Source: an uncultured Eubacteriales bacterium (lineage in GTDB: Bacteria; Bacillota; Clostridia; Oscillospirales; Oscillospiraceae). Taken from it: a stretch of DNA of 64,000 nt. Both the position numbers and the translations under genes were made by a program. The notes beneath the pieces were generated by a model. The model was not told the DNA's origin. It did not search any database and was given only the letters and a program-made list of their open reading frames with translations. Within the stretch, counting starts at the first letter, position 1; the number at the start of each line of letters is the position of its first letter. Positions 1-64,000 of this stretch are shown in pieces. Location of the stretch: NCBI GenBank assembly GCA_900540635.1, contig UQGU01000001.1:79312-143311 (forward strand), in the 5' to 3' direction.

Positions 1-751
1 CGTCCCGCCTGCTCCAAGGCAAGATTTGCAGCGGCGGCCCAGTTTTCCCGCCATAGAAGCAGCTGCTCCTCGCTGTTCCAACGCAGGGTAATGGGATTCT
101 GACGGCCATAGCGGCTGCTTTTGGGGTGCTTATCTGCACGGGCGAGGCCCCGTACCTCCGCTGCGGACGGAGCCATATAGACTTTCTTTTTGCCAATCTT
201 ATAGGGGTACTGTTTCTCCCATCCCTCTTTCTGGGCCTTCAAAAACTCGGCGGTGGTAAAGCCTCGCTCCTCACCATTGCGGACACAAAGATACTCTTTT
301 TCCGTCTTGTACTGCCATTGGCCTTTTTCATCCAACGGGCGTACCGTCAGAAGGATGTGGGCATGGGGATTGTGTCCGTCGGTATCGTGGATAGCCGCGT
401 CGGCACACATTCCATCAGCGACAAATTGCTCCTGTATAAATTCCTCTATCAGGGAAATCTGCTGTTCCTGATTTAATTCGATGGGTAAGGCCACAACAAG
501 CTCCCGTGCAAGGCGGCTGTCCTTTGCTTTTTCAGCTGCTTCCACCGCATTCCAGAGCTTTTCCCGGTCTTGCCATTCTGGGGGAGCCTGCGGCGGTAGG
601 AAAACCTGCTGCCACACAAGCCCCTGTTTCCGGGTGTAGTCATGCTGTATCCCGTCATAGTCGTTGTAAATCCGGGAACAGCTCAGATAGGCCGCCGCCG
701 CGGCAGCGGAGCGGCCAGCCCCACGGCTGACCACCTTTGCCTCCAAATGGT
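1..751 (-). CDS. MOBQ-family (MobA/MobL-type) relaxase, N-terminal ~250 aa. The gene continues past the window start. Probable TTG start at 751 preceded by GAGGTGA.
   Basis: Minus-strand translation reads (M)AIYHLEAKVVSRGAGRSAAAAAAYLSCSRIYNDYDG...WNAVEAAEKAKDSRLARELVVALPIELNQEQQI...AAIHDTDGHNPHAHILLTVRPLDEKGQWQ, with the HxDxxxHxH relaxase motif. It is absent from the ORF track because the frame has no in-window stop. Confidence 0.75.
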
Positions 752-1020
752 AGATTGCCAAAGCGTATCACCTCGTTCCCTTTTCTGTTTCTCTTTCGCA
801 AAAGAGAAAATGGACGGCACCCAAGCGCTGTCCATCTCTGCGACAAAGCTGCCGGTGGCAGGTTTTCGCAGGCAGCTGTCTGTACCGCTAACTCGGTGCG
901 GCACAGACAGCTGCGCAGACAATGACAGCAGCACGGCAAGTGCTGTGGCATTGTCTGTCGCTTTCCGCAGAAAGCGAAATCCCCCTCGGAGAGCGCGCGT
1001 TCCCGACCAACGGGAGGGAT

Positions 1021-1064
1021 ACCACCGCCTGCCTCTGGCAGGTGGTGAGTAAGTGCGCCCTTCG
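1021..1064 (+). other. Candidate oriT: imperfect inverted repeat followed by an RSF1010-like nick core
   Basis: caccgcctgcc-tct-ggcaggtggtg, then AGTAAGTGCGCCCT. The MOBQ nick consensus is GTAAGTGCG|CCCT. The site is divergent from the relaxase gene. Confidence 0.55.
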
Positions 1065-1109
1065 GGAAAAGAAAACGGCCTCCGGTTTCCCGGAGACCTT
1101 CTGAGTGCT

Positions 1110-1316
1110 TCAATCTTTTTGCGGTATTCTTCGTAATAGGTATTCCTCCAATGCTTGCAGCCCCATCGTTCGCACCTCCGGCAGCACCTTTTCCAGAATT
1201 GCCCCGGTCTGAATGAGCCTGCGTGTTCTTGCCTTTCGTTCTTTCACTCGGTTCCGTGCTTGAGCTTCCTCCAATCGGTGCTGGGCCTGCAAGAGCGCTT
1301 TTTCTGTATCTGTCAT
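1110..1316 (-). CDS. Small coiled-coil protein, possibly a relaxosome accessory. The real start is within the listed ORF.
   Basis: MTDTEKALLQAQHRLEEAQARNRVKERKARTRRLIQ..., 68 aa. It sits between the oriT and the rest of the element. A ctccgg-tttc-ccggag hairpin lies downstream. Confidence 0.5.
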   Translation of the reverse strand: MTDTEKALLQAQHRLEEAQARNRVKERKARTRRLIQTGAILEKVLPEVRTMGLQALEEYLLRRIPQKD

Positions 1317-1486
1317 AGTGGTAAAATTCTCCTTTCTGATAGTAAAAAACCGCCTGATACCGGAAAATGGTATCAAACGGCGGAAAATATAATAGTAGAT
1401 TTTCCTTTGCTTTGGAAACTGATAGAAAAATATCTGTTTTCCTATTCTCATTGATGGCAAAATCTCTGAAATTGATATTAAAAAGA

Positions 1487-1518
1487 GCAAGGGTGTCGCA
1501 TTTCACGACACCCTTGCA
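1487..1518. repeat. Hairpin repeat copy 1 (GCAAGGGTGTCG-catttca-CGACACCCTTGC)
   Basis: Perfect 12-bp stem. One of four copies in the window. Confidence 0.8.
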
Positions 1519-1560
1519 GGCATTCTAATACCAAACTGACGGGAAATGCCATCACCGTGG

Positions 1561-2295
1561 TCATCTCTCCATTTCCCGTTTCTTCTCTCTGGGCAACACT
1601 TCTTTTACATAAGCTCTTACAGTACGGTAAATCTCCTCAAAAGGCGGCTTTGTTACATCTCCTGTGAAGCGAAACTTTTCATAGGAATGCTTTAACTCGT
1701 CCTGCCTATGCAGAAAACCACTGAATGTATCCAGCTTTCTGCCGCTGTTTTCAAGTGTCCGGGTAATCTCGTCCTTGTCAAATGGAAATACCTTTGAAAT
1801 GTAGTATAGATCGACAACATCTTTGATCCTGCGGAACACCTTGTCCGTCGAGATTGCGGATAGCTTGTCCGCAATCATTTGGGAGGGAGAAACACCGCAA
1901 AAGCGAACGCCGTCCACCTCGTAAATCCTGGTCGGGGGTACAGGCCTGTTTACGTCCATATCCATAGTAAACAGAACTTCGTCTGTATCCTTGTCAATCA
2001 GCTCAAATCCGGCAGAGCGCCCTTCTCCGTACATCCAATAGAGACCAACTTCCAAATCAAGGCCACTTTTCTGGATTGCTTTTTCAAGAGATTCCACCAT
2101 CTGTGGCCCCGTTGGCGGCGTTGCAGAATACCAGTTTGCGTCAATATCTACCGTGTGCCGGGTTTCATCCGCATATCCAGCTTCCATCAGGCAGGCTTTC
2201 AAAACCATGGACCCCTTAAAATTGACCGGAATGCCGCTGTCATAGATGGCTTTCATAACTGCGTACATCAGCTTTTCTTCCGCTGTCAGATTCAT
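1561..2295 (-). CDS. AbiEii/DUF1814-like nucleotidyltransferase-fold protein; putative type IV toxin or abortive-infection effector
   Basis: 244 aa. Minimal NTase motifs FKGSMVL (hG[GS]) and RHTVDIDANW (DxD). It starts 12 nt after the stop of an upstream HTH gene. Confidence 0.5.
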   Translation of the reverse strand: MNLTAEEKLMYAVMKAIYDSGIPVNFKGSMVLKACLMEAGYADETRHTVDIDANWYSATPPTGPQMVESLEKAIQKSGLDLEVGLYWMYGEGRSAGFELIDKDTDEVLFTMDMDVNRPVPPTRIYEVDGVRFCGVSPSQMIADKLSAISTDKVFRRIKDVVDLYYISKVFPFDKDEITRTLENSGRKLDTFSGFLHRQDELKHSYEKFRFTGDVTKPPFEEIYRTVRAYVKEVLPREKKREMER

Positions 2296-2306
2296 AAAAT
2301 TACCCC

Positions 2307-2957
2307 TTAACTGTCGTAATATGCAATTGCGTCCTGTGCCAGTCGTTCAAACCGCTTTTGATATTCGGGAGGAACGAAGATTCCCTCAAAGCTGTCGCCG
2401 TGCGCATAGTAGTACCGGCTGACAGCCTCCGTAATCCCCTGCATGTCCAGAATGGACTCGTTGGCAAGCGCGTCCGAGAGCGTCCGGTTGAAGCTCGTAA
2501 AGGAGAGGCCATTCTTGTTCTGGACATCGATGGGGCTGATCTGATTTCCCAGAACGGCAACACCGTTGAATTTCGTTACGCTGTCTGCTCCGTACACCCA
2601 GACCAGGTATTCATCGCTGCGACCACCAAAGCCGCCCTGGCACATCAGTGCTTCATCCAACGCGAATACAACCGGCTGGTCGATACAATCACGGACAGCC
2701 CGAAGCCAGGAAAAGGCTCCCACATAATCACGCCGCTTGGGAAGATCACGCTTCTGTGGGTCATATTGCGGCAGCACCCTTGTTTTTCTGTTTATCAAAT
2801 CCTCGCGGATACGATGTTCCAGCAGGTTTATCATATATTCCGGCGGCTTGCGCACGCCTGTTTCCCAATTCTGGACAGTACGGAACGGGATTTTGTACCG
2901 TGCGGCAAATTCGCTCTGGGTATCGCCCAGCTGCATCCGCATTCCCCGAATATCCAT
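2307..2957 (-). CDS. XRE-type HTH protein with a C-terminal domain; putative antitoxin/regulator partner of the NTase
   Basis: The HTH reads MRMQLGDTQSEFAARYKIPFRTVQNWETG. An AGGGAGGTGA RBS precedes the ATG at 2957. The palindrome atacactca-a-tgagtgtat overlaps its promoter. Confidence 0.55.
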   Translation of the reverse strand: MDIRGMRMQLGDTQSEFAARYKIPFRTVQNWETGVRKPPEYMINLLEHRIREDLINRKTRVLPQYDPQKRDLPKRRDYVGAFSWLRAVRDCIDQPVVFALDEALMCQGGFGGRSDEYLVWVYGADSVTKFNGVAVLGNQISPIDVQNKNGLSFTSFNRTLSDALANESILDMQGITEAVSRYYYAHGDSFEGIFVPPEYQKRFERLAQDAIAYYDS

Positions 2958-3046
2958 ATCGATCACCTCCCTTATATAATACACTCATTGAGTGTATTTA
3001 TCAAGTGCTTTTTGTAGGGAAAATACTTCCGGTGGAGTTCAATGCC

Positions 3047-3078
3047 GCAAGGGTATCGCATCTCACAACACCCTTGCA
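3047..3078. repeat. Hairpin repeat copy 2 (gcaagggtatcg-catctca-caacacccttgc)
   Basis: Same family as copy 1, two stem mismatches. With copy 1 it brackets the NTase-HTH cassette in direct orientation. Confidence 0.75.
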
Positions 3079-3112
3079 GGTGTTTTGTTATCAAACCGAG
3101 TATTAACTGGTA

Positions 3113-3502
3113 TTAAAAGCTCCCAACAAAATCCAGCGCCGCGTCCCAGTCTGTACTGTTGTTGGCCTCAACCTCCTCCTTTGTAGGAGCGGATGGCGCA
3201 CCTTGCGTCCCCTGCAACAGTTGGAGCAGAGCAGCCAATCCGGGGGCTGGGGTAGGTTGTTGGGCAGCCCGGATGGTGTCAATTACCCGCTGAAGAAACG
3301 CGTCCTCCTTCTTGCGGGTTTCCAGATAGGGGTCAGCTTCCAACTGTTCCTGCCTGGAAAAGTAGGCGTTGACGGCGGCAATCACGGCGCTGTTCACGGA
3401 ACGGTACTTCTTCCGATCCAGCCGCCGCAAATGCTCCATAGCTTCCCGGTCAGCCTCATTTTCCAGATTCAGCCGCAGGGTGGTCGTGTAGAGCCGCTTC
3501 AT
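3113..3502 (-). CDS. ParR-like ribbon-helix-helix partition adaptor
   Basis: 129 aa. N-terminus MKRLYTTTLRLNLENEADREAMEHLRRL. Immediately downstream of the ParM-like gene; the 4-bp overlap is read from the ORF-track coordinates. Confidence 0.5.
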   Translation of the reverse strand: MKRLYTTTLRLNLENEADREAMEHLRRLDRKKYRSVNSAVIAAVNAYFSRQEQLEADPYLETRKKEDAFLQRVIDTIRAAQQPTPAPGLAALLQLLQGTQGAPSAPTKEEVEANNSTDWDAALDFVGSF

Positions 3503-4423
3503 ACAATTCCGCCCTCCTTCTGGATTCTGCGGGTGGTCATCTGCTCATATCCCTTGGCCGTGGCGCAAATATCGTCATTGAAGAACACCCGCCCCTTTTC
3601 GTATTTGCCGAAGTTCCGCACCAGACAGCCACCGCCGCCCAGCACATACAGGCGCATCAGCTCCGGGTCATACTCATGCTCCCGAAGCCTGCGGAAAATA
3701 CCGTCCACATATTCGGAAGCCGTCTGTCGGATGGAGTTCAGATACCTGGGCGCAATGTCCGCGGTTCCTTCCCGCAGTACACGCTCGATGGTCGCGTCAT
3801 TCAGCGCTTTGCCAAACTGCCGCAGAATGGTCTCCCGGACAGCCAGCATACACTGGTGGGTGCCGAACTTCTCCGTATAGCAGTTACTCAATACAGGCCG
3901 GAACTCGTTGATATACATGATATTCATAGTCCCATTACCAATGTCGCAGAGCATATTGGTTCCGGGGAATGCCCGTAGATTAGCCGCAACGGCGGCGAAG
4001 CCCTGCGGATAAATGTCAGCACCTGCAAACGCCACATGATAATCCGTGTCCTGATAGGTGAAATCCACGCTCTCGTTGTGCAGGAGATACGCCCGGAAGC
4101 TGTCTTTCTGCTCGCCGACCCATGTCAGAGGCAGGCCCACGGCCAGATAGACCTTGGCAGCGGTCAGTCGCCGGAGGCTCAGCTCCTTGGCAATGGCCGC
4201 CAGAGTCAGCACATAGTAGTCGCCGTCCATCATCTTGTCAGCGGTGAACTCCTTGTGCCCCTCGCCAATGGTGTAGAAATGACCGTCGTAGATAAGCAGG
4301 TCGTTGTGGAATGTTGGTTCTTTCTCGTAGGTTGTTACGCCGGTAGGAAAGCAGGTGTGGGCGCTTTTGATATTGCCGTAGCCGTGGTCAATTCCGAGAA
4401 TGATTGTGTTGTTGTTCATAAAT
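3499..4423 (-). CDS. parM: ParM/StbA-family actin-like segregation ATPase
   Basis: N-terminus MNNNTIILGIDHGYGNIKS with an AAAGGAA RBS. Actin-fold motifs DIGNGTMN and LGGGG are present. Confidence 0.75.
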
Positions 4424-4513
4424 AAAGATTCCTTTCTGCCGCTTTGCGGACTTAAAAATGATTTTGGGTACAAAAAAGCGGCCTGCCTGGTTAGGAGCAA
4501 GCCGCAAACAAAC

Positions 4514-6439
4514 TTATGCACTTTCTGGGATACTTGGTACATTGGTTTTCTTTCGATTCTGTGAATAGAATTTCTGCCGACAGCCGGAACTGCAATACTT
4601 GGCATCGATGCGTTTCGCCGCAAATACCTTCCCACAGCATTGGCAAGTCATTGTGTATGGAGGATTGAGTTCCCCAGCCAGAATACGTGTCTTCTGACGC
4701 AAATATCGCTTTTGGTTAGCACGGTGTTTCTTTTTCCGGAGTTCTTCTTTTGAAATTTCCTCCGGTGTTGGATCAGGTACAGGAACCTCAAACTGTCCAA
4801 TAAACCTGAAATAAATGTCAACCTCCTGGACACGTTCGCCGCTGCTCTTGTCCGGTGCGTGAACAAGTATCTTGTCCACAAATTCATGGAGCATGGCGGG
4901 AGTAAGCTCGGAGAAGTCCGTATATTTCTTTGCCAATGCCAAAAATTGATCTGCTCGCTCCGTGTCATCCTGAAATTGATCCAAATTCGTTTGATCTGCT
5001 GTCAAAATCTGTTCCAGCTCCGCCTGCTCCTTCTCGTACTCGCCGGACAACAAGTCAAAACGCTTTTCCTCTAATTTACCCATTGCATAAGTCTCATAGA
5101 GCTTTTTGATCAATATATCCAGTTCCGCAATTCGTTTCTGGGCTTTGGCAATTTTGCGCTTCAATTCTTTTGCGGCCTCCTGCTGCTGAATTTGGGAGAC
5201 ACTGCGAACTTTCTGGATGAAATCTTCCCGATTCTGAATGGCATAGGCCGCAGTCAGACGTATGGCATCCAGTAACAGAGTATTGAGCGCCCTGGTACTG
5301 ATGCTGTGGGAAAAGCACTTCTGATTAACCCGTTCCCGATCCAATTCGTAGGTAGAGCAATTGTAGGTGTCTCCGGCATAAGTCCTGCCATTGACGGTGT
5401 GCTTTCCTCGGCGGTTGTACATTTTCGCGCCGCAGTCCGCACAGAATACCAGACCTGTCAGCGGGTTGGCAACGCCGGTTGTGTCTGTCCTGCGAACGGT
5501 CTGCCTGGTTCGCTGGGCCAGCTGCCAGGTCTCCGAATCGATGATCGGCTCATGGGTGTTTTCAAAAATCAGCCAGTCCTCCGGATCATTTGCCACACGC
5601 TTGTCCCGATAGGATTTTGCGTAAGTGCGGAAATTTACCGTGTGCCCCATATACTCCGGCTTGGATAAAATGGCTGTAACGGTATTCCCGTACCAGTCGT
5701 ATGGAGGGTACGGGTTTTCGTTTTCTGCTGTACCGCCCTCCCGAAGAAGCCTCAGTTTGGCATGGTGGTATCCGGGGCACTCAGCCTTTCCGTCCCGCAG
5801 TATTTTGGCAATTTCGTAAGCACCGTGACCCTCAATAGAGAGCTGGAAGATTCTGCGTACAACTGCCGCCGCTTCCGCGTCTACGATCCAGTGATCCTTG
5901 TTGGCGGGATCTTTTTGATAGCCGTACAAGGGACGGTTTGTGATTGGCTTCCCGGACTTTCCCTTGATGGCATAGGCCGCCTTTACTTTCTTGGACTGAT
6001 CCCGAAGATACCACTCGTTCATGATATTCATAAACGGGGCAAACTCGCTGGTCTCCTGGATGTCGCTGTCGATGTTATTCGCCACAGCAACAAAATGAAC
6101 CCCATACTGCCGGAACATTACCTCTGTGTAGAATCCTGTTTGCAGATAGTTTCTGCCGATTCTGCTCATGTCCTTGCACAGCAGGTGGGCAACCTTGCCC
6201 GCCTCAATGTCGGCCACCAGCTTTTTCCAGCCGGGCCGCTCAAAATTGCCGCCGGACCACCCATCGTCCGTGTAGTGGACGATATTGGTGTAGCCCCGCT
6301 GCTGTGCATAGGATTCCAGGTAACGCTTTTGGTTCAGAATGGAGTTCGAGTCTCCCGCAATATCATCGTCACGGGAAAGCCGCTCATAGAGAGCGGTGAT
6401 TTTTTGTTCTTCCGTCTGTCTGGCTGCCATATCAGGCAC
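4514..6439 (-). CDS. Large serine recombinase (TnpX/TndX-like)
   Basis: 641 aa. Resolvase catalytic N-terminus (YERLSRDDD...SGGNFERPGW), recombinase domain, coiled coil, and a C-terminal Cys motif. Confidence 0.9.
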   Translation of the reverse strand: MPDMAARQTEEQKITALYERLSRDDDIAGDSNSILNQKRYLESYAQQRGYTNIVHYTDDGWSGGNFERPGWKKLVADIEAGKVAHLLCKDMSRIGRNYLQTGFYTEVMFRQYGVHFVAVANNIDSDIQETSEFAPFMNIMNEWYLRDQSKKVKAAYAIKGKSGKPITNRPLYGYQKDPANKDHWIVDAEAAAVVRRIFQLSIEGHGAYEIAKILRDGKAECPGYHHAKLRLLREGGTAENENPYPPYDWYGNTVTAILSKPEYMGHTVNFRTYAKSYRDKRVANDPEDWLIFENTHEPIIDSETWQLAQRTRQTVRRTDTTGVANPLTGLVFCADCGAKMYNRRGKHTVNGRTYAGDTYNCSTYELDRERVNQKCFSHSISTRALNTLLLDAIRLTAAYAIQNREDFIQKVRSVSQIQQQEAAKELKRKIAKAQKRIAELDILIKKLYETYAMGKLEEKRFDLLSGEYEKEQAELEQILTADQTNLDQFQDDTERADQFLALAKKYTDFSELTPAMLHEFVDKILVHAPDKSSGERVQEVDIYFRFIGQFEVPVPDPTPEEISKEELRKKKHRANQKRYLRQKTRILAGELNPPYTMTCQCCGKVFAAKRIDAKYCSSGCRQKFYSQNRKKTNVPSIPESA

Positions 6440-6644
6440 TCCTTTCAGACTGACGGCTCATTCGTGGTACACCCAGTATACCACAGTCCGGGCCATTTGT
6501 CATCCCATCATTGCGGATTAACCGCAGAATTTTATCTTCCATGGTTTCCTCAGCGGTTTCGCTGAGATGGACACGCACCCGGTAGGTGGTGTGTCCGATG
6601 TGTCGGGTTAAAAATACGTTGTTGTTTTCTGTCATAGACCTCAC
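6432..6644 (-). CDS. Small hypothetical protein that overlaps the recombinase start by 8 nt; possible directionality or regulatory factor
   Basis: 70-aa ORF MTENNNVFLTRHIGHTTYRVRVHL..., translationally coupled to the recombinase. Confidence 0.35.
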   Translation of the reverse strand: MRSMTENNNVFLTRHIGHTTYRVRVHLSETAEETMEDKILRLIRNDGMTNGPDCGILGVPRMSRQSERSA

Positions 6645-6775
6645 TTTCTCCGCGCCTTAAACGCGGCTGTGAAAATGCTTTTATATTTCTCTTTTTGCAG
6701 CTGTGAAAATTTGTCTGGCTACCCATATCGCATTCGCATAAATGATTCCTCCTTTTTTGAATGCCAGCTTAGCAG

Positions 6776-6801
6776 TAACCCGGATAACCGTATCCGGATT
6801 A
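6776..6801. repeat. Imperfect palindrome taacccggata-accg-tatccggatta in the AT-rich junction
   Basis: 10-bp arms (9 of 10 matched) around a 4-bp core, ~340 bp upstream of the recombinase gene. Confidence 0.5.
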
Positions 6802-6930
6802 CCGCTTTCACTGGTAGGAGAATTACGGTATGTAAATCGGAACCATTTGCGGGAAAAGTGATGTTAACTTTTTATGAATGGGAGGAGGAATAGTAGCAGC
6901 CGCGCTCCAAAGTCGTATCACAGAAAATTG

Positions 6931-6959
6931 TTGACACGAACATATGTTCTTATTATAAT
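6931..6959 (+). promoter_or_regulatory. Sigma-70-type promoter: TTGACA, 17-nt spacer, TATAAT
   Basis: ttgaca-cgaacatatgttcttat-tataat, 33 nt upstream of the ATG at 6993. Confidence 0.55.
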
Positions 6960-6992
6960 AAAAGAACAGTATATACCCTGTGAGGTAACGCC

Positions 6993-7853
6993 ATGGCAAA
7001 GATGTGGTATGAGGAATGGCCGTCCGAGGATTTCTTTGACAGCCAGGAAGAAATTGACCCGGCAGAAGATATTTCAGAAAATGAAACATTGGGAAACGCA
7101 ATCTCCCAGGAGCGGCGGGCAGAGTTTGAGCAGTCCTTGGTGCAGGACGAGCATCCCAGGGACTATGACTCGGAGTTGGAGGACGAGATTGAGGAAGCGG
7201 CACCCACCAGTGACAAACGGCTGAAACGGGAAATCAAAGCCGAGGCGCTTCGGCGGTTGGAGGAGGCCGCCAGAACCGAGGCGGATTTCCAAGCGGTGAT
7301 TAACCAGTGGGACAAGCTGGATCAGAACCGGGAGCGCCGGGAGCGGGATCATGAAAACCTCCGAGGGGATGTACCCCTAGAGTACCAGACCATTCCCAAT
7401 CCTTCCATTGCGCCGATATGGATGAACGATCCCGCGTTCCGGCAGCTCTGCCATGGCAACTACCTGGACATTCTCTTTGACTGCCCCCATGAGCTGCACA
7501 ATCTGGCGGGGAATCCCTTTATCTCCGAGTTGCTGCGGAATTTGAACGAGGACCAGCAGGAAATCCTGTATTTTCTGTTCGTGCGCCTGTACAGCACCAC
7601 CCGCCTCGCGGAAATGCGGCACCAGTCGGACCGGAACATCCGCAAACAGCGGAAAAAAATCTGCGCCAAGCTCCAAAAGCGGATGTATGACCATCTGATC
7701 GGCAGCCAACGCCTGACAAAGCGGGAACGGACATTTCTGGAAGAATACGAAAAGGCCGTCAGGGAGCAGGGTAAAAATGCGGCTATTCCGAGAGAAAACA
7801 AGACAAAGCCCAGGCAGGAAAAGGCAGCCCTTGACGAGGCCAAGAGCAGCTGA
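6993..7853 (+). CDS. Hypothetical acidic protein with a C-terminal sigma-70 region-4-like HTH
   Basis: 286 aa. D/E-rich N-terminus. The C-terminus RLAEMRHQSDRNIRKQRKKICAKLQKRM resembles region 4. Confidence 0.45.
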   Translation: MAKMWYEEWPSEDFFDSQEEIDPAEDISENETLGNAISQERRAEFEQSLVQDEHPRDYDSELEDEIEEAAPTSDKRLKREIKAEALRRLEEAARTEADFQAVINQWDKLDQNRERRERDHENLRGDVPLEYQTIPNPSIAPIWMNDPAFRQLCHGNYLDILFDCPHELHNLAGNPFISELLRNLNEDQQEILYFLFVRLYSTTRLAEMRHQSDRNIRKQRKKICAKLQKRMYDHLIGSQRLTKRERTFLEEYEKAVREQGKNAAIPRENKTKPRQEKAALDEAKSS

Positions 7854-7905
7854 TACTATGGTAATATAATTCGGTAAAACAGATTACCGTTTAAGAGGAA
7901 TCACT

Positions 7906-8808
7906 ATGAAGAACATTTTTGAAAACTCCCGCTCCTGCTGGGTGCGGTATGACCGCTATGAGCTGAAAACGGCATCGAACGGCGAGCGTTATATTACACC
8001 CGGCAAAAATGCAAAGCCGAGCGTATATAACCCGCTGAAAGAAGCTCCCGGCATTGTCCTGGACGCTCTGAATGTGGGAATGCTGATGATGGGGCAGAAG
8101 CCCACTGCCGAGGTGGAAAAGGCCATTCTGCAATTCATCACCCACTACGGCCTTTTGGGCTTTCTGACCGCCCTGCCCACTACACCGTCCTTTATGGAGT
8201 ATGAGGCTGTCTACCTCCCGAAGAACCACTTTATCAAAGCGGAGACGATGTCCACAGAGGACTATCTGTCCCTGTTCTTTCCCTTTGAAAAGCTGGATGT
8301 GGTCAAGCGGGGCGTGGAATCCTGTTGGAGCGTTTCCGGAGACCGCATGATGATGGCCCTGACCATGACGTTCAGCGACGAGCCAATGGCAAAGAATATG
8401 AGCTTCCGACGCCAGTACGCGGAGCCATATGATTGGGTGGCCCAGCAGCTCAAGGATTGGGCCTTCAACCTGTCCACGTCGTTCTTCTACTACAACGACC
8501 CTCTGGACGATGACAGCAAACAGCTTCTCCGGCAATCCATGAAAGCGTTCGGCGGCATCGCGCCCACCTACCATATTGAGCTACTGGACAAGCCCACGCT
8601 TTTCTGGGACTTCCATTCTCTGCTGTTGGGGATTCAAATGATGTTCAGCTTTATGCTGGTAGACGATGCCAAACCGCTAAAGTTATGTAAACAGTGCCAG
8701 CGGGTATTCCTAAGTAACCGTTATAATGCGGAGTTTTGCAGCCCCAGATGTAAGAATCAGTATAACGTGTACAAATCTCGGTCCAAAAGCAAGGAGTCCG
8801 AGGAATAA
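7906..8808 (+). CDS. Hypothetical protein with a C-terminal Cys4 zinc-ribbon
   Basis: 300 aa, ending CKQCQRVFLSNRYNAEFCSPRCKNQYNVYKSR. Confidence 0.5.
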   Translation: MKNIFENSRSCWVRYDRYELKTASNGERYITPGKNAKPSVYNPLKEAPGIVLDALNVGMLMMGQKPTAEVEKAILQFITHYGLLGFLTALPTTPSFMEYEAVYLPKNHFIKAETMSTEDYLSLFFPFEKLDVVKRGVESCWSVSGDRMMMALTMTFSDEPMAKNMSFRRQYAEPYDWVAQQLKDWAFNLSTSFFYYNDPLDDDSKQLLRQSMKAFGGIAPTYHIELLDKPTLFWDFHSLLLGIQMMFSFMLVDDAKPLKLCKQCQRVFLSNRYNAEFCSPRCKNQYNVYKSRSKSKESEE

Positions 8809-8863
8809 CTTCAAAAAGCCCTCACAGCAGCCACAAGCAGCATACTGTGAGGGCCAGCCTCAT

Positions 8864-9214
8864 TTATTCGTAGACAAATTCTCTCAAAATGACTTCTTCC
8901 GTACGGCTGCGAATGGAATTGCACCGCCGTACCCATTCCATTTGGTCAGCAGCCTTGAGCGCTTCCGTGATACCCTCTTGGGCCATCATGGCCTTTTCCA
9001 TAATCTCTAGCTGTTCTTGACAGGCCGTTTCGACTTCCTCAAGGTGGGGTAGAAGCCGCTCCGTGGCCAATAGCAGATTATACACGGCAGGCCGGTGCTC
9101 TTTCAGATACGTCCTCCGAAGCCAGCCGTATTTCCCGATGTTATACTCCTTTGTGTCACTCAGCGTAAGATTCGGGATGTGATAATCCCCGCATTTTCTG
9201 TAAGTTAGTTCCAT
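8864..9214 (-). CDS. TnpV-like small transposon-associated protein
   Basis: 116 aa. N-terminus MELTYRKCGDYHIPNLTLSD resembles the TnpV family, recalled from memory and not searched. Confidence 0.45.
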   Translation of the reverse strand: MELTYRKCGDYHIPNLTLSDTKEYNIGKYGWLRRTYLKEHRPAVYNLLLATERLLPHLEEVETACQEQLEIMEKAMMAQEGITEALKAADQMEWVRRCNSIRSRTEEVILREFVYE

Positions 9215-9317
9215 AGCGTACTTCTTTGTGTGAATGTGTGTTGACAGCTATAAATCAGGTCTGGAAGCATTCCTCCCTCATCATAACTGTTTTCCATTCA
9301 CCACAAATGAGCCGCAG

Positions 9318-9367
9318 TCATGATGTAATTCTTGGTGGAAACCACCCTTTATAAATTACATCATGAC
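9318..9367. repeat. Nested palindromes: tcatgatgtaatt ... ggtggaaaccacc ... aattacatcatga
   Basis: A perfect 13-bp inverted repeat enclosing a 5-bp-stem palindrome. Intergenic, in the GC transition zone. Confidence 0.7.
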
Positions 9368-9401
9368 AGAAAATACATCTCAGGCTGCAAGTGTGCGAGT
9401 T

Positions 9402-9418
9402 GTTCGCCATAGGCGAAC
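9402..9418. repeat. Perfect palindrome gttcgcc-ata-ggcgaac
   Basis: Read directly from the sequence. Confidence 0.7.
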
Positions 9419-9519
9419 AAGGAGTGCGCGCGGCAGACTGCAAAAACTTGTCGGAAAAGCCCGTAAGGGGTTTTTCGACAGTCTGAGGGCAGCCATTTTA
9501 CGGCTGCCCTGTCTATATT

Positions 9520-10323
9520 TTAGTTCAGATTCAGCTTTCTGGTGGTCAGAAAGTACATGATAAAGTATCCGCCAACGATGGTCACGGCGGACAGGACATT
9601 CATGGTCCCCATGACGCTGAGGGTTTTGTTCAGCGCGCCGTTGCCGACCAGAACTGTTACCTCGATGATCGTCCACACAAGGCTGATGCCGTAATAGACC
9701 AGAATTGCCATGAGAATGGGATGCTTCTTTGCGGCCATGCCGCCGATGGTCACGGCCAGCATCAGCATAATCAGCTGGCTCAGGGCTGTCAGGAACGCCG
9801 CCAGCGCCACCTCAGCCACCACGCCGCCGTAGGGCACAAATTCCAGCCACAGCTTCTCCAGCTCCTCCCAGAGCCGGGGCCAGAAGTCCGCCGGGGCCTC
9901 GTTCCAGGGAATGCCCAGAGCGCTGATCCCCAGTCCCAGCACACAGGCCACGGCCGTTGCCAGAAGCACCGCCAGGATTTCCAGAATGCTGGCCAGAATG
10001 GAGGACAGCATCAGCTGGTGGCCGTTTACCGGCAGGGTAAAGGTCAGGTAGCCCTCCTCGGTAAAACGGCTTCTGTAAAACCGCCAAAGGGCGTAGAAAA
10101 TGCTGGCCGCCCAGGCCACGTTGATAACCATAATGGCCGCCACACACAGAAGCGCCACAACAATCTCCACAGTTCCATGTACGTTCCAGCTGCGGGTCTC
10201 CGCCATGAACAGCCCGCAGCCAACAAACCCCAACACCAGAGCGGCAATCAGCACCGCCAGGCACAGAATTCCAACAACCCGGCGGCTGGCCCGCCACTCC
10301 GCTTTGATCAGTTTTCCAAACAT
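9520..10323 (-). CDS. ABC-2-type transporter permease (YtrC/YtrD-like membrane protein)
   Basis: 267 aa, multiple predicted TM helices. It overlaps the upstream ATPase gene. Confidence 0.7.
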   Translation of the reverse strand: MFGKLIKAEWRASRRVVGILCLAVLIAALVLGFVGCGLFMAETRSWNVHGTVEIVVALLCVAAIMVINVAWAASIFYALWRFYRSRFTEEGYLTFTLPVNGHQLMLSSILASILEILAVLLATAVACVLGLGISALGIPWNEAPADFWPRLWEELEKLWLEFVPYGGVVAEVALAAFLTALSQLIMLMLAVTIGGMAAKKHPILMAILVYYGISLVWTIIEVTVLVGNGALNKTLSVMGTMNVLSAVTIVGGYFIMYFLTTRKLNLN

Positions 10324-11018
10324 CTGAATACCTCCCGGAACAGTTCATCCAAAGACTTGCCTGTCTCCTCCCGGGTCTCGTCGGTATTGCCCTGACGAAC
10401 GACCTTTCCCTGGGACAGGAACACAAATTCATCCAGCACCCGCTCCACATCCGCAATCAGGTGGGTGGAGATGAGCACCGTAGCGCTGGGGTCATAGTTG
10501 GTGATAATGGTGCTGAGAATGTAGTCCCGGGCCGCCGGGTCTACCCCGCCGATGGGCTCATCCAGCAGATAGAGCCTTGCCCGCCGGGACATGACCAGCA
10601 CCAGCTGGACCTTCTCCTGATTGCCCTTGGAGAGGGTCTTTAATTTTGCATTGGGGTCGATGTGCAGGACAGCCAGCATTTCTTCTGCCCGGGTGCGGTC
10701 AAAATCGGCGTAAAAATCCTGGAAGAAGTCCAGAATTTCGCAGATGCGCTGCTGCCTGTTCAGATAGGTCTTATCCGGCAGGTAGGAGACGACCGCCTTG
10801 GTTTCCGGGCCGATTTTCCCGCCGCAGACGGTGACCTCCCCGGCGCTGGGGGTCAGCAGCCCCGCCGCGATTTTCAAAAAGGTGGTCTTGCCGCTGCCAT
10901 TGGGGCCGAGCAGGCCCACGATCTTTCCCTGGGGCAGCTCCAGCTCCAGGCCGTCCAGCGCCCGGGTGCCGCCGTAGTTCTTCACAAGGCCGGTGGCCTT
11001 TAATACTGCGTTTTCCAT
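10308..11018 (-). CDS. ABC transporter ATP-binding protein
   Basis: Walker A GPNGSGKTT, signature LSKGNQEKV, Walker B LYLLDEP. Confidence 0.9.
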   Translation of the reverse strand: MENAVLKATGLVKNYGGTRALDGLELELPQGKIVGLLGPNGSGKTTFLKIAAGLLTPSAGEVTVCGGKIGPETKAVVSYLPDKTYLNRQQRICEILDFFQDFYADFDRTRAEEMLAVLHIDPNAKLKTLSKGNQEKVQLVLVMSRRARLYLLDEPIGGVDPAARDYILSTIITNYDPSATVLISTHLIADVERVLDEFVFLSQGKVVRQGNTDETREETGKSLDELFREVFRCLEN

Positions 11019-11019
11019 A

Positions 11020-11388
11020 TTACTTCTCCTCTTCCTTCACATGAAGCATGATCTCCGCCGCCTGGGCAGGGGTAATGCCAAACACCTTGAATTTCTCCAC
11101 GCACTCCCGCGCCAGGTCCTCCAGGGCCTGCTGCCGCATTGCCTCCAAAATCTTCTCCTCCTTTGTCACCGTTCGTCCGCTGGTGCCGCCGCCAATGAGC
11201 AGGCCTTCCCGCTCCAGCTCCGTCAGCGCCCGCTGCATAGTATTGGGATTCACCTGGGCCTGCATGGCCAGCTCCCGCACCGATGGCACCCGCCCCCCGG
11301 GGGGAAGCTCCCCCCCCAGGACCGCACCCCGGATATTCTCCATGATCTGCTGGTACACCGGCCTGTCGCCGGAAAATTTCCAATTCAC
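11020..11388 (-). CDS. GntR-family (YtrA subfamily) transcriptional regulator; probable GTG start with an AGGAGG RBS
   Basis: Winged HTH PSVRELAMQAQVNPNTMQRALTELEREGLL. Short, YtrA-like size. Confidence 0.85.
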   Translation of the reverse strand: MNWKFSGDRPVYQQIMENIRGAVLGGELPPGGRVPSVRELAMQAQVNPNTMQRALTELEREGLLIGGGTSGRTVTKEEKILEAMRQQALEDLARECVEKFKVFGITPAQAAEIMLHVKEEEK

Positions 11389-11426
11389 ATCTCGTGCCTC
11401 CTGTACTGCTGTATTAGTGTATTCAT

Positions 11427-11455
11427 ACAATAGCACAATAGTACAGGATTGTCAA
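11427..11455 (-). promoter_or_regulatory. Promoter (TTGACA, 17 nt, TATTGT) with a ctgtact/agtacag inverted repeat, for the ytrA-like operon
   Basis: Read on the minus strand as ttgaca-atcctgtactattgtgc-tattgt. Confidence 0.5.
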
Positions 11456-11511
11456 GGGGGAATTCGGTAATTTTTATACCGGTGCCAAACATTCTTTCCC
11501 GCGGCACCTTT

Positions 11512-11589
11512 TTGTCTGTCCTTGGGGCTTTGGGCTCTATTGCCAGTATCGAGTCTCTCGTGCTGTACTTGTACGATAAAAAGAAGTGA
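11512..11589 (+). CDS. 25-aa hydrophobic peptide MSVLGALGSIASIESLVLYLYDKKK (TTG start); type-I-toxin-like small membrane peptide, copy A
   Basis: A single predicted TM helix plus a KKK tail. The stop is followed directly by a GC-rich hairpin. DNA conservation with copy B begins exactly at the TTG. Confidence 0.4.
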   Translation: MSVLGALGSIASIESLVLYLYDKKK

Positions 11590-11720
11590 GCCGTCTGCTG
11601 CAACAGACGACTCACGGCTCTAAGTGCTTTGCACTTAACGTTGTAGGCGTTATGTAGTGGCAACCGTCGGGTTTCCACCACGGGGAGGTGCCTGTTACCA
11701 GCGGGCATCTCCTTGTTTTT
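11590..11720 (+). ncRNA. Conserved 3' region downstream of peptide A (tgtagtggcaaccgtcggg...), ending in a terminator; candidate antitoxin sRNA or 3'UTR
   Basis: A ~25-bp block conserved with the copy at 13150-13200. ggaggtgcct...gggcatctcc-TTGTTTTT forms an intrinsic terminator. Confidence 0.3.
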
Positions 11721-11799
11721 ATATTATAGACCGGCCCCGCCAAAATGTCAAGTGTACATGGTCAGTGACAGGGCACGGCTATTTTTACGGTATAATACG

Positions 11800-12957
11800 T
11801 TATTTTCTCTTTTTCAGCATGGTCTCATGCATGACGACCATCAGGGCCAGTACGGCCAGCAGATAGAAGGGAAACAGGGCCATGGTGGTCTTCCCTGCGA
11901 GCCAGCCGAAGAGCGGGGGCATGAGGCAGTTGCCGATGTAGGCACTGGCCATCTCCACGCCGATGACGGCCTGGGACTTGTCCGCGCCGAAGTGGGCCGG
12001 GGTGGAATGGATGACGCTGGGGTAGATGGGGGCACAGCCCAGGCCGATGAGAATCAGTCCCGCCAGAGCGGCGCTCTCCCCCACCGGCAGCAGCAGGGCT
12101 GCAAGGCCCAGGGCGATGATGCCCTGCCCCATACGAATCATCTGGGTGTCCGTCCACTTGGCCGCCAGGATGCCGCAAACGGCCCTGCCCAGGGTAATGC
12201 CGATGTAGAAGAGGCTGGCAAATCCGGCGGCCGTCTCCGGGGCCACCCCCTTGTGGAGCACCAGATAGCTGCTGGCCCACAGGCCGGTGGTCTGCTCCAG
12301 AGCGCAGTAGCAGAAGAATGCAATCAGGATTTCCTTTGCGCCGGGAAGCCTCAGAATCTTGCCAAGGCCCAGCACCTCGCCGCCTTTCTCCTCCTGGACG
12401 CCCTCCCCTGCCCCGGTCTTCCACAGAGGCAGGCTCAGGAAAATCAGGCAGGTGAGCACCAGCTGAATCAGGCTGATGATCCGGTAGCCCATGGGCCACC
12501 CGGCACCGCCGGACAGGGCAGCGCCCATGATATAGGGGCCAACGGAAGCGCCCACGCCCCACATGCAGTGGAGCCAGCTCATATGGCGGCTGGAGAAATG
12601 GAGGGCCACATAGTTATTGAGGGCCGCATCCACGCTTCCGGCGCCCAGGCCATAGGGCACCGCCCACAGGCACAGCATCCAGAACTGCCCGCTGATTGAA
12701 AATCCGAAAAGGGCCAGAGCGGTCATGGCCACGCTGATGGCCGTCACCCGCCCCGCCCCCAGGCGGCGGGTCAGCCGGTCGCTGAACAGGCTGGAAATGA
12801 CGGTTCCGGCGGAAATAATGCAGAAAATAATGCCGGAATAGGAAACCGGCACCCCAAAGCCCTGGTACATAGACGGCCAGGCCGCCCCCAGCAGGGAATC
12901 CGGCAGGCCTAAGCTGATAAAGGCGGCGTAGATTACCGCCAGAAGCAAATGAATCAT
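11800..12957 (-). CDS. MFS transporter
   Basis: 386 aa from MIHLLLAVIY (AGGAGG RBS). Roughly 12 predicted TM helices. Confidence 0.85.
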   Translation of the reverse strand: MIHLLLAVIYAAFISLGLPDSLLGAAWPSMYQGFGVPVSYSGIIFCIISAGTVISSLFSDRLTRRLGAGRVTAISVAMTALALFGFSISGQFWMLCLWAVPYGLGAGSVDAALNNYVALHFSSRHMSWLHCMWGVGASVGPYIMGAALSGGAGWPMGYRIISLIQLVLTCLIFLSLPLWKTGAGEGVQEEKGGEVLGLGKILRLPGAKEILIAFFCYCALEQTTGLWASSYLVLHKGVAPETAAGFASLFYIGITLGRAVCGILAAKWTDTQMIRMGQGIIALGLAALLLPVGESAALAGLILIGLGCAPIYPSVIHSTPAHFGADKSQAVIGVEMASAYIGNCLMPPLFGWLAGKTTMALFPFYLLAVLALMVVMHETMLKKRK

Positions 12958-13057
12958 CCTGAATGCCTCCTGTGTGTTTGACACCATCCTATCACAAAGC
13001 TTTTCAAAAAGCTATACCAATAGCAGGAATCTACAAGAATCGTTCAAAAGCCTCAAT

Positions 13058-13135
13058 TTGACTGTCCTTGGAGCGTTGGGCTCCATTGCCAGCATTGTGT
13101 CTCTCGTACTGTATCTGCGCGATAAAAAGAAGTGA
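13058..13135 (+). CDS. 25-aa hydrophobic peptide MTVLGALGSIASIVSLVLYLRDKKK (TTG start), copy B
   Basis: Paralog of copy A. The stop is followed by a perfect 12-bp-stem hairpin, gtgagccgtctg...cagacggctcac. Confidence 0.4.
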   Translation: MTVLGALGSIASIVSLVLYLRDKKK

Positions 13136-13286
13136 GCCGTCTGCCTCTAACAGACGGCTCACGCGCTGAGGGCTAGTCTCTCGGCTCACTGAGTACATAT
13201 GTAGTGGCAACCGTCGGGCTCCCAGCACCGGGAGCATGAACAGAGACAGCTTTTTCAGAATGCTGCCCTGGGTAAAATCCGTTTTT

Positions 13287-13757
13287 TCAGTATCCAAGGG
13301 AAATTCTCCTTTCCGACATGGCTGTATAGAGCTTTTGGACGGTGCGAATCGTGCAGGCCACGTCTTCATCCGGGACATCCTCCAGCAGCGGGGCAAGCTG
13401 GGCAAAGACCTGGCCGTTGAAGGTCCCGGACAGGCGCTTGCCCGATTCGGTGACGGTGAGGTACGTAACACGTCCGTCATCCGGAGAGGCCTTCTTTTCC
13501 AGGTACCCCCGCTGCTCCATCTCCTTGACGGTGCGGGTCACTCCGGGGCGGGGAATGTTCAGTGCATCGCTGATGTCGGACACCTTCACCCGGACACCCT
13601 GCCTCTCCAGGCGTTCGATGGTATCGAGATAGTGGATATAGGACGAGCTGACCCCCTTGGGCAGCTCCGGAAGCAGCTCCCGCGCCCGCTTGGCCTGATA
13701 GCAGGCATCCAAAAGGGCCTTGATGTTTTCGACTGTCATGGTTTTCGAACAGCCCAC
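13287..13757 (-). CDS. MarR-family transcriptional regulator (GTG start, GGAAGGAG RBS)
   Basis: Winged HTH LNIPRPGVTRTVKEMEQRGYLEK. Confidence 0.85.
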   Translation of the reverse strand: MGCSKTMTVENIKALLDACYQAKRARELLPELPKGVSSSYIHYLDTIERLERQGVRVKVSDISDALNIPRPGVTRTVKEMEQRGYLEKKASPDDGRVTYLTVTESGKRLSGTFNGQVFAQLAPLLEDVPDEDVACTIRTVQKLYTAMSERRISLGY

Positions 13758-13925
13758 TGCGGTCTCCTTCCGTGTTCTTATTTTTCAACCATAGTATAGC
13801 ACGTTTGTTCGATTTTGTCAAGTGGCGACCGGGGCGCAGGAGCTTCCCCTCCGGGGGAGCTGGCTCGCGTCAGCGAGACTGAGGAGGGGCGTAACGAGCG
13901 GGAGTGGTTGGTAGAAGGTGCAGTC

Positions 13926-13950
13926 AAGGCGCCCCTGAAAGGGGAGCCTT
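13926..13950. repeat. REP-like hairpin, family B (ggcgcccc-tgaaa-ggggagcc)
   Basis: A near-identical hairpin occurs at 35496-35522. Confidence 0.6.
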
Positions 13951-14014
13951 AGAACGCACATATTTCCAACCGGTCACTTCCGCAGCGCCCCTCATCCGTC
14001 TCGCCTGCGGCGAG

Positions 14015-14043
14015 CCACCTTCCCCGTAGGGGAAGGTTAGGGG
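14015..14043. repeat. REP-like palindrome, family A (ccttcccc-gta-ggggaagg)
   Basis: Family copies at 14074-14092, 20379-20397 and 28436-28453. Confidence 0.6.
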
Positions 14044-14073
14044 AAAAGCTTCACCGCCGCTGCGGCTGTCCCC

Positions 14074-14092
14074 CTTCCCCGTTGGGGAAGGT
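14074..14092. repeat. REP-like palindrome, family A (ccttcccc-gtt-ggggaagg)
   Basis: The preceding ccgctgcggctgtccccc block is shared with the 20365-20397 copy. Confidence 0.6.
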
Positions 14093-14206
14093 TGGGACGG
14101 TCCTCCGGGGGCCGCCCACAAAGGCGGCTCCCGGGGGTTCTATCTTCCAGCTTCTACAGAAGCATCTACCCCGTTAGGGGTATCTGCTTCTGCTTCTGTA
14201 TCATTT

Positions 14207-14285
14207 GGTATCCGTTGGTACCAAATGATACCAAATGGTACCACTGGTATCCACTGGCTACCGCCGGATGCCGCCGGTATCCGGC
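14207..14285. repeat. Phased array of eight roughly 10-bp units with a GGTAYC core
   Basis: ggtatccgtt, ggtaccaaat, gataccaaat, ggtaccact, ggtatccact, ggctaccgcc, ggatgccgcc, ggtatccggc. Contains two palindromic TGGTACCA sites. Confidence 0.7.
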
Positions 14286-14314
14286 GGCAGCTCTTCCCCG
14301 ACGGGGCAGGGCAG

Positions 14315-14348
14315 AAAAAAGCAGAGGCCCGGAAGCCTCTGCTTTTGG
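14315..14348 (-). terminator. Bidirectional intrinsic terminator ending the fhs-fchA-folD-FNT operon
   Basis: aaaaaa-gcagaggc-ccggaa-gcctctgc-tttt. Confidence 0.7.
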
Positions 14349-14359
14349 GAAGTATTTTC

Positions 14360-15172
14360 TTATGCCTTGGGCTTGCGGACGTAGCAGTACCACATGAGCA
14401 GGGCTACGGAGCAGCCGCCGACGATGTTGCCCAATGTTACGGGCAGCATATTGCCCAGGAAGTAGTGCCCCCAGGTCAGCGCCTCAAAGGCTGCGCCCTC
14501 GGCATAGAACTGCTTGCCGAACAGGCCCAGCATGCAATAGGTCATGTCCGCAATGGAGTGGTTGAAGCCGCAGGTGACGAAGAAACACACGGGAATCCAG
14601 GCACCGATGACCCGGCTGAACCCATCCTTTCCGGCCAGGCTCATGAGCACGCCCAGGGTCACCAGAATGTTGCACAGCACGCCCATGAAGAAGGCATTCT
14701 GGAAGGGCATGGTCATCTTGCCCTGGGCCACCTTCATGGAGGCGATGGCCAAGGCATTGGCGGTGTCGCCGTTGGCGGCGTTCAGCCAGCCGAAGCGGGC
14801 ACAGACAAAGCTCAAAAACATAGAGCCCAGGAAATTGCCGATGTAGACAAGAATCCAGTTCCGCAGCATTCCGGCAGCGGTTGCCTTCTTATCCAGCACG
14901 GAAATGAGGATCAGGGTATTGCCGGTAAACAGCTCTGCGCCGGTGAGGATCACCGTGCCCAGGCCGAAGGCGAAGAGGATACCGGAGATCATCCGGACGG
15001 TGGAATTGCCCACCACGGTATAGGTGGCCATATTGGTCACCACAGAGGGAACACCAATGAGGAAGCCTGCCAGAATTCCCAGCAGCAGCATTTTGGCAGT
15101 GGGGATCTTGGTCTTCCCCGCACCGGCTGCGGAATAGTTATTGGCGGCTTCCGCCATGGTAAAGAGGTTCAT
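14360..15172 (-). CDS. Formate/nitrite transporter (FNT family, FocA/NirC-like)
   Basis: 270 aa, with FNT-family membrane motifs. Confidence 0.85.
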   Translation of the reverse strand: MNLFTMAEAANNYSAAGAGKTKIPTAKMLLLGILAGFLIGVPSVVTNMATYTVVGNSTVRMISGILFAFGLGTVILTGAELFTGNTLILISVLDKKATAAGMLRNWILVYIGNFLGSMFLSFVCARFGWLNAANGDTANALAIASMKVAQGKMTMPFQNAFFMGVLCNILVTLGVLMSLAGKDGFSRVIGAWIPVCFFVTCGFNHSIADMTYCMLGLFGKQFYAEGAAFEALTWGHYFLGNMLPVTLGNIVGGCSVALLMWYCYVRKPKA

Positions 15173-15196
15173 AGAAATCGTCCTTTCCGATTGAAA

Positions 15197-16075
15197 TCAG
15201 GAACGCTTTTCTGCTGCCTCCACAACGTGCTTCATCAGGACGGAGGTGGTGACACTTCCAACACCGCCGGGGACAGGGGTAATGGCATCCACAATGGGCT
15301 CCACCTCGGAGAAACAGGCGTCGCCCGCAATGCCGCCCAGACCGCCCTTGGCATTGGGCTTGTTGGCGTCCCAGTTGATGGAAACATCGATGACCACCTG
15401 GCCGGGCCGGACATAATCCTTGGTCAGGGAGTTCAGCACACCGGCGGCGGAGACGATGATGTCCGCATTTTTGCAGATTTCAGCGGTATTGACGGTCTTG
15501 GTATGGCAGACGGTGACGGTGGCATTCTTGCCCATGAGCATCATGGCTGCGGGCTTGCCCACCACCAGGCTGCGGCCGATGACAACGGCATTCTTGCCCT
15601 TGCAGTCGATGCCGTAGTAGTCCAGGATCTCCATGCAGGCGGCGGGGGTGCAGGGGGCATAGCCCAGGTCCAGGCCCTCGAACACACCGGCATTGGACAT
15701 ATGGGTCATGCAGTCCACATCCTTCTTGGGATCAAGCCGGTTGCAGATCTCGTTCTGGTCCGCCTTCAGGTGTTTGGGCAGGGGCCGGAACATGAGCACG
15801 CCGTGGATGGAATCGTCGGCGTTGACCTGATCGATGACGGCCAGGACATCCTCCTTGGTCGCGTCCTCAGGCAGTTCGAACTTCTTGACCTCCACGCCCA
15901 CCAGCTCGGCCCGCTTCACAGCGCCCTTTTCATAGCTCAGGTCGCTGGGGTTGGCGCCCACACGGATAATGCCCAGGGTGGGGACGGTGCCCTTCTCGCG
16001 CAGGGCGGCGGTACGGGTCTGCAGGGATGCATTCAGTGCATCGGTAACTTCTTTGCCAAGTAACAGTTTTGCCAT
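15197..16075 (-). CDS. folD: Bifunctional methylene-THF dehydrogenase / methenyl-THF cyclohydrolase
   Basis: 292 aa with the typical FolD N-terminus and Rossmann region. Confidence 0.95.
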   Translation of the reverse strand: MAKLLLGKEVTDALNASLQTRTAALREKGTVPTLGIIRVGANPSDLSYEKGAVKRAELVGVEVKKFELPEDATKEDVLAVIDQVNADDSIHGVLMFRPLPKHLKADQNEICNRLDPKKDVDCMTHMSNAGVFEGLDLGYAPCTPAACMEILDYYGIDCKGKNAVVIGRSLVVGKPAAMMLMGKNATVTVCHTKTVNTAEICKNADIIVSAAGVLNSLTKDYVRPGQVVIDVSINWDANKPNAKGGLGGIAGDACFSEVEPIVDAITPVPGGVGSVTTSVLMKHVVEAAEKRS

Positions 16076-16101
16076 AGGGAATTCCTCCTAAGTAAGATTC
16101 T

Positions 16102-16731
16102 TTATTGACCGAAGAGCGATTTGACGCTACCAAAGATTTCATCCGCCTTGGGGACATAGGCATTCAGCATACCGTTGGCCTTGTCGTTCATGGCCTGGGC
16201 GGTCTCCCGGTTTTTCAGGCTCTTGGTATTGATGAACACATTCAGCGACGCAGCCTGGAGCGCTGCCTTGCAGCACACGGCGGCGCAGCCGGCATCGGAC
16301 ACAGCCAGACGGCTGCCCTTGGCGGCGAAAACGGCAACGCAATCCAGGGCCTGGCAGCACAGCTCCATGATGTGCATGGGCACGGCGCAGGCGGTGACGG
16401 TGGCCTCCTCCAGGATGGCGTCCCGGTTGGGGTCGTCCTTGGGAATGCCGTATGCCTTGGCCAGGGGCACGAAGCCCTTGTCGTCGGCCTCCACCTGGTC
16501 CAAAAGCTCCTTCTGCAGTTCGTCACAGCGCTTTTTCAGGGCGATGATCTCCTCCTGCACATCGGCATACTTCTTCTTGCCCAGGGTGAGGGAGCCCACC
16601 ATGTTGCCAAGGGCCGTGCCGATGGCGCCCACCAGGGCAGCAGCGCCGCCGCCGCCGGGGGCCGGGGCATCGGAGGCCAGGACCTCCACAAATTTCCGGC
16701 AGGATTCCATTGTCATATCCATAAGGGAATT
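16102..16731 (-). CDS. fchA: Methenyl-THF cyclohydrolase / formimino-THF cyclodeaminase-family protein (FchA-like)
   Basis: Start MDMTMESCRKFVEVLASDAPAPGGGGAAALVGAIG, the cyclodeaminase/cyclohydrolase family signature. Confidence 0.75.
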   Translation of the reverse strand, partial: NSLMDMTMESCRKFVEVLASDAPAPGGGGAAALVGAIGTALGNMVGSLTLGKKKYADVQEEIIALKKRCDELQKELLDQVEADDKGFVPLAKAYGIPKDDPNRDAILEEATVTACAVPMHIMELCCQALDCVAVFAAKGSRLAVSDAGCAAVCCKAALQAASLNVFINTKSLKNRETAQAMNDKANGMLNAYVPKADEIFGSVKSLFGQ

Positions 16732-16870
16732 CTCCTTTGTTGTTAATAAATCGAAAATACCGCAATGTAAGAAAACGCAGGCGCAATTCGCCCACGCTGG
16801 AATACACGAAGGAAGCTCTGGCCGGATCGGCAAGCGCTGACAGCGAGAGATTTTTCATCGGGTGAAGGTC

Positions 16871-16920
16871 CCCAAAGCGGAGGAATACTTTGTGTATCTC
16901 CCGCTTTGGGAACCGCACAG
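16871..16920 (-). other. 10-bp perfect inverted repeat, cccaaagcgg...ccgctttggg, with a 30-nt loop, between fhs and fchA
   Basis: Lies inside the operon and may modulate read-through or stability. Confidence 0.35.
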
Positions 16921-16977
16921 CCGGTGGAAAAGATCCGCTGCTCAGCCGCAGGCGATCAAGTCAGAGTTTCCGCAGAA

Positions 16978-18654
16978 TTAGAACAGGCCGGAGATCTTGC
17001 CGTCCTCGTCCACGTCGATGCGCTCGGCGGCGGGGACCTTGGGCAGGCCGGGCATGGTCATGATCTCACCGGTCAGGGCAACCAGGAAGCCTGCACCGGC
17101 AGAGACCTTCACGTTGCGCACGGTCACGGTGAAGCCGGTGGGTGCGCCCAGCTTGGTCTGGTCGTCAGAGAAGGAATACTGGGTCTTGGCCATGCAGATG
17201 GGCATCTTGTCGTAGCCCAGCTCGGTCAGGGTCTTGATCTGCTTCTCGGCATTGGCAGTGAAGGTCACGCCGTCGCCATGGTAGATCTTCTTGACAATGG
17301 CCTCGATCTTGTCCTTGATGGGAGCATCCACATCATAGCTGAAGGTGAAGTCATTGGGCTGCTCGCACAGGCGGATGACCTCCTTGCCCAGCTCGATGCC
17401 GCCTTCGCCGCCCTTGCCCCAAACCTCGGACAGAGCAACGTTGACACCCAGAGCCTTGCACTTCTCCTCAACCAACTTCAGCTCGGCCTCGGTATCCTGG
17501 GGGAAGCGGTTGATGGCAACCACGCAGGGCAGCTTGTAAACCTTGGTGATGTTCTCCACGTGCCGCAGCAGGTTGGGCAGGCCCTTCTCCAGAGCCTCCA
17601 GGTTCTCCTTGCCGGTCTCGGCCTTGGGAACGCCGCCGTTGTACTTGAGGGCGCGGACGGTGGCAACCAGCACCACGCAGCTGGGCTTCAGGCCAGCCAT
17701 ACGGCACTTGATGTCCAGGAACTTCTCAGCGCCCAGGTCAGCACCGAAGCCAGCCTCAGTGACGGTGTAGTCAGACAGCTTCAGAGCGATCTTGGTCGCG
17801 GTGACGGAGTTGCAGCCGTGGGCAATGTTGGCGAAGGGGCCGCCGTGGACGAATGCGGGGGTGTGCTCCAGGGTCTGGACCAGGTTGGGCTTCAGAGCGT
17901 CCTTCAGCAGGGCAGCCATAGCGCCCTGGGCGTTCAGGTCACCGGCGGTGACGGGCTTGCCGTCCCGGGTGTAGGCAACCACCAGGCGGGCCAGTCTTGC
18001 CTTCAGATCGTTAATGTCGGAAGCCAGGCACAGCACGGCCATGACCTCGGAGGCGACGGTGATGTCGTAGCCGTCCTCACGGGGCATACCGTTGGTCTTG
18101 CCGCCCAGGCCGTCCACCACGAAGCGGAGCTGCCGGTCGTTCATGTCCACGCAGCGGCGCCATACGATCTGGCGGGGGTCGATATTCAGGGCGTTGCCCT
18201 GGTAAATGTGGTTATCCAGCATGGCGGCCAGCAGGTTGTTGGCTGCGCCGATGGCGTGGAAGTCACCGGTAAAGTGCAGGTTGATGTCCTCCATGGGGAC
18301 AACCTGAGCGTAGCCGCCGCCGGCAGCGCCGCCCTTAACGCCAAACACAGGTCCCAGAGAGGGCTCACGCAGGGCAACCAGAACGTTCTTGCCCAGCTTG
18401 CGCATACCGTCGGCCAGACCGACGGTGGTGGTGGTCTTGCCTTCGCCGGCAGGGGTGGGGTTGATGGCGGTGACCAGGATCAGCTTGCCATTGGGCTTGT
18501 CAGCCATGTCCTTGAGGATCTTGTAGTCCACCTTTGCCTTGTACTTGCCGTACTGCTCCAGGTACTTCTCGTCCACACCGGCGGTCTTTGCGATCTCGGT
18601 AATGGGCTCCATGACGGTTTCCTGTGCGATTTCGATGTCAGTTTTGAATGCCAT
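16978..18654 (-). CDS. fhs: Formate-tetrahydrofolate ligase
   Basis: 558 aa from [11 protein letters not shown], with the P-loop [15 protein letters not shown]. Confidence 0.95.
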
Positions 18655-18761
18655 AGTTATCAATCTCCTTGTATTGTGTAATCGGCTCCCTTGCCGTGAG
18701 TTTGGCTCGGGTGCATACAGGACTTATGCGGGTCACCGTGAGTCTGGGTCGCCGCACGTTT

Positions 18762-18785
18762 CTATCGGTACTTTCGTACCGATAG
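18762..18785 (-). promoter_or_regulatory. Perfect 11-bp-arm palindrome ctatcggtac-tt-tcgtaccgatag at the predicted fhs transcription start; candidate operator
   Basis: On the minus strand a TTGACA-17-TATTCT promoter at 18787-18815 puts the transcription start inside this palindrome. A half-site CGTTTCTATCG recurs inverted at 18911-18921. Confidence 0.45.
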
Positions 18786-18945
18786 AAGAATACCACTTTT
18801 CCAAACCGCTGTCAATAGCCCCCGGGAAAATTCATAATTTATGACAATTTTAACAAAGCAAAAGGAAGGAATCGCGTCTGAAGTTGTGCAAAATTTCATG
18901 CGTTTTTTATCGATAGAAACGTCCAAAAAGCTTTCTTCGGGGCGG

Positions 18946-20250
18946 TCAGGGCGACAGGCTGCCGATCTGACCTATGGCGTACAGCGGCAGATTCACAAGG
19001 CCGTCCTCTTTCCTGTAGTCTGCCATGGAAGTACGGATCGCAAGCTCCGGCGAGAACTTTTCCCGGTAGGTTTTCAGGCTTTTGGCCCTCAGATTCGTCT
19101 CTGCCTTGACTTCCAGGGGCATCACCCGTCCACCCGTATCGACCACAAAATTCACCTCGCAGCTGCCTCTGTCATTGGTGTAGTAGCACAGCTCCAGGTC
19201 TGCAAGGGTTTTCAGCTGCTGACAAACATATTGCTCCGTGAGTGCCCCCTTAAACTCCACAAAAAGGGCATTGCCATCCAGAAGTGTGCGCTGGTGCAGC
19301 CCCGTCATGCAGCCCAAAAGCCCAACATCCAGCACAAACAGCTTAAAGGCCTTCATGTCCTCATAGGCCCGCAGCGGAATTCCGGGGGCATTGACACGGC
19401 TGACCCTGTGGACAAGTCCGCAGTCGCTGAGCCACAGCAGCGCCGTCTCGTAATCCTTCGCCCGCGCCCCCTCCCGGACAAGCCCATAGATGAATTTTTT
19501 GTTCTCCTTTGCCAGCTGTGCGGGGATACTGTTCCACAGCATCCGCAGTCTGGGAACTACCTCATTGGGTGCGTGCTTTGAAAAATCCTGCTCGTAGGCC
19601 GCAAGGATTCGTTTCTGGATCTGCCGGACCTCATTGAAATCCTGATTTTCCGCAAAGCTTTCCACGGCCTCAGGCATGCCGCCTACAAAATAATACTGCT
19701 TCAGCGCATCAGCATAGGTTTCCCGGAAGCTTGTGATCATCGAAAAATCCTGCTGATCCAGCAGCTCAGAAAACTGCTTCTTCCCGATTGCCATTAAGAA
19801 CTCCTGAAAGGACAAAGGATACAGCTTTAAAAAATCCACCTTGCCCACCGGGAAGGATGTTCCCCGATGCAGCGCGATCCCCAGCAGGGAACCGGCGCAC
19901 ACGATGTGGTACTGCGGTGCGTCTTCACAAAAATATTTCAACGCGGCCAGCGCCCTGGGGACCTCCTGCACCTCATCAAAGATCAGCAGTGCATTTTCCG
20001 GGTCAATTTTCCGGCCTGCGTACAGCTCCAGCCCCAGGACCAGGCGCTTTGTATCCAGATCCGAAGCAAACAGCTCTGCCATTCTGGCATTGGAATCAAA
20101 ATTGATATACACGGTATCCCCATAGGCCTGTCTGCCGAATTCCTTCATCAGCCAGGTCTTGCCCACCTGGCGGGCTCCCTCAATGATCAGGGGCTTACGA
20201 CGTCTGCTCTGCTTCCAGGCAAGCAGGTTTTCCATAGCCATTCGGTACAT
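18946..20250 (-). CDS. AAA+ ATPase with a DUF4143-type C-terminal domain (COG1373)
   Basis: Walker A GARQVGKT. Start MYRMAMENLL with a GGAGG RBS. Confidence 0.75.
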   Translation of the reverse strand: MYRMAMENLLAWKQSRRRKPLIIEGARQVGKTWLMKEFGRQAYGDTVYINFDSNARMAELFASDLDTKRLVLGLELYAGRKIDPENALLIFDEVQEVPRALAALKYFCEDAPQYHIVCAGSLLGIALHRGTSFPVGKVDFLKLYPLSFQEFLMAIGKKQFSELLDQQDFSMITSFRETYADALKQYYFVGGMPEAVESFAENQDFNEVRQIQKRILAAYEQDFSKHAPNEVVPRLRMLWNSIPAQLAKENKKFIYGLVREGARAKDYETALLWLSDCGLVHRVSRVNAPGIPLRAYEDMKAFKLFVLDVGLLGCMTGLHQRTLLDGNALFVEFKGALTEQYVCQQLKTLADLELCYYTNDRGSCEVNFVVDTGGRVMPLEVKAETNLRAKSLKTYREKFSPELAIRTSMADYRKEDGLVNLPLYAIGQIGSLSP

Positions 20251-20378
20251 ATTGCGCCTCCAGTTCCGTATTTCCGAAGGTATCATAGCACAGAATTGCA
20301 AAAATTACAACGTAATTCTGTCGATATACTACGCTTTTTACAACGAGTTTTTGTCACATTGTACCGCTGCGGCGGTCC

Positions 20379-20397
20379 CCCTTGCCCGGCGGGGAAG
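20379..20397. repeat. REP-like palindrome, family A variant (ccttgccc-ggc-ggggaagg)
   Basis: Shares the upstream ccgctgcggcggtccccc block with the 14050-14092 copy. Confidence 0.55.
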
Positions 20398-20433
20398 GCT
20401 AAAGCCCCCCAGGGTGGACCTGGGGGGCTTGGG

Positions 20434-21165
20434 TCAGCGCAGGAGGGCGGTTTGCAGGTAGGCATAGTAGGCGGACCGGGCACTCTGGATATAGATGCGG
20501 CTGATGGGGATCTGTTCATCGGTACAGAGCAGGAAGCTTCGGGCATTGAGGCCTGCCACATGGCGCAGATTCACCGCAAAGCTCACGTGGCACCGGCACA
20601 GGGTGCCGCTCTGGAGCTGGGCGAGGATCTCGCTGAGCTTCTGGCGGGTGCGGATGGTGTGGCCGGAGAGCAGATGCAGATAGGTGATATGGTCCTTCCG
20701 CTCCAGGTAGACGATGCCGGAAAGCCGAAGCTGCAGGGGCACCCTGTTGGACAGGACGGTCAGGGTCTCCTCCCGGGCGCTGTCGAGAACGGATGCGGCC
20801 CGAAGCAGAAATTTTGGAAGCTGATTTTCCAGCTGCTCCTTCAAAACCATGCCCAGGTGGGGCACATCGTAAACATCGCTGACATACTGGGGGTAGCCGC
20901 TGACAAAGATGATCTGGCACTCGGGGAATTTTTCGACGATGCTCCGGGCCAGGGAGATGCCGTTGTCCTGCTTCAGCACAATGTCCAGCACCGCAATGTG
21001 GAGCTGCACCGAGGAGTCCGGCAGGGCCTCCGCTCCGGCGGCGCAGTGGAAGACGGCGTTGTATTGGGGCAGCAGCGTCTTTTTGCACAGGGCCAGCAGC
21101 CGGTCCAGGACCAGGGGTTCGTCGTCGCACAGAAGAACGTTCCATTCCTGCTGCTTATTGGGCAT
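20434..21165 (-). CDS. LytTR-family response regulator (AgrA-like)
   Basis: Receiver domain (LLCDDEP...) plus a C-terminal LytTR DNA-binding domain. Confidence 0.85.
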   Translation of the reverse strand: MPNKQQEWNVLLCDDEPLVLDRLLALCKKTLLPQYNAVFHCAAGAEALPDSSVQLHIAVLDIVLKQDNGISLARSIVEKFPECQIIFVSGYPQYVSDVYDVPHLGMVLKEQLENQLPKFLLRAASVLDSAREETLTVLSNRVPLQLRLSGIVYLERKDHITYLHLLSGHTIRTRQKLSEILAQLQSGTLCRCHVSFAVNLRHVAGLNARSFLLCTDEQIPISRIYIQSARSAYYAYLQTALLR

Positions 21166-22498
21166 TGGCAGTCTCTCCTTCCTGCTTTTCCGGCAGCGGG
21201 AGACACAGGTCCGTGCGGAAGCAGCCGTCCTGATATTCGGTCTTCAGGGTGCCGTGGTATTTGGAGGCGATGGTATTCAGGATGCCCAGGCCCAGGCCGT
21301 GGGCACGCAGGGGGTTGTTTTCCTGCTTGCGGGCAGGCTTCCTGGCGGGGTTGGCGCAGGAGATCATCAGGCAGTTTCCCCGGACCATGGCCTGAAGCTC
21401 AATCGTCTTCTGCTGCGCGCCGCTTTCCAGCACGCCCTGGATGCTGTTGTCCAGCAGGTTGGAAAAAATGCTGCACAGCTGGGCGTTTTCCACAGGCAGC
21501 TCCGGCGGGAGCTCCGTATTGATGCTCAGCCGAATGTCCTTCTCCCGGCAGAGGCGGGCCTTGTCGGAGAGCACCGCATCCACCATCAGATTGCTGCTGA
21601 ACCGGGGGCCTACCCGGGAGCCAAGGCTATGCTGCACCTGGCCCAGCTGCTGGCGGGCCAGTCCGGTTTCGCCGGAATCCATCAGCTGGTAGGCGGCCTG
21701 GAGCTGGTTGTTGAGGTCGTGGCGGATCTGGTTCACCGTGAGGATGCTCTCCTGCAATTGCCGGTAGTAATCGGTCTGCACGTCCAGCTGCTCGTTGGCC
21801 ATGCGCACCTGCTGGCGCAGCTCCTCGCTCTGCTGGACCTTCCACATGCCGAAGACGAACACCGCGTCCGCGACGATGGACAGCAGCACCCCAAAGGCAT
21901 AGGTCTGCCGGATGCCGCCGATGCCGCCTACATAGGAAATGAGCCTGTTGATCACGTTCATGAGAATGATCTGGCTGACGGGGATGGGCAGGAAAAACAG
22001 AAGCTTGGGGGAGAGATGCCACCGGGGAAGCACCTCTGTCACAAAGCGGTAATAGCCAAGGCAGACCGGGACGAAAAGCAGCTGGCACAGAAAGGTCATA
22101 ATGGCGTTGCCGAAGGAATCCTTCCGGTCCAGCAGAACCTCCGGGGGGATCTGGAGCTTCTCGGCAATGGGAAAGGTGACGAGGCTGCCCACAAACATAA
22201 TGGCGATGGTGGAGGCGAACAGCCCCAGAGAAGTAACCGCGCCCCCGATTTTATGCCCCCTGGGGGCGATGCAGAAGACATAGACCAGACTGCCGGCGAC
22301 GGTAGCGGCATCCAGCACGGCGGAGGGGGCCGGGAGCAGATAGTTATTGACCGCCCAGATCCCGAGAAACAAAAGCGCCGACACCCATACATGCACCCAG
22401 GGGTGCTTCGGCTTTATCAGGCGTACGATGGTACCGAACAAAAGCAGATTGCCCAGCAGGATACCCAAACAGTTGCAAAGCACGATCAGAGGATACAT
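21155..22498 (-). CDS. Membrane sensor histidine kinase (AgrC/LytS-like, GHKL ATPase)
   Basis: About six predicted TM helices at the N-terminus. HK region with NLLDNS and GLGLGI motifs. Confidence 0.8.
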   Translation of the reverse strand: MYPLIVLCNCLGILLGNLLLFGTIVRLIKPKHPWVHVWVSALLFLGIWAVNNYLLPAPSAVLDAATVAGSLVYVFCIAPRGHKIGGAVTSLGLFASTIAIMFVGSLVTFPIAEKLQIPPEVLLDRKDSFGNAIMTFLCQLLFVPVCLGYYRFVTEVLPRWHLSPKLLFFLPIPVSQIILMNVINRLISYVGGIGGIRQTYAFGVLLSIVADAVFVFGMWKVQQSEELRQQVRMANEQLDVQTDYYRQLQESILTVNQIRHDLNNQLQAAYQLMDSGETGLARQQLGQVQHSLGSRVGPRFSSNLMVDAVLSDKARLCREKDIRLSINTELPPELPVENAQLCSIFSNLLDNSIQGVLESGAQQKTIELQAMVRGNCLMISCANPARKPARKQENNPLRAHGLGLGILNTIASKYHGTLKTEYQDGCFRTDLCLPLPEKQEGETANAQ

Positions 22499-22705
22499 TG
22501 CTGACCTCCCGAAGACTTTCTGATGCTTCCATTATACATGAGACCGCCCGGAAAGCAAGGAGAACAGGGACAAAAGCTTCGTTTTTGGCAACGAAACGCC
22601 ATAGTTGGCACCATAACGTCATAACTGGCAGATGATGGAAAAGGGGCTGGGTGGTATAATAGCCCTAAGAAGATACCCCCTTGCGGCGGGGACAGGAGGA
22701 GAAAT

Positions 22706-23927
22706 CATGACCACAGCAGAAGTTCTGGAAACCATCAAGCGGGAGTACGGCGAATCGGCTCTGCGGGACGGGAAGCGGCTGCAGGGGCTCTTTGCCGACT
22801 GCTCCCGGGGGCAGATGCGGCCCCAGGCAAATGCTTTGCGCATCTTTCTGGAGTGCAGCGGCAATACGCGGATCTTGAACCTGCGCGCTGCTACCTATGA
22901 GACCCGGCAGCGGGAGCTCCATCGGCTGGTTCAGGAGATGGTGATTTCCTACAGTATGCAGGGAGTCATGGTGCAGGAGATTTGCGGAGCGTTTTGGCAA
23001 ATCACCGTCGGTGGGGAGCTGCCACTGACCGCTGCGGAGTCGGAGCAAAAAACCGAACCGGCACCCCAGCCGGAAATCAGGCAGGTGCAGAAGCAGCTTG
23101 TATCCACGCTGGCCAGTCTGGAAAATGAAGAACGGACTCAGCTTCGGCAGGTGCAGCCCCCGGCACCAGACCCCATTGAGGCGGCCCGGCAGAAGGGCTT
23201 TGAAATTTCCCGGGAAGGTGTTTTGACAAAATATACCGGAAAAGAAACCGATGTGGTGATACCGGATTGCGTAAAGATAATCGGCGACGGCGCTTTTGAT
23301 GCGAATTGGGATTTAAAGTCGGTCACAATTCCGGAAGGCGTCACAAAAATTGAGCAAAATGCGTTTTTCTTTTGCTCAGAGTTGGAAACAGTCACTTTGC
23401 CGGAATCCTTGTCTAAAATTGGAGAGGATGCTTTTGGATGGTGCGACATGCTTGTGTTTCCAAAGCTTCCCTGCGAATTGAGCCTAAAACACATTGGCAC
23501 CGGCGCGTTCAGTAAATCCCATTTGCAAAAGGCTGTGTTGCCTGGGGCGCTTGACGAAGTAAATCTTTCGTGGCTGGCGCCGTTCCCGCCAAAAGTGGTT
23601 TCCATATCCGCTGGGACGCGGACTGTGAAGATTCAGGCTCTCCAGCGCGGCTGCTTTTTGGAAATTCCGGATACCGTCAACAGTATAGCAGTGACCGGTG
23701 ACCTGGGTACAATGAGCAAGGTTGGGGAACGTATTGTGATTCTTGCCTCCGACCAATGGGTAAGCAGGCATAAAGTGTTCCTTATGCTGAACAAGAAGCT
23801 TTGCGTGACACCGTCTCTTCTGGCTCACACAAAGTATTACCGCAACGGCCGTTGGTCCGAAGAAGTATGGCAGAAATATGGCCATAGTTGCGGAATGCTT
23901 GGAATAACAGACAATAACCTTCCCTGA
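22706..23927 (+). CDS. Cytoplasmic leucine-rich-repeat (BspA-type LRR) protein with an uncharacterised ~150-aa N-terminal domain; first gene of the kinase/vWA/PP2C operon
   Basis: Start MTTAEVLETIK with an AGGAGGAG RBS. LRR units VIPDCVKIIGDGAF / VTIPEGVTKIEQNAF / VTLPESLSKIGEDAF. No signal peptide. Confidence 0.7.
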
Positions 23928-23986
23928 TAAGAATCCCTACAGTATCCGGCAATAATCACAAAAGCAGAGAAAGAGGAGGAAAAGCA

Positions 23987-25279
23987 ATGAACGGACAATT
24001 ACAGCCGGGGACCGTCCTGGCTTCCCAGGCCCAGGTGCACTACAAGGTGCTCTCCCTGCTGGGCGCCGGAGGGCAAGGCGAGGTATACGAGGTGGAGGCC
24101 GGGAGCACCCGGATGGCGCTGAAATGGTACTACCCCAAAAGCGCCCAGCCCCAACAGCTGGAAATTCTGAAGCGGCTGGTGGAGATGGGCGCGCCGGACG
24201 GGGCCTTTCTGTGGCCGGAGGATCTGATCTTCGCCCCGGAGGGAAAGACCTTCGGCTATGTCATGCCCCTGCGGCAGAACAATTACAAGGGCCTGGTGGA
24301 CCTTTTGAAATGCCGGGTAGAGATGTCTCTCTACACCCGGTGCCGCATTGCCTACAATCTGGCCAGGGCCTACGAAAAGCTCCATGCCTCCGGCAACTGC
24401 TACCGGGACATCAACTACAATAACCTCTTCTTCGACCCCGCCACCGGAGACGTACGCATCTGCGACAACGACAACGTGGCCCCCAAGGATATGCCGGGGC
24501 TGGTGAAGGGCACCTACGGCTTCATGGCCCCGGAGATCATCCGGGGAGAGGCCAAGCCCTCCCGGTATACGGACCAGTTCTCCCTGGCGGTGCTGCTGTT
24601 CCACCTGTTCATGATCGCCCATCCCCTGCTCGGCAAGCGGGAATCCAGCATCAAGTGCTGGGATATCCACGCCCAGGATATGCTCTACGGCACCCATCCG
24701 GTGTTCATCTATGACCCCGGCGACGACAGCAACCGCCCAGACCCGGCGGTCCACGGCAACGCCATCGCCTACTGGAAGGTGTACCCCCAGGAGCTCAAGG
24801 ACCTGTTTACGGAGAGCTTCACCACGGGGCTCTTCGAGCCCAACCGCCGGGTAACGGAGAAGCGCTGGATGGACGCGGCAGCCAACCTGATGTGCGGCGT
24901 CCGCCGCTGCCCCAAGTGCGGCGCAGAGGTCTTCTACGACGAGGCCAAGGCGGAAAAGGGCCACGTATGCTGGAACTGCAAATCCCCCGTGCCCATGGCC
25001 GGGGTGCTGCAGATTGGCAAGCGGCGGCTGCTGATCCAGCCCGACGCCCGACTCTTCAGCCACCAGATCTCCGGAAATTACGACATGCAGACCGTGGTTG
25101 GCACGGTGGTCTGGAACCCGAAGAACCCCAGCCTGCTGGGCCTGCGCAACGACAGCCGGGAGAACTGGACCTACCTGAAAGCAGACGGTGCCCAGGTACC
25201 CGTTGCCCCCGGCAGAAGCGCCGCCATCGTCCGGGGCGCAGGCATCGATTTTGGCCTGAAAAAAGGGGAATTCCGGTGA
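23987..25279 (+). CDS. Hanks-type Ser/Thr protein kinase with a C-terminal zinc-ribbon and extra domain
   Basis: LGAGGQGEVYEV...ALKW (G-loop/VAIK), YRDINYNNLFF (HRD-like), GTYGFMAPE (APE), then CPKCG...CWNCKSP. Confidence 0.9.
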   Translation: MNGQLQPGTVLASQAQVHYKVLSLLGAGGQGEVYEVEAGSTRMALKWYYPKSAQPQQLEILKRLVEMGAPDGAFLWPEDLIFAPEGKTFGYVMPLRQNNYKGLVDLLKCRVEMSLYTRCRIAYNLARAYEKLHASGNCYRDINYNNLFFDPATGDVRICDNDNVAPKDMPGLVKGTYGFMAPEIIRGEAKPSRYTDQFSLAVLLFHLFMIAHPLLGKRESSIKCWDIHAQDMLYGTHPVFIYDPGDDSNRPDPAVHGNAIAYWKVYPQELKDLFTESFTTGLFEPNRRVTEKRWMDAAANLMCGVRRCPKCGAEVFYDEAKAEKGHVCWNCKSPVPMAGVLQIGKRRLLIQPDARLFSHQISGNYDMQTVVGTVVWNPKNPSLLGLRNDSRENWTYLKADGAQVPVAPGRSAAIVRGAGIDFGLKKGEFR

Positions 25280-25368
25280 GTTCCCGGGCCGATGCGGGCA
25301 CCGGTCTGCGAGAGACTGCAAATCATTTCCTTGATTTTATATTTCATATCGACTAGGAGGAACAAACA

Positions 25369-26115
25369 ATGGCTGACAAACTGAAAATTCCCGGGGGAGC
25401 CCTGGCCAACCGGCCGCTGCACTTTTTCTGGATGGTGGACTGCTCCAGCTCCATGTCCGGCGACAAAATCGGCGCGGTGAACCACGCCATTCAGGAGTGC
25501 ATCGAGCCCATGCGGGAGGAGGCTGCGGGGAATCCCAACGCACAGCTGTACATCCGCACCCTGAAATTCGCCAGCGGCGCCTCTTGGGTCACGGCAGAGC
25601 CGGTGCCCATTGAGGAATTTGCCTGGGAGGATGTGGAGGCCAACGGCATCACCGATCTGGGCAAGGCCTTTGAGCTTCTGGCCGGGCAGCTGTCCATGCC
25701 CCCCATGCCCGCCCGGGCGCTGCCCCCCGTGATCGTCCTGCTGACCGACGGCTACCCCACGGACGACTGGAAGCGGCCCCTGGAAAAGCTGCTGAAAATG
25801 CCCTGGGGCAAAAAGGCCGTGAAGGTGGCCATTGCCATCGGCAAGGATGCGGACCGGTCTGTGCTGGAGGCCTTTACCGGCAATCCCGAGGCGGTGCTGG
25901 ATGCGGGCAACCCGGAGATCCTGACCCATTTCATCAAGTGGGCCTCCACCGTGGCCAGCGCCGTATCCAATCCCACCAGCAATCCCACCGAGGAAAGCGC
26001 CGAGCCCCAAGCCTCCCAGGAGCCCCAGAGTGAGGACGCACCGGAAGGCCGCGTGCTGGAGGGGAACATCTCCCTGCCGGATCTGGACGAGGTGGACACG
26101 GAAGACGTGTGGTAA
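25369..26115 (+). CDS. TerY-like von Willebrand factor A domain protein
   Basis: MIDAS DCSSSMSGDKIGAVN. Overall collinearity with TerY (IDTSGSMSGEPIEAVN...LLTDG). Acidic C-terminal tail. Confidence 0.85.
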   Translation: MADKLKIPGGALANRPLHFFWMVDCSSSMSGDKIGAVNHAIQECIEPMREEAAGNPNAQLYIRTLKFASGASWVTAEPVPIEEFAWEDVEANGITDLGKAFELLAGQLSMPPMPARALPPVIVLLTDGYPTDDWKRPLEKLLKMPWGKKAVKVAIAIGKDADRSVLEAFTGNPEAVLDAGNPEILTHFIKWASTVASAVSNPTSNPTEESAEPQASQEPQSEDAPEGRVLEGNISLPDLDEVDTEDVW

Positions 26116-26142
26116 GCGCCGAAACGCCATGGGAGAACACAC

Positions 26143-26994
26143 ATGATGCGAAGAATTCTCGGGGAGTCCGTCCGGGGCTACACCCACATCCAGCGGGAGC
26201 TGGAGTGCCAGGACAGCAAGGATTCCCTTGTATTGGAGGATGGGACCGTTATTTTGTCCGTAGCCGACGGCCACGGGAGCCGGTCCTGCCCCTATAGCAG
26301 GCTGGGGGCAGAGCTGGCGACCAAAACCTTCTGCGCGCTGGCGGACGGGCTGTGCCACGGCTTTCAGAAGCGACAGGACCGGCTCTCCGACTACCTGAAT
26401 CACGAGGGCAGCCTGCGCTTTGCCCAGGAGGTGGAGCGAGCCTGGAAGGGCGACGTGCTGCACTGCCACCGGACGCTGGGCCGGGACATACCCCTGACGG
26501 AGGCGGGCGCGGAAAACGAAGCGGCGGTGTACCGCCTGTATGGCACCACGCTGCTGGGGCTGGTGATCGCCCGGGATTTTGTGTTTGCCTTCCAGATCGG
26601 TGACGGAGACATCACCTATGTGGATGGCGGCGGCAGCCAGCCGGTGGTGCAGGCGGACAAGCTGCTGGGAGTGGAGAGCCACTCTCTGTGCTCTGCCGAT
26701 GCCTGGAAACGGGCGGTATCCGCCGTCCATTTTCGGGACCGGGCGCAGAAGGAGCCCTATGCGTTCCTGCTGTCCACCGACGGCTTTTCCAACAGCTATG
26801 CGGACGATGCGGCCTTCGGAGAGACCTGCAGGCAGTATTTTGAGGCTTTGATCACCTACGGCCCCGATGCGGTGGCGGAAAACCTGCCGGAATGGCTCTC
26901 GGAGACCAGCCGCCTGGGCTGCGGGGACGACACGACCCTGCTGATCGCCTATTTTGCGCCAGGGGAAGAAACCAACAAGGAGGAGATTCAATGA
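26143..26994 (+). CDS. PP2C-family Ser/Thr phosphatase
   Basis: ILSVADGHGS, DGDITYVDGGG, LLSTDGFSN, and a C-terminal GCGDDTTLL. Confidence 0.85.
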   Translation: MMRRILGESVRGYTHIQRELECQDSKDSLVLEDGTVILSVADGHGSRSCPYSRLGAELATKTFCALADGLCHGFQKRQDRLSDYLNHEGSLRFAQEVERAWKGDVLHCHRTLGRDIPLTEAGAENEAAVYRLYGTTLLGLVIARDFVFAFQIGDGDITYVDGGGSQPVVQADKLLGVESHSLCSADAWKRAVSAVHFRDRAQKEPYAFLLSTDGFSNSYADDAAFGETCRQYFEALITYGPDAVAENLPEWLSETSRLGCGDDTTLLIAYFAPGEETNKEEIQ

Positions 26995-27341
26995 ATGCAG
27001 CGGTGATTTTACAGAAATGCAGCAGAACCGGAAAGACATTCGGAATTCGGGTGCAGCAGATGGATGACGGGGAATGGTACCGGACCTGGGCATTCCCCAT
27101 GGACGAAGCCCGGGCCGGCCGGGAAGGGTACTCCGGCACCAAACTAAACAGCATGCTGCCGGAAACCCCGGAATACCCGGGCTGCCCCTATTGCGGAAGC
27201 AAGGGCTTTTTCTATGACTACAACTGCGGAAAAATCAGCTGCTATTACGGGGATACCCACGTCACCTGTCCCTGGTGCGGCGGGGACTATGACGTCAGCC
27301 CTACGGATAAAAAGCTGGATTTCCGCGGCGGCGACCTGTAA
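26991..27341 (+). CDS. 116-aa Cys-rich zinc-ribbon protein, translationally coupled to the PP2C gene by an ATGA overlap
   Basis: MNAAVILQKCSRTGKTF...CPYCGSKGFFYDYNCGKISCYYGDTHVTCPWCGG. AAGGAGGAG RBS. Confidence 0.6.
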   Translation: MNAAVILQKCSRTGKTFGIRVQQMDDGEWYRTWAFPMDEARAGREGYSGTKLNSMLPETPEYPGCPYCGSKGFFYDYNCGKISCYYGDTHVTCPWCGGDYDVSPTDKKLDFRGGDL

Positions 27342-27362
27342 GGCTGCCGGGAAGGAGCGACT

Positions 27363-28361
27363 ATGAAGCGTTTGAGAGTATGGCTGCTCATCGCCGCACT
27401 GGCGGTGCCCCTGAGCCTGGCAGGCTTGGCCCCGGCGGAGCTTTTCACCGTCCCGGCAGAGGCCTCTCTGTGGGATTTTTTTAAGAGCAAAACGGCAAAG
27501 GCCGTGGAGCTCCGCACGGCGGAAGACCTGGAAGAACTGCGCAAAAACCCGGAGGGCAGCTTTGTGCTGGCGGAGGACATCTCCCTGGACTACGTTCCCT
27601 TCTCCGCCATTGAAAGCTTTAACGGCACCCTGGACGGCCAGGGGCACTGGATCGACGGACTTGCCCCGGAAATGGGCAGCGACACCGTCACCTGCCTGTT
27701 CGACACCCTGGGGAGCAAGGCTGTGGTGAAGGACCTGAACGTAAGGATCGGCATTCTGATGGACAGCGACGTCCCCGTCCATATCTCCGGCCTGGCCGGG
27801 AGCAACAACGGTACCGTCCGCGGCTGCCGAATCCAGAGTGAGATCGTATGGAATGACGAGGTGTGCACGGAGCCGGAGCCCGCCATTGCCCTGCAGCACT
27901 ACGCTCCCGTGGCCGCCTATAACGGCGGCACCATTGCGGACTGCACCCTCCAGACGGGTGTCAACGCTCTGGGCAATGTGTACGGCATCGTAGAAGAGAA
28001 CTACGGCACGGTGACGAACTGCGATGTAGATCTGAACACCAACAGCTGCACCAACGTCAGCGGCCTTGCCTACCGAAACTGGGAGGCCATTGACGGCTGC
28101 TGGATAAGCGGCCAGGCAGATACGGTCACGGAATTCTGCTGCATCGCCCGGCAGAATTACGCCCCCATTACAAACTGCCGGTTTGATATGTGGATCAATG
28201 GCCCTGCTGGGCAGGGCTGCAGTTGGAGCATCAGCGGCTTTGAAGGGGACGGCCACAGCTTTGACGATTCCAACACCGTGAATGTTTCGGAGCTGAACAA
28301 CCGGGCCGGAAGCGGCGCCGTCGGCAGCGGGACCGTAGGCGGCACCGGCGGCAATCCGTGA
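27363..28361 (+). CDS. Secreted GLUG-repeat protein with a signal peptide; last gene of the operon
   Basis: Signal peptide MKRLRVWLLIAALAVPLSLAGLAPA. At least five repeats of the G-x-I/V-x-N/D-C type (GTVRGCRI, GTIADCTL, GTVTNCDV, AIDGCWI, PITNCRF). Gly-rich C-terminus. Confidence 0.65.
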   Translation: MKRLRVWLLIAALAVPLSLAGLAPAELFTVPAEASLWDFFKSKTAKAVELRTAEDLEELRKNPEGSFVLAEDISLDYVPFSAIESFNGTLDGQGHWIDGLAPEMGSDTVTCLFDTLGSKAVVKDLNVRIGILMDSDVPVHISGLAGSNNGTVRGCRIQSEIVWNDEVCTEPEPAIALQHYAPVAAYNGGTIADCTLQTGVNALGNVYGIVEENYGTVTNCDVDLNTNSCTNVSGLAYRNWEAIDGCWISGQADTVTEFCCIARQNYAPITNCRFDMWINGPAGQGCSWSISGFEGDGHSFDDSNTVNVSELNNRAGSGAVGSGTVGGTGGNP

Positions 28362-28435
28362 GGCAGCGCGGTATCCGTAAATTGCAAAGAAGGCCCGGCG
28401 GGCAAAACCGCCGGGCCTCCTTTGCGCAGAAAAAG

Positions 28436-28453
28436 CTTTCCCGTAGGGGAAGG
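28436..28453. repeat. REP-like palindrome, family A (ctttccc-gta-ggggaagg)
   Basis: Lies between the GLUG gene and the ytrA-like gene. Confidence 0.55.
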
Positions 28454-28555
28454 CCGGGGATTAAGATTTCCTAAAGAATGGCCCCGGGTGCTTGACTGGA
28501 AAAAACAGGCGTTGTATAGTATCTGTATTAGTACGATTCATACAAGGAGGGACTG

Positions 28556-28925
28556 TATGCTGCATTTGGATTATCGGGACGTTCGGCCCCTGTATGCCCA
28601 GTTGACGGACAAAATCCGGCAGCAGATCTCCGGCGGTGTGCTGGTGCAGGGGGACAAGCTGCCCAGTGTCCGGGAGCTGGCTGTGGAGCTGTCCATCAAC
28701 CCCAACACCATCCAGCGGGCCTATCGGCAGCTGGAAATGGAGGGCTGGATCGCCACCGTGCCCGGCAAGGGCTGCTTCGTCTGCGGGTGTCCTGCGGAAG
28801 ACCCTCAGGAGGAGCTGAAATGCCTGAACACCCTGGAGGAAACCGTCCAAAGGCTTCTGGCCATGGGCTACACCCGGCAGGAGCTGATCCAGAAAATAGA
28901 GGAGGCTGACCCATGCTCGAAATGA
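28556..28925 (+). CDS. GntR-family (YtrA subfamily) regulator
   Basis: MLHLDYRDVRPLYAQLTDKIRQQI...LPSVRELAVELSINPNTIQRAYRQLEMEGWI. GGAGGG RBS. Confidence 0.85.
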
Positions 28926-29794
28926 AAGACGTGACCAAGACCTTTGGCTCTTTCAAGGCTCTGGACTGCCTGAGCCTGAACGTGCCCAAGGGGGCCGTAT
29001 ACGGCCTGGTCGGCCCCAACGGTGCGGGAAAAACCACCGCCATCCGCCACCTGACGGGGGTTTACCGGCCCGATTCCGGCTCCGTCACCTTAGAGGGCGC
29101 CCCCATTGACGAGAATCTGGCGGCAAAGGAGCGCATCTGCTGCGTGGCCGACGAGCCCTTCTATTTCCCCGGGGCCAGCCTGGAGGAGATGAAAAACTTC
29201 TATGCCGGCCTCTATCCCAAGTTTGACGGCAAGCGCTTTGACGAATTGCAGGACGTTTTCCGGCTCCGGCGGAAGGCCCCTCTGCGGCGGTTCAGCAAGG
29301 GCATGCAGAAGCAGGCCTGCTTCCACCTGGCCCTGTGCACCCATGCCGATGTGCTCATTCTGGACGAGCCTGTGGACGGCCTCGACCCCGTCATGCGGCG
29401 GCAGGTCTGGAGCCTGCTTCTGGAGGATGTGACCCGTCGGGGCACCACCATCCTGGTATCCTCCCACAACCTGCGGGAACTGGAGGACATCTGCGACCAC
29501 GTGGGCATTATGCGCCACGGAAAAATGCTGGTGGAAAAGAGTCTGGCGGATATGCAGGGCTCCACGGTGAAGCTGCAAACGGTTGGGCCTGCTCCTGCCG
29601 GTCTGGAAATTCTCCACCACAGCCGCACCGGGCGGCTGAACACCTATATCATCCGGGGCACCATGGCCCGGGTGCAGGGGGCTGTGGAGCGGGAGAATCC
29701 CGCCTATTTCGATATCCTGCCCCTGTCCCTGGAAGAAATCTTTATCTATGAGCTGGGAGGTGCGGCACATGAAACTGAAGGTCTGCTTCTGTAA
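28913..29794 (+). CDS. ABC transporter ATP-binding protein
   Basis: GPNGAGKTT, FSKGMQKQ, ILDEPVDGLD. Confidence 0.9.
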   Translation: MLEMKDVTKTFGSFKALDCLSLNVPKGAVYGLVGPNGAGKTTAIRHLTGVYRPDSGSVTLEGAPIDENLAAKERICCVADEPFYFPGASLEEMKNFYAGLYPKFDGKRFDELQDVFRLRRKAPLRRFSKGMQKQACFHLALCTHADVLILDEPVDGLDPVMRRQVWSLLLEDVTRRGTTILVSSHNLRELEDICDHVGIMRHGKMLVEKSLADMQGSTVKLQTVGPAPAGLEILHHSRTGRLNTYIIRGTMARVQGAVERENPAYFDILPLSLEEIFIYELGGAAHETEGLLL

Positions 29795-31547
29795 CAAAAC
29801 CGTTCTGAAAACGGACATTACCCGCTTTGCCCCCGTGTGGGCTTCCTACCTGCTGGGCCTTGCCATGATGGTGCTGCTGCAATTCTCCGGCGGCAGCGAT
29901 GACACCGCCAAGAACAGCATCGTGCACGATTTCAACCGGCTGTGCATGCTGGGGGTGGGCGTCAACGGCCTGTATGCCCTGGTGGTGGTGCAGGCCCTGT
30001 TCGGAGACCTGCTGAACCCCAGGCTGTGCAACGCCCTGCACGCCATGCCCGTGACCCGGGACGGCTACTACGGCGCGCACCTGATTGCGGGGGTGCTCTT
30101 TGCGGTGGTACCCAACTGCCTGGTGCTGCTGCCCACCTCCCTGCTGCTGCCCCGGCAGGTTGCCTCCGTGGCCCTGCTGACCCTGCTGGCATTGAGCCTG
30201 CAATACATCTTCTACCTGGGCACGGCCCTGACGGCGGTACAGCTGGCAGGCAACCGCGTCGGCATGGTGCTGATCTATGGCATTCTGAATTTCGCCACGG
30301 TGCTGCTGTACTGGTTTGTGGCCATGGTATTCATCCCTCTGATCTACGGCAAGGACATTTCCATCAGCTGGATTGCCCGCATCTGCCCCACGGTTGCCAT
30401 GTACGAGGGCAACTACTTTACTACCGTGGACCACAGCTACTATATCGGCGACACTTATCATTACGTCTTTGACGGCATCTCCATGGGGGATGTGTGGCTA
30501 AAGGCCGCCGTCTGCGCCGGGCTGGGCGTTGTATGCATGGCCATTGCCCAGCTGCTCTACCGGAAGCGGCGGCTGGAAACCGCCGGGGACCTGGTGGCCT
30601 ACTCCATTCTCTCCCCCTTCTTCCTGGCCCTGTACACTCTGACCGTGGCCGCCTTCCTGCACCTGGCCGTAAGGCAGCTGACCCAGGGGGCCATCTCCGA
30701 GTATTTCTTCCTGCCCCTAGGCCTCATTGCAGGCTATGTGACGGGCCTGATGCTGCTGCGGCGGACCAGCCGGGTATTCCGCTGGCGGCTGCTGGTGCCC
30801 CTGGGGGGCATTCTGGCGGTGTGCGCCCTGTGCGTTCTGAGCATTGCCACGGACGCATTCCACGTTATTCGCCGGGTACCCGACGCGCAGGATGTCCAAA
30901 GCGTGGTACTGGCCCCCGTTCAGATGTCCTACAGCAACACCACCCTGACCCTGACGGAGGAGGACGAAATTGAGGATATCCTGGCCTACCACCAGGGCGC
31001 GCTGCGGAACTGGCAGAAGCAGGTGGGCGACTGCCTGCTCCAGCGGGACGGGCACTGGTCTCCCGGGGACTACTGCAACATCCAGCTGCGCTACACCCTG
31101 AAAAACGGCTCCACCTTCCAGCGGCGATACTTCCTGGAAAAGGAAAACCCCGCCTATGACCGCCTGAAGCCCTACCTCTCCACCCCGGAGTTGTCCCTGG
31201 GCATGGACGAAAGCACCTTCCGGGCAGCCGTTGCAAACGCCACCTCCGGCGACTCCTATTTCTACGCCGTCGACGGCGGGGCCGTTGCCGACAAGGGCCG
31301 GAAATTCACCAATTTTGCGGGCCTTGCCAATGCAGTCCTGGCCGACTGCCAGGAGGGGAACCTGATGACCCTGGCCCTGCACACCCCCGCAGGCAGGGAT
31401 GCGGATCTCGACTACAAAATCCAGGGCTGGCTGGGGATTCTCTACGACAACGAGGAGCAGTACCTGAGCATCAACCTGACCGACAAATGCACCCACACCC
31501 TCTACTGGATCTCCACCCACGGCACCGTCAGCAGCGCGGTGGGGTGA
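29769..31547 (+). CDS. ABC-2-type permease with a large C-terminal extracytoplasmic domain
   Basis: Start MKLKVCF with a GGGAGGTG RBS. Multiple predicted TM helices, then a soluble domain of about 250 aa. Confidence 0.65.
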   Translation: MKLKVCFCNKTVLKTDITRFAPVWASYLLGLAMMVLLQFSGGSDDTAKNSIVHDFNRLCMLGVGVNGLYALVVVQALFGDLLNPRLCNALHAMPVTRDGYYGAHLIAGVLFAVVPNCLVLLPTSLLLPRQVASVALLTLLALSLQYIFYLGTALTAVQLAGNRVGMVLIYGILNFATVLLYWFVAMVFIPLIYGKDISISWIARICPTVAMYEGNYFTTVDHSYYIGDTYHYVFDGISMGDVWLKAAVCAGLGVVCMAIAQLLYRKRRLETAGDLVAYSILSPFFLALYTLTVAAFLHLAVRQLTQGAISEYFFLPLGLIAGYVTGLMLLRRTSRVFRWRLLVPLGGILAVCALCVLSIATDAFHVIRRVPDAQDVQSVVLAPVQMSYSNTTLTLTEEDEIEDILAYHQGALRNWQKQVGDCLLQRDGHWSPGDYCNIQLRYTLKNGSTFQRRYFLEKENPAYDRLKPYLSTPELSLGMDESTFRAAVANATSGDSYFYAVDGGAVADKGRKFTNFAGLANAVLADCQEGNLMTLALHTPAGRDADLDYKIQGWLGILYDNEEQYLSINLTDKCTHTLYWISTHGTVSSAVG

Positions 31548-31585
31548 AAGAAGCGCCCCTTTCGTGGGGTGTTCGTAAGACAGTT

Positions 31586-31624
31586 AACAGAGCGTATCGA
31601 TATTGATACGCTCTGTTTCTTATT
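31586..31624 (+). terminator. Intrinsic terminator: 13-bp perfect stem aacagagcgtatc / gatacgctctgtt followed by a T-rich tail
   Basis: Read from the sequence downstream of the ABC operon. Confidence 0.7.
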
Positions 31625-31658
31625 CCATTATGAGATATGGCGCAGTTGCTGGCAGCCT

Positions 31659-31708
31659 CCTTGGCTCTCCCTCTGGGAGAGCTGTCACCGAAGGTGACTG
31701 AGAGGGTC
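31659..31708. repeat. Left 50-bp inverted repeat flanking the DUF559 gene; contains two hairpins
   Basis: ccttggctctccc-tctg-ggagagc tgtcacc-gaag-gtgac tgagagggtc. It overlaps the last ~7 codons of the ORF. Confidence 0.75.
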
Positions 31709-32065
31709 TTGCAGACGCTTTTGAATGGTAAAATCAATTTGTTCGCACACACCACGAAAATCTCTGTCGATATCCCGGTTGGAAAATCGCAGAACATCCA
31801 AGCCTAGCGCAGATAAAAATGCGGAGCGTTCTGCGTCATACGCCACACCCTGAGGCTCATAATGCTGGGAGCCATCTACTTCGATAACCAGCTTTGCAGA
31901 AGCGCAGTAAAAGTCCACAATAAATTTGCCAATGATTCGCTGTTTATAAATCTTTACCGGATATTTACGCAGAAAAAGATACCAGAGTTTGCGCTCATGG
32001 GGAGTCATTTCTCTGCGAAGCCGCCGGGCATTTTCCAGCTGGCTGTTATCTTTTGGTATGGTCAT
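31685..32065 (-). CDS. DUF559 (Vsr-like) endonuclease-domain protein
   Basis: 126 aa, MTIPKDNSQLENARRLRREMTPHERKLWYLFLRK...FIVDFYCASAKLVIEVDGSQH, typical of DUF559. Confidence 0.8.
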   Translation of the reverse strand: MTIPKDNSQLENARRLRREMTPHERKLWYLFLRKYPVKIYKQRIIGKFIVDFYCASAKLVIEVDGSQHYEPQGVAYDAERSAFLSALGLDVLRFSNRDIDRDFRGVCEQIDFTIQKRLQDPLSHLR

Positions 32066-32071
32066 ATTTTT

Positions 32072-32119
32072 ACCCTCTCAGTCGGCTGCGCCGACAGCTC
32101 TCCCAAAGGGAGAGCCAAG
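32072..32119. repeat. Right 50-bp inverted repeat, the reverse complement of the left copy, with compensatory changes in the inner hairpin; it supplies the gene's RBS
   Basis: accctctca gtcggc-tgc-gccgac agctctccc-aaa-gggagagc caag. The left copy's inner hairpin is gtcacc-ttcg-ggtgac. Confidence 0.75.
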
Positions 32120-32197
32120 TTCCGCGCGTAACGCACTGCACCGAACGGTGTATAGAAGTGCGCCCTTAGTATCTGTTAGACAAACAGGAATTTATCG

Positions 32198-32641
32198 CTA
32201 ACCTTTATAAAATCTAAACGCTTCCTCATACATTATCCGAGACTGTTTTTCATCGCCCCACGATAACGGATCATCAGCATAACTTAATGTCCGAAACGGT
32301 TGCTCTTGCACTAAGAATCCCGGTAACAGATTCCAAAGTTGGTAACATATCTTTCCAAATTCAGCGATAGTATAAACATCGGATTTATACACAATTTCTA
32401 AACCATTAAAAAGAGTCTTTCCGAATATATATGAGTCAAAAGTATTCGTCTCATATTCAAAATATCTTTTCAATCGCGCAAAAGTTTCCTTGTAATTGTT
32501 TGAGCACTCTTCTAACTCTAAAAGTATTTTATTGTTAGGTGTTTCAGAAAACAATCTGTCTAAATGCACATTGTATTCCTGCATAGAGCAAAACCCCCAC
32601 GCCCAAAGATATGAGTAAGCAAATAAACATTCCAAGTTCAT
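32198..32641 (-). CDS. Hypothetical protein in an AT-rich islet
   Basis: 147-aa ORF. GC is clearly lower than the flanks. No recognisable motifs. Confidence 0.45.
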   Translation of the reverse strand: MNLECLFAYSYLWAWGFCSMQEYNVHLDRLFSETPNNKILLELEECSNNYKETFARLKRYFEYETNTFDSYIFGKTLFNGLEIVYKSDVYTIAEFGKICYQLWNLLPGFLVQEQPFRTLSYADDPLSWGDEKQSRIMYEEAFRFYKG

Positions 32642-32853
32642 CACCCAAAACTCCGATTTTTCAGTCTGTCCGATTCCATATTATCACATAACGGGACAGA
32701 ATACAAGAACAGCCACAGCAGTGTATACTGTGGCTGTTAACTGTCTTATGAATACCGCCCCTTGGGGGCGCTTTTTTGTTGACTTTCTTCCCTTTTCCAC
32801 CTATAATAAATTATTAATTGCGACAAAAACCCTTACTTACGGAGGATCACCAT

Positions 32854-33549
32854 ATGCGAATGCGGAAAATGAAGAATCTGGAGCCCAGAATGGAGCGGTG
32901 CGCGGCGCTGCGCATCCAGGCCCCGGAGGAGAAGAAGGGGCACTGGCGGGAATTGAAGCCGGAATGCACCCAGCTCTGGGTAGAGGTAGGCTGCGGCAAG
33001 GGCAAATTCACCGCCGAAACCGCCCAGGCCAACCCCGATGTGCTGCTCATCGCCGTGGAGCGCTGCCGGGAGGCCATGGTGGTGGCCATGGAGAAGGCCC
33101 GGGACATGGGGCTGACCAACGTTTACTACATTGATATGGACGTGGCAGAGATCGAGAACATCTTCGCCCCCGGAGAAATTGACCGGCTGTTCATCAACTT
33201 CCCCGACCCCTGGCCCCGGAAGAAGAACGCCAAGCGCCGCCTGACCCACCGGGGCTTCCTGGGCAAATACTGCCGGGTGGTCAGGGAGGGCGGCGAATTC
33301 CATTTTAAGACCGACAACGCCCCCTTGTTTGCCTTCTCCCTGGAGGAGTTCGCAGCCTGCGGCCTGGAAACCAAAAACGTCACCGACGACCTGCACAAGG
33401 ACGGCCCCGTGGGCATTATGACGGGCTACGAGGAGAAGTTCTATGCCCTGGGCACCCCCATCCACCGCTGCGAGGTGGTGTGCAAGCCCTTTGTGCTGCC
33501 CAGGGAAGAAAAGAAGGAAGCGGCAAAGGAAGAGCCCCGGGAGGCGTGA
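32854..33549 (+). CDS. trmB: tRNA (guanine-N7)-methyltransferase
   Basis: [11 protein letters not shown] (SAM motif) and FPDPWPRKK. Confidence 0.9.
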
Positions 33550-33551
33550 GC

Positions 33552-35417
33552 ATGGCCTATTTTGTTGACAAATGCGACGTGGCCGTCATCGGTGCGGGCC
33601 ATGCAGGCATTGAGGCCGCCCTGGCCGCCGCCCGGCTGGGGCTGCACACCCTTCTCTTCACCATCAACCTGGATGCCGTGGGCAATATGCCCTGCAACCC
33701 CGCCATCGGCGGCACCGGCAAGGGCCACCTGGTCCGGGAGCTGGACGCTCTGGGGGGCGAAATGGGTCTGGCCGCGGATGCAAGCTGCATCCAGTACCGG
33801 ATGCTGAACCGGGGCAAGGGGCCTGCGGTTCACTCTCTGCGCGCCCAGGCGGACCGGCGGCGCTACCAGGAATACATGAAGCACACCCTGGAAATGCAGG
33901 AAAACCTGGAGCTCAAGCAGGCCCAGATCACGGAAATTCTCACGCAGAACGGGGCCGTGACCGGGGTGCGCACCAACCTGGGGGCGGAGTATGGAGCAAA
34001 GGCCGTGGTCATCGCCACGGGGACCTATCTGGATTCCGCCGTCATCATCGGCGAAAGCGTCATCCCCTCGGGGCCGGACGGAATGCACCCCAGCATCGGC
34101 CTGTCCGACAGTCTGCGGAAGCTGGGGCTTTCCCTGCGGCGCTTCAAGACGGGTACACCCCCTCGGGTGAACCGGCGCAGCATTGATTTTTCCAAAATGG
34201 AGCTGCAGCCGGGGGACGAAACCGTGGAGCCCTTCTCCTTCCGGACGGACCGCAAGGTCAATAACTCCGCCGTGTGCTACCTGACCTACACCAGCGAAAA
34301 AAACCACGAGATCATCCGGGCCAATCTGTCCAGGAGCCCCATTTACGACGGCACCATCTCCGGCGTCGGCCCCCGGTACTGCCCCAGCATTGAGACGAAA
34401 ATCGTCCGTTTCCCGGAGAAACAGCGCCACCAGCTCTTCATTGAGCCCTGCGGGCTGAATACGGAGGAGATGTACATCCAGGGCTTCTCCTCCAGTATGC
34501 CCGAGGATGTGCAGCTGGCCATGCTGCACTCCGTGCCGGGGCTGGAGCACGCGGAGATGATGCGCCCGGCCTACGCCATTGAATACGAGTGCGTAGACCC
34601 CACCCAGCTGAAGCCCACCCTGGAATGCAAGCTGGTCTCCGGCCTCTACGGGGCGGGGCAGTTCAACGGCACCTCCGGCTATGAGGAGGCCGCCGCCCAG
34701 GGACTGGTGGCCGGTATCAACGCCGCCCTGAAAATTCTGGGACGGCCCCCCATGGTGCTGACCCGGGACACCAGCTACATCGGCACCCTCATTGACGATC
34801 TGGTGACCAAGGGCACCCAGGAGCCCTACCGGATCATGACCAGCCGCTCGGAATACCGGCTGCTGCACCGGCAGGACAATGCCGACCAGCGGCTCACGGC
34901 CATTGGCGCAGAAGTGGGTCTGGTGCCCCAGAGCCGGCTGGAAGAAGTGAACGCCAAATACGCCTCCGTCCGCCGGGAGATCAACCGCCTGGAAAGCAGC
35001 GGCGTGCCCGGAAGTCAGGCGCTGAACGAAATGCTTGCCGCCCGGGATACGGCCCCGGTGACCAATTCCGCGCGGCTTGCGGACCTGCTGCGCCGCCCCC
35101 AGGTCAGCTATGCGGACCTGGCCCCCTTCGATGGCTCGCGGCCGCCCCTGCCCGCCGCCGTGACGGAAGAGGTGGAGATCCAGGTGAAATACGCGGGGTA
35201 CTTAGCCCGGCAGGAGAAGCAGGTTGCGGAGTTCCGGAAGGAGGAGGCCCGGCTGCTGCCCCCGGACATGGACTACACGTCCATCCAGGGGCTTCGCCTG
35301 GAGGCCCGGCAGAAGCTCCAGGACATCCGCCCCGTCTCCCTGGGCCAGGCCGGCCGCATCTCCGGGGTAAGCCCGGCAGATATCGCAGTGCTGATGATCT
35401 ATCTGGAAAACAATTGA
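33552..35417 (+). CDS. mnmG: tRNA uridine 5-carboxymethylaminomethyl modification enzyme MnmG (GidA)
   Basis: FAD motif [17 protein letters not shown], with conserved MnmG regions throughout. Confidence 0.95.
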
Positions 35418-35441
35418 CAATTGACAGTTGACAGTTGACAA
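35414..35441. repeat. Tandem array of four TTGACA[AG] heptads, starting at the mnmG stop codon
   Basis: ttgacaa ttgacag ttgacag ttgacaa. Confidence 0.8.
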
Positions 35442-35495
35442 TTCGAAGCAATAGTTGAAATGCTGTTATTCTGAAAAGGTGGCCAGAGGGCGCTC

Positions 35496-35522
35496 CTTGG
35501 CTCCCCTGAAAGGGGAGCCAAG
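35496..35522. repeat. REP-like hairpin, family B (cttggctcccc-tgaaa-ggggagccaag)
   Basis: Perfect 11-bp stem. Related to the 13926-13950 hairpin and to the DUF559-flanking repeats. Confidence 0.65.
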
Positions 35523-35607
35523 CATGCGGCTATTACGAACCGCTCTATCATCGAACGCCCCTCTTCCACCGCTGCTTTCCATTCAAAACCGTCCCGTAGG
35601 GACACCA

Positions 35608-35640
35608 CAACTGTCAACTGTACACTGTCAACTGTCAACT
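35608..35640. repeat. Inverted array of TGTCAAC heptads, partner of the 35414-35441 array
   Basis: caa ctgtcaa ctgtaca ctgtcaa ctgtcaa ctcc. Confidence 0.8.
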
Positions 35641-35706
35641 CCTATTAGTCACATTCTCCGCCCACCTGCATACACTGTACCGTGAAACGGAATGTGGAGG
35701 TGCGCT

Positions 35707-36633
35707 ATGTCCATTGTGCAAACGGATGTGCCCATGACCTATGGGCTGTGTCACGAGACCATTGAGAAAATTGTGGAAGCCTACCCGGTGTGCAGCAGCC
35801 GCTGCATCGGGACCACGGCCTTTGGCCGGGAGATCGAGGCCATGGCCATCGGCAGCGGGGGACGAACGGTGCTCTTCACCGCCGCCCACCATGCCAACGA
35901 GTGGATCACGGCCACGGTGCTGCTGAAATTCGCCGAGGAGCTGTCCAGAGCCATTCTGGAAAAGGGACAGGTATACGGCATTCCCGCCAATTTATTCGAA
36001 GAGAACTGTCAGATCTTCCTGGTGCCCATGGTTGACCCGGACGGGGTGGATCTGGTGACGGGAGGCATTGCCCAGGGCAGCATTCAATGGGAGCAGGCAA
36101 AGCGCCTGTCCAATAACTGCCCCTCCGTCCCCTTCCCGAATGGCTGGAAGGCCAACCTGCTGGGGGTGGACCTGAACCTCCAGTACCCCGCCGGATGGCT
36201 CCAGGCAAGAGAGATCAAATTCTCCCAGGGCTACACCAGGCCCGGCCCCCGGGACTATGTGGGCAAGGCCCCCCTGACCCAGCGGGAGAGCCGGGCTCTG
36301 GCAGACTTCACAAGCTACCTAGACCCCGCCCTGATCCTGGCCTACCACACCCAGGGGGAGCAGATCTACTGGAAGTATGACGACATCGACGTGCCCGGCG
36401 CGTTGGCTCTGGGGCAGGAATTCGCCAGACTGTCCGGCTATTCCTTAGAGGAGACCCCCTACGCCTCCGGCTTTGCGGGCTACAAGGACTGGTTCATCAA
36501 GGTCTGGCGGCGGCCCGGCTTCACCATTGAGGCAGGGCTGGGCGAGAATCCCCTGCCCATTTCCCAGTTCGACACCATCTATGCGAAGAATCTGGGCATT
36601 CTGACCACCGCCGCCCTGGGACTGCCCGCATAG
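35707..36633 (+). CDS. M14-family zinc carboxypeptidase (gamma-D-glutamyl-diamino-acid peptidase-like)
   Basis: HANEW zinc-binding motif. Overall M14 layout. Confidence 0.75.
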   Translation: MSIVQTDVPMTYGLCHETIEKIVEAYPVCSSRCIGTTAFGREIEAMAIGSGGRTVLFTAAHHANEWITATVLLKFAEELSRAILEKGQVYGIPANLFEENCQIFLVPMVDPDGVDLVTGGIAQGSIQWEQAKRLSNNCPSVPFPNGWKANLLGVDLNLQYPAGWLQAREIKFSQGYTRPGPRDYVGKAPLTQRESRALADFTSYLDPALILAYHTQGEQIYWKYDDIDVPGALALGQEFARLSGYSLEETPYASGFAGYKDWFIKVWRRPGFTIEAGLGENPLPISQFDTIYAKNLGILTTAALGLPA

Positions 36634-36671
36634 AAGTCTTTTCACGCGATCCCACGAAAGAGAGAAGCACC

Positions 36672-37454
36672 ATGGTCGTATTTTTTGACATAGACGGAAC
36701 CATCATTGACGAGAAAACCCAGGAAATCCCCCCTTCCGCCGTTCGTGCCGTGGCACGGCTGGCGGAAAATGGGCATATGCCGGTGATCAACACCGGCAGG
36801 CCCTATTCCCATATCGACCCCAGTGTCAAGGCCATGGCCTTCCGGGGCTACGTCTGCGGCTGCGGCATGGAGGTTCGGCTGGGGGACCGCTGGCTCTACC
36901 GGAAAAAGCCCGATTCTGCCCTCTGCGCCTACGTGGCCGAAGCAGTCCGAAAATTCGATATCCTGCCCCTTTACGAGGGTGACGACGGCACCGTCATGTA
37001 TGAGCCGGACTGCTGGGAACTGCCTTTCATCCGCGAAGAGCTGGACCGGATGCGGAAGAAGGGCTTTCGGGTCTATCCCCGGCAGGAGCACCCGGATTTC
37101 ATGAAATTCATCAGCTTCTCCCGGTCGGAAACGGCCCAGCAAGGCTTCTGCCAGGCCATGGCCCCCTACTTTGAGATCATCGATCGGGGCGGCAACCATT
37201 TCACGGAATACGTGCTCAAGGGCTGCTCCAAGGCGGGCGGGCTGCTGGCGCTGCTGGAAGCGCTGGGGGTGCCGAAGCGTGAAACCCTGGCCATCGGCGA
37301 CAGCACCAACGATCTGCCCATGTTCCGCGCTGCGGCCCACACCGTCTGCCTGGGCGGCGGCATGGAAGAGGTAAAAGCGGTTGCCGAGTACGTCACCGCC
37401 CCGGTCATGGAGGACGGCATTGAAAAGGCCCTCGCCCACTTTGGGCTGATATGA
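36672..37454 (+). CDS. Cof-type HAD-IIB hydrolase
   Basis: FFDIDGTI (motif I) and GDSTNDLPM (motif IV). Confidence 0.85.
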   Translation: MVVFFDIDGTIIDEKTQEIPPSAVRAVARLAENGHMPVINTGRPYSHIDPSVKAMAFRGYVCGCGMEVRLGDRWLYRKKPDSALCAYVAEAVRKFDILPLYEGDDGTVMYEPDCWELPFIREELDRMRKKGFRVYPRQEHPDFMKFISFSRSETAQQGFCQAMAPYFEIIDRGGNHFTEYVLKGCSKAGGLLALLEALGVPKRETLAIGDSTNDLPMFRAAAHTVCLGGGMEEVKAVAEYVTAPVMEDGIEKALAHFGLI

Positions 37455-37493
37455 AAAATCCCCCTGCCGCATTTTTGCGGCAGGGGAGATTTT

Positions 37494-38102
37494 TTACTCT
37501 TCGATGTATTTTCCCTTATACACGAACTTCTTGTAGATGGCGTTCACGATCAGGTTGCCCAGGATGCCGAAGAGGATGCCCAGGACCACGGAGACCAGCA
37601 CGTCAGTCGGATAGTGGACGTACAGGTACAGCCGGGAGAAGGCGATCAGGATTGCAAGGACGGTTGCGGGGATGCCCAGGCGCTTGTCGTGGAGCATGAG
37701 CACCGTGCAGGCTTCGAAGGAGGCGATGGTATGGCCGGAGGGGAAGGAATAATCGTTCAGGCCCTTGACGAGCAACGTGATCTCTCTTCCGTATTCCTGC
37801 AATTGGAAATTGTAAGGCCGGATGCGGGCCACCTGGGGCTTGAGGAAGATATTGCAGACAAGCAGGCCCAAAATCAGGGCCATACCCATGGAAAACCCGG
37901 TTTTTCGGTACTTTGCGAAGAACAGCAGGGTCACTGCCACCAGAATCCAGAACACGCCGCCGTCGCCGAAGAGGGTGACAATGGGCATGGCCTTATCCAG
38001 GAATGTACATTGCAGATGAGCCTGAATCCAGTCCAGGATGGGCAGGTCGAAGGACACTGCCAGAGAGTTCAAAAGCGCTTGCAGTGCTGCAAACATGGGC
38101 AT
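37494..38102 (-). CDS. PAP2-family membrane phosphatase
   Basis: KPQVARIRP...PSGH...SRLYLYVHYPTD. Confidence 0.85.
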   Translation of the reverse strand: MPMFAALQALLNSLAVSFDLPILDWIQAHLQCTFLDKAMPIVTLFGDGGVFWILVAVTLLFFAKYRKTGFSMGMALILGLLVCNIFLKPQVARIRPYNFQLQEYGREITLLVKGLNDYSFPSGHTIASFEACTVLMLHDKRLGIPATVLAILIAFSRLYLYVHYPTDVLVSVVLGILFGILGNLIVNAIYKKFVYKGKYIEE

Positions 38103-38306
38103 TCTCCTTTACTGCGGAAACTCCGAACAAATCGTCGGCGGCTGACAGCGGATCTTTTGCTCCCATGCCGCAGGATTGAAAATGGGAAATACATACAGTA
38201 TTCCCTCATTTTCAATCCCTTGCCTGGAAGCAAAATCTCTCGCTGACAGCTCTTGCCGATTTATTCAGAGCTTCCTTTTTATTCCCTTCATGAAGGGTTT
38301 TTCTTT

Positions 38307-39908
38307 TTATTCCGCGTTTTCGAACAGGGCGTAGAGCGTCATGGGCTCCAGGGTGGTGCCGGCGGGGACGGTTACCTGGCCGTTTTCATCGGGGGTGAAG
38401 ACCACGGTGAGCTCCGTGCGGCCGTTGACGGTGGTCTCCTTGACCCAGCCGGAGAAGATCTTACCCTCGGGGGCGGTGATGACGGGGGTCATCAGGGTTG
38501 CGGCGTCGGTTTCATAGAACTGGCTGGACAGGGTGATGCCGTCGGTCAGGTCGCTGATGAAGGTGATGCGGACCTTGCCCACGGGCTTGGTCACATCCTT
38601 ATTGGTCATGCCGTAGCAGACCCAGTTGCCGTTCTTCAGGCGGAAGAACATGGATTCCTCCACGTCGTAGGAGGACAGGCTGCCGTCCTTCAAGGTGACC
38701 TGCATGGTCAGGCTGGCCTTGCAGGAGAACAGCTCATCGGTATACTTGACGTAATCGGTGATGGTCTCATCCAGGAACTTATGGCCCCGGTCGGTGTTCA
38801 TCCACAGCTCGGCACCGATCTTCATAATGTTCTTGTAGGCATCGGAGTTGGAATCGAAATACTTGGCAACGTTCTGCCGTGCGCCGCTGGCATTGATCAT
38901 ATAGCCGGAGTAGGCCTCCAGAGCACCCATGACCGCCGTCTTTTCCGCATCGGAAATGGCCGTTGCCTCGGTCTGCTCCACGAACATGCCCTTCTCCTCG
39001 TCATAGACCACAGGCATCTCCGTGCCGGACTGGTCCTGAATGGAGACGGTGGGCCGCATCATCAGGCCCGTGATGCTCTGGACGTCGATCTTGGCACCCA
39101 CGGTGCCAACGGGCAGGAATTCCTCGGCAGAGGTGGAGGTGGTCTGGATGGTGAAGCTGTCGTCCAGCTCCACGCCGTTGACGAAGGCTCTGTGGCCATC
39201 CACCTTCTGGATCAGGTAGCCGTCGGCCCGGTCGAAGATCAGTTCCACCTTGCCCAGCTCCCAGTCGGGGATGTCGGTCTTCTTGGTGGCCTGGTTGGTC
39301 AGATAGAAGGCGCCGATGCGCTCATCGCCCAGCTTTACATAATACTTCTTGCCCTGGGACAGGCCGGCAGAGGTCTCGGTATAGGTCAGCTGGGTGCCCC
39401 CCACCTTCTGGGTCATGTAGGCTGCGAAGGCATCCTTGCCCTCATAAGCGGTGTCCTGGCAGCCTGCCTGTTCATAGAGGCTGGCCCAATCGGGGCTGGC
39501 GAAGAGCTGATTGAAAACCTCCTGGCTCTTGGCCGTGGGCTGGGCGGCTTCATAGTCCACCAGCCAACCGTCCAGCCAGTTGACGCCGACGACCATGCCC
39601 AGGCAGAACACGGCGATCAGCAGGAAATACAGGGTATAGAAAATGATGCTGTCCAGGTGCGGTCCCTTCTTCGCAGGCGCGGGAGCCGGTGCGGGCCGCT
39701 GCTGGGGGCGGGCACCTTGAGGCCGGGGCTGCTGGGTGCCCTGAGGCCGGGCCTGCTGGGGCCGGGCCTGGGGCATCTGCTGCCGGGCGGCGTTGGCTGC
39801 GCTCTGGTGGGGCTTATAGGCCTGCCGGGTTTCCTCCCGGGTCTGCTCCGGCGTATAGCCGGGCTGGGCAGCGGGACGATTCTTTGCTTCAAATTTTCCT
39901 TGATACAT
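38307..39908 (-). CDS. Membrane-anchored protein with a Pro/Gln-rich repetitive N-terminus and a large extracytoplasmic domain
   Basis: (A)RPQ(Q/G) repeats, then a TM segment IIFYTLYFLLIAVFCLGMVVGV, then about 430 aa. Confidence 0.6.
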   Translation of the reverse strand: MYQGKFEAKNRPAAQPGYTPEQTREETRQAYKPHQSAANAARQQMPQARPQQARPQGTQQPRPQGARPQQRPAPAPAPAKKGPHLDSIIFYTLYFLLIAVFCLGMVVGVNWLDGWLVDYEAAQPTAKSQEVFNQLFASPDWASLYEQAGCQDTAYEGKDAFAAYMTQKVGGTQLTYTETSAGLSQGKKYYVKLGDERIGAFYLTNQATKKTDIPDWELGKVELIFDRADGYLIQKVDGHRAFVNGVELDDSFTIQTTSTSAEEFLPVGTVGAKIDVQSITGLMMRPTVSIQDQSGTEMPVVYDEEKGMFVEQTEATAISDAEKTAVMGALEAYSGYMINASGARQNVAKYFDSNSDAYKNIMKIGAELWMNTDRGHKFLDETITDYVKYTDELFSCKASLTMQVTLKDGSLSSYDVEESMFFRLKNGNWVCYGMTNKDVTKPVGKVRITFISDLTDGITLSSQFYETDAATLMTPVITAPEGKIFSGWVKETTVNGRTELTVVFTPDENGQVTVPAGTTLEPMTLYALFENAE

Positions 39909-39920
39909 CTTCGTCCCTCC

Positions 39921-41090
39921 TTACTTGACCATCCAGAAGTCCGGCATTCTTCTGGGCTCGGACTGCAGCACGGAATAGCTGTTGATCCGGTTGACGGTGC
40001 CGGCGGTATCCCGGTAGTACATAATGGTAGAAGAGCCGCCGTCCATATTGCAGGCGTTGTAAGCGCCGTATTCCTGCATGATGTCGATGATATCCTTATA
40101 GGTGGCACCGATGGAGCCTGCCTGACGGCCGTCGGCGCAGACGAAGATCACAGCGCCGTCCTGCCGCTGGCCGATGGCGGTACGGGGGTTGTAGCCGGAG
40201 TTGCCGGAGTAAACGCCCTGGTTGACCTCGCCGTTGACGATCAGCACGGGGCCGAACTCGCAGCCGTCCCGGATGTTCTGCTCCATGGCCTGACTGGCGG
40301 TCATGGACTGGGCGACCACCAGAACATCGTCGGTATTAAATCCCGCGAAGCCCTTCTCGGGAACCAGATCATCATACTGGTCGGAAACCACCTTGCCGCC
40401 GCAAATGGTCAGGCCCGCAGGCACGGAGCCAACGGTGGCGTTGGCGGTACCGTCATCGTTAAAGGCACCGGCGTTGATGACCGCGGTGATCTCCGGATAG
40501 CTGTCCATAACCTGGTTCACCCGGATACCGGGGTTGGAGGTGGAGAAGCCGGAGGCATTGGAACCGTTGTAATTGTAGGAAGCTCCCAGGGATACCCGGG
40601 AGGGGTCTTTGATAACCATAATATGGGCGGTGAAGGTATTGCCCTTATACTCCTCGATGCGGATGCCGTCGGGGTAGTTATCCCACTCGTGGCTGTTCTC
40701 GCTGGAGATGGAGCTGCCGCGGTTGATGACGATCTGGCTCAGGTCCGTAGCCTCATCGGCCAGCTGGTCCTTACCGGCATTCTGAATGGCATCCACCTCG
40801 CTCTGGTCCATGAAGAGGCCCGGAATCCACTTGGTGGCGCTGGGCTCCAGCAAGGTCATGGTCAGCACCTTCTTGGCCTCCTGGGAGGGGCCGTTGAAGA
40901 CGGTATAGGCTGCCAGGGACAGGGCACAGACGATCATAAAGATCAGGGTGAACAGCAGCAGGAAGAACCGGCGGACGATTCTTCCGAAAACGCCGCCTTT
41001 TTTCTTCTTTTTCGGCGGCTGAACGGATACATTGGCCTGGGCCGAATAGCTGTTTGGCTGGCTTGGCCGGCGGGGCGCTTTGTCTTGCAT
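39921..41090 (-). CDS. Phosphodiester glycosidase family protein (NAGPA/DUF2233-like), membrane anchored
   Basis: N-terminal TM anchor. NAGPA-like C-terminus (GGKVVSDQ...NPRTAIGQRQDGAVIFVCADG...MDGGGSSTM). Confidence 0.65.
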   Translation of the reverse strand: MQDKAPRRPSQPNSYSAQANVSVQPPKKKKKGGVFGRIVRRFFLLLFTLIFMIVCALSLAAYTVFNGPSQEAKKVLTMTLLEPSATKWIPGLFMDQSEVDAIQNAGKDQLADEATDLSQIVINRGSSISSENSHEWDNYPDGIRIEEYKGNTFTAHIMVIKDPSRVSLGASYNYNGSNASGFSTSNPGIRVNQVMDSYPEITAVINAGAFNDDGTANATVGSVPAGLTICGGKVVSDQYDDLVPEKGFAGFNTDDVLVVAQSMTASQAMEQNIRDGCEFGPVLIVNGEVNQGVYSGNSGYNPRTAIGQRQDGAVIFVCADGRQAGSIGATYKDIIDIMQEYGAYNACNMDGGSSTIMYYRDTAGTVNRINSYSVLQSEPRRMPDFWMVK

Positions 41091-41100
41091 AATTGTTACC

Positions 41101-42231
41101 TCACTGTTTGTCTTGCTCTTGGGAACCGTCGGCGGAATTGGCGGCTCCCTGCTTTACAAAGACCCAGCGCTGCTGGATCGTATAGCTGATGAAATACAGG
41201 CACACCATGACGATGACATACCACAATGTACGAAGGCCGCTGGCGGTTTCCGGAACACCCAGAAGCTGGCATACACCATCGGTCAGCAGCAACTGAGCGG
41301 CCATCTGGGGCAGGGCCAGCAGATAGTATTTCAGCATGGCCTTGCCGGTGTTTTCCTCGGACTGAAACACAACTTTCTTGTTCAGGAAGAAGTTCAGCAG
41401 GGAGGATACCACTCTGGCCCCTACTGTGGGTACCACACGGTGGACAATGGCGCCGGCGGAAACCAGGACCTTATCCAGCACATAAAACAAACCCGAATCC
41501 ACGCAGGCGCTGACCAGAGAGGACACGGTATAGCGGAAGAAATGGGCCAAAATCAGCTTATAGATCCGCCAGGAGTCCTTGATGGCATGGAAATGGGAGC
41601 TCTTGTTCTCCTCGATATAGACCGTGCGGATCTTGACCTCTTCATAGGGGATGCCCATGGTTTTCATAGCCAGGAGCATGTTGGTCTCGTACTCGAACCG
41701 GTCCCCGGAGACGGTGAGGAAGCGCTCCACCGCGCTGCGGGGAATGGCCCGCAGGCCGGTCTGGGTATCGGAAATGGTCATGCCGCAGAAGAGCTTCATC
41801 ACCGCCGAGGTGGTATGGTTGCCGAAGCGGCTGCGCTTGGGCACATCCGGCTGATTGAAATCCCGGCAGCCTAAAATCACCTTGCCGGTTTCCAGCATCC
41901 GCTGGGTGCAGCGGCGGGTATCCTCGGGGTGATGCTGATTGTCGCCGTCCACGGTGACAACGCCCTTGCCATCGGGCCGGTTTTCCAGGAACCAGGCAAA
42001 GGCGGTTTTCAGGGCTGCGCCCTTGCCGCGATTGACCTCGTGATGGAGCAAATGAACTTCTTTATGGGTGTCCGCCGCACGCTGAAAACGGGGCAGATTT
42101 TCGGGCTTGGAGCCGTCGTTGACCAGAATGATATCGGTAAAACCGTATTCCAGCAGGCCATCGATCACGGCGTCCAGCTTTTCATCCGGGTCAAGGGATG
42201 GCAGGACCACGGAAACTTCGGATAACTGCAT
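41101..42231 (-). CDS. Glycosyltransferase family 2 fused to a GtrA-like membrane domain
   Basis: VSVVLPSLD...VNDGS...DGDNQH (GT2 motifs). C-terminal four-TM GtrA-like region. Confidence 0.8.
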   Translation of the reverse strand: MQLSEVSVVLPSLDPDEKLDAVIDGLLEYGFTDIILVNDGSKPENLPRFQRAADTHKEVHLLHHEVNRGKGAALKTAFAWFLENRPDGKGVVTVDGDNQHHPEDTRRCTQRMLETGKVILGCRDFNQPDVPKRSRFGNHTTSAVMKLFCGMTISDTQTGLRAIPRSAVERFLTVSGDRFEYETNMLLAMKTMGIPYEEVKIRTVYIEENKSSHFHAIKDSWRIYKLILAHFFRYTVSSLVSACVDSGLFYVLDKVLVSAGAIVHRVVPTVGARVVSSLLNFFLNKKVVFQSEENTGKAMLKYYLLALPQMAAQLLLTDGVCQLLGVPETASGLRTLWYVIVMVCLYFISYTIQQRWVFVKQGAANSADGSQEQDKQ

Positions 42232-42453
42232 AATCTCGCCTCTTCTATCTTTTGGATATGATAATCTCACGGTATTATAGCATATTCCAAAGGGTTTGCA
42301 AAGTGTTTTCCTGTCATATTAAGAAATTTTTACGTTTTTCCGGGCTATCATTCTAAGTTTGCCCGACAAAAAAAGTGCCATTCCAGCCTTTTTCTGTAAA
42401 TGTTTAAGAACACACAATTGCCTTTCCCGAAAGAGGAGCCGCACAGAGAGATG

Positions 42454-43680
42454 TCATTTTTCAGCCAGCAGCCAATCCAAAAGATACTGCAATTTGATAC
42501 CGTCGTAGGATTTGATAAAATCCCGATCCATCGACAATACGATTTTCTCGTAATTATCCGGAATCATCCGCAGCGGCCGAAGCTCCCGCTCACGGGTCTC
42601 CTGGGAAAGCATGGTCTCCGTTACCTGGATATACACCTTGTCATCCGGCTTTTCCGCAACGAAATCCACCTCTGCTTCGCCAACCTTTCCGATACAAACC
42701 CGATAGTCCCGGCGCAGCAGCTCCAAATATACAATATTTTCCAGGATGTGTCCCCGGTCTGCATCCCGGTAGCCCAACAGCATATTCCGAAAGCCCATGT
42801 CGATAATATAGTTTTTTCCCAATGTTTTCAGCAGCTGCTTTCCCTTCACATCGTAGCGGCCAACGGAGAAGAAAATATAGGCGCTACGAAGCATTGCGAT
42901 ATACTTCTCGACAGTCTTGCCCGCCACGTTTTTCCCCTTAATGTCCCCCTCGTTATACAGGACGCTTCCGATACTGCTGGGAGAATTGACACTGCCAATA
43001 TTGGAGCAGAGAAACAGCACGATCTTTTGGAGCATCGCCTGATCGGCATCCCTATTGCGCTGCAAAATATCGCGCAGCACAACTGTGGAATAGATGCCCT
43101 CCAACGCCTGATTGCTTCTGGCCTCGTTGAACTGATACTCCCGCAGAATGGGCATTCCGCCAAATTGGAGATACCTCTGAAATTTTTCTTCCGGCGTTGC
43201 GGTCGGCGCAAAGGAATAGAACGTCAAAAACTCCTTGAACGACAACGGAAGTATCCGAATTTCCACATACCGTCCGGAAAGCAGCGTAGAAAACTCTGTA
43301 GACAGCAGATAAGCATTGGAGCCGGTAATATATATATCCACATCGTAATCCAGCCGGAACGACTCAACGGCTTTTTCCCAATGCTCCACCGCCTGCAGCT
43401 CGTCAAAAATCAGATAGGTTTTTCCCTCCCGTGGGATTTGCCCGCTGACGTAATCATAAAAAGTAAGGTAATCCGAAAGGTCCCGATAACGCAGGGATTC
43501 CAAATTCATATGGACAATGTGGTCCTCTTTCACCCCTTGCTCCAGCAGATACTGATGGTAAAGCTCCAGCAGAGAGGACTTCCCGCATCTGCGGATACCG
43601 GTGACAATTTTCACCAGGTCTACATCCCGATTTTGAATCAGATGTTTCAAATATTCCGGCCTGTTAATCAGTTCCACCAT
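42454..43680 (-). CDS. AAA+ ATPase with a DUF4143-type domain (COG1373); paralog of the 18946-20250 gene
   Basis: VTGIRRCGKSSL Walker A. Confidence 0.75.
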   Translation of the reverse strand: MVELINRPEYLKHLIQNRDVDLVKIVTGIRRCGKSSLLELYHQYLLEQGVKEDHIVHMNLESLRYRDLSDYLTFYDYVSGQIPREGKTYLIFDELQAVEHWEKAVESFRLDYDVDIYITGSNAYLLSTEFSTLLSGRYVEIRILPLSFKEFLTFYSFAPTATPEEKFQRYLQFGGMPILREYQFNEARSNQALEGIYSTVVLRDILQRNRDADQAMLQKIVLFLCSNIGSVNSPSSIGSVLYNEGDIKGKNVAGKTVEKYIAMLRSAYIFFSVGRYDVKGKQLLKTLGKNYIIDMGFRNMLLGYRDADRGHILENIVYLELLRRDYRVCIGKVGEAEVDFVAEKPDDKVYIQVTETMLSQETRERELRPLRMIPDNYEKIVLSMDRDFIKSYDGIKLQYLLDWLLAEK

Positions 43681-43942
43681 TGCACATGCCTCCAAAACTT
43701 TTCTTTTTATTATAACCGTTCGAAAGTCGAAGTCAATAGTTTTCGCCCTACAGGTCGAAAACTTTCGGAATTAATGTAATTTTCGACTTGTAGGTTAAAA
43801 ACTTCATCCAAGCTTTCGAGAAAAAACACCAGTCCCGTATAGAACAGAACTGGTGGCATAAGAAATTTTGTGTCTACTAACTATTGACTACTTCAATCCA
43901 CAGGCCGGGTGCTTTTGATTGGAAGGCTCAAAATAGTCTGCT

Positions 43943-44374
43943 TCAAAAATAGAGCTCGCTTGCCAGGTTGCCGTGGACATAGAGGCACACGGCCTTGCGC
44001 ATGAAGCTCTCCGTTACGCCGAAGAAGTCGGCCAGCTGCCACAGCTCCGTATAGCCCAGGGCAATGGCCTCGTCCAGCTGCTCCACGGGGATCAGGGCAC
44101 GGATGGCCCATTTATCCGCATGGTTTTCATGGCGCTGGCGGCAGTCCACTGTGGCATAGATGTTGTAAAAGCTGCCGGTCAGGCAGTGCCCCAGCTCGTG
44201 GCCCAGGTGCATCCGCTCCTGGATGCCGCCGTCCAGCACCCGGTCATCCATGCCGATATAGCAGGTCCCATCCGGCTCCATCAGGGACATGGAGCCGTTT
44301 TCCTTCATAGGGTACCGGAGTACGGCAATATTCTGCCTGGAAGCCAGGTCATACAATTCCGGCACCTGCGTCAT
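43943..44374 (-). CDS. ImmA/IrrE-family metallopeptidase
   Basis: HELGHCL (HExxH) motif. Confidence 0.8.
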   Translation of the reverse strand: MTQVPELYDLASRQNIAVLRYPMKENGSMSLMEPDGTCYIGMDDRVLDGGIQERMHLGHELGHCLTGSFYNIYATVDCRQRHENHADKWAIRALIPVEQLDEAIALGYTELWQLADFFGVTESFMRKAVCLYVHGNLASELYF

Positions 44375-44376
44375 GG

Positions 44377-44751
44377 CTACTCCTTCTTCGCCCGCTCGTT
44401 TTTTCGTTTTCTGGCTTCCCGCTGGCGGACGAAGGCGGCAAAGCTCAGGACCTCATCGTACATGGCATCGGTGATATCGCCGCTGCCGCCGAAGAGGGCG
44501 AACTTGATATCCTGCTGGGTCACCGGGCGCACATCCTCTTCCGGCTGAGATGCATCATTGGCACCCAAGAGCTCGGAAACAGAGATGCCGAAATAACGGC
44601 AAAGCTTATCAATGACGTTGCCGGAGGGCTTGGTATTGGGATCTTTCTTCCATTTGGTAACGGTGGATTTGCTGAGACCCGCATCAATGGCGGCCTTGGA
44701 GGTGCTGACACCCCGCTGCTTGCAAAGCAGGACGAAACGCTCATAGAACAT
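44377..44751 (-). CDS. XRE-family HTH repressor (ImmR-like)
   Basis: QRGVSTSKAAIDAGLSKSTVTKWKK. Confidence 0.8.
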   Translation of the reverse strand: MFYERFVLLCKQRGVSTSKAAIDAGLSKSTVTKWKKDPNTKPSGNVIDKLCRYFGISVSELLGANDASQPEEDVRPVTQQDIKFALFGGSGDITDAMYDEVLSFAAFVRQREARKRKNERAKKE

Positions 44752-44809
44752 ACAGGGACACCCTTTCCTCAGAGCTCTCGGAAGTTATCCACAATTTTCA
44801 ACTACCCCA

Positions 44810-44838
44810 CTTGACAAGTTCGAAAAAATGTTCTATAA
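44810..44838 (+). promoter_or_regulatory. Consensus sigma-70 promoter: TTGACA, 17-nt spacer, TATAAT, reading into the head module
   Basis: ttgaca-agttcgaaaaaatgttc-tataat. It is flanked by 13-bp direct repeats attttcaactacc at about 44793 and about 44943. Confidence 0.6.
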
Positions 44839-44999
44839 TGCAGGCAGTTGAAAAACGTGAACTTCCCCGGATAGGGATATAGAATCGAACCAGGGCGGCT
44901 TGTTGCCCATCGAAACAATATCTGGCTATATACTATCACATATGTTTTCGATTTTCAACTACCGGTCACATTTTTTTTGCGAATTCAGTATAAAAAAGA

Positions 45000-45323
45000 A
45001 TGTGTCCAATAAAGCGGACAAATATGTGGGAGGTTGGGAAAAATGAAAAAATTTTGCAGCACGACCCCGGGAAATTTTCCCGGAAGGCTCGGAAAAGGCA
45101 GGAACGTATGACAGCCCCCTGGGCTCTGGACCTGCAGCGGCAGGAAAAATGGGACCGTTTTCTGAAACGGCGGCCCCGATGCGCCCTGTGCGGAGGGCCG
45201 ATCCTGGAGGATGAGGCTCTGGTATTAGACGGAAAGTTCTACTGCTTGCCTTGCGTGAGCTGGAACACGGAGGAGGTGACGGAATTTGACCCCGGACTGG
45301 AAGGGTATTCGCTTGGATTATAG
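45000..45323 (+). CDS. Small zinc-finger protein; the true start may be downstream, for example the ATG at 45107
   Basis: CALCGGPI...CLPCVSW. Confidence 0.4.
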   Translation: MCPIKRTNMWEVGKNEKILQHDPGKFSRKARKRQERMTAPWALDLQRQEKWDRFLKRRPRCALCGGPILEDEALVLDGKFYCLPCVSWNTEEVTEFDPGLEGYSLGL

Positions 45324-45849
45324 CCAGGGTATGACCCAGTCGGCGCTGCAAGCCAAATACGGCGTGGCTGCTTCCACCCTGCGAAAACGCATCCGCGCCG
45401 AGGGATGGTCCCGGAAGGAAAGCGCAAAAGTTCAGGAAGACGAACAAATCCCAGTTTCTGTCCCGCGCTCCCCTGCCCCAGACCCGCGGCTGACACGGGT
45501 AGATGCCCTGGCGGATGCCATGCTGGGCTGCCTGGAGCGGGCGGTCAGGGAGCTGGATACGGTAACGCAAAACGTACGGGAGAAATCCAAGCTGGAAGAC
45601 GGAGCCGAGCTGGTTACGGATTTTGAACGGCTTCTGCCCGAGGAGAAGGGCATCATCGACCGGGGCGGGCTGAAGCAGCTCACCGGAGTGCTGAAGGACA
45701 TCAAGGATGTGCTCACCCTGCGCTCCGATGCGGACACCCGGGAGCAGGAGGCCCGCATCGCCAAGCTGCAGCGGGATCTGGACCGGGAAACGGAGAAGGC
45801 CTCTGTTACGGTGGTTCTGGAAGGAGAGAGCGGGTGCTATGCCGAATAG
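45286..45849 (+). CDS. Putative terminase small subunit / HTH DNA-binding protein
   Basis: IRLDYSQGMTQSALQAKYGVAASTLRKRI HTH. Sits immediately upstream of TerL and overlaps it. Confidence 0.5.
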   Translation: MTPDWKGIRLDYSQGMTQSALQAKYGVAASTLRKRIRAEGWSRKESAKVQEDEQIPVSVPRSPAPDPRLTRVDALADAMLGCLERAVRELDTVTQNVREKSKLEDGAELVTDFERLLPEEKGIIDRGGLKQLTGVLKDIKDVLTLRSDADTREQEARIAKLQRDLDRETEKASVTVVLEGESGCYAE

Positions 45850-47344
45850 CGTTCTCATCATGCCCAGGCCCAATGAGAAGCAGCGCCTGGCCCTGACGGA
45901 AAAGCACCGCTACGTGGGCTACGGCGGAGCCCGGGGCGGCGGCAAAAGCTGGTTCGTCCGCTGGAAAGCGATCTTGCTGTGCCTGCATTACCCAGGCATC
46001 AAGGTACTCATCACCAGAAAGACCTATAAGGAGCTGTTCAACAACCATATCGCTCCCTTGCAGCAGCTGCTCGCAGGGGTGGCCGAGTACAAAAGCACGG
46101 ACAAGCTCATCCATTTTCCCAGCGGAAGCACCATTTCCTTCGGCTACTGCGCAGCGGATGGGGACCTGGGGCAATACCAGGGTGCGGAATACGACGTGTG
46201 GTTTGCCGATGAGGCAGGGCAGTTCCAGGAGGAATGGCTGGTGCAGATCGACGCCTGCGTCCGGGGCGTCAACCCCTTTCCCAAAAGGACCTACTACACC
46301 CTGAACCCCGGCGGACCTGCCCACGGCTACTTCAAGCGGCTGTTCATCGACCGGAATTTTACGGAAGAGGAGCACCCGGAGGACTATGCCTTCATCCAGG
46401 CCCTGTGCACGGACAACAAGGCTCTGATGAAAAGCCAGCCGGAATATCTGCGTGCCCTGGAAAAGCTCCCGCCGAAGCTGCGGGAGGCCTGGCTCTACGG
46501 CCGCTGGGACGTATACGAGGGCCAGTTCTTCGAAGAATTCCGGAACGACCCCAAGCACTATCGGGACCGCCGCTTCACCCATGTCATCGACCCCTTTGAG
46601 ATTCCGAAGCACTGGACCGTCTACCGCAGCTTCGACTGGGGCTACCACAGGCCCTTCTCCTGCGGCTGGTGGGCCGTAGACCCGGACGGGGTGGCCTACC
46701 GGATTCTGGAATTCTACGGCTGCACAGGGGAGCCCAACGAGGGACTCAGGTGGCCGCCTCAGCAGGTGTTTGCGAAGATCCGCGCCATTGAACGGGAGCA
46801 CCGATACCTGGCAGGGAAAAAGATCATCGGCATTGCAGACCCGGCCATCTGGGACGGCTCCACAGGCGAATCCATCGCCGACACGGCGGCGAAAAATCAG
46901 GTGTATTTCTCCCCGGGAGACAACAAGCGCATTCCCGGCTGGATGCAGCTGCACTACCGGCTGAGCTTTGACGAAGCGGGCCTTGCAAGGCTCTATGTCT
47001 TCCGCAACTGCCGCCACTTTATCCGCACCCTTCCCCTGCTGCAATATGACAAGTCCAGCCCCGAGGATCTGGACACCCAGGGAGAGGACCATGCGGCGGA
47101 CGAGGCCCGGTATTTCTGCATGGCTCGGCCCATTGCACCCCGGGAGCGGCCGGAAATCAGGAAAAAGAGCAGCGCTGCGCTGTTTCTGGATATTGAAGAA
47201 GAAAATACGGTCCCAAGAAGACCGGGAATGGAGATCATCAATGAAGCAAGCAATGCAGATCGGGCCGGAACAGGTCCGGGCCGCCCGGATGATCCTGAAC
47301 CGCTGCCGGGAGGGCAAGGCCAACCTGGAGCGGCGGGTCATTGA
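45839..47344 (+). CDS. Terminase large subunit
   Basis: Walker A GYGGARGGGKS and an ATPase coupling motif. Nuclease acidic residues are in the C-terminal half. Confidence 0.85.
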   Translation: MPNSVLIMPRPNEKQRLALTEKHRYVGYGGARGGGKSWFVRWKAILLCLHYPGIKVLITRKTYKELFNNHIAPLQQLLAGVAEYKSTDKLIHFPSGSTISFGYCAADGDLGQYQGAEYDVWFADEAGQFQEEWLVQIDACVRGVNPFPKRTYYTLNPGGPAHGYFKRLFIDRNFTEEEHPEDYAFIQALCTDNKALMKSQPEYLRALEKLPPKLREAWLYGRWDVYEGQFFEEFRNDPKHYRDRRFTHVIDPFEIPKHWTVYRSFDWGYHRPFSCGWWAVDPDGVAYRILEFYGCTGEPNEGLRWPPQQVFAKIRAIEREHRYLAGKKIIGIADPAIWDGSTGESIADTAAKNQVYFSPGDNKRIPGWMQLHYRLSFDEAGLARLYVFRNCRHFIRTLPLLQYDKSSPEDLDTQGEDHAADEARYFCMARPIAPRERPEIRKKSSAALFLDIEEENTVPRRPGMEIINEASNADRAGTGPGRPDDPEPLPGGQGQPGAAGH

Positions 47345-48887
47345 GGACGAGCAGTGGTACCGGATGCGCCACTGGGAATGTATGCGCCGGGGGGCGGGAA
47401 GCACGGTGGAGCCCGCCTCGGGGTGGCTGTTCAATGCCATCGCCAACAAACACGCCGAAGCCATGGACAATTTCCCCAGGCCCAATGTGCTGCCCCGGGA
47501 GGAGGGAGACAAGGAGCTGGCCAAGGTCCTGGGCAGCATCCTGCCGGTCATTTTGCAGCAGGAGGACTTTGAGGACACCTACGATCGGGTCATGGACGAC
47601 AAGCTGAAAACCGGTACGGGTATCTACGGTGTCTTCTGGAACCCGGACAAGCTGGACGGCCTGGGCGACATCAGCATCCACCGCATTGACGTGCTGAATC
47701 TCTATTGGGAAAGCGGCATTACGGACATCCAGCAGTCGAGAAACGTCTTCTATCTGCGGCTGTGGGACAACGATCTGCTTTTGGAGCAGTACCCCCAATT
47801 GGAGGGCAAGCTGGGAGCCCAGGAGACAGGAAACCGCTATGTATTCGAAGACCGGGTGGATACCTCGGAGAAGACGGCGGTGATTGACTGGTACTACAAG
47901 AAGCGGCAGGGCTCCAAAACGGTGCTGCACTACTGCAAATTCGTGGGCGACACGGTGCTCTTTGCCACGGAAAACGAGGCACGCTACCGGGACCGGGGCT
48001 GGTATGACCACGGGCTCTACCCCTTTGTGTTCGATCCCCTGTTCCGCACGGCGGGAAGCCCCTGCGGCTTTGGCTACATCGATGTGGGCAAGTCCGCCCA
48101 GGAATACGTAGACCGGGGCAACCAGGCTATCCTGCAAAATATGCTGTCCAACGCCCGGCCCCGGCACTTCATCCGGGCGGACGGGGCGGTGAACGAGGAG
48201 GAGTATGCAGACCTGAGCCGGGACTTTGTCCATGTGGACGGGGCGCTGGGCGACGACAGCATCAAGCCCATTGCCGGAAAGCCCCTGAGCGACATCTACG
48301 TAACGGTCATCGACAAGAAGATCGACGAGCTGAAGGAGGTCACGGGCAACCGGGACGTGTCCACCGGCGGCACCGTCTCCGGCGTGGTAGCGGCTTCCGC
48401 CATTGCAGCTATGCAGGAGGCGGGCACCAAGCTGAGCCGGGACAGCAACCATGCCTCCTACCGGGCCTTCCGGAAGGTCTGCCTCCTGGCGGTGGAGCTC
48501 ATCCGGCAATTCTACAAGCTGCCCCGCTGCTTCCGCATTCTGGGGGAGCAGGGCAGCCAGGAGTTCATCAGCTTCACCAATGCCGCCATGGAGCCCAGAA
48601 GTCAGGGCGTGGAGCTGGGCGTGGATATGGGCAGCCGCATTCCGCTGTTTGACATTGAGATCGGCGCGGAAAAGCAGAGCCCCTATTCCCGCCTCAGCCA
48701 GAACGAAATGGCCATGCAGTTCTTCAACGCGGGGCTGTTTGACCCCGGCCGGTGGGAACAGGCCCTGGCCGCACTGGAGATCATGGATTTTGACGGAAAA
48801 GGCACGGTCGAGCGTACCATCCGGGAAAACGGGCAGCGCTATGCTGCCGGGCAAATGCAGGGAATGCAGGAAAGGAGACAATTATGA
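47241..48887 (+). CDS. Portal protein; the exact start is uncertain because the 5' end overlaps the TerL frame
   Basis: About 550 aa after TerL and before the head protease-like gene. Typical position and size. Confidence 0.7.
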   Translation: MKQAMQIGPEQVRAARMILNRCREGKANLERRVIEDEQWYRMRHWECMRRGAGSTVEPASGWLFNAIANKHAEAMDNFPRPNVLPREEGDKELAKVLGSILPVILQQEDFEDTYDRVMDDKLKTGTGIYGVFWNPDKLDGLGDISIHRIDVLNLYWESGITDIQQSRNVFYLRLWDNDLLLEQYPQLEGKLGAQETGNRYVFEDRVDTSEKTAVIDWYYKKRQGSKTVLHYCKFVGDTVLFATENEARYRDRGWYDHGLYPFVFDPLFRTAGSPCGFGYIDVGKSAQEYVDRGNQAILQNMLSNARPRHFIRADGAVNEEEYADLSRDFVHVDGALGDDSIKPIAGKPLSDIYVTVIDKKIDELKEVTGNRDVSTGGTVSGVVAASAIAAMQEAGTKLSRDSNHASYRAFRKVCLLAVELIRQFYKLPRCFRILGEQGSQEFISFTNAAMEPRSQGVELGVDMGSRIPLFDIEIGAEKQSPYSRLSQNEMAMQFFNAGLFDPGRWEQALAALEIMDFDGKGTVERTIRENGQRYAAGQMQGMQERRQL

Positions 48888-49225
48888 TCCACACGCACTT
48901 TTTTCAGAAGAACGGCACGGTCTGCATGGAAATGCAGGGCCATGCCATGACGGCTCCCAAGGGTGCAGACCTGATCTGCGCAGCGGCCACCACGGTGGCC
49001 TACACCCTGGCTCAGGCGGTGCAGTTTCTGTATGAGCAGGGACTGCTGGAGGAGAAGCCGAAAATTCAGATTGCAGACGGCTATGCCCTTGTATCCGCCG
49101 CTCCCAAGGCGGAGGCCTGGGCGGAGACGCTCATGGCCTTCTGGGTCACCCAGGCAGGCGCCTATGTGCTGGAGCACAACTATCCCCAGGCGGTGTGCCT
49201 GATGCCTATGGAGGTATCCGCATGA
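48884..49225 (+). CDS. Prp-like (DUF464) cysteine protease
   Basis: 113 aa. GHAMTAPKGADLICAAATTVAYTL matches the Prp GHA...D.VCAA core. Confidence 0.65.
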   Translation: MIHTHFFQKNGTVCMEMQGHAMTAPKGADLICAAATTVAYTLAQAVQFLYEQGLLEEKPKIQIADGYALVSAAPKAEAWAETLMAFWVTQAGAYVLEHNYPQAVCLMPMEVSA

Positions 49226-49977
49226 CCGCATTCGAACTATGTAACTCCCTGAACTGGCAGCTTTTCGCGGAAGAAGCCGGTTCGGAGTCGGGCGTAACGG
49301 AGGCCAACGCCCAGCCTCAAGCCGAAGTTCCCTCCAATGGGCCGGAGGACTTCGAGAAACTGATCAAAGGCCCCTACAAGCAGGCCTACGATGCCAGAGT
49401 GAAGAGCATCCTTCAGCAGCGGCTGAAAAGCAGCCGGGAAACCGCAGAAAAATATGCTGCGGCCCAGCCCGTCCTGGAACTGATGCGGCAAAGGCTCGGC
49501 ATCGAAGGCGATGACTACGGCGCCATGGAGCAGGCCCTTCGGGAGCGCCTGCCGGAAACAAATCCTGCCGGGCAGCAGCGGCAAGAGGCGGAAATTCAGG
49601 CAGGCGCTGACCGGATGGTGGAAGCCTGGCAGCAGCGCAGCCGGGAAATTCAGGAAACCTATCCCGAATTTGACCTGGAAAGGGAGATGCTGCGCGCCGA
49701 TTTCCGGCAGCTGCTCCGGGCCCGGGTGGATATGCAGACGGCCTATGAAATTCTCCACAAGGAGGAGATCATCCCCGCTGCCATGGCCTATGCCGCCCAG
49801 ACCACAGAGCGGAAGCTGGCGGAAAAGCTCCGCTCGGAGGGCATCCGCCCCACAGAAAATGGTGCAGGCCAGTCCGGCGCCGTCAGTATGGGATCTCGGG
49901 TGTCCCAAATGTCCCGAAAGGAAATCGCCGACCTCTGCCGCCGGGTGGAGCGGGGCGAGAAGGTAAGCTTTGGTTAA
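49222..49977 (+). CDS. Scaffolding protein
   Basis: Highly charged, helical, Q/E/R-rich. N-terminal SLNWQLF|AEE, a Prp-type cleavage motif. Confidence 0.6.
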   Translation: MTAFELCNSLNWQLFAEEAGSESGVTEANAQPQAEVPSNGPEDFEKLIKGPYKQAYDARVKSILQQRLKSSRETAEKYAAAQPVLELMRQRLGIEGDDYGAMEQALRERLPETNPAGQQRQEAEIQAGADRMVEAWQQRSREIQETYPEFDLEREMLRADFRQLLRARVDMQTAYEILHKEEIIPAAMAYAAQTTERKLAEKLRSEGIRPTENGAGQSGAVSMGSRVSQMSRKEIADLCRRVERGEKVSFG

Positions 49978-49992
49978 GAAAGGAAGTATTTT

Positions 49993-51012
49993 ATGAACAT
50001 CACATCTTTGCAGCACTTTGCGGACAATCCCACGGTGAACGTCACCACCGACTCCAAGCTGTCCGCGGAAAACAAGACCTTTTATGACCGCGCTCTGGTA
50101 GAGGAGGCAGGGCCTAACCTGATCCACGGCCAGTTCGGCCAGAAGCGGCCCATTCCCAAGAATGGCGGCAAGCGCATTCAGTTCCGGCGCTATGCCTCCC
50201 TGCCCAAGGCTCTGAAGCCCCTGACCGAGGGCGTCACCCCCGAGGGCCGGAAGCTCAGCGCCACTGCCGTGGAGGCGGAGGTAAACCAGTACGGCGACTT
50301 TGTCTGCCTGTCCGATGTGCTGGACCTGACCGCCATTGACAATAACGTGCTGGAGGCCACCAAGGCCGTGGGCCGTCAGGCCGGCCTGACCCTGGACACC
50401 ATTACGAGAAACGTTTTGCAGTCCGGCACCAACGTGTTCTACTGCCCCAAGGTTGGGGCCAACGGCGTTCAGACCCCGGTGACGGACCGCTCCGGCCTGG
50501 ACAAGACCTGCACCCTCACCGTAGACGTGGTGAAGAAGGTGGCCGCCATGCTGAAGGCCGCCAACGCCCCCAAGATCGACGGCGACTATGTGTGCATCCT
50601 GCACCCCTATGTGGCCTATGACATTATGTCCGATCCCCGCTGGGAGGAAATGCACAAATACACCACCCCCGAAAATATGTACCAGGGGGAGATCGGCCGG
50701 ATTGCCGGTGTGCGTTTTGTGGAAACCTCCGAAGCGGCGGTTTACAAGGGCACGGAAAACAGCTGTCCCACGGGCCTTGCCGTGTTCGGCTGCCTGTTCA
50801 TTGCCCAGGGCGCCTACGGCGTGACCGAGGTCACCGGCGGCGGACTGCAGACCATCATCAAGCAGCTGGGCTCTGCGGGCACGGCCGATCCTCTGGACCA
50901 GCGCAGCACCGTGGGCTGGAAGGCATTGCAGACGGCGGAGATCCTGATGGAGCCCTACATGGTCCGGGTGGAGTGCTGCTCCGCCTTCAGCCCCACGGCA
51001 GAGGCGAATTGA
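49993..51012 (+). CDS. Major capsid protein
   Basis: 339 aa directly after the scaffold gene. N-terminal SLQHF|ADNP Prp-type motif. Confidence 0.75.
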   Translation: MNITSLQHFADNPTVNVTTDSKLSAENKTFYDRALVEEAGPNLIHGQFGQKRPIPKNGGKRIQFRRYASLPKALKPLTEGVTPEGRKLSATAVEAEVNQYGDFVCLSDVLDLTAIDNNVLEATKAVGRQAGLTLDTITRNVLQSGTNVFYCPKVGANGVQTPVTDRSGLDKTCTLTVDVVKKVAAMLKAANAPKIDGDYVCILHPYVAYDIMSDPRWEEMHKYTTPENMYQGEIGRIAGVRFVETSEAAVYKGTENSCPTGLAVFGCLFIAQGAYGVTEVTGGGLQTIIKQLGSAGTADPLDQRSTVGWKALQTAEILMEPYMVRVECCSAFSPTAEAN

Positions 51013-51013
51013 G

Positions 51014-51046
51014 AGTTGACAGTTGACAATTGACAGTTGACAGTTG
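51014..51046. repeat. Tandem array of five GTTGACA-type heptads, starting at the capsid gene stop
   Basis: gttgaca gttgaca attgaca gttgaca gttggcg. Confidence 0.8.
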
Positions 51047-51142
51047 GCGGAGACTGTGGACTGTCACGGTGTGTGGAAGATAGACAGAAAATTTGAAATT
51101 GACAGGGAAAGTTGATAGTAGATGGTGGTTATTAAGAAAATA

Positions 51143-51173
51143 ACTGTCAACTGTCAACTTTCAACTGTCAACT
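51143..51173. repeat. Inverted array of TGTCAAC heptads, partner of the 51014-51046 array
   Basis: actgtca actgtca actttca actgtca actg. Confidence 0.8.
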
Positions 51174-51193
51174 GAACCGAAGGGAGCGTTCAT

Positions 51194-51421
51194 ATGGAAG
51201 AGAAGACGACTGTTACGATTCGCCTGCCCCTGACCCGGGAGCAGCGGGAGGATGTATTTGTGGGCATCAACGGCAAGACCTGGCTCATCAAGCGGGGCGA
51301 GGCGGTAGAGGTGCCCTGGAATGTGGCCCAGGTGCTGGCCCGGCGGGAGAAGAGCCTGGCCGATGCCATGGAATTCGAAGCCCAGGCGGCCCAGCCCCTG
51401 GAGCATCTGGAGGGCAGATAA
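51194..51421 (+). CDS. Hypothetical small head-module protein
   Basis: 75 aa. The AAGGGAG RBS directly follows the heptad array. Confidence 0.5.
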   Translation: MEEKTTVTIRLPLTREQREDVFVGINGKTWLIKRGEAVEVPWNVAQVLARREKSLADAMEFEAQAAQPLEHLEGR

Positions 51422-51787
51422 ATGACGGTGCGGGAAGTGATCGAGGCGGCGGACCGGCGCAAGCCCAACCTCTACAGCCGGGAGGAAAAGCTGCGGTGGC
51501 TGGAGGAGGCCGAGGGCATGGTCTGGGGTGCGCTGGAAGCCTTTCACGCAGTGCGCGGCTCTTTTGAGGGCTTCGACCTGGAGGCCTGGCCGGACAAGCA
51601 GCTGATGCTGCCCAAGCCCTATACGGGGCTCTACTACCTCTGGCTGGAGGGGTCTATCTCCTATGCAGATCAGGACTTCACCCTCTACAACAACGCCATG
51701 AGCCGGTTCAATGCCCTTTGGCGGGAGTTCTTTGCCTGGTGCTGCCGGACCATTCCCCAGCCCGGAAAATCCTTCCGCTATCTGTAA
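51422..51787 (+). CDS. Hypothetical protein, possible head-tail adaptor
   Basis: 121 aa. Call is by position only. Confidence 0.4.
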   Translation: MTVREVIEAADRRKPNLYSREEKLRWLEEAEGMVWGALEAFHAVRGSFEGFDLEAWPDKQLMLPKPYTGLYYLWLEGSISYADQDFTLYNNAMSRFNALWREFFAWCCRTIPQPGKSFRYL

Positions 51788-51803
51788 AAAAGGAGGCGGC
51801 AAT

Positions 51804-53504
51804 ATGGAAATGCCCACATTGCGGCGGCTCCGGACCAGCCGCCGGACGGTGGATGCCTTCGGCGGGCTGAACCGGTGCCCCCGGACCGGCGAAGGGGAAT
51901 TTGCGCAGATGGAAAACCTGTCCTCGGACTTTTATCCCGTGCTGGCCCCCTGCCCGCCCCGGGAAAAGCTGGAGCCTGCGGGGGTCACCGCCCTGGGCGC
52001 AGGGCAGAGTCTTTTCTACACCCAGGGTACAGAGTTGGTGCTGGGGGACCGGCGAATTGACCTGGGTCTCACCCCGGAGGGGCCCAAGCAGCTGGTGAAA
52101 ATGGGGGCCTATGTGGTGGTGTTCCCGGACGGGAAATACGCCAGCACCCTGGACGGCGCGGACTTCGGCAGCCTGGAGGCCCGGTTCGAAGGAAACGGCG
52201 CGGTATTGACCCCCTGCACCCTGGAAGGCGCAGACCGAATCCCGGCGCACGTACAGTCCGCCGAGCCAAAGGAGCCGGAAAACGGCACCCTCTGGCTGGA
52301 CACGGCATCTTCCCCCGCCGTGCTGAAGGAATGGTCCGCCGCCTCCAACCTCTGGGTCGCAGTGGAAACACCCTATGTGCGCATTGACGCCCCGGGCATT
52401 GGCCTTTGCTTCCGGCAATACGACGGCGTGACCCTTTCGGGCACGGATGGGCTGGACGGGGCCAATGTGATCTGGCAGGCGGAGGAAAATTTCGTCGTGG
52501 TCTCCGGCGTATTGGAGGGGCAGCAGAAAATCGGTACGCTGCTTTTGTCCCGGACCGTACCGGAAATGGACTATGTCATCGAGTGCGGCAACCGGCTCTG
52601 GGGCTGCCGGGCGGGAACGGACCGCCAAGGAGATCCCGTCAATGAGATCTACGCCTCCAAGCTGGGAGACTTCCGGAACTGGAACTGCTTCATGGGGCTG
52701 ACCACGGACAGCTATGCCGTCACCGTGGGTACCCAGGGGCCCTTCACCGGGGCCATCACCTACCTTGGCAATCCCCTGTTTTTCAAGGAGGACTGCCTGT
52801 ATAAGATCTACGGCAGCTACCCCGCCGCCTTTCATGTCCAGTCCACGGTATGCCGGGGCGTGGCCCGGGGCAGCGGCGGGAGCCTGGCCATTGTGGGGGA
52901 GACGCTTTTCTATAAGTCCCCCATGGGCGTGTGCGCCTACGACGGCGCTCTGCCCGCAGAGGTGGGCAGAGCGCTGGGCACGGAGCCGCTGGAAGGGGGC
53001 ATCGGCGCAGGCTGGGCCGGGAAATATTTCCTGAGCCTGCGGGAGAGCACCGGAACGGATGCTCTGTATGTCTACGACAAGCTGCTGGGCCAGTGGCACC
53101 GGGAGACGGGCTTCGAAGCCCGGCAGATGGTGTCCCACGGCGGAAAGCTCTACGGTCTGGACGAAAGCGGCGAAATGTGGCTGCTGCGAGGCGGCAAAAG
53201 CCGGGAACGGGTAAAATGGATGGCCCGCACCGGGCGCATCTCCGGCTGGGACGGTCAGCGGATGGTCCTGAAAAGCCTGGAGCTGCAGCTGCTTCTGGCA
53301 AACCGCGCCCGGATGGACATCTCCGTGCGCTATGACGACCGGGGTGCCTGGGAAAAGGTGGGCACTCTGACGGGCTCGGACCGCCGCTTCCTGCTTCCCA
53401 TCCGGCCAAAGCCATGCAGCCATTTGGAGCTGCTGCTGGAGGGGGAAGGCGATGTCCGGCTCCTGTCCCTGACACGGGTGCTGCGGCAGGGAGGTGGGGT
53501 ATGA
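51804..53504 (+). CDS. Large structural hypothetical protein (566 aa); possible tail or receptor-binding protein
   Basis: Beta-rich repeats, for example LYGLDESGEMWLL. Call is by position. Confidence 0.5.
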   Translation: MEMPTLRRLRTSRRTVDAFGGLNRCPRTGEGEFAQMENLSSDFYPVLAPCPPREKLEPAGVTALGAGQSLFYTQGTELVLGDRRIDLGLTPEGPKQLVKMGAYVVVFPDGKYASTLDGADFGSLEARFEGNGAVLTPCTLEGADRIPAHVQSAEPKEPENGTLWLDTASSPAVLKEWSAASNLWVAVETPYVRIDAPGIGLCFRQYDGVTLSGTDGLDGANVIWQAEENFVVVSGVLEGQQKIGTLLLSRTVPEMDYVIECGNRLWGCRAGTDRQGDPVNEIYASKLGDFRNWNCFMGLTTDSYAVTVGTQGPFTGAITYLGNPLFFKEDCLYKIYGSYPAAFHVQSTVCRGVARGSGGSLAIVGETLFYKSPMGVCAYDGALPAEVGRALGTEPLEGGIGAGWAGKYFLSLRESTGTDALYVYDKLLGQWHRETGFEARQMVSHGGKLYGLDESGEMWLLRGGKSRERVKWMARTGRISGWDGQRMVLKSLELQLLLANRARMDISVRYDDRGAWEKVGTLTGSDRRFLLPIRPKPCSHLELLLEGEGDVRLLSLTRVLRQGGGV

Positions 53505-53938
53505 CCCCCTTGGAGCTGCGGCTGCCGAACCTGACGGAGGGCGAACCGGAAGCCCAGCTGCGGCAGCTGCGCAGCTACCTGTACCAGCTGACGGAGCAGC
53601 TGCAGCTGGCTCTGGGCAGCCGGGAAGAGGCCGCAGTCACACCGGATACCCAAAAGCTGCTCCGTGAAGCGGTGGCCCTGAGCGCCAAGCGGGGGGATGG
53701 CCGGTATGCGGGACTGGAAGCCCTGGAAGGTCCCTGGCGGCAGCAGGCAGGCGCAGCGGAAGCATTGGAGGCCCGGCTTGCATTGCTGGAGGGGAAACCG
53801 GAGCCCCCGGAATTGCCCGCTGAGGCCCTGTACCGGGAAGGCACAGCGGGTATGCAGGTTCAGCAGGCGGATACGGTCCGCTTTCTGCCCCTGCCCCCCT
53901 TCGTCCAAACCCCGGACGGGCACTGGCAAATTCAGTAG
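53501..53938 (+). CDS. Hypothetical phage protein
   Basis: ATGA overlap with the upstream gene. Confidence 0.5.
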   Translation: MTPLELRLPNLTEGEPEAQLRQLRSYLYQLTEQLQLALGSREEAAVTPDTQKLLREAVALSAKRGDGRYAGLEALEGPWRQQAGAAEALEARLALLEGKPEPPELPAEALYREGTAGMQVQQADTVRFLPLPPFVQTPDGHWQIQ

Positions 53939-53953
53939 AAGGAAGGAGAAGAC

Positions 53954-54589
53954 ATGGAAGAAGAGAAGAAAAAATACACCGCGTCTGCTCAGGTGGAGCA
54001 GGCGCGGCAGGAGGCCCAGGCCAGCGACACCCGGAAGCCCGGGGAATACGTCTCCAAATGGCAGCAGCAGCTGGACGCGGCCATGGAGAAGATCCTGAAC
54101 CGGGAGAAGTTTTCCTACAACCTGAACGGCGACGCCCTGTACCGGCAGTACAAGGATCAGGCCATTCAGAACGGGCGGCTGGCCATGCAGGATACCCTGG
54201 GGCAGGCGGCGGCCATGACCGGAGGCTTCGGCAGCTCCTACGGTCAGACCGCAGCCCAGCAGGCCTACCGGCAGCAGATGGCGAATCTGGGTGACAAGGC
54301 CTCCGCCCTTTACGACAAGGCCCGCTCGGAATACGACCGGCAGGGCACGGCGGACAAGCAGGCCTATGACCTGCTCCTGCAGCGGGAAAACAGCAGCCAG
54401 AACCAGTACAAGCAGAATCTGGCGGCCTGGGAAGCGGAGAATCAGCGGCTCTGGAACCGCTACGACCAGGCCCGCAGTGACGACTACGGCGCCTACCGGG
54501 ACGAGATCAAGGACGACCAGTGGCTCCGGGAATTCCAGCAGGCCCAGGAGCAGTTCTACGAAAAGCTGCGGCGGCAGTATGGCTACTAA
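53954..54589 (+). CDS. Hypothetical Q/A-rich phage protein
   Basis: 211 aa. Confidence 0.5.
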   Translation: MEEEKKKYTASAQVEQARQEAQASDTRKPGEYVSKWQQQLDAAMEKILNREKFSYNLNGDALYRQYKDQAIQNGRLAMQDTLGQAAAMTGGFGSSYGQTAAQQAYRQQMANLGDKASALYDKARSEYDRQGTADKQAYDLLLQRENSSQNQYKQNLAAWEAENQRLWNRYDQARSDDYGAYRDEIKDDQWLREFQQAQEQFYEKLRRQYGY

Positions 54590-54599
54590 AGGAGGCGGC

Positions 54600-55661
54600 A
54601 TGATTTTATCCAGTTTGACCGTTCCCCTGACCGTTCAGGGGGACACCCTGGGCGCTCCCCTGGCCATTACGCTGCCCTGCCTGGGGCGGACGGTAGGGCT
54701 GCGCTACCGCTGCGGTGCAAAATCGGGAACCGTCGCAGCCCCCGGCAGACTCACCCGGGCAGAATGGACACCGCCGCTGACCCTGGCAGAGGAATATCCG
54801 GACCGGGATAAAATCCCCGTCAAGCTGATTCTGGATGCCTATGAAAACGGCAAAATCGAAGACAGCCGGGAAAAGCAGGTGCTGCTGTCCATCCCGGAAG
54901 GATTCCATCCCACGGTGACGCTGCGGGCAGCACCCCAGGCAGGGGATCGCTTTCTGCAAGGCGGCCAGGCCCTGGTTGAAGTGACTGCTTCGGGAACTCT
55001 GGGCGCAGAGATCACCGGCTGCACCGTCCGCTGCGGCGATCTGACCGGGCAGGGGCAAAGGCTTCGCTTCGACCTGCCCCAGGCAGGGGAAATTCCGGTG
55101 ACGGCCCGGGTAACGGACAGCCGGGGCAGGTCTTCCCAGGCGAGCGCCACCGTCTCCGTGGAGCCGGGCGGCACCGGCAGCGAGTCTCCCCTGGTGGACC
55201 TGAACCCGGCGGCCAAGGCCCTGGGCATCGGCTGCCGGGGAGATGCCCAGAATACCCTTTCCATGGGTCTGGCCCTGGACATGGGCGGGCAGCGGCTATC
55301 CGGGCTGCCTACGGCGGCGGAGTCCACCGATGCCATGTCCCTGGGGCAGGCGGCGGCAAGCTTTCTGGGGCTGCGGAAGCTCTGGGAGAATCCGAGCCCC
55401 GAGCAGGAATTTCCCGCCCAGACCGTTGCTGCCGCCGGGGCGCTTCTGCTCATCGAGGCGGCGGCTCAGGCGGGCAGTGCGCAGCGGGTCTGGGAGCTTG
55501 CCGGGACTGCCGGGGCCATAAGAGTATTTTCCGGCAGCACCCTGGCGGTCCGAACGCTCCGGCAGACCGAAGCCGGGCTGGAATTCGCCGCTGCCGCACC
55601 GGCAGACACCTGGGCGGTGCCTCTGGCGGTATACGCACTGAAAGAAGGGAGTATTGGATGA
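54600..55661 (+). CDS. Hypothetical phage structural protein
   Basis: 353 aa with a GGAGG RBS. Confidence 0.5.
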   Translation: MILSSLTVPLTVQGDTLGAPLAITLPCLGRTVGLRYRCGAKSGTVAAPGRLTRAEWTPPLTLAEEYPDRDKIPVKLILDAYENGKIEDSREKQVLLSIPEGFHPTVTLRAAPQAGDRFLQGGQALVEVTASGTLGAEITGCTVRCGDLTGQGQRLRFDLPQAGEIPVTARVTDSRGRSSQASATVSVEPGGTGSESPLVDLNPAAKALGIGCRGDAQNTLSMGLALDMGGQRLSGLPTAAESTDAMSLGQAAASFLGLRKLWENPSPEQEFPAQTVAAAGALLLIEAAAQAGSAQRVWELAGTAGAIRVFSGSTLAVRTLRQTEAGLEFAAAAPADTWAVPLAVYALKEGSIG

Positions 55662-55918
55662 ACGCAACGGTATTGGCATCCCTGATCACGGGGCTGCTGT
55701 CTCTGGCGGGGGTCATGCTGAGCAATCTCCTGTCGGACCGGCGGCGGGAAAATGCCCTGCGGACAGCCCAGGCCGTAACGGATGAGCAGCTGCGGCAGCT
55801 GACAAGGGAGGTCCGGGAGCACAACAATTTTGCCCGGCGGATGCCGGTGGTAGAAGAGCAGATCAAAGTCATCAATCACAGGTTAGAGGACCTGGAAAAG
55901 GAAGGAGCAAAATCATGA
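55658..55918 (+). CDS. Small N-terminal-TM coiled-coil protein; lysis-associated
   Basis: 86 aa, coupled to the holin gene. Confidence 0.4.
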   Translation: MNATVLASLITGLLSLAGVMLSNLLSDRRRENALRTAQAVTDEQLRQLTREVREHNNFARRMPVVEEQIKVINHRLEDLEKEGAKS

Positions 55919-56166
55919 TCAATTGGAAGGTACGTCTGAAAAATGTGAATTTCTGGCTGGCGGCAATCCCCGCCGCCCTGCTGGTAGCCCAGAGCATCGC
56001 CGCTCTGTTTGGCTTTGCCCTGCCCGTACAGGCAGTGGAGGGAAAGCTGCTGGACCTGATCAATGCAGTGTTTGGACTGCTGACCATTCTCGGCATCGTC
56101 AATGACCCCACCACCCGCGGCCTGCGCGACAGCACCCGGGCAATGGAATATCAAAATCCCAACTAA
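55915..56166 (+). CDS. Holin, LL-H family
   Basis: MINWKVRLKNVNFWLAAIPAALLV matches the LL-H holin N-terminal signature. Confidence 0.65.
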   Translation: MINWKVRLKNVNFWLAAIPAALLVAQSIAALFGFALPVQAVEGKLLDLINAVFGLLTILGIVNDPTTRGLRDSTRAMEYQNPN

Positions 56167-56174
56167 TACGCCAT

Positions 56175-56200
56175 GGGGCGGCTGCTTTTGCAGCCGCCCC
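56175..56200 (+). terminator. Hairpin ggggcggctgc-tttt-gcagccgcccc after the holin gene
   Basis: 11-bp perfect stem. There is no immediate T-run, but a T7 run lies 15 nt further on. Confidence 0.4.
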
Positions 56201-56348
56201 GGAAGCGCAGCATTACCCACTTTTTTTCGCAGGCGTGCAAACAAGTGCACAAAAATGCCCCCTTTTTTCTCTTAGCATAACTATCCCACAGAGTGGAACA
56301 GCCAGTAAGAGGAACAGGGGGCATTTTGTTTACGTAATATGTCGGCCC

Positions 56349-56579
56349 TCAGAAGGGATGGCGGCAGCCGTAGAGGAATACGGCCATGGGGGCGAGGAGC
56401 ACAGGGGTTCCTGCGAACACCAGCAGCCAATCCGGAGTCCCCAGGGCCACCCGGGAGACGGCCAGCCACAGCACAGCCCCCAGCAGCGCGCCAATAACGG
56501 CCAAAACCCACACGCAAACCCTATATTTGCGCTCTGCCATCCAGGAAGTACGGTCTACAAGATTCCACAGTTTTTTCAT
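56349..56579 (-). CDS. Small membrane protein, hypothetical
   Basis: Two predicted TM helices. Confidence 0.4.
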   Translation of the reverse strand: MKKLWNLVDRTSWMAERKYRVCVWVLAVIGALLGAVLWLAVSRVALGTPDWLLVFAGTPVLLAPMAVFLYGCRHPF

Positions 56580-56752
56580 AACAATTCCTTCTTTCTGCCC
56601 TCACCCTACCCCCGGAAGGTAAAGGGCGCAACGGTGGAATCGTAAAACATAGGTAAAATCCCGAAATTTTACACTGGCTTTACATTCCGCCCCGTTTGGA
56701 CTTTACGCAGCCAATTTAAGATAGGGTCAGAAACGTAAAGGAGCTGTAAAAA

Positions 56753-58522
56753 ATGGATATTTTCGGGATCTTGAATCTGTTGGGCGGCCTGGCCCTGTTC
56801 TTATACGGCATGTCCGCCATGGGCGACGGGCTGGTGCAGCTGTCCGGCGGCCGCCTGGAAAAAATACTGGAAAAGCTGACCCAGAAGAAGATCATGGCCG
56901 TGCTGCTGGGCCTGCTGGTGACGGCCGTCATCCAGTCCTCCTCCGCCACCACGGTTATGGTGGTCGGCTTTGTAAACTCCGGCATTATGAACCTCAGTCA
57001 GGCCGTGGGCATCATCATGGGCGCCAACATCGGCACCACCGTCACCTCCTGGCTGCTGTCCCTGACGGGCATTCAGGGCAGCAATCTGTTCCTGAAGCTT
57101 TTGAAGCCCAGCTCCTTCTCCCCGATTCTCGCCGCCATCGGTGTCATTCTCACCATGACCGCCAAGGAGGACGACAGGAAGAAAAACATCGGCACCATTT
57201 TCGTGGGCTTCGCCATTCTGATGTTCGGCATGGAGGCCATGAGCTCCTCCGTCTCCCCCCTGGCCCAGAACGAGAAGTTCACCGGCGTCCTCACCGCCTT
57301 CTCCAATCCCATCCTGGGTCTGCTGGCCGGTGCGGCCCTGACCGCCATCATCCAGTCCTCCTCTGCCTCCGTGGGCATTTTGCAGGCCCTGTGCATGACC
57401 GGGGCCGTCAGCTTCGGCACCGCCATTCCCATCATCATGGGCCAGAACATCGGCACCTGTGTCACGGCCCTGCTCTCCGGCATGGGTGCCAGCAAAAATG
57501 CCCGCCGTGCCTCTCTCATCCATCTTTATTTTAATTTAATTGGCACTTTGCTGTTTCTTGTGGTATTCTATACATTGAACAGCTTCCTGCACTTCTCCTT
57601 CCTGCTCACCCCCGCCAGCGCGGCGGACATTGCCGTGATCCACAGCCTGTTCAACATCGGCTGCACCATCGTGCTCTTCCCCTTCTCCAATGTGCTGGTG
57701 AAGCTGGCACAGCTCACCATCCCCGACGGCAAGGAGGCCGCCCAGGATACCCGCCCCGCAGCCTTGCAGGCTCTGGACGAGCGCTTCCTGGACCGGCCCG
57801 GCTTTGCCATGAATCTGTGCAAGGAGGCCGTGGACCATATGGCGGACCTGGCCCGGAACTCCTTCCAGCTGGCCATGGGGCTGCTGGACAACTTCTCCGA
57901 AAAGGATTTGCAGCGCGTCATCGCCATGGAGCAGGAATCCGACAGCTACGAGGACACTTTGGGCACCTATCTCGTCAAGCTCTCCGGCAAGGACCTGAGC
58001 AAGGCAGACAGCCGGACGCTGTCCATCCTGCTGCACTGCATCAATGACTTCGAGCGCATCTCGGACCACGCCATCAACGTGGCCGAATCCGCCCAGGAGC
58101 TGCGCGACAAAGGACTGACCCTGTCCGAGGACAGCCGGAAGGAGCTGGCCGTCTACGGCAAGGCCGTCAGCGACATTCTGGATCTGACCGTCTCCGTCTT
58201 CGCTGCAGACGACACGGACCGCGCCCGGTCCGTGGAGCCTCTGGAGGAGGTCATCGATACCCTGAGCATCGAGATGCGGCAGCGGCACATTATCCGGCTG
58301 CGCAAGGGCGCCTGCTCTTTGGAGGCAGGGCTCATTCTGGAGGACCTGCTCACCGGCTACGAGCGGGTATCGGACCACTGCTCCAATGTGGCCGTCTGCC
58401 TGATCGAGGTCCATGCCAACGAATACGACACCCACGAATATCTGAATCTGACCACCAAGGGCAGCGACCCCTGGTTCCGGCAGGAATACGACAAGAAGCT
58501 GAAGGAATACCCGCTGCCCTGA
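56753..58522 (+). CDS. Na/Pi cotransporter family protein (NptA-like, with PhoU-like repeats)
   Basis: Duplicated QSSSATT/ QSSSASV motifs and a C-terminal PhoU-like region. Confidence 0.9.
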   Translation: MDIFGILNLLGGLALFLYGMSAMGDGLVQLSGGRLEKILEKLTQKKIMAVLLGLLVTAVIQSSSATTVMVVGFVNSGIMNLSQAVGIIMGANIGTTVTSWLLSLTGIQGSNLFLKLLKPSSFSPILAAIGVILTMTAKEDDRKKNIGTIFVGFAILMFGMEAMSSSVSPLAQNEKFTGVLTAFSNPILGLLAGAALTAIIQSSSASVGILQALCMTGAVSFGTAIPIIMGQNIGTCVTALLSGMGASKNARRASLIHLYFNLIGTLLFLVVFYTLNSFLHFSFLLTPASAADIAVIHSLFNIGCTIVLFPFSNVLVKLAQLTIPDGKEAAQDTRPAALQALDERFLDRPGFAMNLCKEAVDHMADLARNSFQLAMGLLDNFSEKDLQRVIAMEQESDSYEDTLGTYLVKLSGKDLSKADSRTLSILLHCINDFERISDHAINVAESAQELRDKGLTLSEDSRKELAVYGKAVSDILDLTVSVFAADDTDRARSVEPLEEVIDTLSIEMRQRHIIRLRKGACSLEAGLILEDLLTGYERVSDHCSNVAVCLIEVHANEYDTHEYLNLTTKGSDPWFRQEYDKKLKEYPLP

Positions 58523-58541
58523 CGAAGGAAAGGAATACACT

Positions 58542-59225
58542 ATGGCACTGATCTATGTAGTAGAGGACGATGACAACATCCGGGAAATCGAGACCATCGC
58601 CCTGAAAAACAGCAATTATCTGGTAAAGGCCTTTGCCCGGGCCACAGACTTTTACCGGGCTCTGAACGACATTCTGCCGGACCTGGTGCTGATGGATGTA
58701 ATGCTGCCGGACGAAAACGGCTGCGATATTGTGAGGCGGCTGCGCAGCCAGTCCGCCACCAAGCGGCTGCCCGTGATCATGGTCACCGCCAAAACCTCGG
58801 AAATGGACATGGTGAAGGGACTGGACGACGGGGCCGACGACTATATCAAAAAGCCCTTCTCCGTGCTGGAGCTGCTGTCCCGGGTGAAGGCCCTGCTGCG
58901 CCGCTCCACAGAGGAGACCGCCCAGCAGCTCCGGGTGGGGGACATCCAGCTGGACAACGCCCGCCGGATCGTCCTGGCCCAGGGCAAAAGCGTGGAGCTG
59001 ACCTACAAGGAATATGAGCTCCTGCGGTATCTGATGATCAACGCGGAGATGGTCCTGTCCCGGGAATCCATTATGCGCTTCGTCTGGGGCACGGACTTTG
59101 AAGGCGAAACCCGCACCGTGGACATGCACATCAAGACCCTGCGGCAGAAGCTTGGCCCCTGCGGCCGTCAGATCGGCACCGTCCGCAATGTGGGCTACGT
59201 GCTGCAAAGCACCCCGGAAAGCTGA
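58542..59225 (+). CDS. OmpR/PhoB-family response regulator
   Basis: Receiver domain (VVEDDDNIRE...DLVLMDVMLPD) plus a winged-helix domain. Confidence 0.9.
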   Translation: MALIYVVEDDDNIREIETIALKNSNYLVKAFARATDFYRALNDILPDLVLMDVMLPDENGCDIVRRLRSQSATKRLPVIMVTAKTSEMDMVKGLDDGADDYIKKPFSVLELLSRVKALLRRSTEETAQQLRVGDIQLDNARRIVLAQGKSVELTYKEYELLRYLMINAEMVLSRESIMRFVWGTDFEGETRTVDMHIKTLRQKLGPCGRQIGTVRNVGYVLQSTPES

Positions 59226-59234
59226 GGCCATCTC

Positions 59235-60542
59235 ATGAAGCAGAAAATCAATCTGCGCCTGGGGCTCATCGCCCTGGTGGCCCTGATCCTCACCACCGTC
59301 GGCGTGACCAAGGTCTATTACGACCTGTTCCGTCAGCAGGTGGGCCGGGATCTGCGGCTGACGGCCCATCTGTTGGGCCAGAGCGGCGAATTCACCCGGG
59401 GCAATGCCCCCAAATTGCAAGACCCCGAGGTCCGCATCACCTGGGTGGACGCCGACGGCACCGTGCTCTATGACGATGAGGCCGACGCCGGAGCCCTTCC
59501 CAACCACGCAGACCGGCCGGAGATCCGGCAGGCCATGGACACCGGCGAGGGGGAGATCGTCCGCACCTCGGATACCTTCAATATGAACACCTTTTACTAT
59601 GCCCTGCGGCTGGATGACGGCACGGTGCTGCGGCTGGCGGTGGACGCCCGGTCCATCAGCTCCGTATTTTTGGCGGCGGTGCCGGTGCTGCTGATCATCG
59701 CCGTGGTGATCTTCGCCGTGTGCCTGCTGCTGGGCCACCTGCTCACCGCCCAGCTGATCGCCCCCATTGACGATATGGCCGAGCACCTGGACGAGCCCGC
59801 CCGGGAGCCTGTCTATCAGGAGCTGGAGCCCTTCGCCCGGAAAATCCGCAGCCAGCACGAGAAGATTCTCTCCGCCGCCCAGAGCCGCCAGGATTTCACC
59901 GCCAACGTATCCCACGAGCTGAAAACCCCCCTGACGGCCATTTCCGGCTACGCCGAGCTCATTGAAAACAAGATGGTAGACGGGGAACAGCAGCTGCGCT
60001 TCGCCGGAGAGATTCGGAAGAACGCCGCACGGCTTCTGAGCCTGATCAACGACATCATCCAGCTCTCCGAGCTGGACAGCGCCCAGGCCCCCGCCCGGGT
60101 ACAGAGCGTGGAGCTGCTGAGCCTGGCCAAAGAGGTCTGCGGCGATCTGGAGGTCCCCGCCCGGCAGCGGCGCATCACCCTGCAATGCTTCGGCCGGGAG
60201 GCCACGGTCATGGGTGACCGGGAGCTATTGAAAGAGCTCCTGGAAAACCTGGTGCAGAACGCCATCCGCTACAACCGGGAGGGCGGCTTCGTCCAGGTCA
60301 CTGCCAAGGAAGAGGCGGGCCACGCCCAATGGATCGTGGAGGACAACGGCATCGGCATCCCCGAGGACGCCAAGGACCGGGTCTTCGAGCGGTTCTACCG
60401 GGTGGACAAGAGCCGCTCCCGGGAAACCGGCGGCACCGGCTTAGGTCTCGCCATCGTCAAGCACATCGCCCAGATCCACAACGCCACAGTCACCCTGGAT
60501 TCCGCCCTGGGCAAGGGTACAAAGATCACGGTGACATTCTGA
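59235..60542 (+). CDS. Sensor histidine kinase (PhoR-like)
   Basis: H-box SHELKTPLT. N, D/G motifs, GGTGLGLAIV. Confidence 0.9.
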   Translation: MKQKINLRLGLIALVALILTTVGVTKVYYDLFRQQVGRDLRLTAHLLGQSGEFTRGNAPKLQDPEVRITWVDADGTVLYDDEADAGALPNHADRPEIRQAMDTGEGEIVRTSDTFNMNTFYYALRLDDGTVLRLAVDARSISSVFLAAVPVLLIIAVVIFAVCLLLGHLLTAQLIAPIDDMAEHLDEPAREPVYQELEPFARKIRSQHEKILSAAQSRQDFTANVSHELKTPLTAISGYAELIENKMVDGEQQLRFAGEIRKNAARLLSLINDIIQLSELDSAQAPARVQSVELLSLAKEVCGDLEVPARQRRITLQCFGREATVMGDRELLKELLENLVQNAIRYNREGGFVQVTAKEEAGHAQWIVEDNGIGIPEDAKDRVFERFYRVDKSRSRETGGTGLGLAIVKHIAQIHNATVTLDSALGKGTKITVTF

Positions 60543-60550
60543 GGAAACTA

Positions 60551-60598
60551 AAAAAATCCACAGCTTCTCCCCTGCTTTGGAGCGGCTGTGGATTTTTT
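60551..60598 (+). terminator. Bidirectional intrinsic terminator aaaaaatccacagc ... gctgtggatttttt
   Basis: 14-bp perfect stem flanked by A and T runs. Confidence 0.8.
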
Positions 60599-60645
60599 GT
60601 GGACCGGCGACACCCGGGATGCGCTAGCATCGTCCCCGTTGCTCG

Positions 60646-60966
60646 TTATAGCAGGCCATATTCCATGCCGTAGGGCCAGCCGTTGAGGCCGCCCAGGTCG
60701 TAGAGATGGGGATAGCCCAGGTCAAACAGCTGGGCAGCCGCCAAAGCCGACCGGCGGCCGGTGCGGCAATAGATCAGAATTCTTGCCTGCTTGTCCGGCA
60801 GAATCTCCGACAGGTCCGCATCCTCAATGTCATCCAGCGGCAGCAGCTTCGCCCCCGCCGCGTGCTCCAGGGCATATTCATCCTCTGTCCGCACATCCAG
60901 CAGCACACTGCCGGGATAAGTATCCAAAATATGCTTTCCCTCCTGGAAAGAAATTGCCTGAATCAT
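60646..60966 (-). CDS. Rhodanese-domain protein
   Basis: VLLDVRTEDEYALEH...IYCRTGRRS active-site loop. Confidence 0.7.
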   Translation of the reverse strand: MIQAISFQEGKHILDTYPGSVLLDVRTEDEYALEHAAGAKLLPLDDIEDADLSEILPDKQARILIYCRTGRRSALAAAQLFDLGYPHLYDLGGLNGWPYGMEYGLL

Positions 60967-61028
60967 GGTTTCCGCTCCGTTTCCAATGTTTTCCGCTATC
61001 ATACCACAGCAGGCCCCAAAATGCAAGA

Positions 61029-61058
61029 AACCGGGAAAGCAAAGCCGCTTTCCCGGTT
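61029..61058 (-). terminator. Terminator for the recombinase gene: aaccgggaaagc-aaagcc-gctttcccggtt
   Basis: 12-bp perfect stem followed on the minus strand by a U-run. Confidence 0.6.
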
Positions 61059-61130
61059 TCCCGCCTTCGCGTATGCAATTTTGTCGGATAACGCAGCCGT
61101 TACCGCTTCAAAACTGCCGCGAGGGCTTTT

Positions 61131-62819
61131 TTACTGCATGCCGCTCTCGTAGGCCTCGATCATCTTCTTGAACGTGTGACCCGTAGAACCCGCGGGATTT
61201 GCCCGCCGTTTTAGCTTCCCCAGGTATTTTTCACAGGTATCGCCGGTGAAAATCTTGATGTCCAGCCGCAGAGTGTTATCATCCTCCGGGGTGACATAAA
61301 TCCTGTCGATGAAGATGTCAATGAAATCCTTGGTGATGGCCTCGGTCTGGCACTGCTTCTCCGCATCTCGAAGGACTTTGCGAAGGTGCTCCATATTGGC
61401 GCGGAACTCCTCACTGGATTCCTGCTGGTCTTTCAGCTCCAGGAGCGCCTGCTCGCCGGATTTGATTTCCTGGTTGCACTGGGCGGTCATGGCCTTGAAA
61501 TCCGCCGGTGTGATGCTCTCCAGGGTCACCAGCTCCAATAGCTTGGACTTCTTCTTTTTGGCAAGGTCAATGTTTGTCTGGACTTCCTCGATTTTCTTTT
61601 CCAGATTGCCGTCACAGGTCATGCTGCGGTACATTCGCTCGTACTCCGCAATCATGGCGGCGGAAGCCTGTCGGGTGTCTCGGAATACCTCAAAGAGCAG
61701 AGGCACCAGCTCCTTTTCGTAGATGGGGAAGGAGTCACAGGCATCCGCGCCGGACTTGATTTTGTTGGAGCAGACCCATTTGCTGTTTTGGTTGCCCAGC
61801 TTGTCCTTGGATTCCCGGCGGTAGTAGGCGGTGCCGCAGTGGGTGCAAAAGAGCTTGCCGGTGAGCAGATTGGCATGATTGCAGATGCCCTGCCGGTTTT
61901 TTACATCCTCGCTTCTGCGCAGCAAAACCGCATTGGCCTTTTCCCACAGCTCCTCGGAGACAATGGCTGGGACGATCTGGCCGGTTTCATCCTTGAACAT
62001 GACCCATTCCTCCGGCGGGAGAAATTTCTGTTTCTTGGTGAACATATCCACCACTTTGACTTTGTTGCCGACGTAGTAGCCCTTGTATTTGGGATTGGAA
62101 ATCATATTGGACATGGTGGTGTGGGCGATTTTCTTGCCGTTCAGGTTCCGGTAGCCCTTCTCCCAGAACAGGTTTTCGATCTGCTTCATGGAATAGGCTC
62201 CGGTAGCATAGAGGGTGAAAAGCTCCCGCACCATGGGAGCTTGGGTTTCATCGATGACAAGGCGGCCATCGTCTTTGGTGTAACCAAAAATTCGGGAGTT
62301 GCCCAGGACAACGCTCTGCTTGATGGCCTGCTGGTGGCCGAATTTGACACGGGAGCTGAGCTTCCGCAGTTCGTCCTGGGCAATGGAGGACATGATGGAA
62401 AGGCGCAGCTCGGCGTCCTCGTCCAGGGTGTTGATGTTGTCGTTCTGGAAAAATACGCCAACCCCGCTGGACAGCAGCTGGCGGGTGAACTGAATGGAAT
62501 CCAGAGTGTTTCGGGCGAAGCGGGAGATTTCCTTTGTAATCACAAAGTCAAATTTTCCGGCGGCGGCATCCTCTACCATGCGGTTAAAATCCTCCCGGTG
62601 CCTGGTGGAAGCGCCGGATATGCCCTCGTCGATATAGCCCGGGACAAAGGTCCAGGCAGGATTTTTCTTGATGAAGTCCTCGTAATAGCCAATCTGATTG
62701 CCCAGGGAATTCAGCTGCTCATCGGATTCGGAGGAGACACGGGCATAGAAGGTGACCCGCAGAGGAAGGTCATAAATGGTCTTGGCGCGGAGAAGCTGCC
62801 GTATGTTGTGTATATCCAT
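61131..62819 (-). CDS. Large serine recombinase
   Basis: Catalytic YARVSSESD...GISGAS, then the recombinase domain and zinc-ribbon CTHCG...CSNK. Confidence 0.9.
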   Translation of the reverse strand: MDIHNIRQLLRAKTIYDLPLRVTFYARVSSESDEQLNSLGNQIGYYEDFIKKNPAWTFVPGYIDEGISGASTRHREDFNRMVEDAAAGKFDFVITKEISRFARNTLDSIQFTRQLLSSGVGVFFQNDNINTLDEDAELRLSIMSSIAQDELRKLSSRVKFGHQQAIKQSVVLGNSRIFGYTKDDGRLVIDETQAPMVRELFTLYATGAYSMKQIENLFWEKGYRNLNGKKIAHTTMSNMISNPKYKGYYVGNKVKVVDMFTKKQKFLPPEEWVMFKDETGQIVPAIVSEELWEKANAVLLRRSEDVKNRQGICNHANLLTGKLFCTHCGTAYYRRESKDKLGNQNSKWVCSNKIKSGADACDSFPIYEKELVPLLFEVFRDTRQASAAMIAEYERMYRSMTCDGNLEKKIEEVQTNIDLAKKKKSKLLELVTLESITPADFKAMTAQCNQEIKSGEQALLELKDQQESSEEFRANMEHLRKVLRDAEKQCQTEAITKDFIDIFIDRIYVTPEDDNTLRLDIKIFTGDTCEKYLGKLKRRANPAGSTGHTFKKMIEAYESGMQ

Positions 62820-62947
62820 GGTGTACCTCTAAAGTTCGTTGTATCATGTTCTGCAATTATGATAGCACATATCGCGAAGCTTTACAACCCAGAATTGACT
62901 GGAAAAAGCGGCAACCCGCTGCCGGATTGCCGCCTGAGGGGTTGGAA

Positions 62948-63145
62948 CTAACGCTCCATGGAAGTGGCCCGATTTTTGATTTTGATCCGCATACGGTTCC
63001 GCTGATCCTCCGTAATCAGGCCCTTGGCGTAGAGCGTGTCGTTATAATAGGTCAGCCACAGCTGCTGAATGGTGGCCTGGATGGTCTGTTCGTTTGGTTT
63101 CGGATGGTTTTCATTGTTTTCTGCCATAGTAAGCCCCCTGTGCAT
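62948..63145 (-). CDS. Small SHOCT-like protein upstream of the recombinase
   Basis: 65 aa, ...YAKGLITEDQRNRMRIKI. Confidence 0.35.
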   Translation of the reverse strand: MHRGLTMAENNENHPKPNEQTIQATIQQLWLTYYNDTLYAKGLITEDQRNRMRIKIKNRATSMER

Positions 63146-63294
63146 TTCCTAGTTTTCCCGGGATGAAAGCTCTTTATGCGCCTGTGCGCTAAGCAGAAAC
63201 CTGAGGGTATCACCGGGGCCGCTCAGGCTGCGATAGAATCTGTTTGCGATATTCAGTTGTCACATACAGGAAAATAGGGGGTGTGACGCAACGG

Positions 63295-63477
63295 TCACGA
63301 GGTGATTCCATCCTTTGTAATGGCAGCCAGTCCGGCAACGGAGAACTTCCACTCCGGCGGGAGACTGAGAATGATGGAAAATAGCCCAATGGCCTTGAGA
63401 GAAAGCCGGGTATCCCGGAGATGGTGGATGCTCATGACGGTAAAATCCTTATCCTTCGTTGCCCGAATCACCGGCAA
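63295..63477 (-). pseudogene. 60-aa ORF resembling the N-terminus of a mobile-element HTH/replication-type protein; probably truncated
   Basis: LSLKAIGLFSIILSLPPEWKFSVAGLAAI pattern, but only 60 codons before a stop. Confidence 0.3.
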
Positions 63478-63496
63478 TTGGAAATCCCTCCTTGCG

Positions 63497-63529
63497 GCAA
63501 AGGGAGTCGCGTTTTACGACACCCTTTGA
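63497..63529. repeat. Hairpin repeat copy 3 (degenerate): caaagggagtcg-cgtttta-cgacaccctttg
   Basis: One stem mismatch relative to the family consensus. Confidence 0.6.
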
Positions 63530-63706
63530 ATTTTTGCCGGGCGCAGACCGATTCTGGGGAGGCAAACGTCGCCTTTCGAGGCGAGCACCCGACAGCTGTC
63601 CTAAAGGAAATAGAACATATGTTCATATATTGTATAGAAAGGGAGGTGATTTGTCAAGAGAGATACGGGAAATAGTTGGAAATGGATAATTTTTCTTGGG
63701 AAAAAT

Positions 63707-63738
63707 GGAAGGATGTCGTATTTCACGACACCCTTGGG
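63707..63738. repeat. Hairpin repeat copy 4 (degenerate): ggaaggatgtcg-tatttca-cgacacccttgg
   Basis: One stem mismatch. Lies in AT-rich element DNA at the right edge. Confidence 0.6.
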
Positions 63739-64000
63739 TGCGGGGGAATATGTATGAGTGGAATGTGGCGGTATGGGGTGGAGGGGGACGGAGTCTGGTG
63801 CGGAGAAGGAAAAATGATTGCCTTATGTGAAAATATAAGAAATATGCACATTGGATATTAATAGCACATTGGATTTTCTGAGGAGTTATCTTCAGAAAAT
63901 AACGTATATGTGCTTTGAACTCCACGAGAAAAGAACAAGCGAATATTCTCATCTTTGTCTGAGAGTAATTTGTTGAAAAATTTCAGAATTTATGCTATTA

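What the first reader, a model, noticed from the sequence alone, without database searches (positions are those of the whole stretch)
11512..13235. Two paralogous 25-aa hydrophobic KKK-tailed peptide loci, each with a conserved 3' region, flanking an MFS transporter gene
About 180 bp is duplicated at roughly 80% identity on the same strand at 11505-11700 and 13052-13235. Similarity starts exactly at a TTG that opens a 25-codon ORF encoding M[ST]VLGALGSIASI[EV]SLVLYL[YR]DKKK. The stop is followed immediately by a strong hairpin and then by a conserved block tgtagtggcaaccgtcggg. This is the layout of type I toxin-antitoxin loci, with a small TM toxin and an antisense RNA pairing to the conserved 3' block. 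Alternatively these are small membrane-protein accessory genes. The two copies bracketing one transporter gene also suggests a past duplication or insertion event.
Basis: seen in the sequence. Interest (0 to 1): 0.6.

Follow-up and report, generated by a model that had tools for sequence, protein, structure and literature searches.

The report
Two decayed toxin–antisense RNA modules
The two repeats are worn-down copies of a multi-copy cassette from uncultured gut Clostridia that pairs a tiny membrane-peptide gene with an opposing small-RNA gene, the layout of type I toxin-antitoxin systems. Here both copies have lost the peptide's promoter and start, only one keeps the small-RNA gene, and no library or paper I searched describes the family.

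Summary
The duplication is real: 88 nt at 86% and 37 nt at 89%, with only two copies in the window. The 25-codon frame is genuinely coding. Across 34 unique relatives, variation sits at codon position 3, and no other frame shows this.

The "TTG start" is not a start. In intact relatives (~440 nt) it is Leu-6 of a 30-aa peptide, or an internal Leu of the 44-51 aa forms. Upstream of it lie a consensus promoter, a ~150-nt structured leader and a Shine-Dalgarno site. Both window copies lack all of these.

Intact elements also carry a convergent consensus promoter on the opposite strand and an intrinsic terminator whose U-tract is the KKK codons. Together these specify a ~140-nt antisense RNA covering the mRNA 3' UTR.

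Copy 1 keeps the antisense gene. Copy 2 lost it in a 1.35-kb deletion that also removed a MATE transporter gene.

Decay is one-sided. Of 55 copies, 23 lost the peptide side only and none lost the antisense side only. This fits toxin-antitoxin logic.

No homology was found to any Pfam, NCBIfam, PHROGs, PADLOC or Rfam family. Toxicity and transcription remain untested.

The parts
11450..11478 (+). Copy 1: only promoter-like site upstream of the ORF remnant (TTGTCA-17-TTTTAT, 9/12, lacks the key A2 of the -10). Probably not a functional toxin promoter. It overlaps the divergent GntR-operon promoter.
   Evidence: best + strand score 9/12 in all c1-type copies, against 11-12/12 in intact copies; not reported by the promoter scan; the GntR promoter is on the - strand at 11455..11427.
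11512..11589 (+). Copy 1: 5'-truncated peptide ORF remnant (25 codons plus TGA). It corresponds to codons 6-30 of the intact 30-aa form and has no SD or canonical start. It carries a private V14E change that puts a charge in the TM segment.
   Evidence: Codon test. V14E is seen only in this copy.
11576..11615 (-). Copy 1: hairpin 1 plus U-tract, the intrinsic terminator of the antisense RNA (stem 11615..11586, tail TTCTTTTTAT). The U-tract is the reverse complement of the D-KKK codons.
   Evidence: 13 pairs, 7 GC. (the stop-codon G/A covaries with its partner, GC 35 / AU 7). (col 20-40 is C-G in 25 copies and C·A in 17 on the + strand, which reads as G-C or G·U on the - strand).
11620..11642 (.). 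Copy 1: hairpin 2 (TAAGTGC-ttt-GCACTTA). The structure is conserved but the sequence is hypervariable between copies.
   Evidence: four pairs with compensatory changes. (pi=0.34 among orthologous c1 copies vs 0.06 in the flank).
11653..11678 (.). Copy 1: the conserved block (TGTAGTGGCAACCGTCGGGTTTCCAC). In intact mRNAs it is the 3' partner of two leader segments (5' end and GACGGUUGCC), and it lies inside the antisense RNA target.
   Evidence: (helix 1: 10 pairs, 2 compensatory; helix 3: 10 pairs, 99.6% paired, nearly invariant).
11680..11721 (+). Copy 1: + strand intrinsic terminator (17-bp stem plus T-run). Its complement is the 5' end of the antisense RNA.
   Evidence: (five near-invariant G·U pairs). 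(99.6% paired on the + strand vs 71% on the - strand).
11723..11751 (-). Copy 1: antisense-RNA promoter, perfect TTGACA-17-TATAAT. The predicted sRNA runs from about 11716 to about 11576 (~140 nt).
   Evidence: 12/12. (same position, 10-12/12 in nearly all copies). (fold -57.8 kcal/mol, z=-5.6).
13058..13135 (+). Copy 2: 5'-truncated peptide ORF remnant. The upstream junction AATTTG|ACTGTCC matches a deletion between AATTTG and AATTTTG repeats of the intact form.
   Evidence: the intact copy 2 in L005 and L015 carries 190 extra nt here. (the same junction occurs in 13 unique copies).
13122..13162 (-). Copy 2: hairpin 1 plus U-tract, a - strand intrinsic terminator. It now lies between marR and the MFS gene.
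   Evidence: 14 pairs, 8 GC, tail TTCTTTTTAT.
13166..13184 (.). Copy 2: hairpin 2 (CTGAGGG-ctagt-CTCTCGG, with a G·U pair on the + strand).
13200..13234 (.). Copy 2: conserved block followed by the deletion junction. Positions 13216-13234 (GGGCTCCCAGCACCGGGAG) match both the element and, in reverse complement, the N-terminal coding region of a MATE gene. The + terminator and the antisense promoter are gone.
   Evidence: window 13058-13234 aligns to L015 4016-4191, and window 13216-13743 aligns to L015 5546-6073. (best - promoter only 7/12).
13219..13296 (-). Remnant of the MATE transporter N-terminus (LDTEKTDFTQGSILKKLSLFMLPVLG) left by the 1.35-kb deletion.
   Evidence: compare L015 MATE: LNTEKTDFTQGSILKKLSLFMLPVLGALI.... 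(L015 gene table: MatE 4287-5627).

Best explanation
The two repeats are decayed members of a dispersed, multi-copy ~440-nt module found in the chromosomes of uncultured human-gut Clostridia.

Anatomy of the intact module (shown by sequence analysis). A sigma-70 consensus promoter drives a ~380-nt mRNA. It has a ~150-nt structured leader, then an ORF for a single-TM, Lys-tailed peptide, then a 3' UTR of three hairpins ending in an intrinsic terminator. The peptide is 30 aa where an upstream 19-codon ORF ends in ATGA overlap with its start, and 44-51 aa where the two frames are fused. The extreme 5' end of the mRNA and a second leader segment pair with the conserved 3' block, closing the molecule. 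A second consensus promoter just beyond the mRNA terminator fires in the opposite direction. It makes a ~140-nt antisense RNA that ends at the hairpin abutting the stop codon, with the KKK codons serving as its U-tract. This RNA is fully complementary to the whole 3' UTR.

Inferred mechanism, by analogy with Gram-positive type I toxin-antitoxin systems. The peptide is a membrane toxin. The antisense RNA pairs with the 3' UTR, displaces the protective 5'-3' helix and creates an RNase III substrate, so the mRNA is silenced or degraded.

In this window. Copy 1 (11512-11751) lost the toxin promoter, leader, SD and first codons, but keeps a complete antisense-RNA gene. It is most likely an orphan antitoxin that can act in trans on paralogous mRNAs, which share about 65 nt of near-identical target. 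Copy 2 (13058-13234) lost the same 5' part and later also its antisense promoter. It is a remnant whose surviving hairpin now acts at most as a terminator between marR and the MFS gene.
For: Coding frame. In codons 3-25 of 34 unique copies, variable columns fall 6/3/12 by codon position (3/1/10 in intact copies). Synonymous variants are enriched (Fisher p=7e-4; 3e-5 in intact copies). None of the five other frames shows this. Distant members keep LGAxGAxASIVSLVLYLxD(K/R)KKK despite diverged DNA.

Promoters. All intact copies have promoters scoring 11-12/12 at fixed positions on both strands.

Strand-specific RNA signals. The + terminator keeps five G·U pairs and is 99.6% paired on the + strand vs 71% on the - strand. 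Hairpin 1 is followed by a U-tract only on the - strand, and its stop-codon base covaries with its partner. Hairpin 2 has four covarying pairs.

Full-length mRNA structure. 97.3% of cells are paired, and 0 of 500 shuffles reach the covariation score. The slid controls are far lower. The 5'-3' closing helix has 2 compensatory pairs. The L014 mRNA folds at -157.8 kcal/mol, z=-5.9.

Truncation of the window copies. Intact syntenic versions exist in L005 and L015. Junctions are mapped to the nucleotide.

Relaxed selection on the remnants. Intact copies show 12 synonymous: 4 nonsynonymous variants; variants seen only in truncated copies are 2:7 (p=0.017). In c1 orthologues the antisense 5' half is the most conserved segment (pi 0.013, against 0.10 for the ORF remnant and 0.06 for the flank).

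One-sided decay. 28 copies are intact, 23 lost the peptide side only, 4 lost both and 0 lost the antisense side only. There are at least 5 independent 5' junctions.

Layout. It matches the Gram-positive type I families, where the asRNA lies on the 3' side and partly overlaps the mRNA (PMC8594479; PMC6563280).
Against: No transcript, 5'/3'-end or translation data are available. Promoters, terminators and RNA ends are predictions.

Toxicity and antisense repression are untested, and the peptide has no detectable homology to any proven toxin.

The true start is unsettled. It is ATG, ATT or ATA at the 30-aa position, with a 10-nt SD spacing, and an upstream in-frame ATG exists in many copies.

Helix 3 of the fold-back is almost invariant, so it is neither supported nor refuted by covariation.

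Conservation of the antisense gene in truncated copies could reflect gene conversion from intact paralogues rather than selection. The hypervariable hairpin 2 shows that exchange does occur.

The sample of independent decay events is small.

No intact copy is seen in this 64-kb window, so a target for the copy-1 sRNA in this genome is assumed, not shown.
Confidence: 0.7

Rival explanations
1. The family encodes a harmless small membrane protein, for example a regulator or accessory subunit of transporters, whose level is tuned by a cis-antisense RNA. It is not a toxin-antitoxin pair.
For: Toxicity is untested. In the window the copies lie among transporter genes: ABC, MFS and a former MATE. 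Many small TM proteins with charged tails are benign regulators (general knowledge).
Against: Intact copies occur in at least 8 unrelated contexts with no recurrent partner gene. Examples are Band_7/CBAH, GidB, LysR/SNF, a two-component system and RACo. The family is multi-copy and sometimes tandem. Decay is strictly one-sided, with 23 copies losing the peptide side only and 0 losing the antisense side only. A benign gene does not predict this.
Confidence: 0.15
2. One reading: the two 25-codon TTG ORFs in the window are themselves functional peptide genes, and the window holds two live type I toxin loci.
For: Both frames are intact, and the differences between the two copies are mostly synonymous. 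The same truncated forms persist with open frames in many strains.
Against: The TTG is an internal Leu codon in intact relatives. Neither copy has an SD, a good promoter (best 9/12, lacking A2 of the -10) or the leader. Most shared polymorphisms are inherited from or exchanged with intact copies. Variants private to truncated copies are 2 synonymous: 7 nonsynonymous, including V14E in copy 1. The ORF remnant is less conserved than the neighbouring intergenic flank.
Confidence: 0.07
3. The repeats are - strand cis-regulatory or terminator elements serving the neighbouring genes. They would act as a leader or attenuator ahead of the GntR-ABC operon and the MFS gene, and the + strand ORF is incidental.
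For: On the - strand, each copy places a strong terminator upstream of the next gene. Copy 1 has a - strand promoter pointing towards the GntR operon.
Against: The codon signature shows + strand coding. The + terminator is a + strand structure. The same module occurs next to unrelated genes in either orientation. The GntR operon has its own promoter. Rfam gives no cis-regulatory match.
Confidence: 0.05
4. The direct repeats are scars of a duplication or insertion that brought in the MFS gene, for example attachment-site duplicates of a mobile element.
For: Two same-strand repeats bracket a single gene.
Against: There is no integrase or transposase between them. Each copy has its own distinct junction, conserved across strains. 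Relatives carry an intact module at copy-2's site and a third copy beyond the ABC genes. Some 29 metagenome contigs hold the element, at this locus and at other sites, and intact copies sit in at least 8 unrelated gene contexts.
Confidence: 0.03

Closest known systems
Bacillus subtilis TxpA/RatA and BsrG/SR4 (and BsrE/SR5, YonT/SR6) type I TA systems
   Same: These are Gram-positive systems. The toxin is a small single-TM peptide with a charged C-terminus. The antitoxin RNA is transcribed convergently from the 3' side and overlaps the 3' UTR and the end of the ORF. Long perfect complementarity suggests RNase III-mediated decay (layout per PMC8594479; PMC6563280).
   Different: There is no sequence or RNA-family similarity; Rfam gives no hit on either strand, and Pfam and NCBIfam give none. 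Here the antisense target also serves as the intramolecular partner of the mRNA 5' end and leader. The start region contains an upstream ORF that is either coupled or fused.
Clostridioides difficile type I TA modules (CD2517.1-RCd8, CD2907.1-RCd9, CD0956.2-RCd10 and prophage homologues)
   Same: Both are found in Clostridia. The toxin and antitoxin genes overlap convergently. The toxins are 30-56 aa with a hydrophobic N-part and a Lys-rich C-tail. The long complementary region suggests a degradation mechanism (PMC6563280).
   Different: No homology was detected. tblastn against 50,697 phage and 72,556 plasmid records, which include C. difficile elements, gives nothing, and PHROGs gives nothing significant. 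The present family sits in chromosomal intergenic sites, not on prophages, plasmids or next to CRISPR arrays.
Enterococcus faecalis par (Fst/RNA II)
   Same: [quoted passage not shown] Some loci lie between transporter operons (PMC7472228).
   Different: Fst toxins are defined by a PxxxG(C) motif and a conserved Trp, and this peptide has neither. par uses one shared bidirectional terminator and DRa/DRb repeats with a ~40-nt RNA II. Here there are two separate terminators and about 140 nt of continuous overlap.
hok/mok/sok (and Helicobacter AapA1/IsoA1)
   Same: A long-distance 5'-3' pairing closes the full-length toxin mRNA. An upstream overlapping reading frame (mok) is coupled to toxin translation. 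Chromosomal copies are often inactivated (established knowledge; PMC6733600 and PMC9841398 are listed but were not read).
   Different: Sok and IsoA act at the 5' leader or start, whereas here the antisense RNA covers the 3' UTR. Those are Gram-negative families with no sequence relation (Rfam negative).

Membership tests
Type I toxin-antitoxin system (class) | Small (<60 aa) hydrophobic or TM peptide ORF that is really coding | tested here: met
   The family shows a codon-position and synonymous signature and protein-level conservation in distant members. The window copies, however, hold only the last 25 codons, with no SD or start.
Type I toxin-antitoxin system (class) | An antisense RNA gene with its own promoter and terminator, complementary to the toxin mRNA | tested here: met
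   In silico only. A convergent promoter scoring 10-12/12 sits at a fixed position in 51 of 55 copies, with a - strand intrinsic terminator. This is met in window copy 1 and not met in copy 2 (7/12).
Type I toxin-antitoxin system (class) | Both RNAs are actually transcribed | not testable with these tools
   No transcriptome data are accessible. Strand-specific G·U patterns are indirect support.
Type I toxin-antitoxin system (class) | The peptide is toxic when expressed, and the antisense RNA neutralises it | not testable with these tools
   Only evolutionary proxies exist. Decay is one-sided (23 vs 0), and selection is relaxed after 5' truncation.
Fst/Ldr superfamily | PxxxG(C) motif and conserved Trp in the hydrophobic domain; match to an Fst or Ldr family model | tested here: not met
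   No Pro or Trp occurs in the core. No significant Pfam or NCBIfam match was found at E<=10. The defining features are taken from PMC7472228.
Fst/RNA II (par) locus architecture | A single shared bidirectional terminator plus direct repeats DRa/DRb that provide 5' complementarity | tested here: not met
   There are two distinct terminators about 95 nt apart, with continuous overlap between them. The leader/block repeat is inverted, so it pairs within the mRNA rather than with the asRNA.
Known antitoxin RNA families in Rfam (RatA, SR4-type, Sok, Sib, Rdl, IstR, OhsC, SprA1as and others) | Covariance-model match | tested here: not met
   No match at E<=10 in window 11300-13400, and none at E<=1 over the elements in L005 and L012; the only sub-threshold hits there lie outside the element.
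C. difficile CD2517.1 / CD0956.2-type toxins | Sequence homology of the toxin; location on prophages, plasmids or beside CRISPR arrays | tested here: inconclusive
   tblastn and blastn against the phage and plasmid collections and PHROGs gave no hits. The reference toxin sequences were not compared directly, and BLAST's low-complexity filter may mask TM peptides.
hok/sok | Antisense RNA targeting the mok/hok leader at the 5' side; Hok family peptide | tested here: not met
   The antisense gene lies at the 3' side. No Pfam Hok match was found. Only the fold-back and upstream-ORF principles resemble hok.

The most novel reading that the evidence does not exclude
The toxin-less copies are not junk. 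They would be selected 'orphan antitoxin' genes whose sRNA, through the ~65-nt near-invariant block-terminator segment, silences intact paralogues or incoming copies in trans. The structure-conserving but hypervariable hairpins (loops of hairpin 1 and all of hairpin 2) would be recognition determinants under diversifying selection. That would amount to an intragenomic toxin / anti-toxin-RNA arms race in a dominant gut commensal lineage. It would also explain why independent deletions repeatedly remove only the toxin side.
Probability: 0.25. Interest if true: 0.65.

Novelty: new member of a known kind. Interest (0 to 1): 0.5.

Why it matters
Type I toxin-antitoxin systems are hard to find by homology. 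They are essentially uncharted in the uncultured Clostridia that dominate the human gut.

This family comprises about 100 protein clusters, and single variants occur on more than 580 and 620 contigs. It carries no functional annotation in the sources searched; the only source names are "hypothetical protein". It has no Pfam, NCBIfam, PHROGs, PADLOC or Rfam model.

The work here gives a complete, testable anatomy: two promoters, two terminators, a leader-3'UTR fold-back, and coupled or fused start variants. It also gives a natural series of decay intermediates. The anatomy could seed annotation models and experiments on RNA-controlled membrane toxins in commensals.

For this window specifically, the practical message is a caution. 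The tidy 25-codon "gene" is a pseudogene fragment, and the live feature is most likely the opposite-strand sRNA gene of copy 1.

Tried and rejected
1. Rfam scans of the window (gathering threshold, and E<=10 locally) and of L005 and L012 found nothing for the element.

2. An exact 18-mer scan of GTDB genomes returned 13 loci. Eleven were chance hits in unrelated phyla and were discarded.

3. My first codon-position count was polluted by copies with different C-terminal lengths. I redid it on gap-free copies.

4. Pfam, NCBIfam, PHROGs and PADLOC gave only insignificant hits, such as the LPXTG anchor (E=0.017, below cutoff) and phrog_1470 (E=0.04).

5. blastn and tblastn against plasmids and phages found nothing. 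The one Enterococcus phage hit at E=4 is noise.

6. A full-text search for the peptide strings found 0 papers.

7. The marginal covariance-model hit at 56166-56336(-) was inspected. It is two terminator hairpins beside a holin-like gene, not a copy.

8. I considered that the - strand ORFs spanning each copy (107 aa and 149 aa) might be real. The two copies are in different - strand frames across the peptide region, and no - strand frame shows synonymous enrichment, so I rejected this.

9. The idea that the leader CCUCC loop sequesters the SD was not tested further. The motif is absent or altered in L061, L065 and L067, so I make no claim.

10. Two script or tool errors were fixed and rerun.
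Full report
OBSERVATION. The duplication is real and far beyond chance. The repeat finder reports 11511-11598 vs 13057-13144 (88 nt, 86%) and 11651-11687 vs 13198-13234 (37 nt, 89%) on the same strand, with a diverged stretch between them (alignment). The two most conserved strings each occur exactly twice in the window even with 3 mismatches allowed, against 0 in shuffles. A covariance model of the region run without filters finds only these two copies, at 162 and 104 bits. A marginal third hit proved to be unrelated terminator hairpins. The 25-codon TTG ORFs, the hairpin abutting the stop and the block TGTAGTGGCAACCGTCGGG are all as described.

THE OTHER STRAND. The promoter and terminator scan changed the picture. 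On the - strand a perfect TTGACA-17-TATAAT (11751..11723) points into copy 1. The hairpin after the stop codon is followed, on the - strand only, by TTCTTTTTAT. So the "KKK" codons are also the U-tract of a - strand intrinsic terminator, and the same terminator exists in copy 2. On the + strand, a 17-bp terminator sits at 11680-11716. Rfam has no family matching either strand.

RELATIVES SHOW THE WINDOW COPIES ARE TRUNCATED. I probed public collections with non-coding parts of the element, so as not to bias the coding test.
- The 18-mer block found two genuine genome loci among chance hits.
- The terminator 26-mer found 29 metagenome contigs.
- L005 and L015 are syntenic with the window (ABC-ABC-GntR-copy1-MFS-copy2-...). 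Their copy 2 carries about 190 extra bases upstream: a consensus + promoter, a long leader, an SD and a proper start.
- The commonest site of the element, between Band_7 genes and a CBAH gene, shows the same full anatomy (L014).

A protein search with the long ORF found an unannotated family of 37 clusters, rising to about 100 with a profile. None has a Pfam domain or a functional name. Members are 30 aa (MTSALLTVLGALGSIASIVSLVLYLYDKKK, on more than 580 contigs) or 42-51 aa. The window's TTG is Leu-6 of the 30-aa form.

BLAST of the full L014 element against all fetched loci gave 73 copies, 64 of them unique. They fall into three classes:
- full length;
- 5'-truncated at query position 209-238;
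- doubly truncated, like window copy 2.

IS THE PEPTIDE FRAME CODING? Yes. In codons 3-25 of 34 unique gap-free copies, variable columns fall 6/3/12 by codon position (3/1/10 in intact copies). Synonymous variants are enriched (14 of 54 possible vs 11 of 153; Fisher p=7e-4; 3e-5 for intact copies). None of the other five frames shows this. Distant members keep LGAxG(S/A)xASIVSLVLYLxD(K/R)K(K/E)K.

TWO CONVERGENT GENES. Every intact copy has a + promoter and a - promoter scoring 11-12/12 at fixed positions, including the most diverged copies at about 75% identity. Three strand-specific signals show that both strands matter:
- The + terminator keeps five near-invariant G·U pairs. It is 99.6% paired on the + strand and only 71% on the - strand.
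- Hairpin 1 carries its U-tract only on the - strand. Its stop-codon base (TGA or TAA) covaries with the opposite base (GC 35 / AU 7).
- Hairpin 2 differs in sequence in almost every lineage yet stays paired, with four covarying pairs.

The predicted antisense RNA of window copy 1 (11716->11574) folds at -57.8 kcal/mol, z=-5.6.

THE CONSERVED BLOCK. In an alignment of 23 diverse full-length mRNAs, RNAalifold pairs the block with two leader segments: the extreme 5' end (GUGGAAGCCC with GGGUUUCCAC) and GACGGUUGCC with GGCAACCGUC. The pair counter gives 97.3% paired cells, and 0 of 500 shuffles reach the covariation score. Slid controls are far lower. The closing helix has two compensatory pairs, including G-C to A-U and G·U to U·G in the L053 and L065 lineage. 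The second helix is almost invariant, so covariation is uninformative there. The block is therefore both the intramolecular partner of the leader and part of the antisense target.

An invariant GGAATGGAGGC ATG opens an upstream frame. In L014-type copies it ends at a TGA overlapping the peptide ATG (ATATGA). In the others it is fused in frame, giving the 44-55 aa forms. Which start is used is not settled.

WHAT HAPPENED IN THE WINDOW. Copy 2's 5' junction (AATTTG|ACTGTCC) corresponds to a deletion between AATTTG and AATTTTG repeats of the intact form. Its 3' end is a 19-nt junction at 13216-13234 that matches both the element and, in reverse complement, the N-terminal coding region of a MATE gene. 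A 1.35-kb deletion removed the + terminator, the antisense promoter and most of that MATE gene, leaving a 26-codon MATE stub. Copy 1 is 5'-truncated in all strains sampled but keeps the block, the + terminator and a 12/12 antisense promoter. The only + strand promoter-like site before copy 1 scores 9/12 and lacks the critical A2. Neither copy has an SD.

SELECTION AFTER TRUNCATION. Variants in intact copies are 12 synonymous: 4 nonsynonymous. Variants seen only in truncated copies are 2:7 (Fisher p=0.017). The latter include the window's V14E, a charge in the TM helix. Among orthologous copy-1 loci, nucleotide diversity by segment is as follows:
- flank: 0.06
- ORF remnant: 0.10
- hairpin 2: 0.34
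- block-to-terminator segment (the 5' half of the antisense RNA): 0.013

Constraint therefore sits on the antisense gene, not on the peptide remnant. Gene conversion could contribute to this pattern.

ONE-SIDED DECAY. Of 55 judgeable unique copies, 28 are intact on both sides, 23 lost the peptide side but keep the antisense promoter, 4 lost both, and none keeps the peptide gene without the antisense promoter. At least five independent 5' junction types exist. Copy-2-type loci that still have the antisense promoter exist in other strains, so the toxin side was lost first. This is what a toxin-antitoxin pair predicts and a benign gene does not.

MECHANISM, WITH EVIDENCE STATUS.
- Shown in silico: a coding TM peptide, two convergent consensus promoters, two strand-specific terminators, a structured leader with a 5'-3' fold-back, and the decay pattern.
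- Inferred by analogy: the peptide is a membrane toxin. The ~140-nt antisense RNA pairs with the 3' UTR, competes with the leader for the block, frees the 5' end and forms an RNase III substrate, preventing toxin synthesis.
- Inferred for the window: copy 1 is an orphan antitoxin gene able to pair with paralogous mRNAs over about 65 near-identical nt. Copy 2 is a remnant whose hairpin 1 may now terminate marR read-through ahead of the MFS gene.

COMPARISON WITH KNOWN SYSTEMS. The layout is that of the Gram-positive type I families, with the asRNA on the 3' side and partly overlapping the mRNA (PMC8594479). It also matches the C. difficile modules: convergent overlapping genes and 30-56 aa toxins with a hydrophobic N-part and a Lys-rich tail (PMC6563280). 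The 5'-end-sequestering helix recalls Fst RNA I (PMC7472228). The fold-back plus upstream ORF recall hok/mok.

Membership in any of these families fails on homology. There is no Rfam, Pfam, NCBIfam, PHROGs or PADLOC match. The Fst PxxxG/Trp motif is absent. There are no hits on plasmids or phages. No paper in the searchable library contains the peptide.

I therefore file it as a candidate new family of a known kind. The window holds two decayed members.

LIMITS. There are no expression or toxicity data. The start codon is unresolved. The number of independent evolutionary events is small. Covariance-model E-values are rough. BLAST's low-complexity filter may hide weak TM-peptide similarity. 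The organism is known only as an uncultured gut Clostridia lineage (record titles; window GC 57%).

Noticed in passing
window 18665-18783 (-): A full-length match to the FTHFS RNA motif (RF02981): 91.6 bits against a gathering score of 72.6.
   Followed up: no
window 13219-13296 (-): A 26-codon stub of a MATE transporter gene (LDTEKTDFTQGSILKKLSLFMLPVLG) directly after marR. Relatives such as L015 have the full 446-aa gene. A 1.35-kb deletion between two 19-nt near-identical sequences removed the rest.
   Followed up: yes
window ~8860-9486; L005 4110-4593; L028 3988-4471: Synteny with L005 stops at window 9486, exactly where L005 and L028 carry a third, full-length copy of the element. The window instead has unrelated sequence with a TnpV-like ORF (8864-9214, -), which suggests a mobile-element insertion or replacement.
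   Followed up: partly
window 14005-14041, 14060-14096, 14279-14315 and 14198-14241: Three copies of a 37-nt direct repeat, each containing the palindrome CCTTCCCCGTAGGGGAAGG, plus a 22+22-nt palindrome (GTATCATTTGGTATCCGTTGGT / ACCAAATGATACCAAATGGTAC). They lie between marR and the formate/nitrite transporter gene.
   Followed up: no
window 55915-56166 (+): An 83-aa ORF resembling a phage holin, followed by two terminator hairpins. This hints at a prophage region.
   Followed up: no
all copies; window 11576-11589 and 13122-13135: The terminal Lys codons (AAAAAGAAG) double as the U-tract of the antisense terminator. In diverged members with inserted C-terminal residues (…EKDNEKKK, …MHNKKK, …THDKKK) the ORF still ends in AAAAAGAAGTGA. 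The KKK tail is therefore under dual protein and RNA constraint.
   Followed up: partly
L045 4077-4562, L046/L012, L052, c1-type and c2-type copies: Five independent 5' deletions all end within about 30 nt (query positions 209-238), and four of them within 12 nt, at the start of the TM-coding region. It is unexplained why about 70 nt of ORF remnant beyond the antisense terminator is always retained. Possible reasons are a recombination hotspot or a functional need.
   Followed up: partly
L053 2863-3830; L067 2380-3260: Some genomes carry two diverged copies in direct tandem. L053 copy A has a 1-nt difference in the A-run that extends the ORF to 70 aa, which is either a frameshift or an assembly error.
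   Followed up: no
L005 1873-1900 (-): In L005 copy 1, the antisense promoter spacer has suffered a ~12-nt deletion (TTGACA…TATAAT spacing is destroyed). This is a second, independent way of losing the antisense gene after the toxin side was already gone.
   Followed up: partly

What the first reader, a model, noticed from the sequence alone, without database searches (positions are those of the whole stretch)
22706..28361. Six-gene operon extending a TerY-P-type kinase/vWA/PP2C triad with LRR, zinc-ribbon and secreted GLUG components
Six same-strand genes run from 22706 to 28361 with gaps of 59, 89, 27, -4 and 21 nt. They encode a cytoplasmic LRR protein with an unrecognised N-terminal domain, a Hanks-type kinase with a C-terminal zinc-ribbon, a TerY-like vWA protein (MIDAS DCSSSMSGD), a PP2C phosphatase, a Cys-rich zinc-ribbon protein coupled by an ATGA overlap, and a signal-peptide GLUG-repeat protein. 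The kinase/vWA/PP2C core is the composition of the TerY-P triad, which has been reported as an antiphage defence module; this is recalled from the literature, not searched. I do not know of a described module with the LRR protein, coupled zinc-ribbon and exported GLUG protein fused to it. An LRR sensor plus a phospho-switch plus an exported effector suggests either a defence system with its own sensor and output, or a surface-signalling circuit. This is inference.
Basis: partly seen in the sequence, partly recalled or inferred. Interest (0 to 1): 0.8.

Follow-up and report, generated by a model that had tools for sequence, protein, structure and literature searches.

The report
TerY-P-type kinase switch with adaptor proteins
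This gut-bacterium operon is a variant of a known kinase/phosphatase/vWA module (TerY-P, reported elsewhere as anti-phage), and its "extra" LRR gene belongs to a conserved, unannotated family of adaptor proteins that travels with this kinase across several bacterial phyla.

Summary

- **Core:** Ser/Thr kinase, vWA with intact MIDAS, PP2C phosphatase. This is the composition of the TerY-P triad.
- **"Coupled zinc ribbon":** a stand-alone TerY-C domain (Pfam PF15616), which is a known triad companion and not new.
- **LRR gene:** not incidental. Its first ~110 residues form an unannotated domain ("NTD") found beside this kinase clade in 76 of 83 loci, always on the kinase strand. The loci span Bacillota, Synergistota MAGs and a Methylomonas plasmid. 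The NTD is fused to LRR, Sel1, TPR, ankyrin, GYF, HIRAN or helicase domains.
- **BREX link:** in 20 of 60 full loci the module sits directly after PglZ-BrxL.

Best reading: a TerY-P-type phospho-switch whose NTD proteins act as exchangeable recognition or recruitment subunits, probably in defence. The function is inferred, not tested. Verdict: new variant of a known kind.

The parts
20434..22498 (-). Divergent two-component pair: LytTR response regulator (20434-21165) and HATPase_c_5 histidine kinase (21155-22498). Candidate regulator of the operon, not shown to be part of it.
   Evidence: Pfam annotations of the same genes on metagenome contigs. The kinase is kept at 69-89% identity upstream of related and of swapped cassettes (L007, L088).
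22585..22660 (+). Candidate promoter region. Three TTGGCA/CTGGCA repeats lie 20 nt apart (22585, 22605, 22625), followed by an extended -10, TGGTATAAT (22652-22660).
   Evidence: the repeat finder. These blocks are conserved in window, L003, L007 and L088. The function is inferred.
22707..23927 (+). g1, 406 aa, cytoplasmic. N-terminal adaptor-like domain ('NTD', residues 1-~110, 22707-23036), a P/Q-rich linker, then BspA-type LRR_5 repeats (residues 179-285, 23241-23561), degenerate thereafter.
   Evidence: Pfam. NTD family of 109 representative clusters with no Pfam or NCBIfam model. Orthologue alignment.
23987..25279 (+). g2, 430 aa. Hanks-type Ser/Thr kinase (residues ~19-300), zinc ribbon (C308-C331, 24908-24979) and FHA domain (residues ~340-430, 25004-25276).
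25369..26115 (+). g3, 248 aa. vWA domain with complete MIDAS (D24, S26, S28, T95, D127), a variable linker and a conserved acidic C-terminal peptide ending ...DVW.
   Evidence: Pfam. Alignment of 67 vWA sequences.
26143..26994 (+). g4, 283 aa. PP2C phosphatase with conserved metal-binding Asp residues (D24, D42, D154, D156, D213, D262, D263).
   Evidence: Pfam PP2C_2, E 2e-33. Alignment of 65 PP2C sequences.
26991..27341 (+). g5, 116 aa. Stand-alone TerY-C metal-binding domain, start overlapping the g4 stop (ATGA). C10, C65, C68, C79, C84, C93 and C96 are conserved.
   Evidence: Pfam PF15616, E 1.7e-10. Sequence. Alignment of 35 TerY-C sequences.
27363..28361 (+). g6, 332 aa. Signal peptide (a lipobox in most homologues) followed by a right-handed GLUG-type beta-helix. 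No catalytic domain recognised.
28392..28417 (+). G+C-rich hairpin: a 10-bp stem (GGCCCGGCGG / CCGCCGGGCC) followed by TCCTTTG. Likely end of the transcription unit. The next promoter-like site (TTGACT-17-TATAGT) lies at 28492-28520, before the gntR gene.
   Evidence: Read from the sequence. Promoter scan. The T tract is weak, so the scanner did not list the hairpin.

Best explanation
The locus is a TerY-P-type Ser/Thr phospho-switch with at least five working parts. The parts are an active kinase carrying a zinc ribbon and an FHA (phosphothreonine-binding) domain, an opposing PP2C phosphatase, a cytoplasmic vWA protein with a metal-ion-dependent adhesion site, a small TerY-C zinc protein, and an NTD protein.

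The NTD is a conserved ~110-residue N-terminal domain that I read as the docking handle to the kinase/vWA core. Its variable C-terminal module (here an LRR solenoid) would bind a trigger or target.

Proposed sequence of events, all inferred:
1. Ligand binding by the LRR subunit brings kinase molecules together.
2. The kinase autophosphorylates in trans, with the FHA domain binding phosphothreonine. This is the logic of the FHA-kinases Chk2 and Rad53.
3. The kinase phosphorylates host or invader proteins, or in other genomes recruits NTD-tagged helicases or HIRAN proteins.
4. PP2C resets the switch.

The most likely biological role is defence against phages or other invading DNA. Transcription is probably driven from a promoter controlled by the divergent LytTR two-component system. 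The exported GLUG beta-helix lipoprotein g6 is a lineage-specific add-on of unknown role that travels with TerY-C.
For: **Shown here**
- Composition and intact catalytic or metal-binding residues of all four core proteins.
- FHA fold of the kinase C-terminus.
- Kinase-vWA-PP2C kept in 59 of 60 full loci, and TerY-C in 41 of 60.
- An NTD gene beside the kinase in 76 of 83 loci. All 111 profile hits lie on the kinase strand and none among 8289 opposite-strand ORFs.
- The first-round profile, built only from database relatives of the window's NTD, already gave 61 hits, all on the kinase strand.
- The NTD is fused to LRR_5, Sel1, TPR, ankyrin, GYF, HIRAN, Tim44-like, DEAD/RecQ-like and SF1 helicase modules.
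- NTD genes occur in tandem arrays: 3 in L007, and 5 on a Methylomonas plasmid whose kinase is 42% identical.

**Defence context**
- PglZ and BrxL (PADLOC 979 and 1144 bits) lie directly upstream on the same strand in 20 of 60 loci, including a Synergistales MAG.
- Homologous kinases occur on three plasmids, full length at 23-42% identity; the Prevotella and Methylomonas ones were checked and carry vWA and PP2C beside the kinase.
- A close relative has a different triad cassette at the same site, with the flanking histidine kinase 87-89% identical.
- The number of NTD genes differs between strains.

**Literature**
- TerY-P is defined as vWA + PP2C + kinase with a zinc ribbon, and is linked to restriction systems (PMC11090510, PMC4978471).
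- Three-gene TerY-P systems protect against T7-like phages (PMC7699616).
- A Pseudomonas variant that PADLOC and DefenseFinder missed protects against Autographiviridae (bioRxiv 10.1101/2022.08.12.503731).
Against: - No function was tested.
- PADLOC gives only generic kinase hits for g2 and nothing for g3-g5. This is weak evidence, because the clearly TerY-P-like Prevotella set also gets none.
- The experimentally tested TerY-P kinases carry an OB-fold, not a zinc ribbon plus FHA (PMC11090510).
- About 30 Lachnospiraceae loci lie at one fixed site between the rnf operon and an aldo-keto reductase. There the module genes are as conserved as the housekeeping flanks: kinase 85% and vWA 93%, against RnfB 87%. 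That is vertical inheritance, which is unusual for defence islands.
- The LRR part is not hypervariable.
- The window itself shows no BREX or other defence genes next to the operon.
- How the NTD contacts the core is unknown. No conserved Ser/Thr was found in the NTD.
- The NTD fold could not be predicted.
Confidence: 0.55

Rival explanations
1. A physiological signalling circuit, not immunity. The kinase, PP2C, FHA and vWA set would regulate a cell-envelope or secretion process, as PpkA (a kinase with a vWA domain), PppA (PP2C) and Fha1 regulate the Pseudomonas H1 type VI secretion system. The exported beta-helix g6 would be the output, and the LytTR (Agr-like) system the input.
For: - The same four domain types occur as in the type VI threonine-phosphorylation pathway (my own knowledge, not searched).
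- The module holds a stable, vertically inherited position in one Lachnospiraceae lineage.
- g6 is exported and co-located.
- A conserved promoter region is shared with a divergent LytTR two-component system.
- Some published TerY-P clusters include WXG100/FtsK secretion genes (PMC4978471, PMC11090510).
Against: - g6 is absent from nearly all loci of the kinase clade, present in 1 of 60.
- There are no secretion-machinery genes in the window or in the related loci.
- The vWA here is cytoplasmic and a separate protein.
- The BREX linkage, plasmid copies, cassette swapping, and NTD fusions to helicases and HIRAN point to nucleic-acid conflict.
Confidence: 0.25
2. Only g2-g5 (or g1-g5) form the functional unit. 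g6 would be an unrelated surface lipoprotein gene that happens to be co-transcribed.
For: - The g6 family is tiny (13 clusters) and lineage-specific.
- One distant homologue (L087) shows no triad genes in the 1.7 kb available upstream.
- g6 is much more polymorphic within the species: 270 distinct sequences in its 90% cluster, against 53 for the kinase. That is typical of surface proteins.
Against: - The gap is 21 nt with its own ribosome-binding site, and there is no terminator before g6. The hairpin comes only after g6.
- g6 homologues follow TerY-C in L007 and L089, and in L088.
- In L088 the cassette is different and the flank is 87-89% identical, yet g6 is only 46% identical. g6 therefore diverges with the cassette, not with the flank.
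Confidence: 0.3
3. A metal- or stress-sensing switch in the original sense proposed for Ter-associated TerY systems (tellurite or metal stress), rather than invader sensing.
For: The MIDAS vWA and the Cys-rich TerY-C are metal binders. The published prediction of a 'metal-sensing phosphorylation-dependent signalling switch' is cited in PMC11090510.
Against: No terB, terC, terD or other Ter genes were seen in the window or in the 80 loci. The variable protein-binding repeat modules on the NTD proteins are not what a metal sensor needs.
Confidence: 0.08

Closest known systems
TerY-P (TerY-phosphorylation) triad. Anantharaman, Iyer & Aravind 2012, as summarised in PMC11090510 and PMC4978471. Defence system of Gao et al. 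2020 as summarised in PMC7699616. Pseudomonas variant in bioRxiv 10.1101/2022.08.12.503731.
   Same: - vWA + PP2C + Ser/Thr kinase in one operon.
- Kinase with a C-terminal zinc ribbon.
- TerY-C domain protein alongside.
- Frequent placement next to restriction-type systems (here BREX).
- Plasmid-borne relatives.
   Different: - The kinase continues into an FHA domain. The tested defence versions have an OB-fold.
- A fifth, nearly constant partner is present: the NTD-repeat protein, which I did not find described in the searchable literature.
- No PADLOC TerY models fire.
- An exported GLUG beta-helix gene is appended in this lineage.
Threonine-phosphorylation pathway of the Pseudomonas aeruginosa H1 type VI secretion system: PpkA, PppA, Fha1 (recalled, not searched).
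   Same: Hanks kinase, PP2C phosphatase, FHA domain and vWA domain work as one switch.
   Different: - There the vWA is periplasmic and fused to the kinase, and FHA is a separate protein.
- Here the vWA is a separate cytoplasmic protein and FHA is fused to the kinase.
- No secretion apparatus lies nearby.
Eukaryotic FHA-kinases Chk2, Rad53 and Mek1.
   Different: The domain order is reversed (kinase, then zinc ribbon, then FHA). There is no sequence relationship beyond the folds.
Effector-associated domains (EADs) of NTP-dependent conflict systems (Kaur et al. 2020, PMC7159879).
   Same: A short N-terminal module is attached to many unrelated sensor or effector domains encoded next to a core signalling enzyme. 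That paper also notes kinase + zinc ribbon + beta-rich domain with PP2C and a stand-alone vWA in actinobacterial GTPase systems.
   Different: - EADs pair homotypically with a copy on the core protein. No NTD copy was found in the kinase, vWA, PP2C or TerY-C.
- The core here is a kinase, not an NTPase.
- Membership in any named EAD family was not tested.
GLUG-motif beta-helix domains of streptococcal and Gemella IgA1 metalloproteases, and BACOVA_03286 (PDB 7uvk, 7jgj, 3n6z).
   Different: g6 has no protease domain. The Pfam Glug model is below threshold: no hit in the window protein, and E 0.01 in a distant homologue.

Membership tests
TerY-P triad (comparative-genomic definition) | vWA, PP2C phosphatase and Ser/Thr kinase genes adjacent in one operon | tested here: met
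   Pfam VWA, PP2C_2 and Pkinase on g3, g4 and g2, with gaps of 89 and 27 nt. Kept in 59 of 60 related loci.
TerY-P triad (comparative-genomic definition) | Kinase fused at the C-terminus to a zinc ribbon | tested here: met
   C308/C311/C328 are invariant and C331 nearly invariant. An FHA domain follows the ribbon.
TerY-P triad (comparative-genomic definition) | The vWA protein is specifically TerY-like, that is, related to TerY of ter operons | not tested
   Only the generic Pfam VWA model matched. No TerY-specific model or reference sequence was available.
TerY-P triad (comparative-genomic definition) | TerY-C metal-binding domain associated | tested here: met
   g5 matches PF15616, E 1.7e-10, above the curated cut-off. 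Present in 41 of 60 loci.
TerY-P anti-phage defence system (Gao et al. 2020, PADLOC or DefenseFinder call) | Proteins match the defence-database TerY-P models | tested here: inconclusive
   No TerY model hit for g2-g5. The Prevotella plasmid triad, annotated with TerY-C, gets none either. The library may lack such models or hold only narrow ones.
TerY-P anti-phage defence system (Gao et al. 2020, PADLOC or DefenseFinder call) | Kinase with a C-terminal OB-fold, as in the tested systems | tested here: not met
   The C-terminus is a zinc ribbon plus FHA. The OB-fold statement comes from PMC11090510.
TerY-P anti-phage defence system (Gao et al. 2020, PADLOC or DefenseFinder call) | Protects against phage when expressed | not testable with these tools
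   Needs an experiment.
FHA domain (kinase C-terminus) | FHA beta-sandwich fold | tested here: met
FHA domain (kinase C-terminus) | Phosphothreonine-binding loop residues (canonical GR, SxxH, NG) | tested here: inconclusive
   G344, R347, H359, N388, S390 and N393 are invariant or nearly so and lie in the expected order. No residue-level superposition was made.
GLUG-motif beta-helix proteins (g6) | Pfam Glug (PF07581) above threshold | tested here: not met
   No hit at E 10 for g6. 16.6 bits (cut-off 20.5) in homologue P0362.
GLUG-motif beta-helix proteins (g6) | Right-handed beta-helix closest to the GLUG domains of IgA1 proteases | tested here: met
BREX-associated module | Encoded next to BREX genes | tested here: not met
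   Not in this window. Met in 20 of 60 related loci, where PglZ-BrxL lies directly upstream.

The most novel reading that the evidence does not exclude
The NTD proteins would be a previously unrecognised family of exchangeable specificity subunits for a bacterial FHA-kinase immune switch. Each organism would plug different ligand-binding solenoids (LRR, Sel1, TPR, ankyrin) or DNA enzymes (helicase, HIRAN) into the same kinase/vWA/PP2C/TerY-C core through one docking domain. That would give a phosphorylation-based counterpart of NLR-type pattern recognition. In this species expression would be set by an Agr-like quorum-sensing system and coupled to a surface GLUG lipoprotein.
Probability: 0.3. 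Interest if true: 0.8.

Novelty: new variant of a known kind. Interest (0 to 1): 0.6.

Why it matters
TerY-P has been shown experimentally to be an anti-phage system, but I know of no published account of how it senses infection or what it does.

If the NTD proteins are its recognition or recruitment subunits, the sensing question becomes testable. One can swap or delete a single small gene, look for phage escape mutants in the LRR ligand, and map the NTD docking site.

The work also defines an unannotated domain family (109 clusters at 50% identity) that is common in human-gut Clostridia, and it gives functional context to many 'leucine-rich repeat protein' annotations that would otherwise be read as surface adhesins.

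The link to BREX and the cassette swapping beside a LytTR-controlled promoter suggest a regulated defence hotspot in abundant gut Oscillospiraceae.

Tried and rejected
1. **Full-length g1 homologue search.** It was swamped by generic BspA-type LRR proteins. Only one hit (95% identical) shared the NTD.
2. **Structure prediction of g1 with the orthologue alignment.** Both jobs then went to g6 and the kinase C-terminus, so the NTD fold is unknown.
3. **NTD profile against PDB sequences.** Only a spurious summed match to designed armadillo repeats and non-significant Z-alpha hits.
It then returned only the same species.
5. **PADLOC as a TerY-P test.** Negative, but uninformative.
6. **'Hypervariable LRR sensor'.** Rejected. 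Within orthologue groups the LRR part is about as conserved as PP2C (75% against 77% in type A, 55% against 58% in type B).
7. **Conserved phospho-acceptor Ser/Thr.** None found in the NTD. The Thr in the window's vWA tail is not conserved.
8. **L087 as a third g6-triad link.** Rejected. Its upstream genes do not match any module gene.
9. **rnf and aldo-keto-reductase genes flanking many loci.** These are housekeeping synteny, not components (read from the sequences; conservation).
10. **afdb50 fold library.** Unavailable.
11. **Phage genome collection.** No relative of the kinase.
12. **Anantharaman et al. 2012.** It could not be read, so a prior description of the NTD there cannot be excluded.

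Full report
**1. The observation**

The six + strand ORFs exist as described:
- g1 22707-23927
- g2 23987-25279
- g3 25369-26115
- g4 26143-26994
- g5 26991-27341
- g6 27363-28361

The gaps are 59, 89, 27, -4 and 21 nt. The ATG is at 22707-22709, five bases after GGAGGAG (a translation from 22706 is out of frame). The g4/g5 junction is ATGA preceded by AAGGAGGAG, and g6 has GGAAGGAG.

After g6 there is a perfect 10-bp G+C-rich hairpin (28392-28417). The next strong promoter-like site (TTGACT-17-TATAGT, 28492-28520) precedes the gntR-ABC genes. On sequence grounds the six genes form one unit.

The identical locus, with the same gene calls, is present on many human-gut metagenome contigs.

**2. 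What the six proteins are**

- **g1.** It matches LRR_5 (BspA-type) at residues 179-285. It has no hydrophobic N-terminus, so it is cytoplasmic.
- **g3.** It is a vWA protein with a full MIDAS (D24, S26, S28, T95, D127). It has a conserved acidic C-terminal peptide ending ...GDVW after a variable linker.
- **g4.** It is a PP2C with all metal-binding Asp residues conserved.
- **g5.** It is not an unknown zinc ribbon. It matches Pfam TerY_C (PF15616) above the curated cut-off and has seven conserved Cys.

**3. The core is a known kind**

The published summaries define the TerY-P triad as a TerY-like vWA, a PP2C and a Ser/Thr kinase fused to a zinc ribbon. They describe it as associated with restriction and DNA-processing systems. 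They report that TerY-P-like modules, with an OB-fold on the kinase, act as stand-alone anti-phage systems (PMC11090510, PMC4978471, PMC7699616). A Pseudomonas variant missed by PADLOC and DefenseFinder still protects against Autographiviridae (bioRxiv 10.1101/2022.08.12.503731).

On a Prevotella plasmid NCBI annotates the set as 'TerY-C metal binding domain-containing protein', kinase, VWA, PP2C, followed further on by an exonuclease and FtsK.

PADLOC models give only generic kinase hits for g2 and nothing for g3-g5. The Prevotella set gets none either, so this negative says little.

**4. The LRR gene is a conserved partner, through its N-terminal domain**

The kinase clade is large, with at least 585 species-level genomes. 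I took the best 80 loci.

Among the 60 loci with enough flank:

| Component near the kinase | Loci |
|---|---|
| vWA | 59 |
| PP2C | 59 |
| TerY-C | 41 |
| LRR_5 gene adjacent | 53 |

The LRR_5 gene lies either just upstream of the kinase or between the kinase and the vWA gene.

An exhaustive search with g1 residues 1-175 found 109 representative clusters. In each, the match covers an N-terminal ~110-125 residue domain in proteins of 56 to 951 aa. This domain ('NTD') has no Pfam or NCBIfam model. Behind it come LRR_5 (20 members), Sel1 (18), LRR_8, TPR, DUF285, RHS, RCC1 and MORN.

The evidence that the NTD travels with the kinase is as follows:
- A profile built only from those database relatives already gave 61 hits, in 51 loci (six of them copies of the window's own locus).
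- An iterated profile finds at least one NTD gene near the kinase in 76 of 83 loci.
- All 111 hits are on the kinase strand. None falls among the 8289 opposite-strand ORFs searched.
- The orthologue alignment shows the same architecture (NTD, linker, LRR) and invariant D31, R73 and W97.

In neighbourhoods of this kinase the NTD is also fused to:
- GYF + LRR_5, an SF1 helicase, and DUF2963/RHS;
- a DEAD/Helicase_C helicase, HIRAN, ankyrin, TPR, Sel1 and Tim44-like modules.

NTD genes form tandem arrays. There are three in the sister species L007. There are five after kinase-vWA-PP2C on a Methylomonas plasmid whose kinase is only 42% identical. Strains of the window's own species differ by an extra 289-aa NTD gene.

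The NTD behaves as a promiscuous docking module, and the LRR is only one of its cargoes.

**5. Genomic context**

Three main arrangements recur:
- **Type A:** rnf operon, kinase, NTD-LRR, vWA, PP2C, TerY-C, aldo-keto reductase. This type is Lachnospiraceae, with 30 loci.
- **Type B:** PglZ, BrxL, NTD-LRR, a 168-aa protein with no Pfam hit, kinase, vWA, PP2C, then TerY-C and/or a transglutaminase-like protein. There are 20 full loci, in several Lachnospiraceae genera and one Synergistales MAG.
- **Window type (Oscillospiraceae):** one to three NTD genes, kinase, vWA, PP2C, TerY-C, and, except in L008 and L009, g6.

PglZ and BrxL are confirmed by Pfam and PADLOC at 979 and 1144 bits.

Type A is a single vertically inherited lineage. 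The module proteins (kinase 85%, vWA 93%) are as conserved as the flanking RnfB (87%) and the reductase (87%). It therefore counts as one observation, and it argues somewhat against a typical mobile defence island.

The LRR part is not hypervariable.

**6. The exported beta-helix g6**

Its family is tiny, at 13 clusters in 5.8 billion. Within the 60 full loci it occurs once. It nevertheless follows TerY-C in L007, in L089, and in L088.

L088 carries a different cassette: two vWA genes, a 650-aa PP2C, a 359-aa kinase and two TerY-C-like genes. It sits at the same chromosomal site, because its flanking histidine kinase is 87-89% identical to the window's. Its g6 homologue, however, is only 46% identical and its TerY-C ~30%. 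So g6 diverges with the cassette and not with the flank, which favours a functional link.

A third homologue (L087) shows no triad genes in the short sequence available.

g6 is also the most polymorphic gene within the species: 270 distinct sequences in its 90% cluster, against 53 for the kinase. That fits a surface protein. Its role is unknown, and it has no recognisable catalytic domain.

**7. Regulation (inferred)**

The 208-nt region between the divergent HATPase_c_5/LytTR two-component genes and g1 is conserved in window, L003, L007 and L088. It contains an extended -10 (TGGTATAAT, 22652-22660) without a good -35. Immediately upstream are three TTGGCA/CTGGCA repeats spaced 20 nt apart. 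This layout resembles activator-dependent LytTR promoters such as agr P2/P3 (my own knowledge).

In L088 the same promoter region drives the alternative cassette. That suggests a regulated hotspot into which different TerY-P-type cassettes are inserted.

**8. Mechanism**

What is shown:
- an active kinase with an FHA domain;
- an active-looking PP2C;
- a MIDAS vWA;
- a zinc protein;
- a docking-domain protein with a solenoid.

What is inferred: the NTD docks its cargo on the core, and candidate contacts are the vWA MIDAS face or the FHA domain. Ligand binding by the solenoid would promote kinase clustering and trans-autophosphorylation, read by the FHA domain as in Chk2 and Rad53. The kinase would then modify host or invader proteins, or NTD-tagged helicases or HIRAN proteins would be recruited in other genomes. 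PP2C would reset the system.

Defence is the most likely role, for five reasons: the TerY-P precedents, the BREX linkage, the plasmid copies, the cassette swapping, and the strain-variable NTD arrays. It is untested. The stable type A lineage and the absence of defence neighbours in this window keep a physiological signalling role alive.

**9. Verdict**

This is a TerY-P-type module, not a new kind of system, and one of the three 'accessory' genes (TerY-C) is already a known part.

An unannotated N-terminal domain family links LRR, Sel1, TPR, ankyrin, helicase and HIRAN proteins to this FHA-kinase/vWA/PP2C core across phyla. I found no description of it in the searchable literature. The founding 2012 paper could not be read.

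Novelty: new variant of a known kind. Interest: 0.6.

Noticed in passing
window 18665-18783 (-): FTHFS RNA motif (Rfam RF02981, 91.6 bits), directly upstream of the formate-tetrahydrofolate ligase gene 16978-18663 (-). It was the only Rfam hit in the window.
   Followed up: no
window 22499-22706: The divergent promoter region is conserved across the window, L003, L007 and L088. It holds an extended -10 for the operon (22652-22660), three TTGGCA repeats 20 nt apart (22585, 22605, 22625), and on the other strand a TGTATAAT-type -10 (22530-22538) for the histidine-kinase/LytTR operon. This suggests Agr-like control of the cassette.
   Followed up: partly
L088 (whole locus), compared with window 21155-28361: A close relative (histidine kinase 87-89% identical, apparently frameshifted) carries a different TerY-P-like cassette at the same site: two vWA genes, a 650-aa PP2C, a 359-aa kinase, two TerY-C-like genes and a g6-like gene. 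No NTD gene is present.
   Followed up: partly
window 31548-32817: About 1.3 kb lies between the ABC-2-like permease and trmB. It holds an ORF at 31685-32065 (-) that looks DUF559-like by eye (unverified) and a low-GC (0.44) 148-aa ORF at 32198-32644 (-). In strain L001 the same gap is only ~330 nt, so this is a small strain-specific insertion.
   Followed up: no
L003, L004, L005 (e.g. L003 2608-3477): Other strains of the same species have an extra 289-aa NTD gene with no recognisable C-terminal domain between the histidine kinase and g1. They also have a 323-aa g6 and a disrupted or replaced response-regulator gene.
   Followed up: partly
window 25990-26115 (g3 C-terminus) and the 66 related vWA sequences: The vWA proteins of this clade end in a conserved acidic peptide (...IPDxDD(I/F)xxGDVW-COOH) after a variable low-complexity linker. 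It looks like a docking motif for another component.
   Followed up: partly
e.g. L080 9492-10001, and 24 other loci: A ~168-aa protein with no Pfam hit lies directly upstream of the kinase in 25 loci, mostly the BREX-linked ones. By eye it looks like a PH/GRAM-type domain (unverified).
   Followed up: no
L066, L073, L076 (e.g. L073 14342-17884): Downstream of the triad and a transglutaminase-like gene, some BREX-linked loci encode 1120-1180-aa proteins. The one scanned (L073) is an SF1 helicase (AAA_11/AAA_12) carrying an NTD-like segment. In L066 and L076 a further ~1000-aa protein follows.
   Followed up: partly
L010 4270-5076, also L011: A membrane-anchored DNA/RNA non-specific endonuclease (Endonuclea_NS_2) follows TerY-C in two loci. 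It occupies the slot that g6 holds in the window.
   Followed up: no
window 27363-28361 (g6): g6's 90%-identity cluster holds 270 distinct sequences of 323-333 aa. The other operon genes have 31-97. This indicates much higher within-species polymorphism for g6.
   Followed up: no

Follow-up and report, generated by a model that had tools for sequence, protein, structure and literature searches.

Paired inverted heptanucleotide arrays after mnmG and after a prophage major head gene are probably the arms of gene-less, IVS-type hairpin elements

Two intergenic regions of the window (the whole stretch of DNA analysed here, 64 kb) each carry a tandem array of RTTGACA heptads facing an inverse array of TGTCAAC heptads, one pair following the chromosomal gene mnmG and the other the major head protein gene of a prophage, which raises the question of whether such arrays are protein-binding platforms, transcription signals, simple repeats or the ends of a small element. 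That they are real, as an earlier note on this DNA had claimed, is borne out by their counts: TTGACARTTGACA with at most one mismatch was found 11 times in the 64-kb window against 0.09 expected, GACAN3GACAN3GACA was found 10 times against 0.18 expected, and all heptad-pattern matches within the 64 kb were confined to the four arrays. Our reading, to which we assign a probability of about 0.6, is that each locus corresponds to one gene-less palindromic selfish element of the intervening-sequence (IVS) type with hairpin-forming arms. The first locus comprises the following features:

33552..35417, plus strand: mnmG, upstream gene of locus 1 (Pfam GIDA, E=1e-164)
35410..35443, plus strand: left (5') arm of locus 1 (TRF period 7, 4.9 copies; heptads at 35413-35440)
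35444..35607, no strand assigned: interior of locus 1, 164 nt, with a sequence unrelated to the interior of locus 2
35496..35522, no strand assigned: nested hairpin in this interior, a perfect 12-bp stem, CTTGGCTCCCCT-GAA-AGGGGAGCCAAG
35590..35611, minus strand: conserved family module of locus 1, from the alignment with L232, L305, L086, L268 and L111
35608..35640, minus strand: right (3') arm of locus 1 (TRF; four TGTCAAC-type units at 35612-35639)
35707..36633, plus strand: M14 carboxypeptidase gene, downstream of locus 1 (Pfam Peptidase_M14; gene calls)

The left-arm units read ATTGACA ATTGACA GTTGACA GTTGACA and the right-arm units TGTCAAC TGTACAC TGTCAAC TGTCAAC, TGTACAC being a degenerate unit; the arms are 30 nt long, 87% complementary and about 165 nt apart. 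The left portion of the interior resembles an insertion present in two relatives (L231 and L233), and the right portion constitutes the conserved family module, which on the minus strand displays a GTTGTGG junction (35605-35611), then the hairpin GTCCC-TAC-GGGAC (35590-35604), which was also picked up by the promoter/terminator scan, and then GGTTTTGAA. The nested hairpin at 35496-35522 is similar to the arms of an inverted-repeat element located at 31660-32119. Logan unitigs (L222-L226) start precisely at the right arm, and the exact MnmG protein of the window is present in human-gut contigs. The second locus is organized as follows:

49993..51012, plus strand: prophage major head protein gene, upstream of locus 2 (phrog_1357, E=1e-84)
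51008..51046, plus strand: left arm of locus 2, five heptads (5.4 copies, TRF period 7)
51047..51141, no strand assigned: interior of locus 2, 95 nt
51142..51174, minus strand: right arm of locus 2, four TGTCAAC units (4.7 copies, TRF period 7)
51194..51421, plus strand: small conserved phage gene, downstream of locus 2 (phrog_15239; same position in relatives)

Here the arms are 32 nt long, 94% complementary and about 96 nt apart, and the interior harbors degenerate heptads in the inverse (51052-51066) and the forward sense (51087-51125), able to pair with the neighbouring arms. The ATTATGG-plus-hairpin module described below is absent from locus 2, where the arms alone are present; the unrelated interiors of the two loci confirm that their spacers differ. 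Within the phage reference collection, the sole matches were unannotated human-faecal phage contigs, with 64-73% identity. The arrays are more intimately joined to their neighbours than the wording "right after" the stop codons implied, since the TGA of mnmG (35415-35417) and that of the head gene (51010-51012, first heptad ATTGAGA) both sit inside the first AATTGA unit of the respective left array. The distance of 15-60 bp reported from the right array to the next gene start holds for locus 2, with 19 nt to the start codon at 51194 and 7 nt to its AAGGGAG ribosome-binding site, but in locus 1 the next start, preceded by a GGAGGTG ribosome-binding site, follows after 66 nt (35707), or 51 nt if the start is at 35692.

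Rather than being restricted to these two loci and unconserved in relatives, the arrays occur at hundreds of loci elsewhere, and some relatives keep them. Pattern scans recovered the same arrays at a minimum of 79 loci in viral sequences, 120 in genomes and 120 in metagenomes, the genome loci spanning Oscillospiraceae, Bacteroidales, Cyanobacteria, Planctomycetes and others. Among adjacent array pairs separated by at most 400 nt, the order (GTTGACA)n…(TGTCAAC)n (+,-) was observed 37 times and the opposite order (-,+) once; in 36 distinct elements, arms of four units (28 bp) were found on the left in 22 and on the right in 26. The flanking genes were co-directional in 13 of 14 array pairs, according to a rough gene call, and single, unpaired arrays were also common. 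The heptad of the family keeps a GACA core (RTTGACA corresponds to GACARTT on rotation), and its third position is often G instead of T, variants ATGGACA, GTGGACA and GCGGACA being common. Every frame of the forward array contains a TGA and the inverse array is stop-free; this was considered as a cause of the polarity and judged insufficient, because most of the elements do not overlap the end of an open reading frame. Resemblances to the Spo0A 0A-box, Fur, NarL, IHF and CsrA motifs were likewise discarded, due to misfits in spacing or consensus, or to the protein missing from some of the array-bearing phyla. At the gathering threshold, Rfam gave no match at the window loci, and when 10 typical family members were scanned by E-value, only chance matches to long hairpins (miRNA precursors) came up; the tRNA scan found no tRNA, and the literature on the exact repeat yielded unrelated primer sequences only.

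Within this collection we defined a gene-less heptad-arm family of gut Firmicutes, with the layout (RTTGACA)~4, RTTRTGG junction, small hairpin and T/A-rich stretch, closed further on by (TGTCAAY)~4. Of 31 family members, 87% have a perfect hairpin of 5 bp or more after the junction, compared with 4% of shuffles, and 23 different stem sequences occur among these hairpins. Read on its minus strand, locus 1 displays this same layout, aligning with the five elements listed for its module and sharing RTTRTGG, GTCCC-N3-GGGAC and TTTGAA with the family; the scan of viral sequences retrieved nothing for its junction. By alignment, locus 1 is a member of a large gut-Firmicutes family of gene-less copies, in which the ATTATGG junction is conserved and accompanied by small hairpins. 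Several copies with an identical interior were found on one contig in two cases (L039, L133), modular tandem amplification resembling that of BOX and BIME in two others (L106, L192), and assemblies break at the heptad arrays. The earlier characterization of the arrays as not REP-like is misleading in this respect, as their placement, hairpin potential and modular amplification are REP/BIME-, BOX- and IVS-like.

Other relatives carry a gene between the arms. A heptad array was located upstream of all 11 distinct PF05635/TIGR02436 "23S rRNA intervening-sequence protein" genes, and an inverse array downstream of 10 of them, in a set that includes one gene (L354) retrieved solely through the similarity of its protein, and five proteins chosen only by contig count. 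In L244, L313, L321, L113, P0163, P0126 and P0232 the PF05635 gene lies between heptad arms, with its ATG directly after the array. Every cassette read at the sequence level occupies a short gap between adjacent genes; in the L244 group, L321, P0163 and P0126 the forward array reaches or includes the upstream stop codon, and the next gene begins soon after the inverse array. Unit number varies among samples (L355, L358, L364; L367, L368, L370). In many bacteria, four-helix-bundle (S23p/Avd-like) genes of PF05635/TIGR02436 are enclosed by the same arms, with polarity likewise fixed. One PF05635 cassette is preceded by a Y1_Tnp gene. Widely spaced (+ … -) arrays were also found: the pair in Microcoleus (L197) encloses trpS and the one in Prevotella (L114) a multi-heptad palindrome, and neither encloses a transposase.

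The PF05635 profile had no match in any frame of the 64-kb window, so neither window copy carries the gene; its scan of viral contigs gave one locus, and none of the gene-bearing cassettes seen was in a clearly Firmicutes context. Common arms, polarity, geometry and the ATT-ATG-G junction suggest that the gene-less copies may derive from gene-bearing ones. The proposal that the arrays are the ends of a small non-autonomous element is upheld, with the arrays as terminal inverted repeats of a widespread family that comprises gene-bearing PF05635 members as well as gene-less members sharing junction and hairpin with locus 1. A wider generalization is possible though doubtful: the inverted heptad arrays might mark the ends of selfish IVS-type cassettes belonging to a single, very large cross-phylum class, whose autonomous form would encode the PF05635 protein and whose gene-less miniatures would reside in operons and phages, the protein and host RNase III mediating excision at the RNA level and, possibly, spread and the dynamics of unit number.

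Alignment of orthologous sites with and without arrays, as the earlier note had suggested, revealed that close strains gain and lose them. Capsid relatives at 95-100% identity retain the element, with both arms changing together between G-type and A-type units, and most of those at 61-77% identity display a short GC hairpin at its site. At the mnmG site of relatives, a GC hairpin is present in L228 and a homologous element in L232; in L231 and L233, whose M14 protein is the same as that of L232, the left array is split and the right one missing. The MnmG C-terminus reads ..YLEGK* in array-less relatives and ..YLENN* in the window, where the sites are replacements and not clean insertions, about 47 nt differing from L228. 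Target-site duplications were seen neither in the 37 pairs nor at the window sites, and the outer ends of the arrays are fuzzy, decaying into partial heptads with no conserved outer termini. Changes in unit number among relatives proceed in steps of 7 or 14 nt, and array-less L210 and L228 contain single TTGAC-like words near the site. As judged from these alignments, the arrays appear, disappear, change in size and become interrupted among close strains and phages.

These findings bear on two alternatives. If the elements were MITEs, the arrays would be transposase-binding terminal inverted repeats and the copies would be mobilised in trans by some transposase; inverted repeats of about 28 bp with fixed polarity, presence/absence polymorphism, the same-interior copies within one contig, the assembly breaks and the Y1_Tnp gene ahead of one cassette would agree with this. 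However, the absence of target-site duplications, the fuzzy outer ends, the replacement character of the window sites and the unrelated interiors of the two window copies argue against it, as does the content of the arms, between which no transposase gene was found and PF05635 is the only recurrent cargo; we hold this alternative to be improbable. Plain heptanucleotide simple-sequence repeats (STRR/long-SSR) arisen in situ by slippage on pre-existing hairpin arms, with no element identity, would account for the steps of 7 or 14 nt, the frequent single arrays and the TTGAC-like words of the array-less relatives, and heptanucleotides are reported as the commonest class of long SSRs in bacteria, for which slippage has been proposed (Mrázek 2007, as related in PMC4679880). 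Yet slippage alone leaves unexplained the 37:1 polarity and the four-unit mode, the heptad core common to several phyla, the ATTATGG-plus-hairpin module and the constant association with PF05635, and such an origin seems quite unlikely.

We favour instead the IVS-type element, whose arms probably fold, by analogy with characterized systems, into a hairpin cut by RNase III in the transcript and do not serve as protein-binding iterons. Upon co-transcription of the flanking genes, the arms would pair as a stem of about 28-32 bp in place of the ordinary GC hairpin of relatives; this stem would be a substrate of RNase III, and its cutting would remove the interior and part the mnmG or capsid message from the downstream message, a cleavage step that is modelled on the Coxiella IVS and on the heptamer hairpin of Haemophilus hmw. 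Unit number would drift through slippage, and the two arms would be homogenised jointly. The window loci fold with MFE z-scores of -6.6 and -7.7; the host rnc gene was not found within the 64-kb window. Variant units in the two arms do not mirror each other (874 of 994 bases match, against 876.9±4 on shuffling the unit order), and the arm mismatches display no sense-strand G·U bias (13 sense, 17 antisense, 30 other); therefore, there is no sign of selection for RNA pairing as such, and the similarity of the arms could stem from common origin or concerted evolution alone. The window elements look dispensable, and any effect on the genes beside them is probably modest.

The lack of compensation between variant units would also suit a DNA-level iteron array, in which protein molecules would assemble into a polymer along the 7-bp repeats of the DNA duplex and the converging arrays would form a binding platform; the binder could be a centromere or operator protein of the ω/ribbon-helix-helix type, the PF05635 protein, a nucleoid protein or the small subunit of a terminase. 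The operators of ω repeat every 7 bp, in units that are both direct and converging, and the window arrays resemble these operators/centromeres of pSM19035 in their contiguous 7-bp units of both orientations. The strict 37:1 polarity and the preferred four units would be expected from a protein ruler, and PF05635 proteins are linked to the arrays. However, ω units read WATCACW, lie in plasmid par and copy-control promoters and are bound by a ribbon-helix-helix protein, a context and a protein that are missing here: no par, ω-like or ribbon-helix-helix gene adjoins either locus, and the small terminase gene is 5 kb away. Further, the arrays follow genes and lie outside promoter regions, between the stop codon and the next ribosome-binding site, and 13 of 14 pairs are flanked by co-directional genes by the rough call; the same heptad occurs in core chromosomal operons of distant phyla; arrays are lost between near-identical strains with an identical neighbouring protein; and where relatives lack the arrays, a plain RNA-type hairpin occupies the site. 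The iteron-type array (centromere, packaging or terminase site, nucleoid organiser) put forward in the earlier note accordingly finds no support in these comparisons, and we regard it as unlikely.

Transcription signals offer a further alternative, with the units as stacked -35 boxes in a promoter cassette or the inverted repeat as an intrinsic terminator. TTGACA-17-GACAAT scores 10/12 at 35414-35442, the family junction yields TTGACA-16-TATGGT, and the elements are located where terminators are. Promoters of Bacteroidetes differ from the -35 TTGACA type, and yet the arrays also occur in that group; moreover, the TTG of the -35 box varies in the family (ATGGACA, GTGGACA, GCGGACA), the motifs are directed inward, away from the downstream gene, and neither right arm is followed by a U-tract. 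The promoter/terminator scan returned repeat-generated -35/-10 look-alikes and one small inner hairpin only, with no terminator for the main stems. The description of each heptad as a consensus -35 hexamer is literally right for the window copy and does not extend to the family; because the conserved core is GACA, the resemblance is incidental, and the promoter-consensus matches of the window are a by-product of the repeat. We consider a transcription signal very improbable.

Were the cross-phylum class real, the heptanucleotide repeats of Cyanobacteria, Bacteroidetes and Beggiatoaceae, the S23p/PF05635 IVSs and the long hairpins of gut Clostridia and their phages would be one element class with a common RNA-level mechanism, namely RNase III cleavage of a heptamer stem; this would explain much of the bacterial excess of heptanucleotide repeats (STRR, TAACTGA, long SSRs), and the orphan PF05635/TIGR02436 would gain a role. 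In practical terms, the arrays break short-read assemblies and provide stop codons to upstream genes, and the stop-free inverse array lets gene callers over-extend downstream genes. In phages, an element of this kind directly follows the major capsid gene, a position at which processing of the mRNA might govern how much capsid protein is made relative to the downstream proteins.

Among known systems, the Correia/NEMIS elements of Neisseria (PMC2649163), ERIC, pneumococcal BOX and REP/BIME are likewise non-autonomous, hairpin-forming and co-transcribed with their neighbours, and RNase III binds to Correia elements, with either cleavage or protection as the outcome (PMC2649163); in contrast, the arms of all these are unique sequences and not tandem heptads. 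The window copies display neither the TA duplication nor the IHF site of Correia elements, and neither the ~35-nt palindrome with GTAG head nor the RAYT transposase of REP/BIME. With a TRF period of 7 and 4.7-5.4 copies, the arrays are heptanucleotide long SSRs/STRRs, and they resemble the STRR/TAACTGA repeats of Cyanobacteria, Bacteroidetes and Beggiatoaceae (PMC4679880), phyla that were also matched here, in their 7-nt unit, their intergenic position often touching start or stop codons, their AACTG/CAGTT core and the assembly breaks. Those repeats are described as direct (169 direct sets against 1 inverted in 'Maribeggiatoa'; PMC4679880), and the paired, fixed-polarity architecture and the link to PF05635 are missing from the STRR, TAACTGA and long-SSR descriptions.

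Two systems are closer to the RNA-level behaviour proposed here. In Haemophilus influenzae hmw, RNase III processes a long hairpin that an (ATCTTTC)n array forms in the 5' UTR (PMC12721329); as is proposed here, a transcribed heptanucleotide array is one arm of a long hairpin, and the repeat number is variable, its changes being linked in hmw to that RNA structure, whereas in hmw the other arm is a G-rich non-repeat, the heptamer is ATCTTTC, and the array, placed in a 5' UTR, controls a phase-variable adhesin. The IVS of Coxiella burnetii 23S rRNA has an S23p open reading frame, a 28-bp stem formed by terminal inverted repeats and tandem GACAGAT heptamers whose number varies among strains; RNase III cleavage was mapped in the stem at the first repeat, and the element is excised (PMC4990558). 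Classical IVSs lie in helix 9, 25 or 45 of 23S rRNA, whereas both window copies, one chromosomal and one in a prophage, are intergenic or intercistronic in mRNA between protein-coding genes and without an open reading frame, excision by RNase III being proposed for them by analogy; among relatives, only L260 and L284 are in rRNA operons, outside the mature rRNA. With the IVSs of Coxiella and Leptospira (PMC4990558) the window elements nevertheless share arms able to pair over about 28 bp, a 5' arm of tandem heptamers built around GACA (GACAGAT against GACAGTT/GACAATT), a variable unit number, a selfish or phenotypically silent character and relatives whose arms enclose a PF05635 gene.

The heptad arrays at two sites of the window are terminal inverted repeats. 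They belong to a heptamer-built class of elements, polar and widespread, in which some members bear a PF05635 gene and others are gene-less. Both window copies are of the gene-less kind; these fill gaps between a stop codon and a ribosome-binding site where relatives carry simple hairpins, and they turn over quickly. The relevant features are as follows.

mnmG, upstream neighbour of locus 1 (Pfam GIDA, E=1e-164)
35413-35440, locus 1 left array, ATTGACA ATTGACA GTTGACA GTTGACA
35612-35639, locus 1 right array, TGTCAAC TGTACAC TGTCAAC TGTCAAC
M14 carboxypeptidase gene, downstream neighbour of locus 1
near 43.9 kb, prophage start (first listed gene at 43943)
43943-44374, minus strand, ImmA-like metalloprotease
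44377-44751, minus strand, ImmR-like repressor
45286-45849, small terminase subunit
45707-47344, large terminase ORF
49993-51012, prophage major head protein gene
51008-51046, locus 2 left array, five units
51142-51174, locus 2 right array, four inverse units
51194, start of the small conserved gene phrog_15239, locus 2 lying between it and the head gene

Tandem Repeats Finder assigned period 7 to all four arrays. At locus 1 the arms measure 30 nt, with 87% complementarity and 165 nt between them; at locus 2 they measure 32 nt, with 94% complementarity and 96 nt between them. In the window, TTGACARTTGACA (≤1 mismatch) matched 11 times against 0.09 expected, and a looser GACA-period-7 pattern 10 times against 0.18, every match of both lying inside the four arrays; sequence, Tandem Repeats Finder and match counts agree with the array pairs described in the earlier note. 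Their adjacency to the preceding genes also held, with the correction that the stops, rather than preceding the arrays, sit inside the first AATTGA unit of each left array (TGA of mnmG, 35415-35417; TGA of the head gene, 51010-51012). Degenerate heptads make up part of the locus 2 interior; in the MFE structure they can pair locally with the adjacent arms, and in the centroid structure the outer portions of both arms pair with each other. Exact copies of MnmG and the M14 carboxypeptidase occur in human-gut metagenome contigs, and short-read unitigs with the peptidase gene start exactly within the locus 1 right array.

Elsewhere in the window, the genes at 37.5-43.7 kb, a PAP2 gene among them, are on the minus strand, and the sole Rfam match is the FTHFS RNA motif RF02981 (18665-18783, minus strand; 91.6 bits, gathering score 72.6). 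Inverted arms of 48 nt and 88% complementarity (CTTGGCTCTCCC..GGGAGAGCTGTCACCGAAGGTGACTGAGAGGGT, 31660-32119) enclose a 126-aa ORF (31685-32065, minus strand) with a PF04480/DUF559 call in a matching contig; a perfect hairpin in the locus 1 interior (35496-35522) is related to them. A cluster of 10-nt TACCAAATGA-type tandem and inverted repeats (14198-14262; adjacent 22-nt arms, 86% complementary), located at the start of ORF 14225-16063, looks like an operator or leader.

When viral contigs and genomes were scanned for the array pattern TTGACARTTGACARTTGACA, matches were obtained at 79 viral-contig loci and at least 120 genomic loci, those listed for genomes including Oscillospiraceae, other Clostridia, Bacteroidales, many filamentous Cyanobacteria, Planctomycetes and others. 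Among neighbouring arrays at most 400 nt apart, 37 pairs read (GTTGACA)n…(TGTCAAC)n and a single one, 389 nt apart, the reverse; as this order is the same after reverse-complementing, the polarity is intrinsic, and element termini or a protein ruler fit it better than a bare RNA stem. Spacer lengths cluster at 11-26 nt and about 55-130 nt. Across 36 distinct elements, four units per arm is the commonest number (22/36 left, 26/36 right arms), and the proportion of A-type to G-type units correlates between arms (r = 0.68). The two arms do not mirror each other's variant units (874/994 bases match vs 876.9 after shuffling), and their mismatches are not biased towards G·U on the sense strand (13 sense, 17 antisense, 30 other); hence, no selection signature for arm pairing is seen, and the elements may simply be tolerated.

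A promoter or terminator would be an alternative function for such arrays. The observation that each heptad holds a -35 hexamer is correct for the window copy; in the family, the conserved core is GACA and T3 is frequently G (ATGGACA, GTGGACA, GCGGACA), so the hexamer identity belongs to the window copy and not to the family. As for the two readings in the earlier note, the favoured one, an iteron-type array bound by a DNA-binding protein, found no support, and the second, the ends of a small non-autonomous element, proved right.

Some array-bearing loci lie in other settings. In Prevotella sp. tf2-5 (L114, 4060-4610), the arms of a ~540-nt palindrome with an AT-rich centre consist of several different heptad families in series (AGATTAC, AGATTTC, CAGTTGA, CAGTCTC, AAACAGT). 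A forward array lies 85 nt upstream of a 16S rRNA 5' end (L260, 2218-2329), and another element follows the 3' end of a 16S gene, presumably within the spacer preceding the 23S gene (L284); both are within RNase III-processed rRNA precursors.

Alignment with related strains, as the earlier note had proposed, revealed relatives with and without arrays at both loci. Phages with an identical capsid protein carry the locus 2 element too. At 95-96% capsid identity (L202, L205), the interior is homologous but diverging fast, and ATTGACA/TGTCAAT units replace the G-type in both arms; in L203 the left arm is shortened. L204 (84%) has a long, different intergenic region, and most relatives at 61-77% (L208-L216) lack arrays; in these, a short hairpin rich in GC separates the capsid stop from the ribosome-binding site that follows. 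L207 shows a short gap only, with no visible hairpin. A phage with a 96% identical capsid (L006, 3964-3998) has an extra, unpaired five-unit GTTGACA array beginning right at the TGA that ends the gene preceding the capsid gene, where the window gap is 15 nt.

At the mnmG site, L228 (neighbouring protein 89% identical) carries a GC hairpin and its MnmG ends ..YLEGK*, while the window protein ends ..YLENN*, the array supplanting the last two codons and stop; arrays are also absent from L229/L230 (87%). L232 (86%) has an ATTGACA-type element sharing GTCCCGAAGGGACACCAT with the window interior. In L231 (2140-2330) and at the same site in L233, both with a peptidase identical to that of L232, a ~190-nt insertion with its own GC-rich inverted repeat (edges CGAATCAA…TTGATTCG) splits the left array, and the right array present in L232 has been deleted. 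These comparisons indicate an inherited, fast-evolving and dispensable element standing in place of an ordinary post-gene hairpin. A classical MITE would be an alternative account of paired terminal repeats; no target-site duplication is visible at the compared capsid and mnmG sites, and the window sites are replacements, not clean insertions.

A metagenome scan with the array-interior junction TTGACARTTGACAATTATGG gave at least 120 matching loci in gut samples (termite, human and rumen), and those listed fall into two classes. In the Bacteroidetes-like class, (ATTGACA)n ATT ATG adjoins the start codon of ordinary genes; in several contigs (L234, L238, L271, L330, L337, L340, others) the inverse array after the gene is absent, and by eye the genes are hisIE-like, AcrB-like, hexapeptide-repeat/γ-carbonic-anhydrase-like, RNase HII-like or a sugar transporter. 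In the Firmicutes-like class, (RTTGACA)~4 is followed by ATTATGG and a small hairpin, then by a stretch rich in T/A, in most cases another hairpin, and finally (TGTCAAY)~4; spacers are mostly of 52-76 nt. Among 31 distinct members of the latter, 87% have a perfect hairpin (≥5 bp) that starts 0-2 nt past the junction (4% of shuffles) and 61% have one on the mirror side (5.5%), with stems of 23 kinds; spacer-only folds have a mean z of -2.5. The minus strand of locus 1 (35590-35611) carries this module, as GTTGTGG, GTCCC-TAC-GGGAC and GGTTTTGAA; locus 2 consists of arms without it. No Rfam family matched the window loci or the family members scanned. In MAG CAVLCF01, a tandem series of amplified [interior + short array] units is framed by a single forward and a single inverse array, with four copies at a 118-nt period (L106, 3410-3895) and two at a 155-nt period (L192, 2520-2870), a repeat-spacer-like layout, yet with identical "spacers". 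A termite-gut composite repeat, CCTAACCCGGACAAGCCGGA + (ATTGACA)4 + ATTATGGTATCGCTTCGCGATGA…GCCTAA, occurs in many different contigs (L236, L243, L248, L255, L257, L261, L276, L322, L324, L333), mostly without the right array.

In the fetched loci, only one gene recurs with a forward array before it and an inverse one after it; it encodes a four-helix-bundle protein of ~120 aa matching PF05635 (E = 1e-21 to 1e-29), TIGR02436 and PDB 2rld. A heptad array lies immediately upstream in 11 of 11 distinct PF05635 genes examined, and an inverse array downstream in 10. These include the L244-group, L313/L240, L321 and L113 (a Chromatiales MAG); L139, with the unit AGTTAGA/TCTAACT; L354, retrieved purely by protein similarity, with GTAGGAT/ATCCTAC; and five genes selected solely by contig count, namely P0163 (between cysD and cysN), P0126 (between GHMP kinase and nucleotidyltransferase), P0232 (both arrays), P0207 (weak forward array) and P0151 (forward array only). 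The cassettes occupy short gaps separating adjacent genes; in six (L244-group, L321, P0163, P0126, P0151 and P0232, i.e., L382), the forward array reaches or includes the stop codon upstream, and little separates the cassette from the following gene, as in the window. Directly after the array, the ORF starts ATT-ATG-G, the same ATTATGG that the gene-less family conserves. Many contigs with the gene are just 520-760 bp. A PF01797 Y1_Tnp (IS200/RAYT-type) gene precedes one cassette in L381/L384 (1-331) and rfbC (dTDP-sugar isomerase) the same cassette in L382/L383, with rfbA downstream in both contig types. From one sample to another, unit numbers change by 7 or 14 nt at a time; pure slippage of the repeats is a further alternative reading.

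Under the element reading, arms in a co-transcript would pair into a stem of ~28-32 bp, which RNase III would probably cut, freeing the interior and parting the upstream from the downstream message. The window elements are ordinary, probably near-neutral members of a large family. In the literature searched, we found neither a description of the family architecture nor its link to IVS/PF05635 cassettes and heptanucleotide repeats generally.

Several known systems offer parallels or experimental precedents. The tandem units of CAVLCF01 recall the modular amplification of BOX and BIME. In Haemophilus influenzae, the (ATCTTTC)n array ahead of hmw1A is transcribed into a long hairpin that RNase III processes, and repeat-number change requires RNase III, transcription and the hairpin (PMC12721329). 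In the phyla matched by our scans, TAACTGA repeats (PMC4679880) and Mrázek's long simple-sequence repeats, as cited in that paper, are on record but unexplained. In Coxiella burnetii, the 23S rRNA IVS is described as a 428-nt selfish element with an S23p ORF; its terminal inverted repeats give a 28-bp stem, and it carries three tandem GACAGAT heptamers and one GACAGAA just upstream of the ATG, their number differing between strains; it is excised by RNase III, which makes its 5' cut where the first repeat begins, and the excised RNA is rapidly degraded, with no phenotype detected (PMC4990558). A single base separates the Coxiella unit GACAGAT from GACAGTT, a rotation of GTTGACA.
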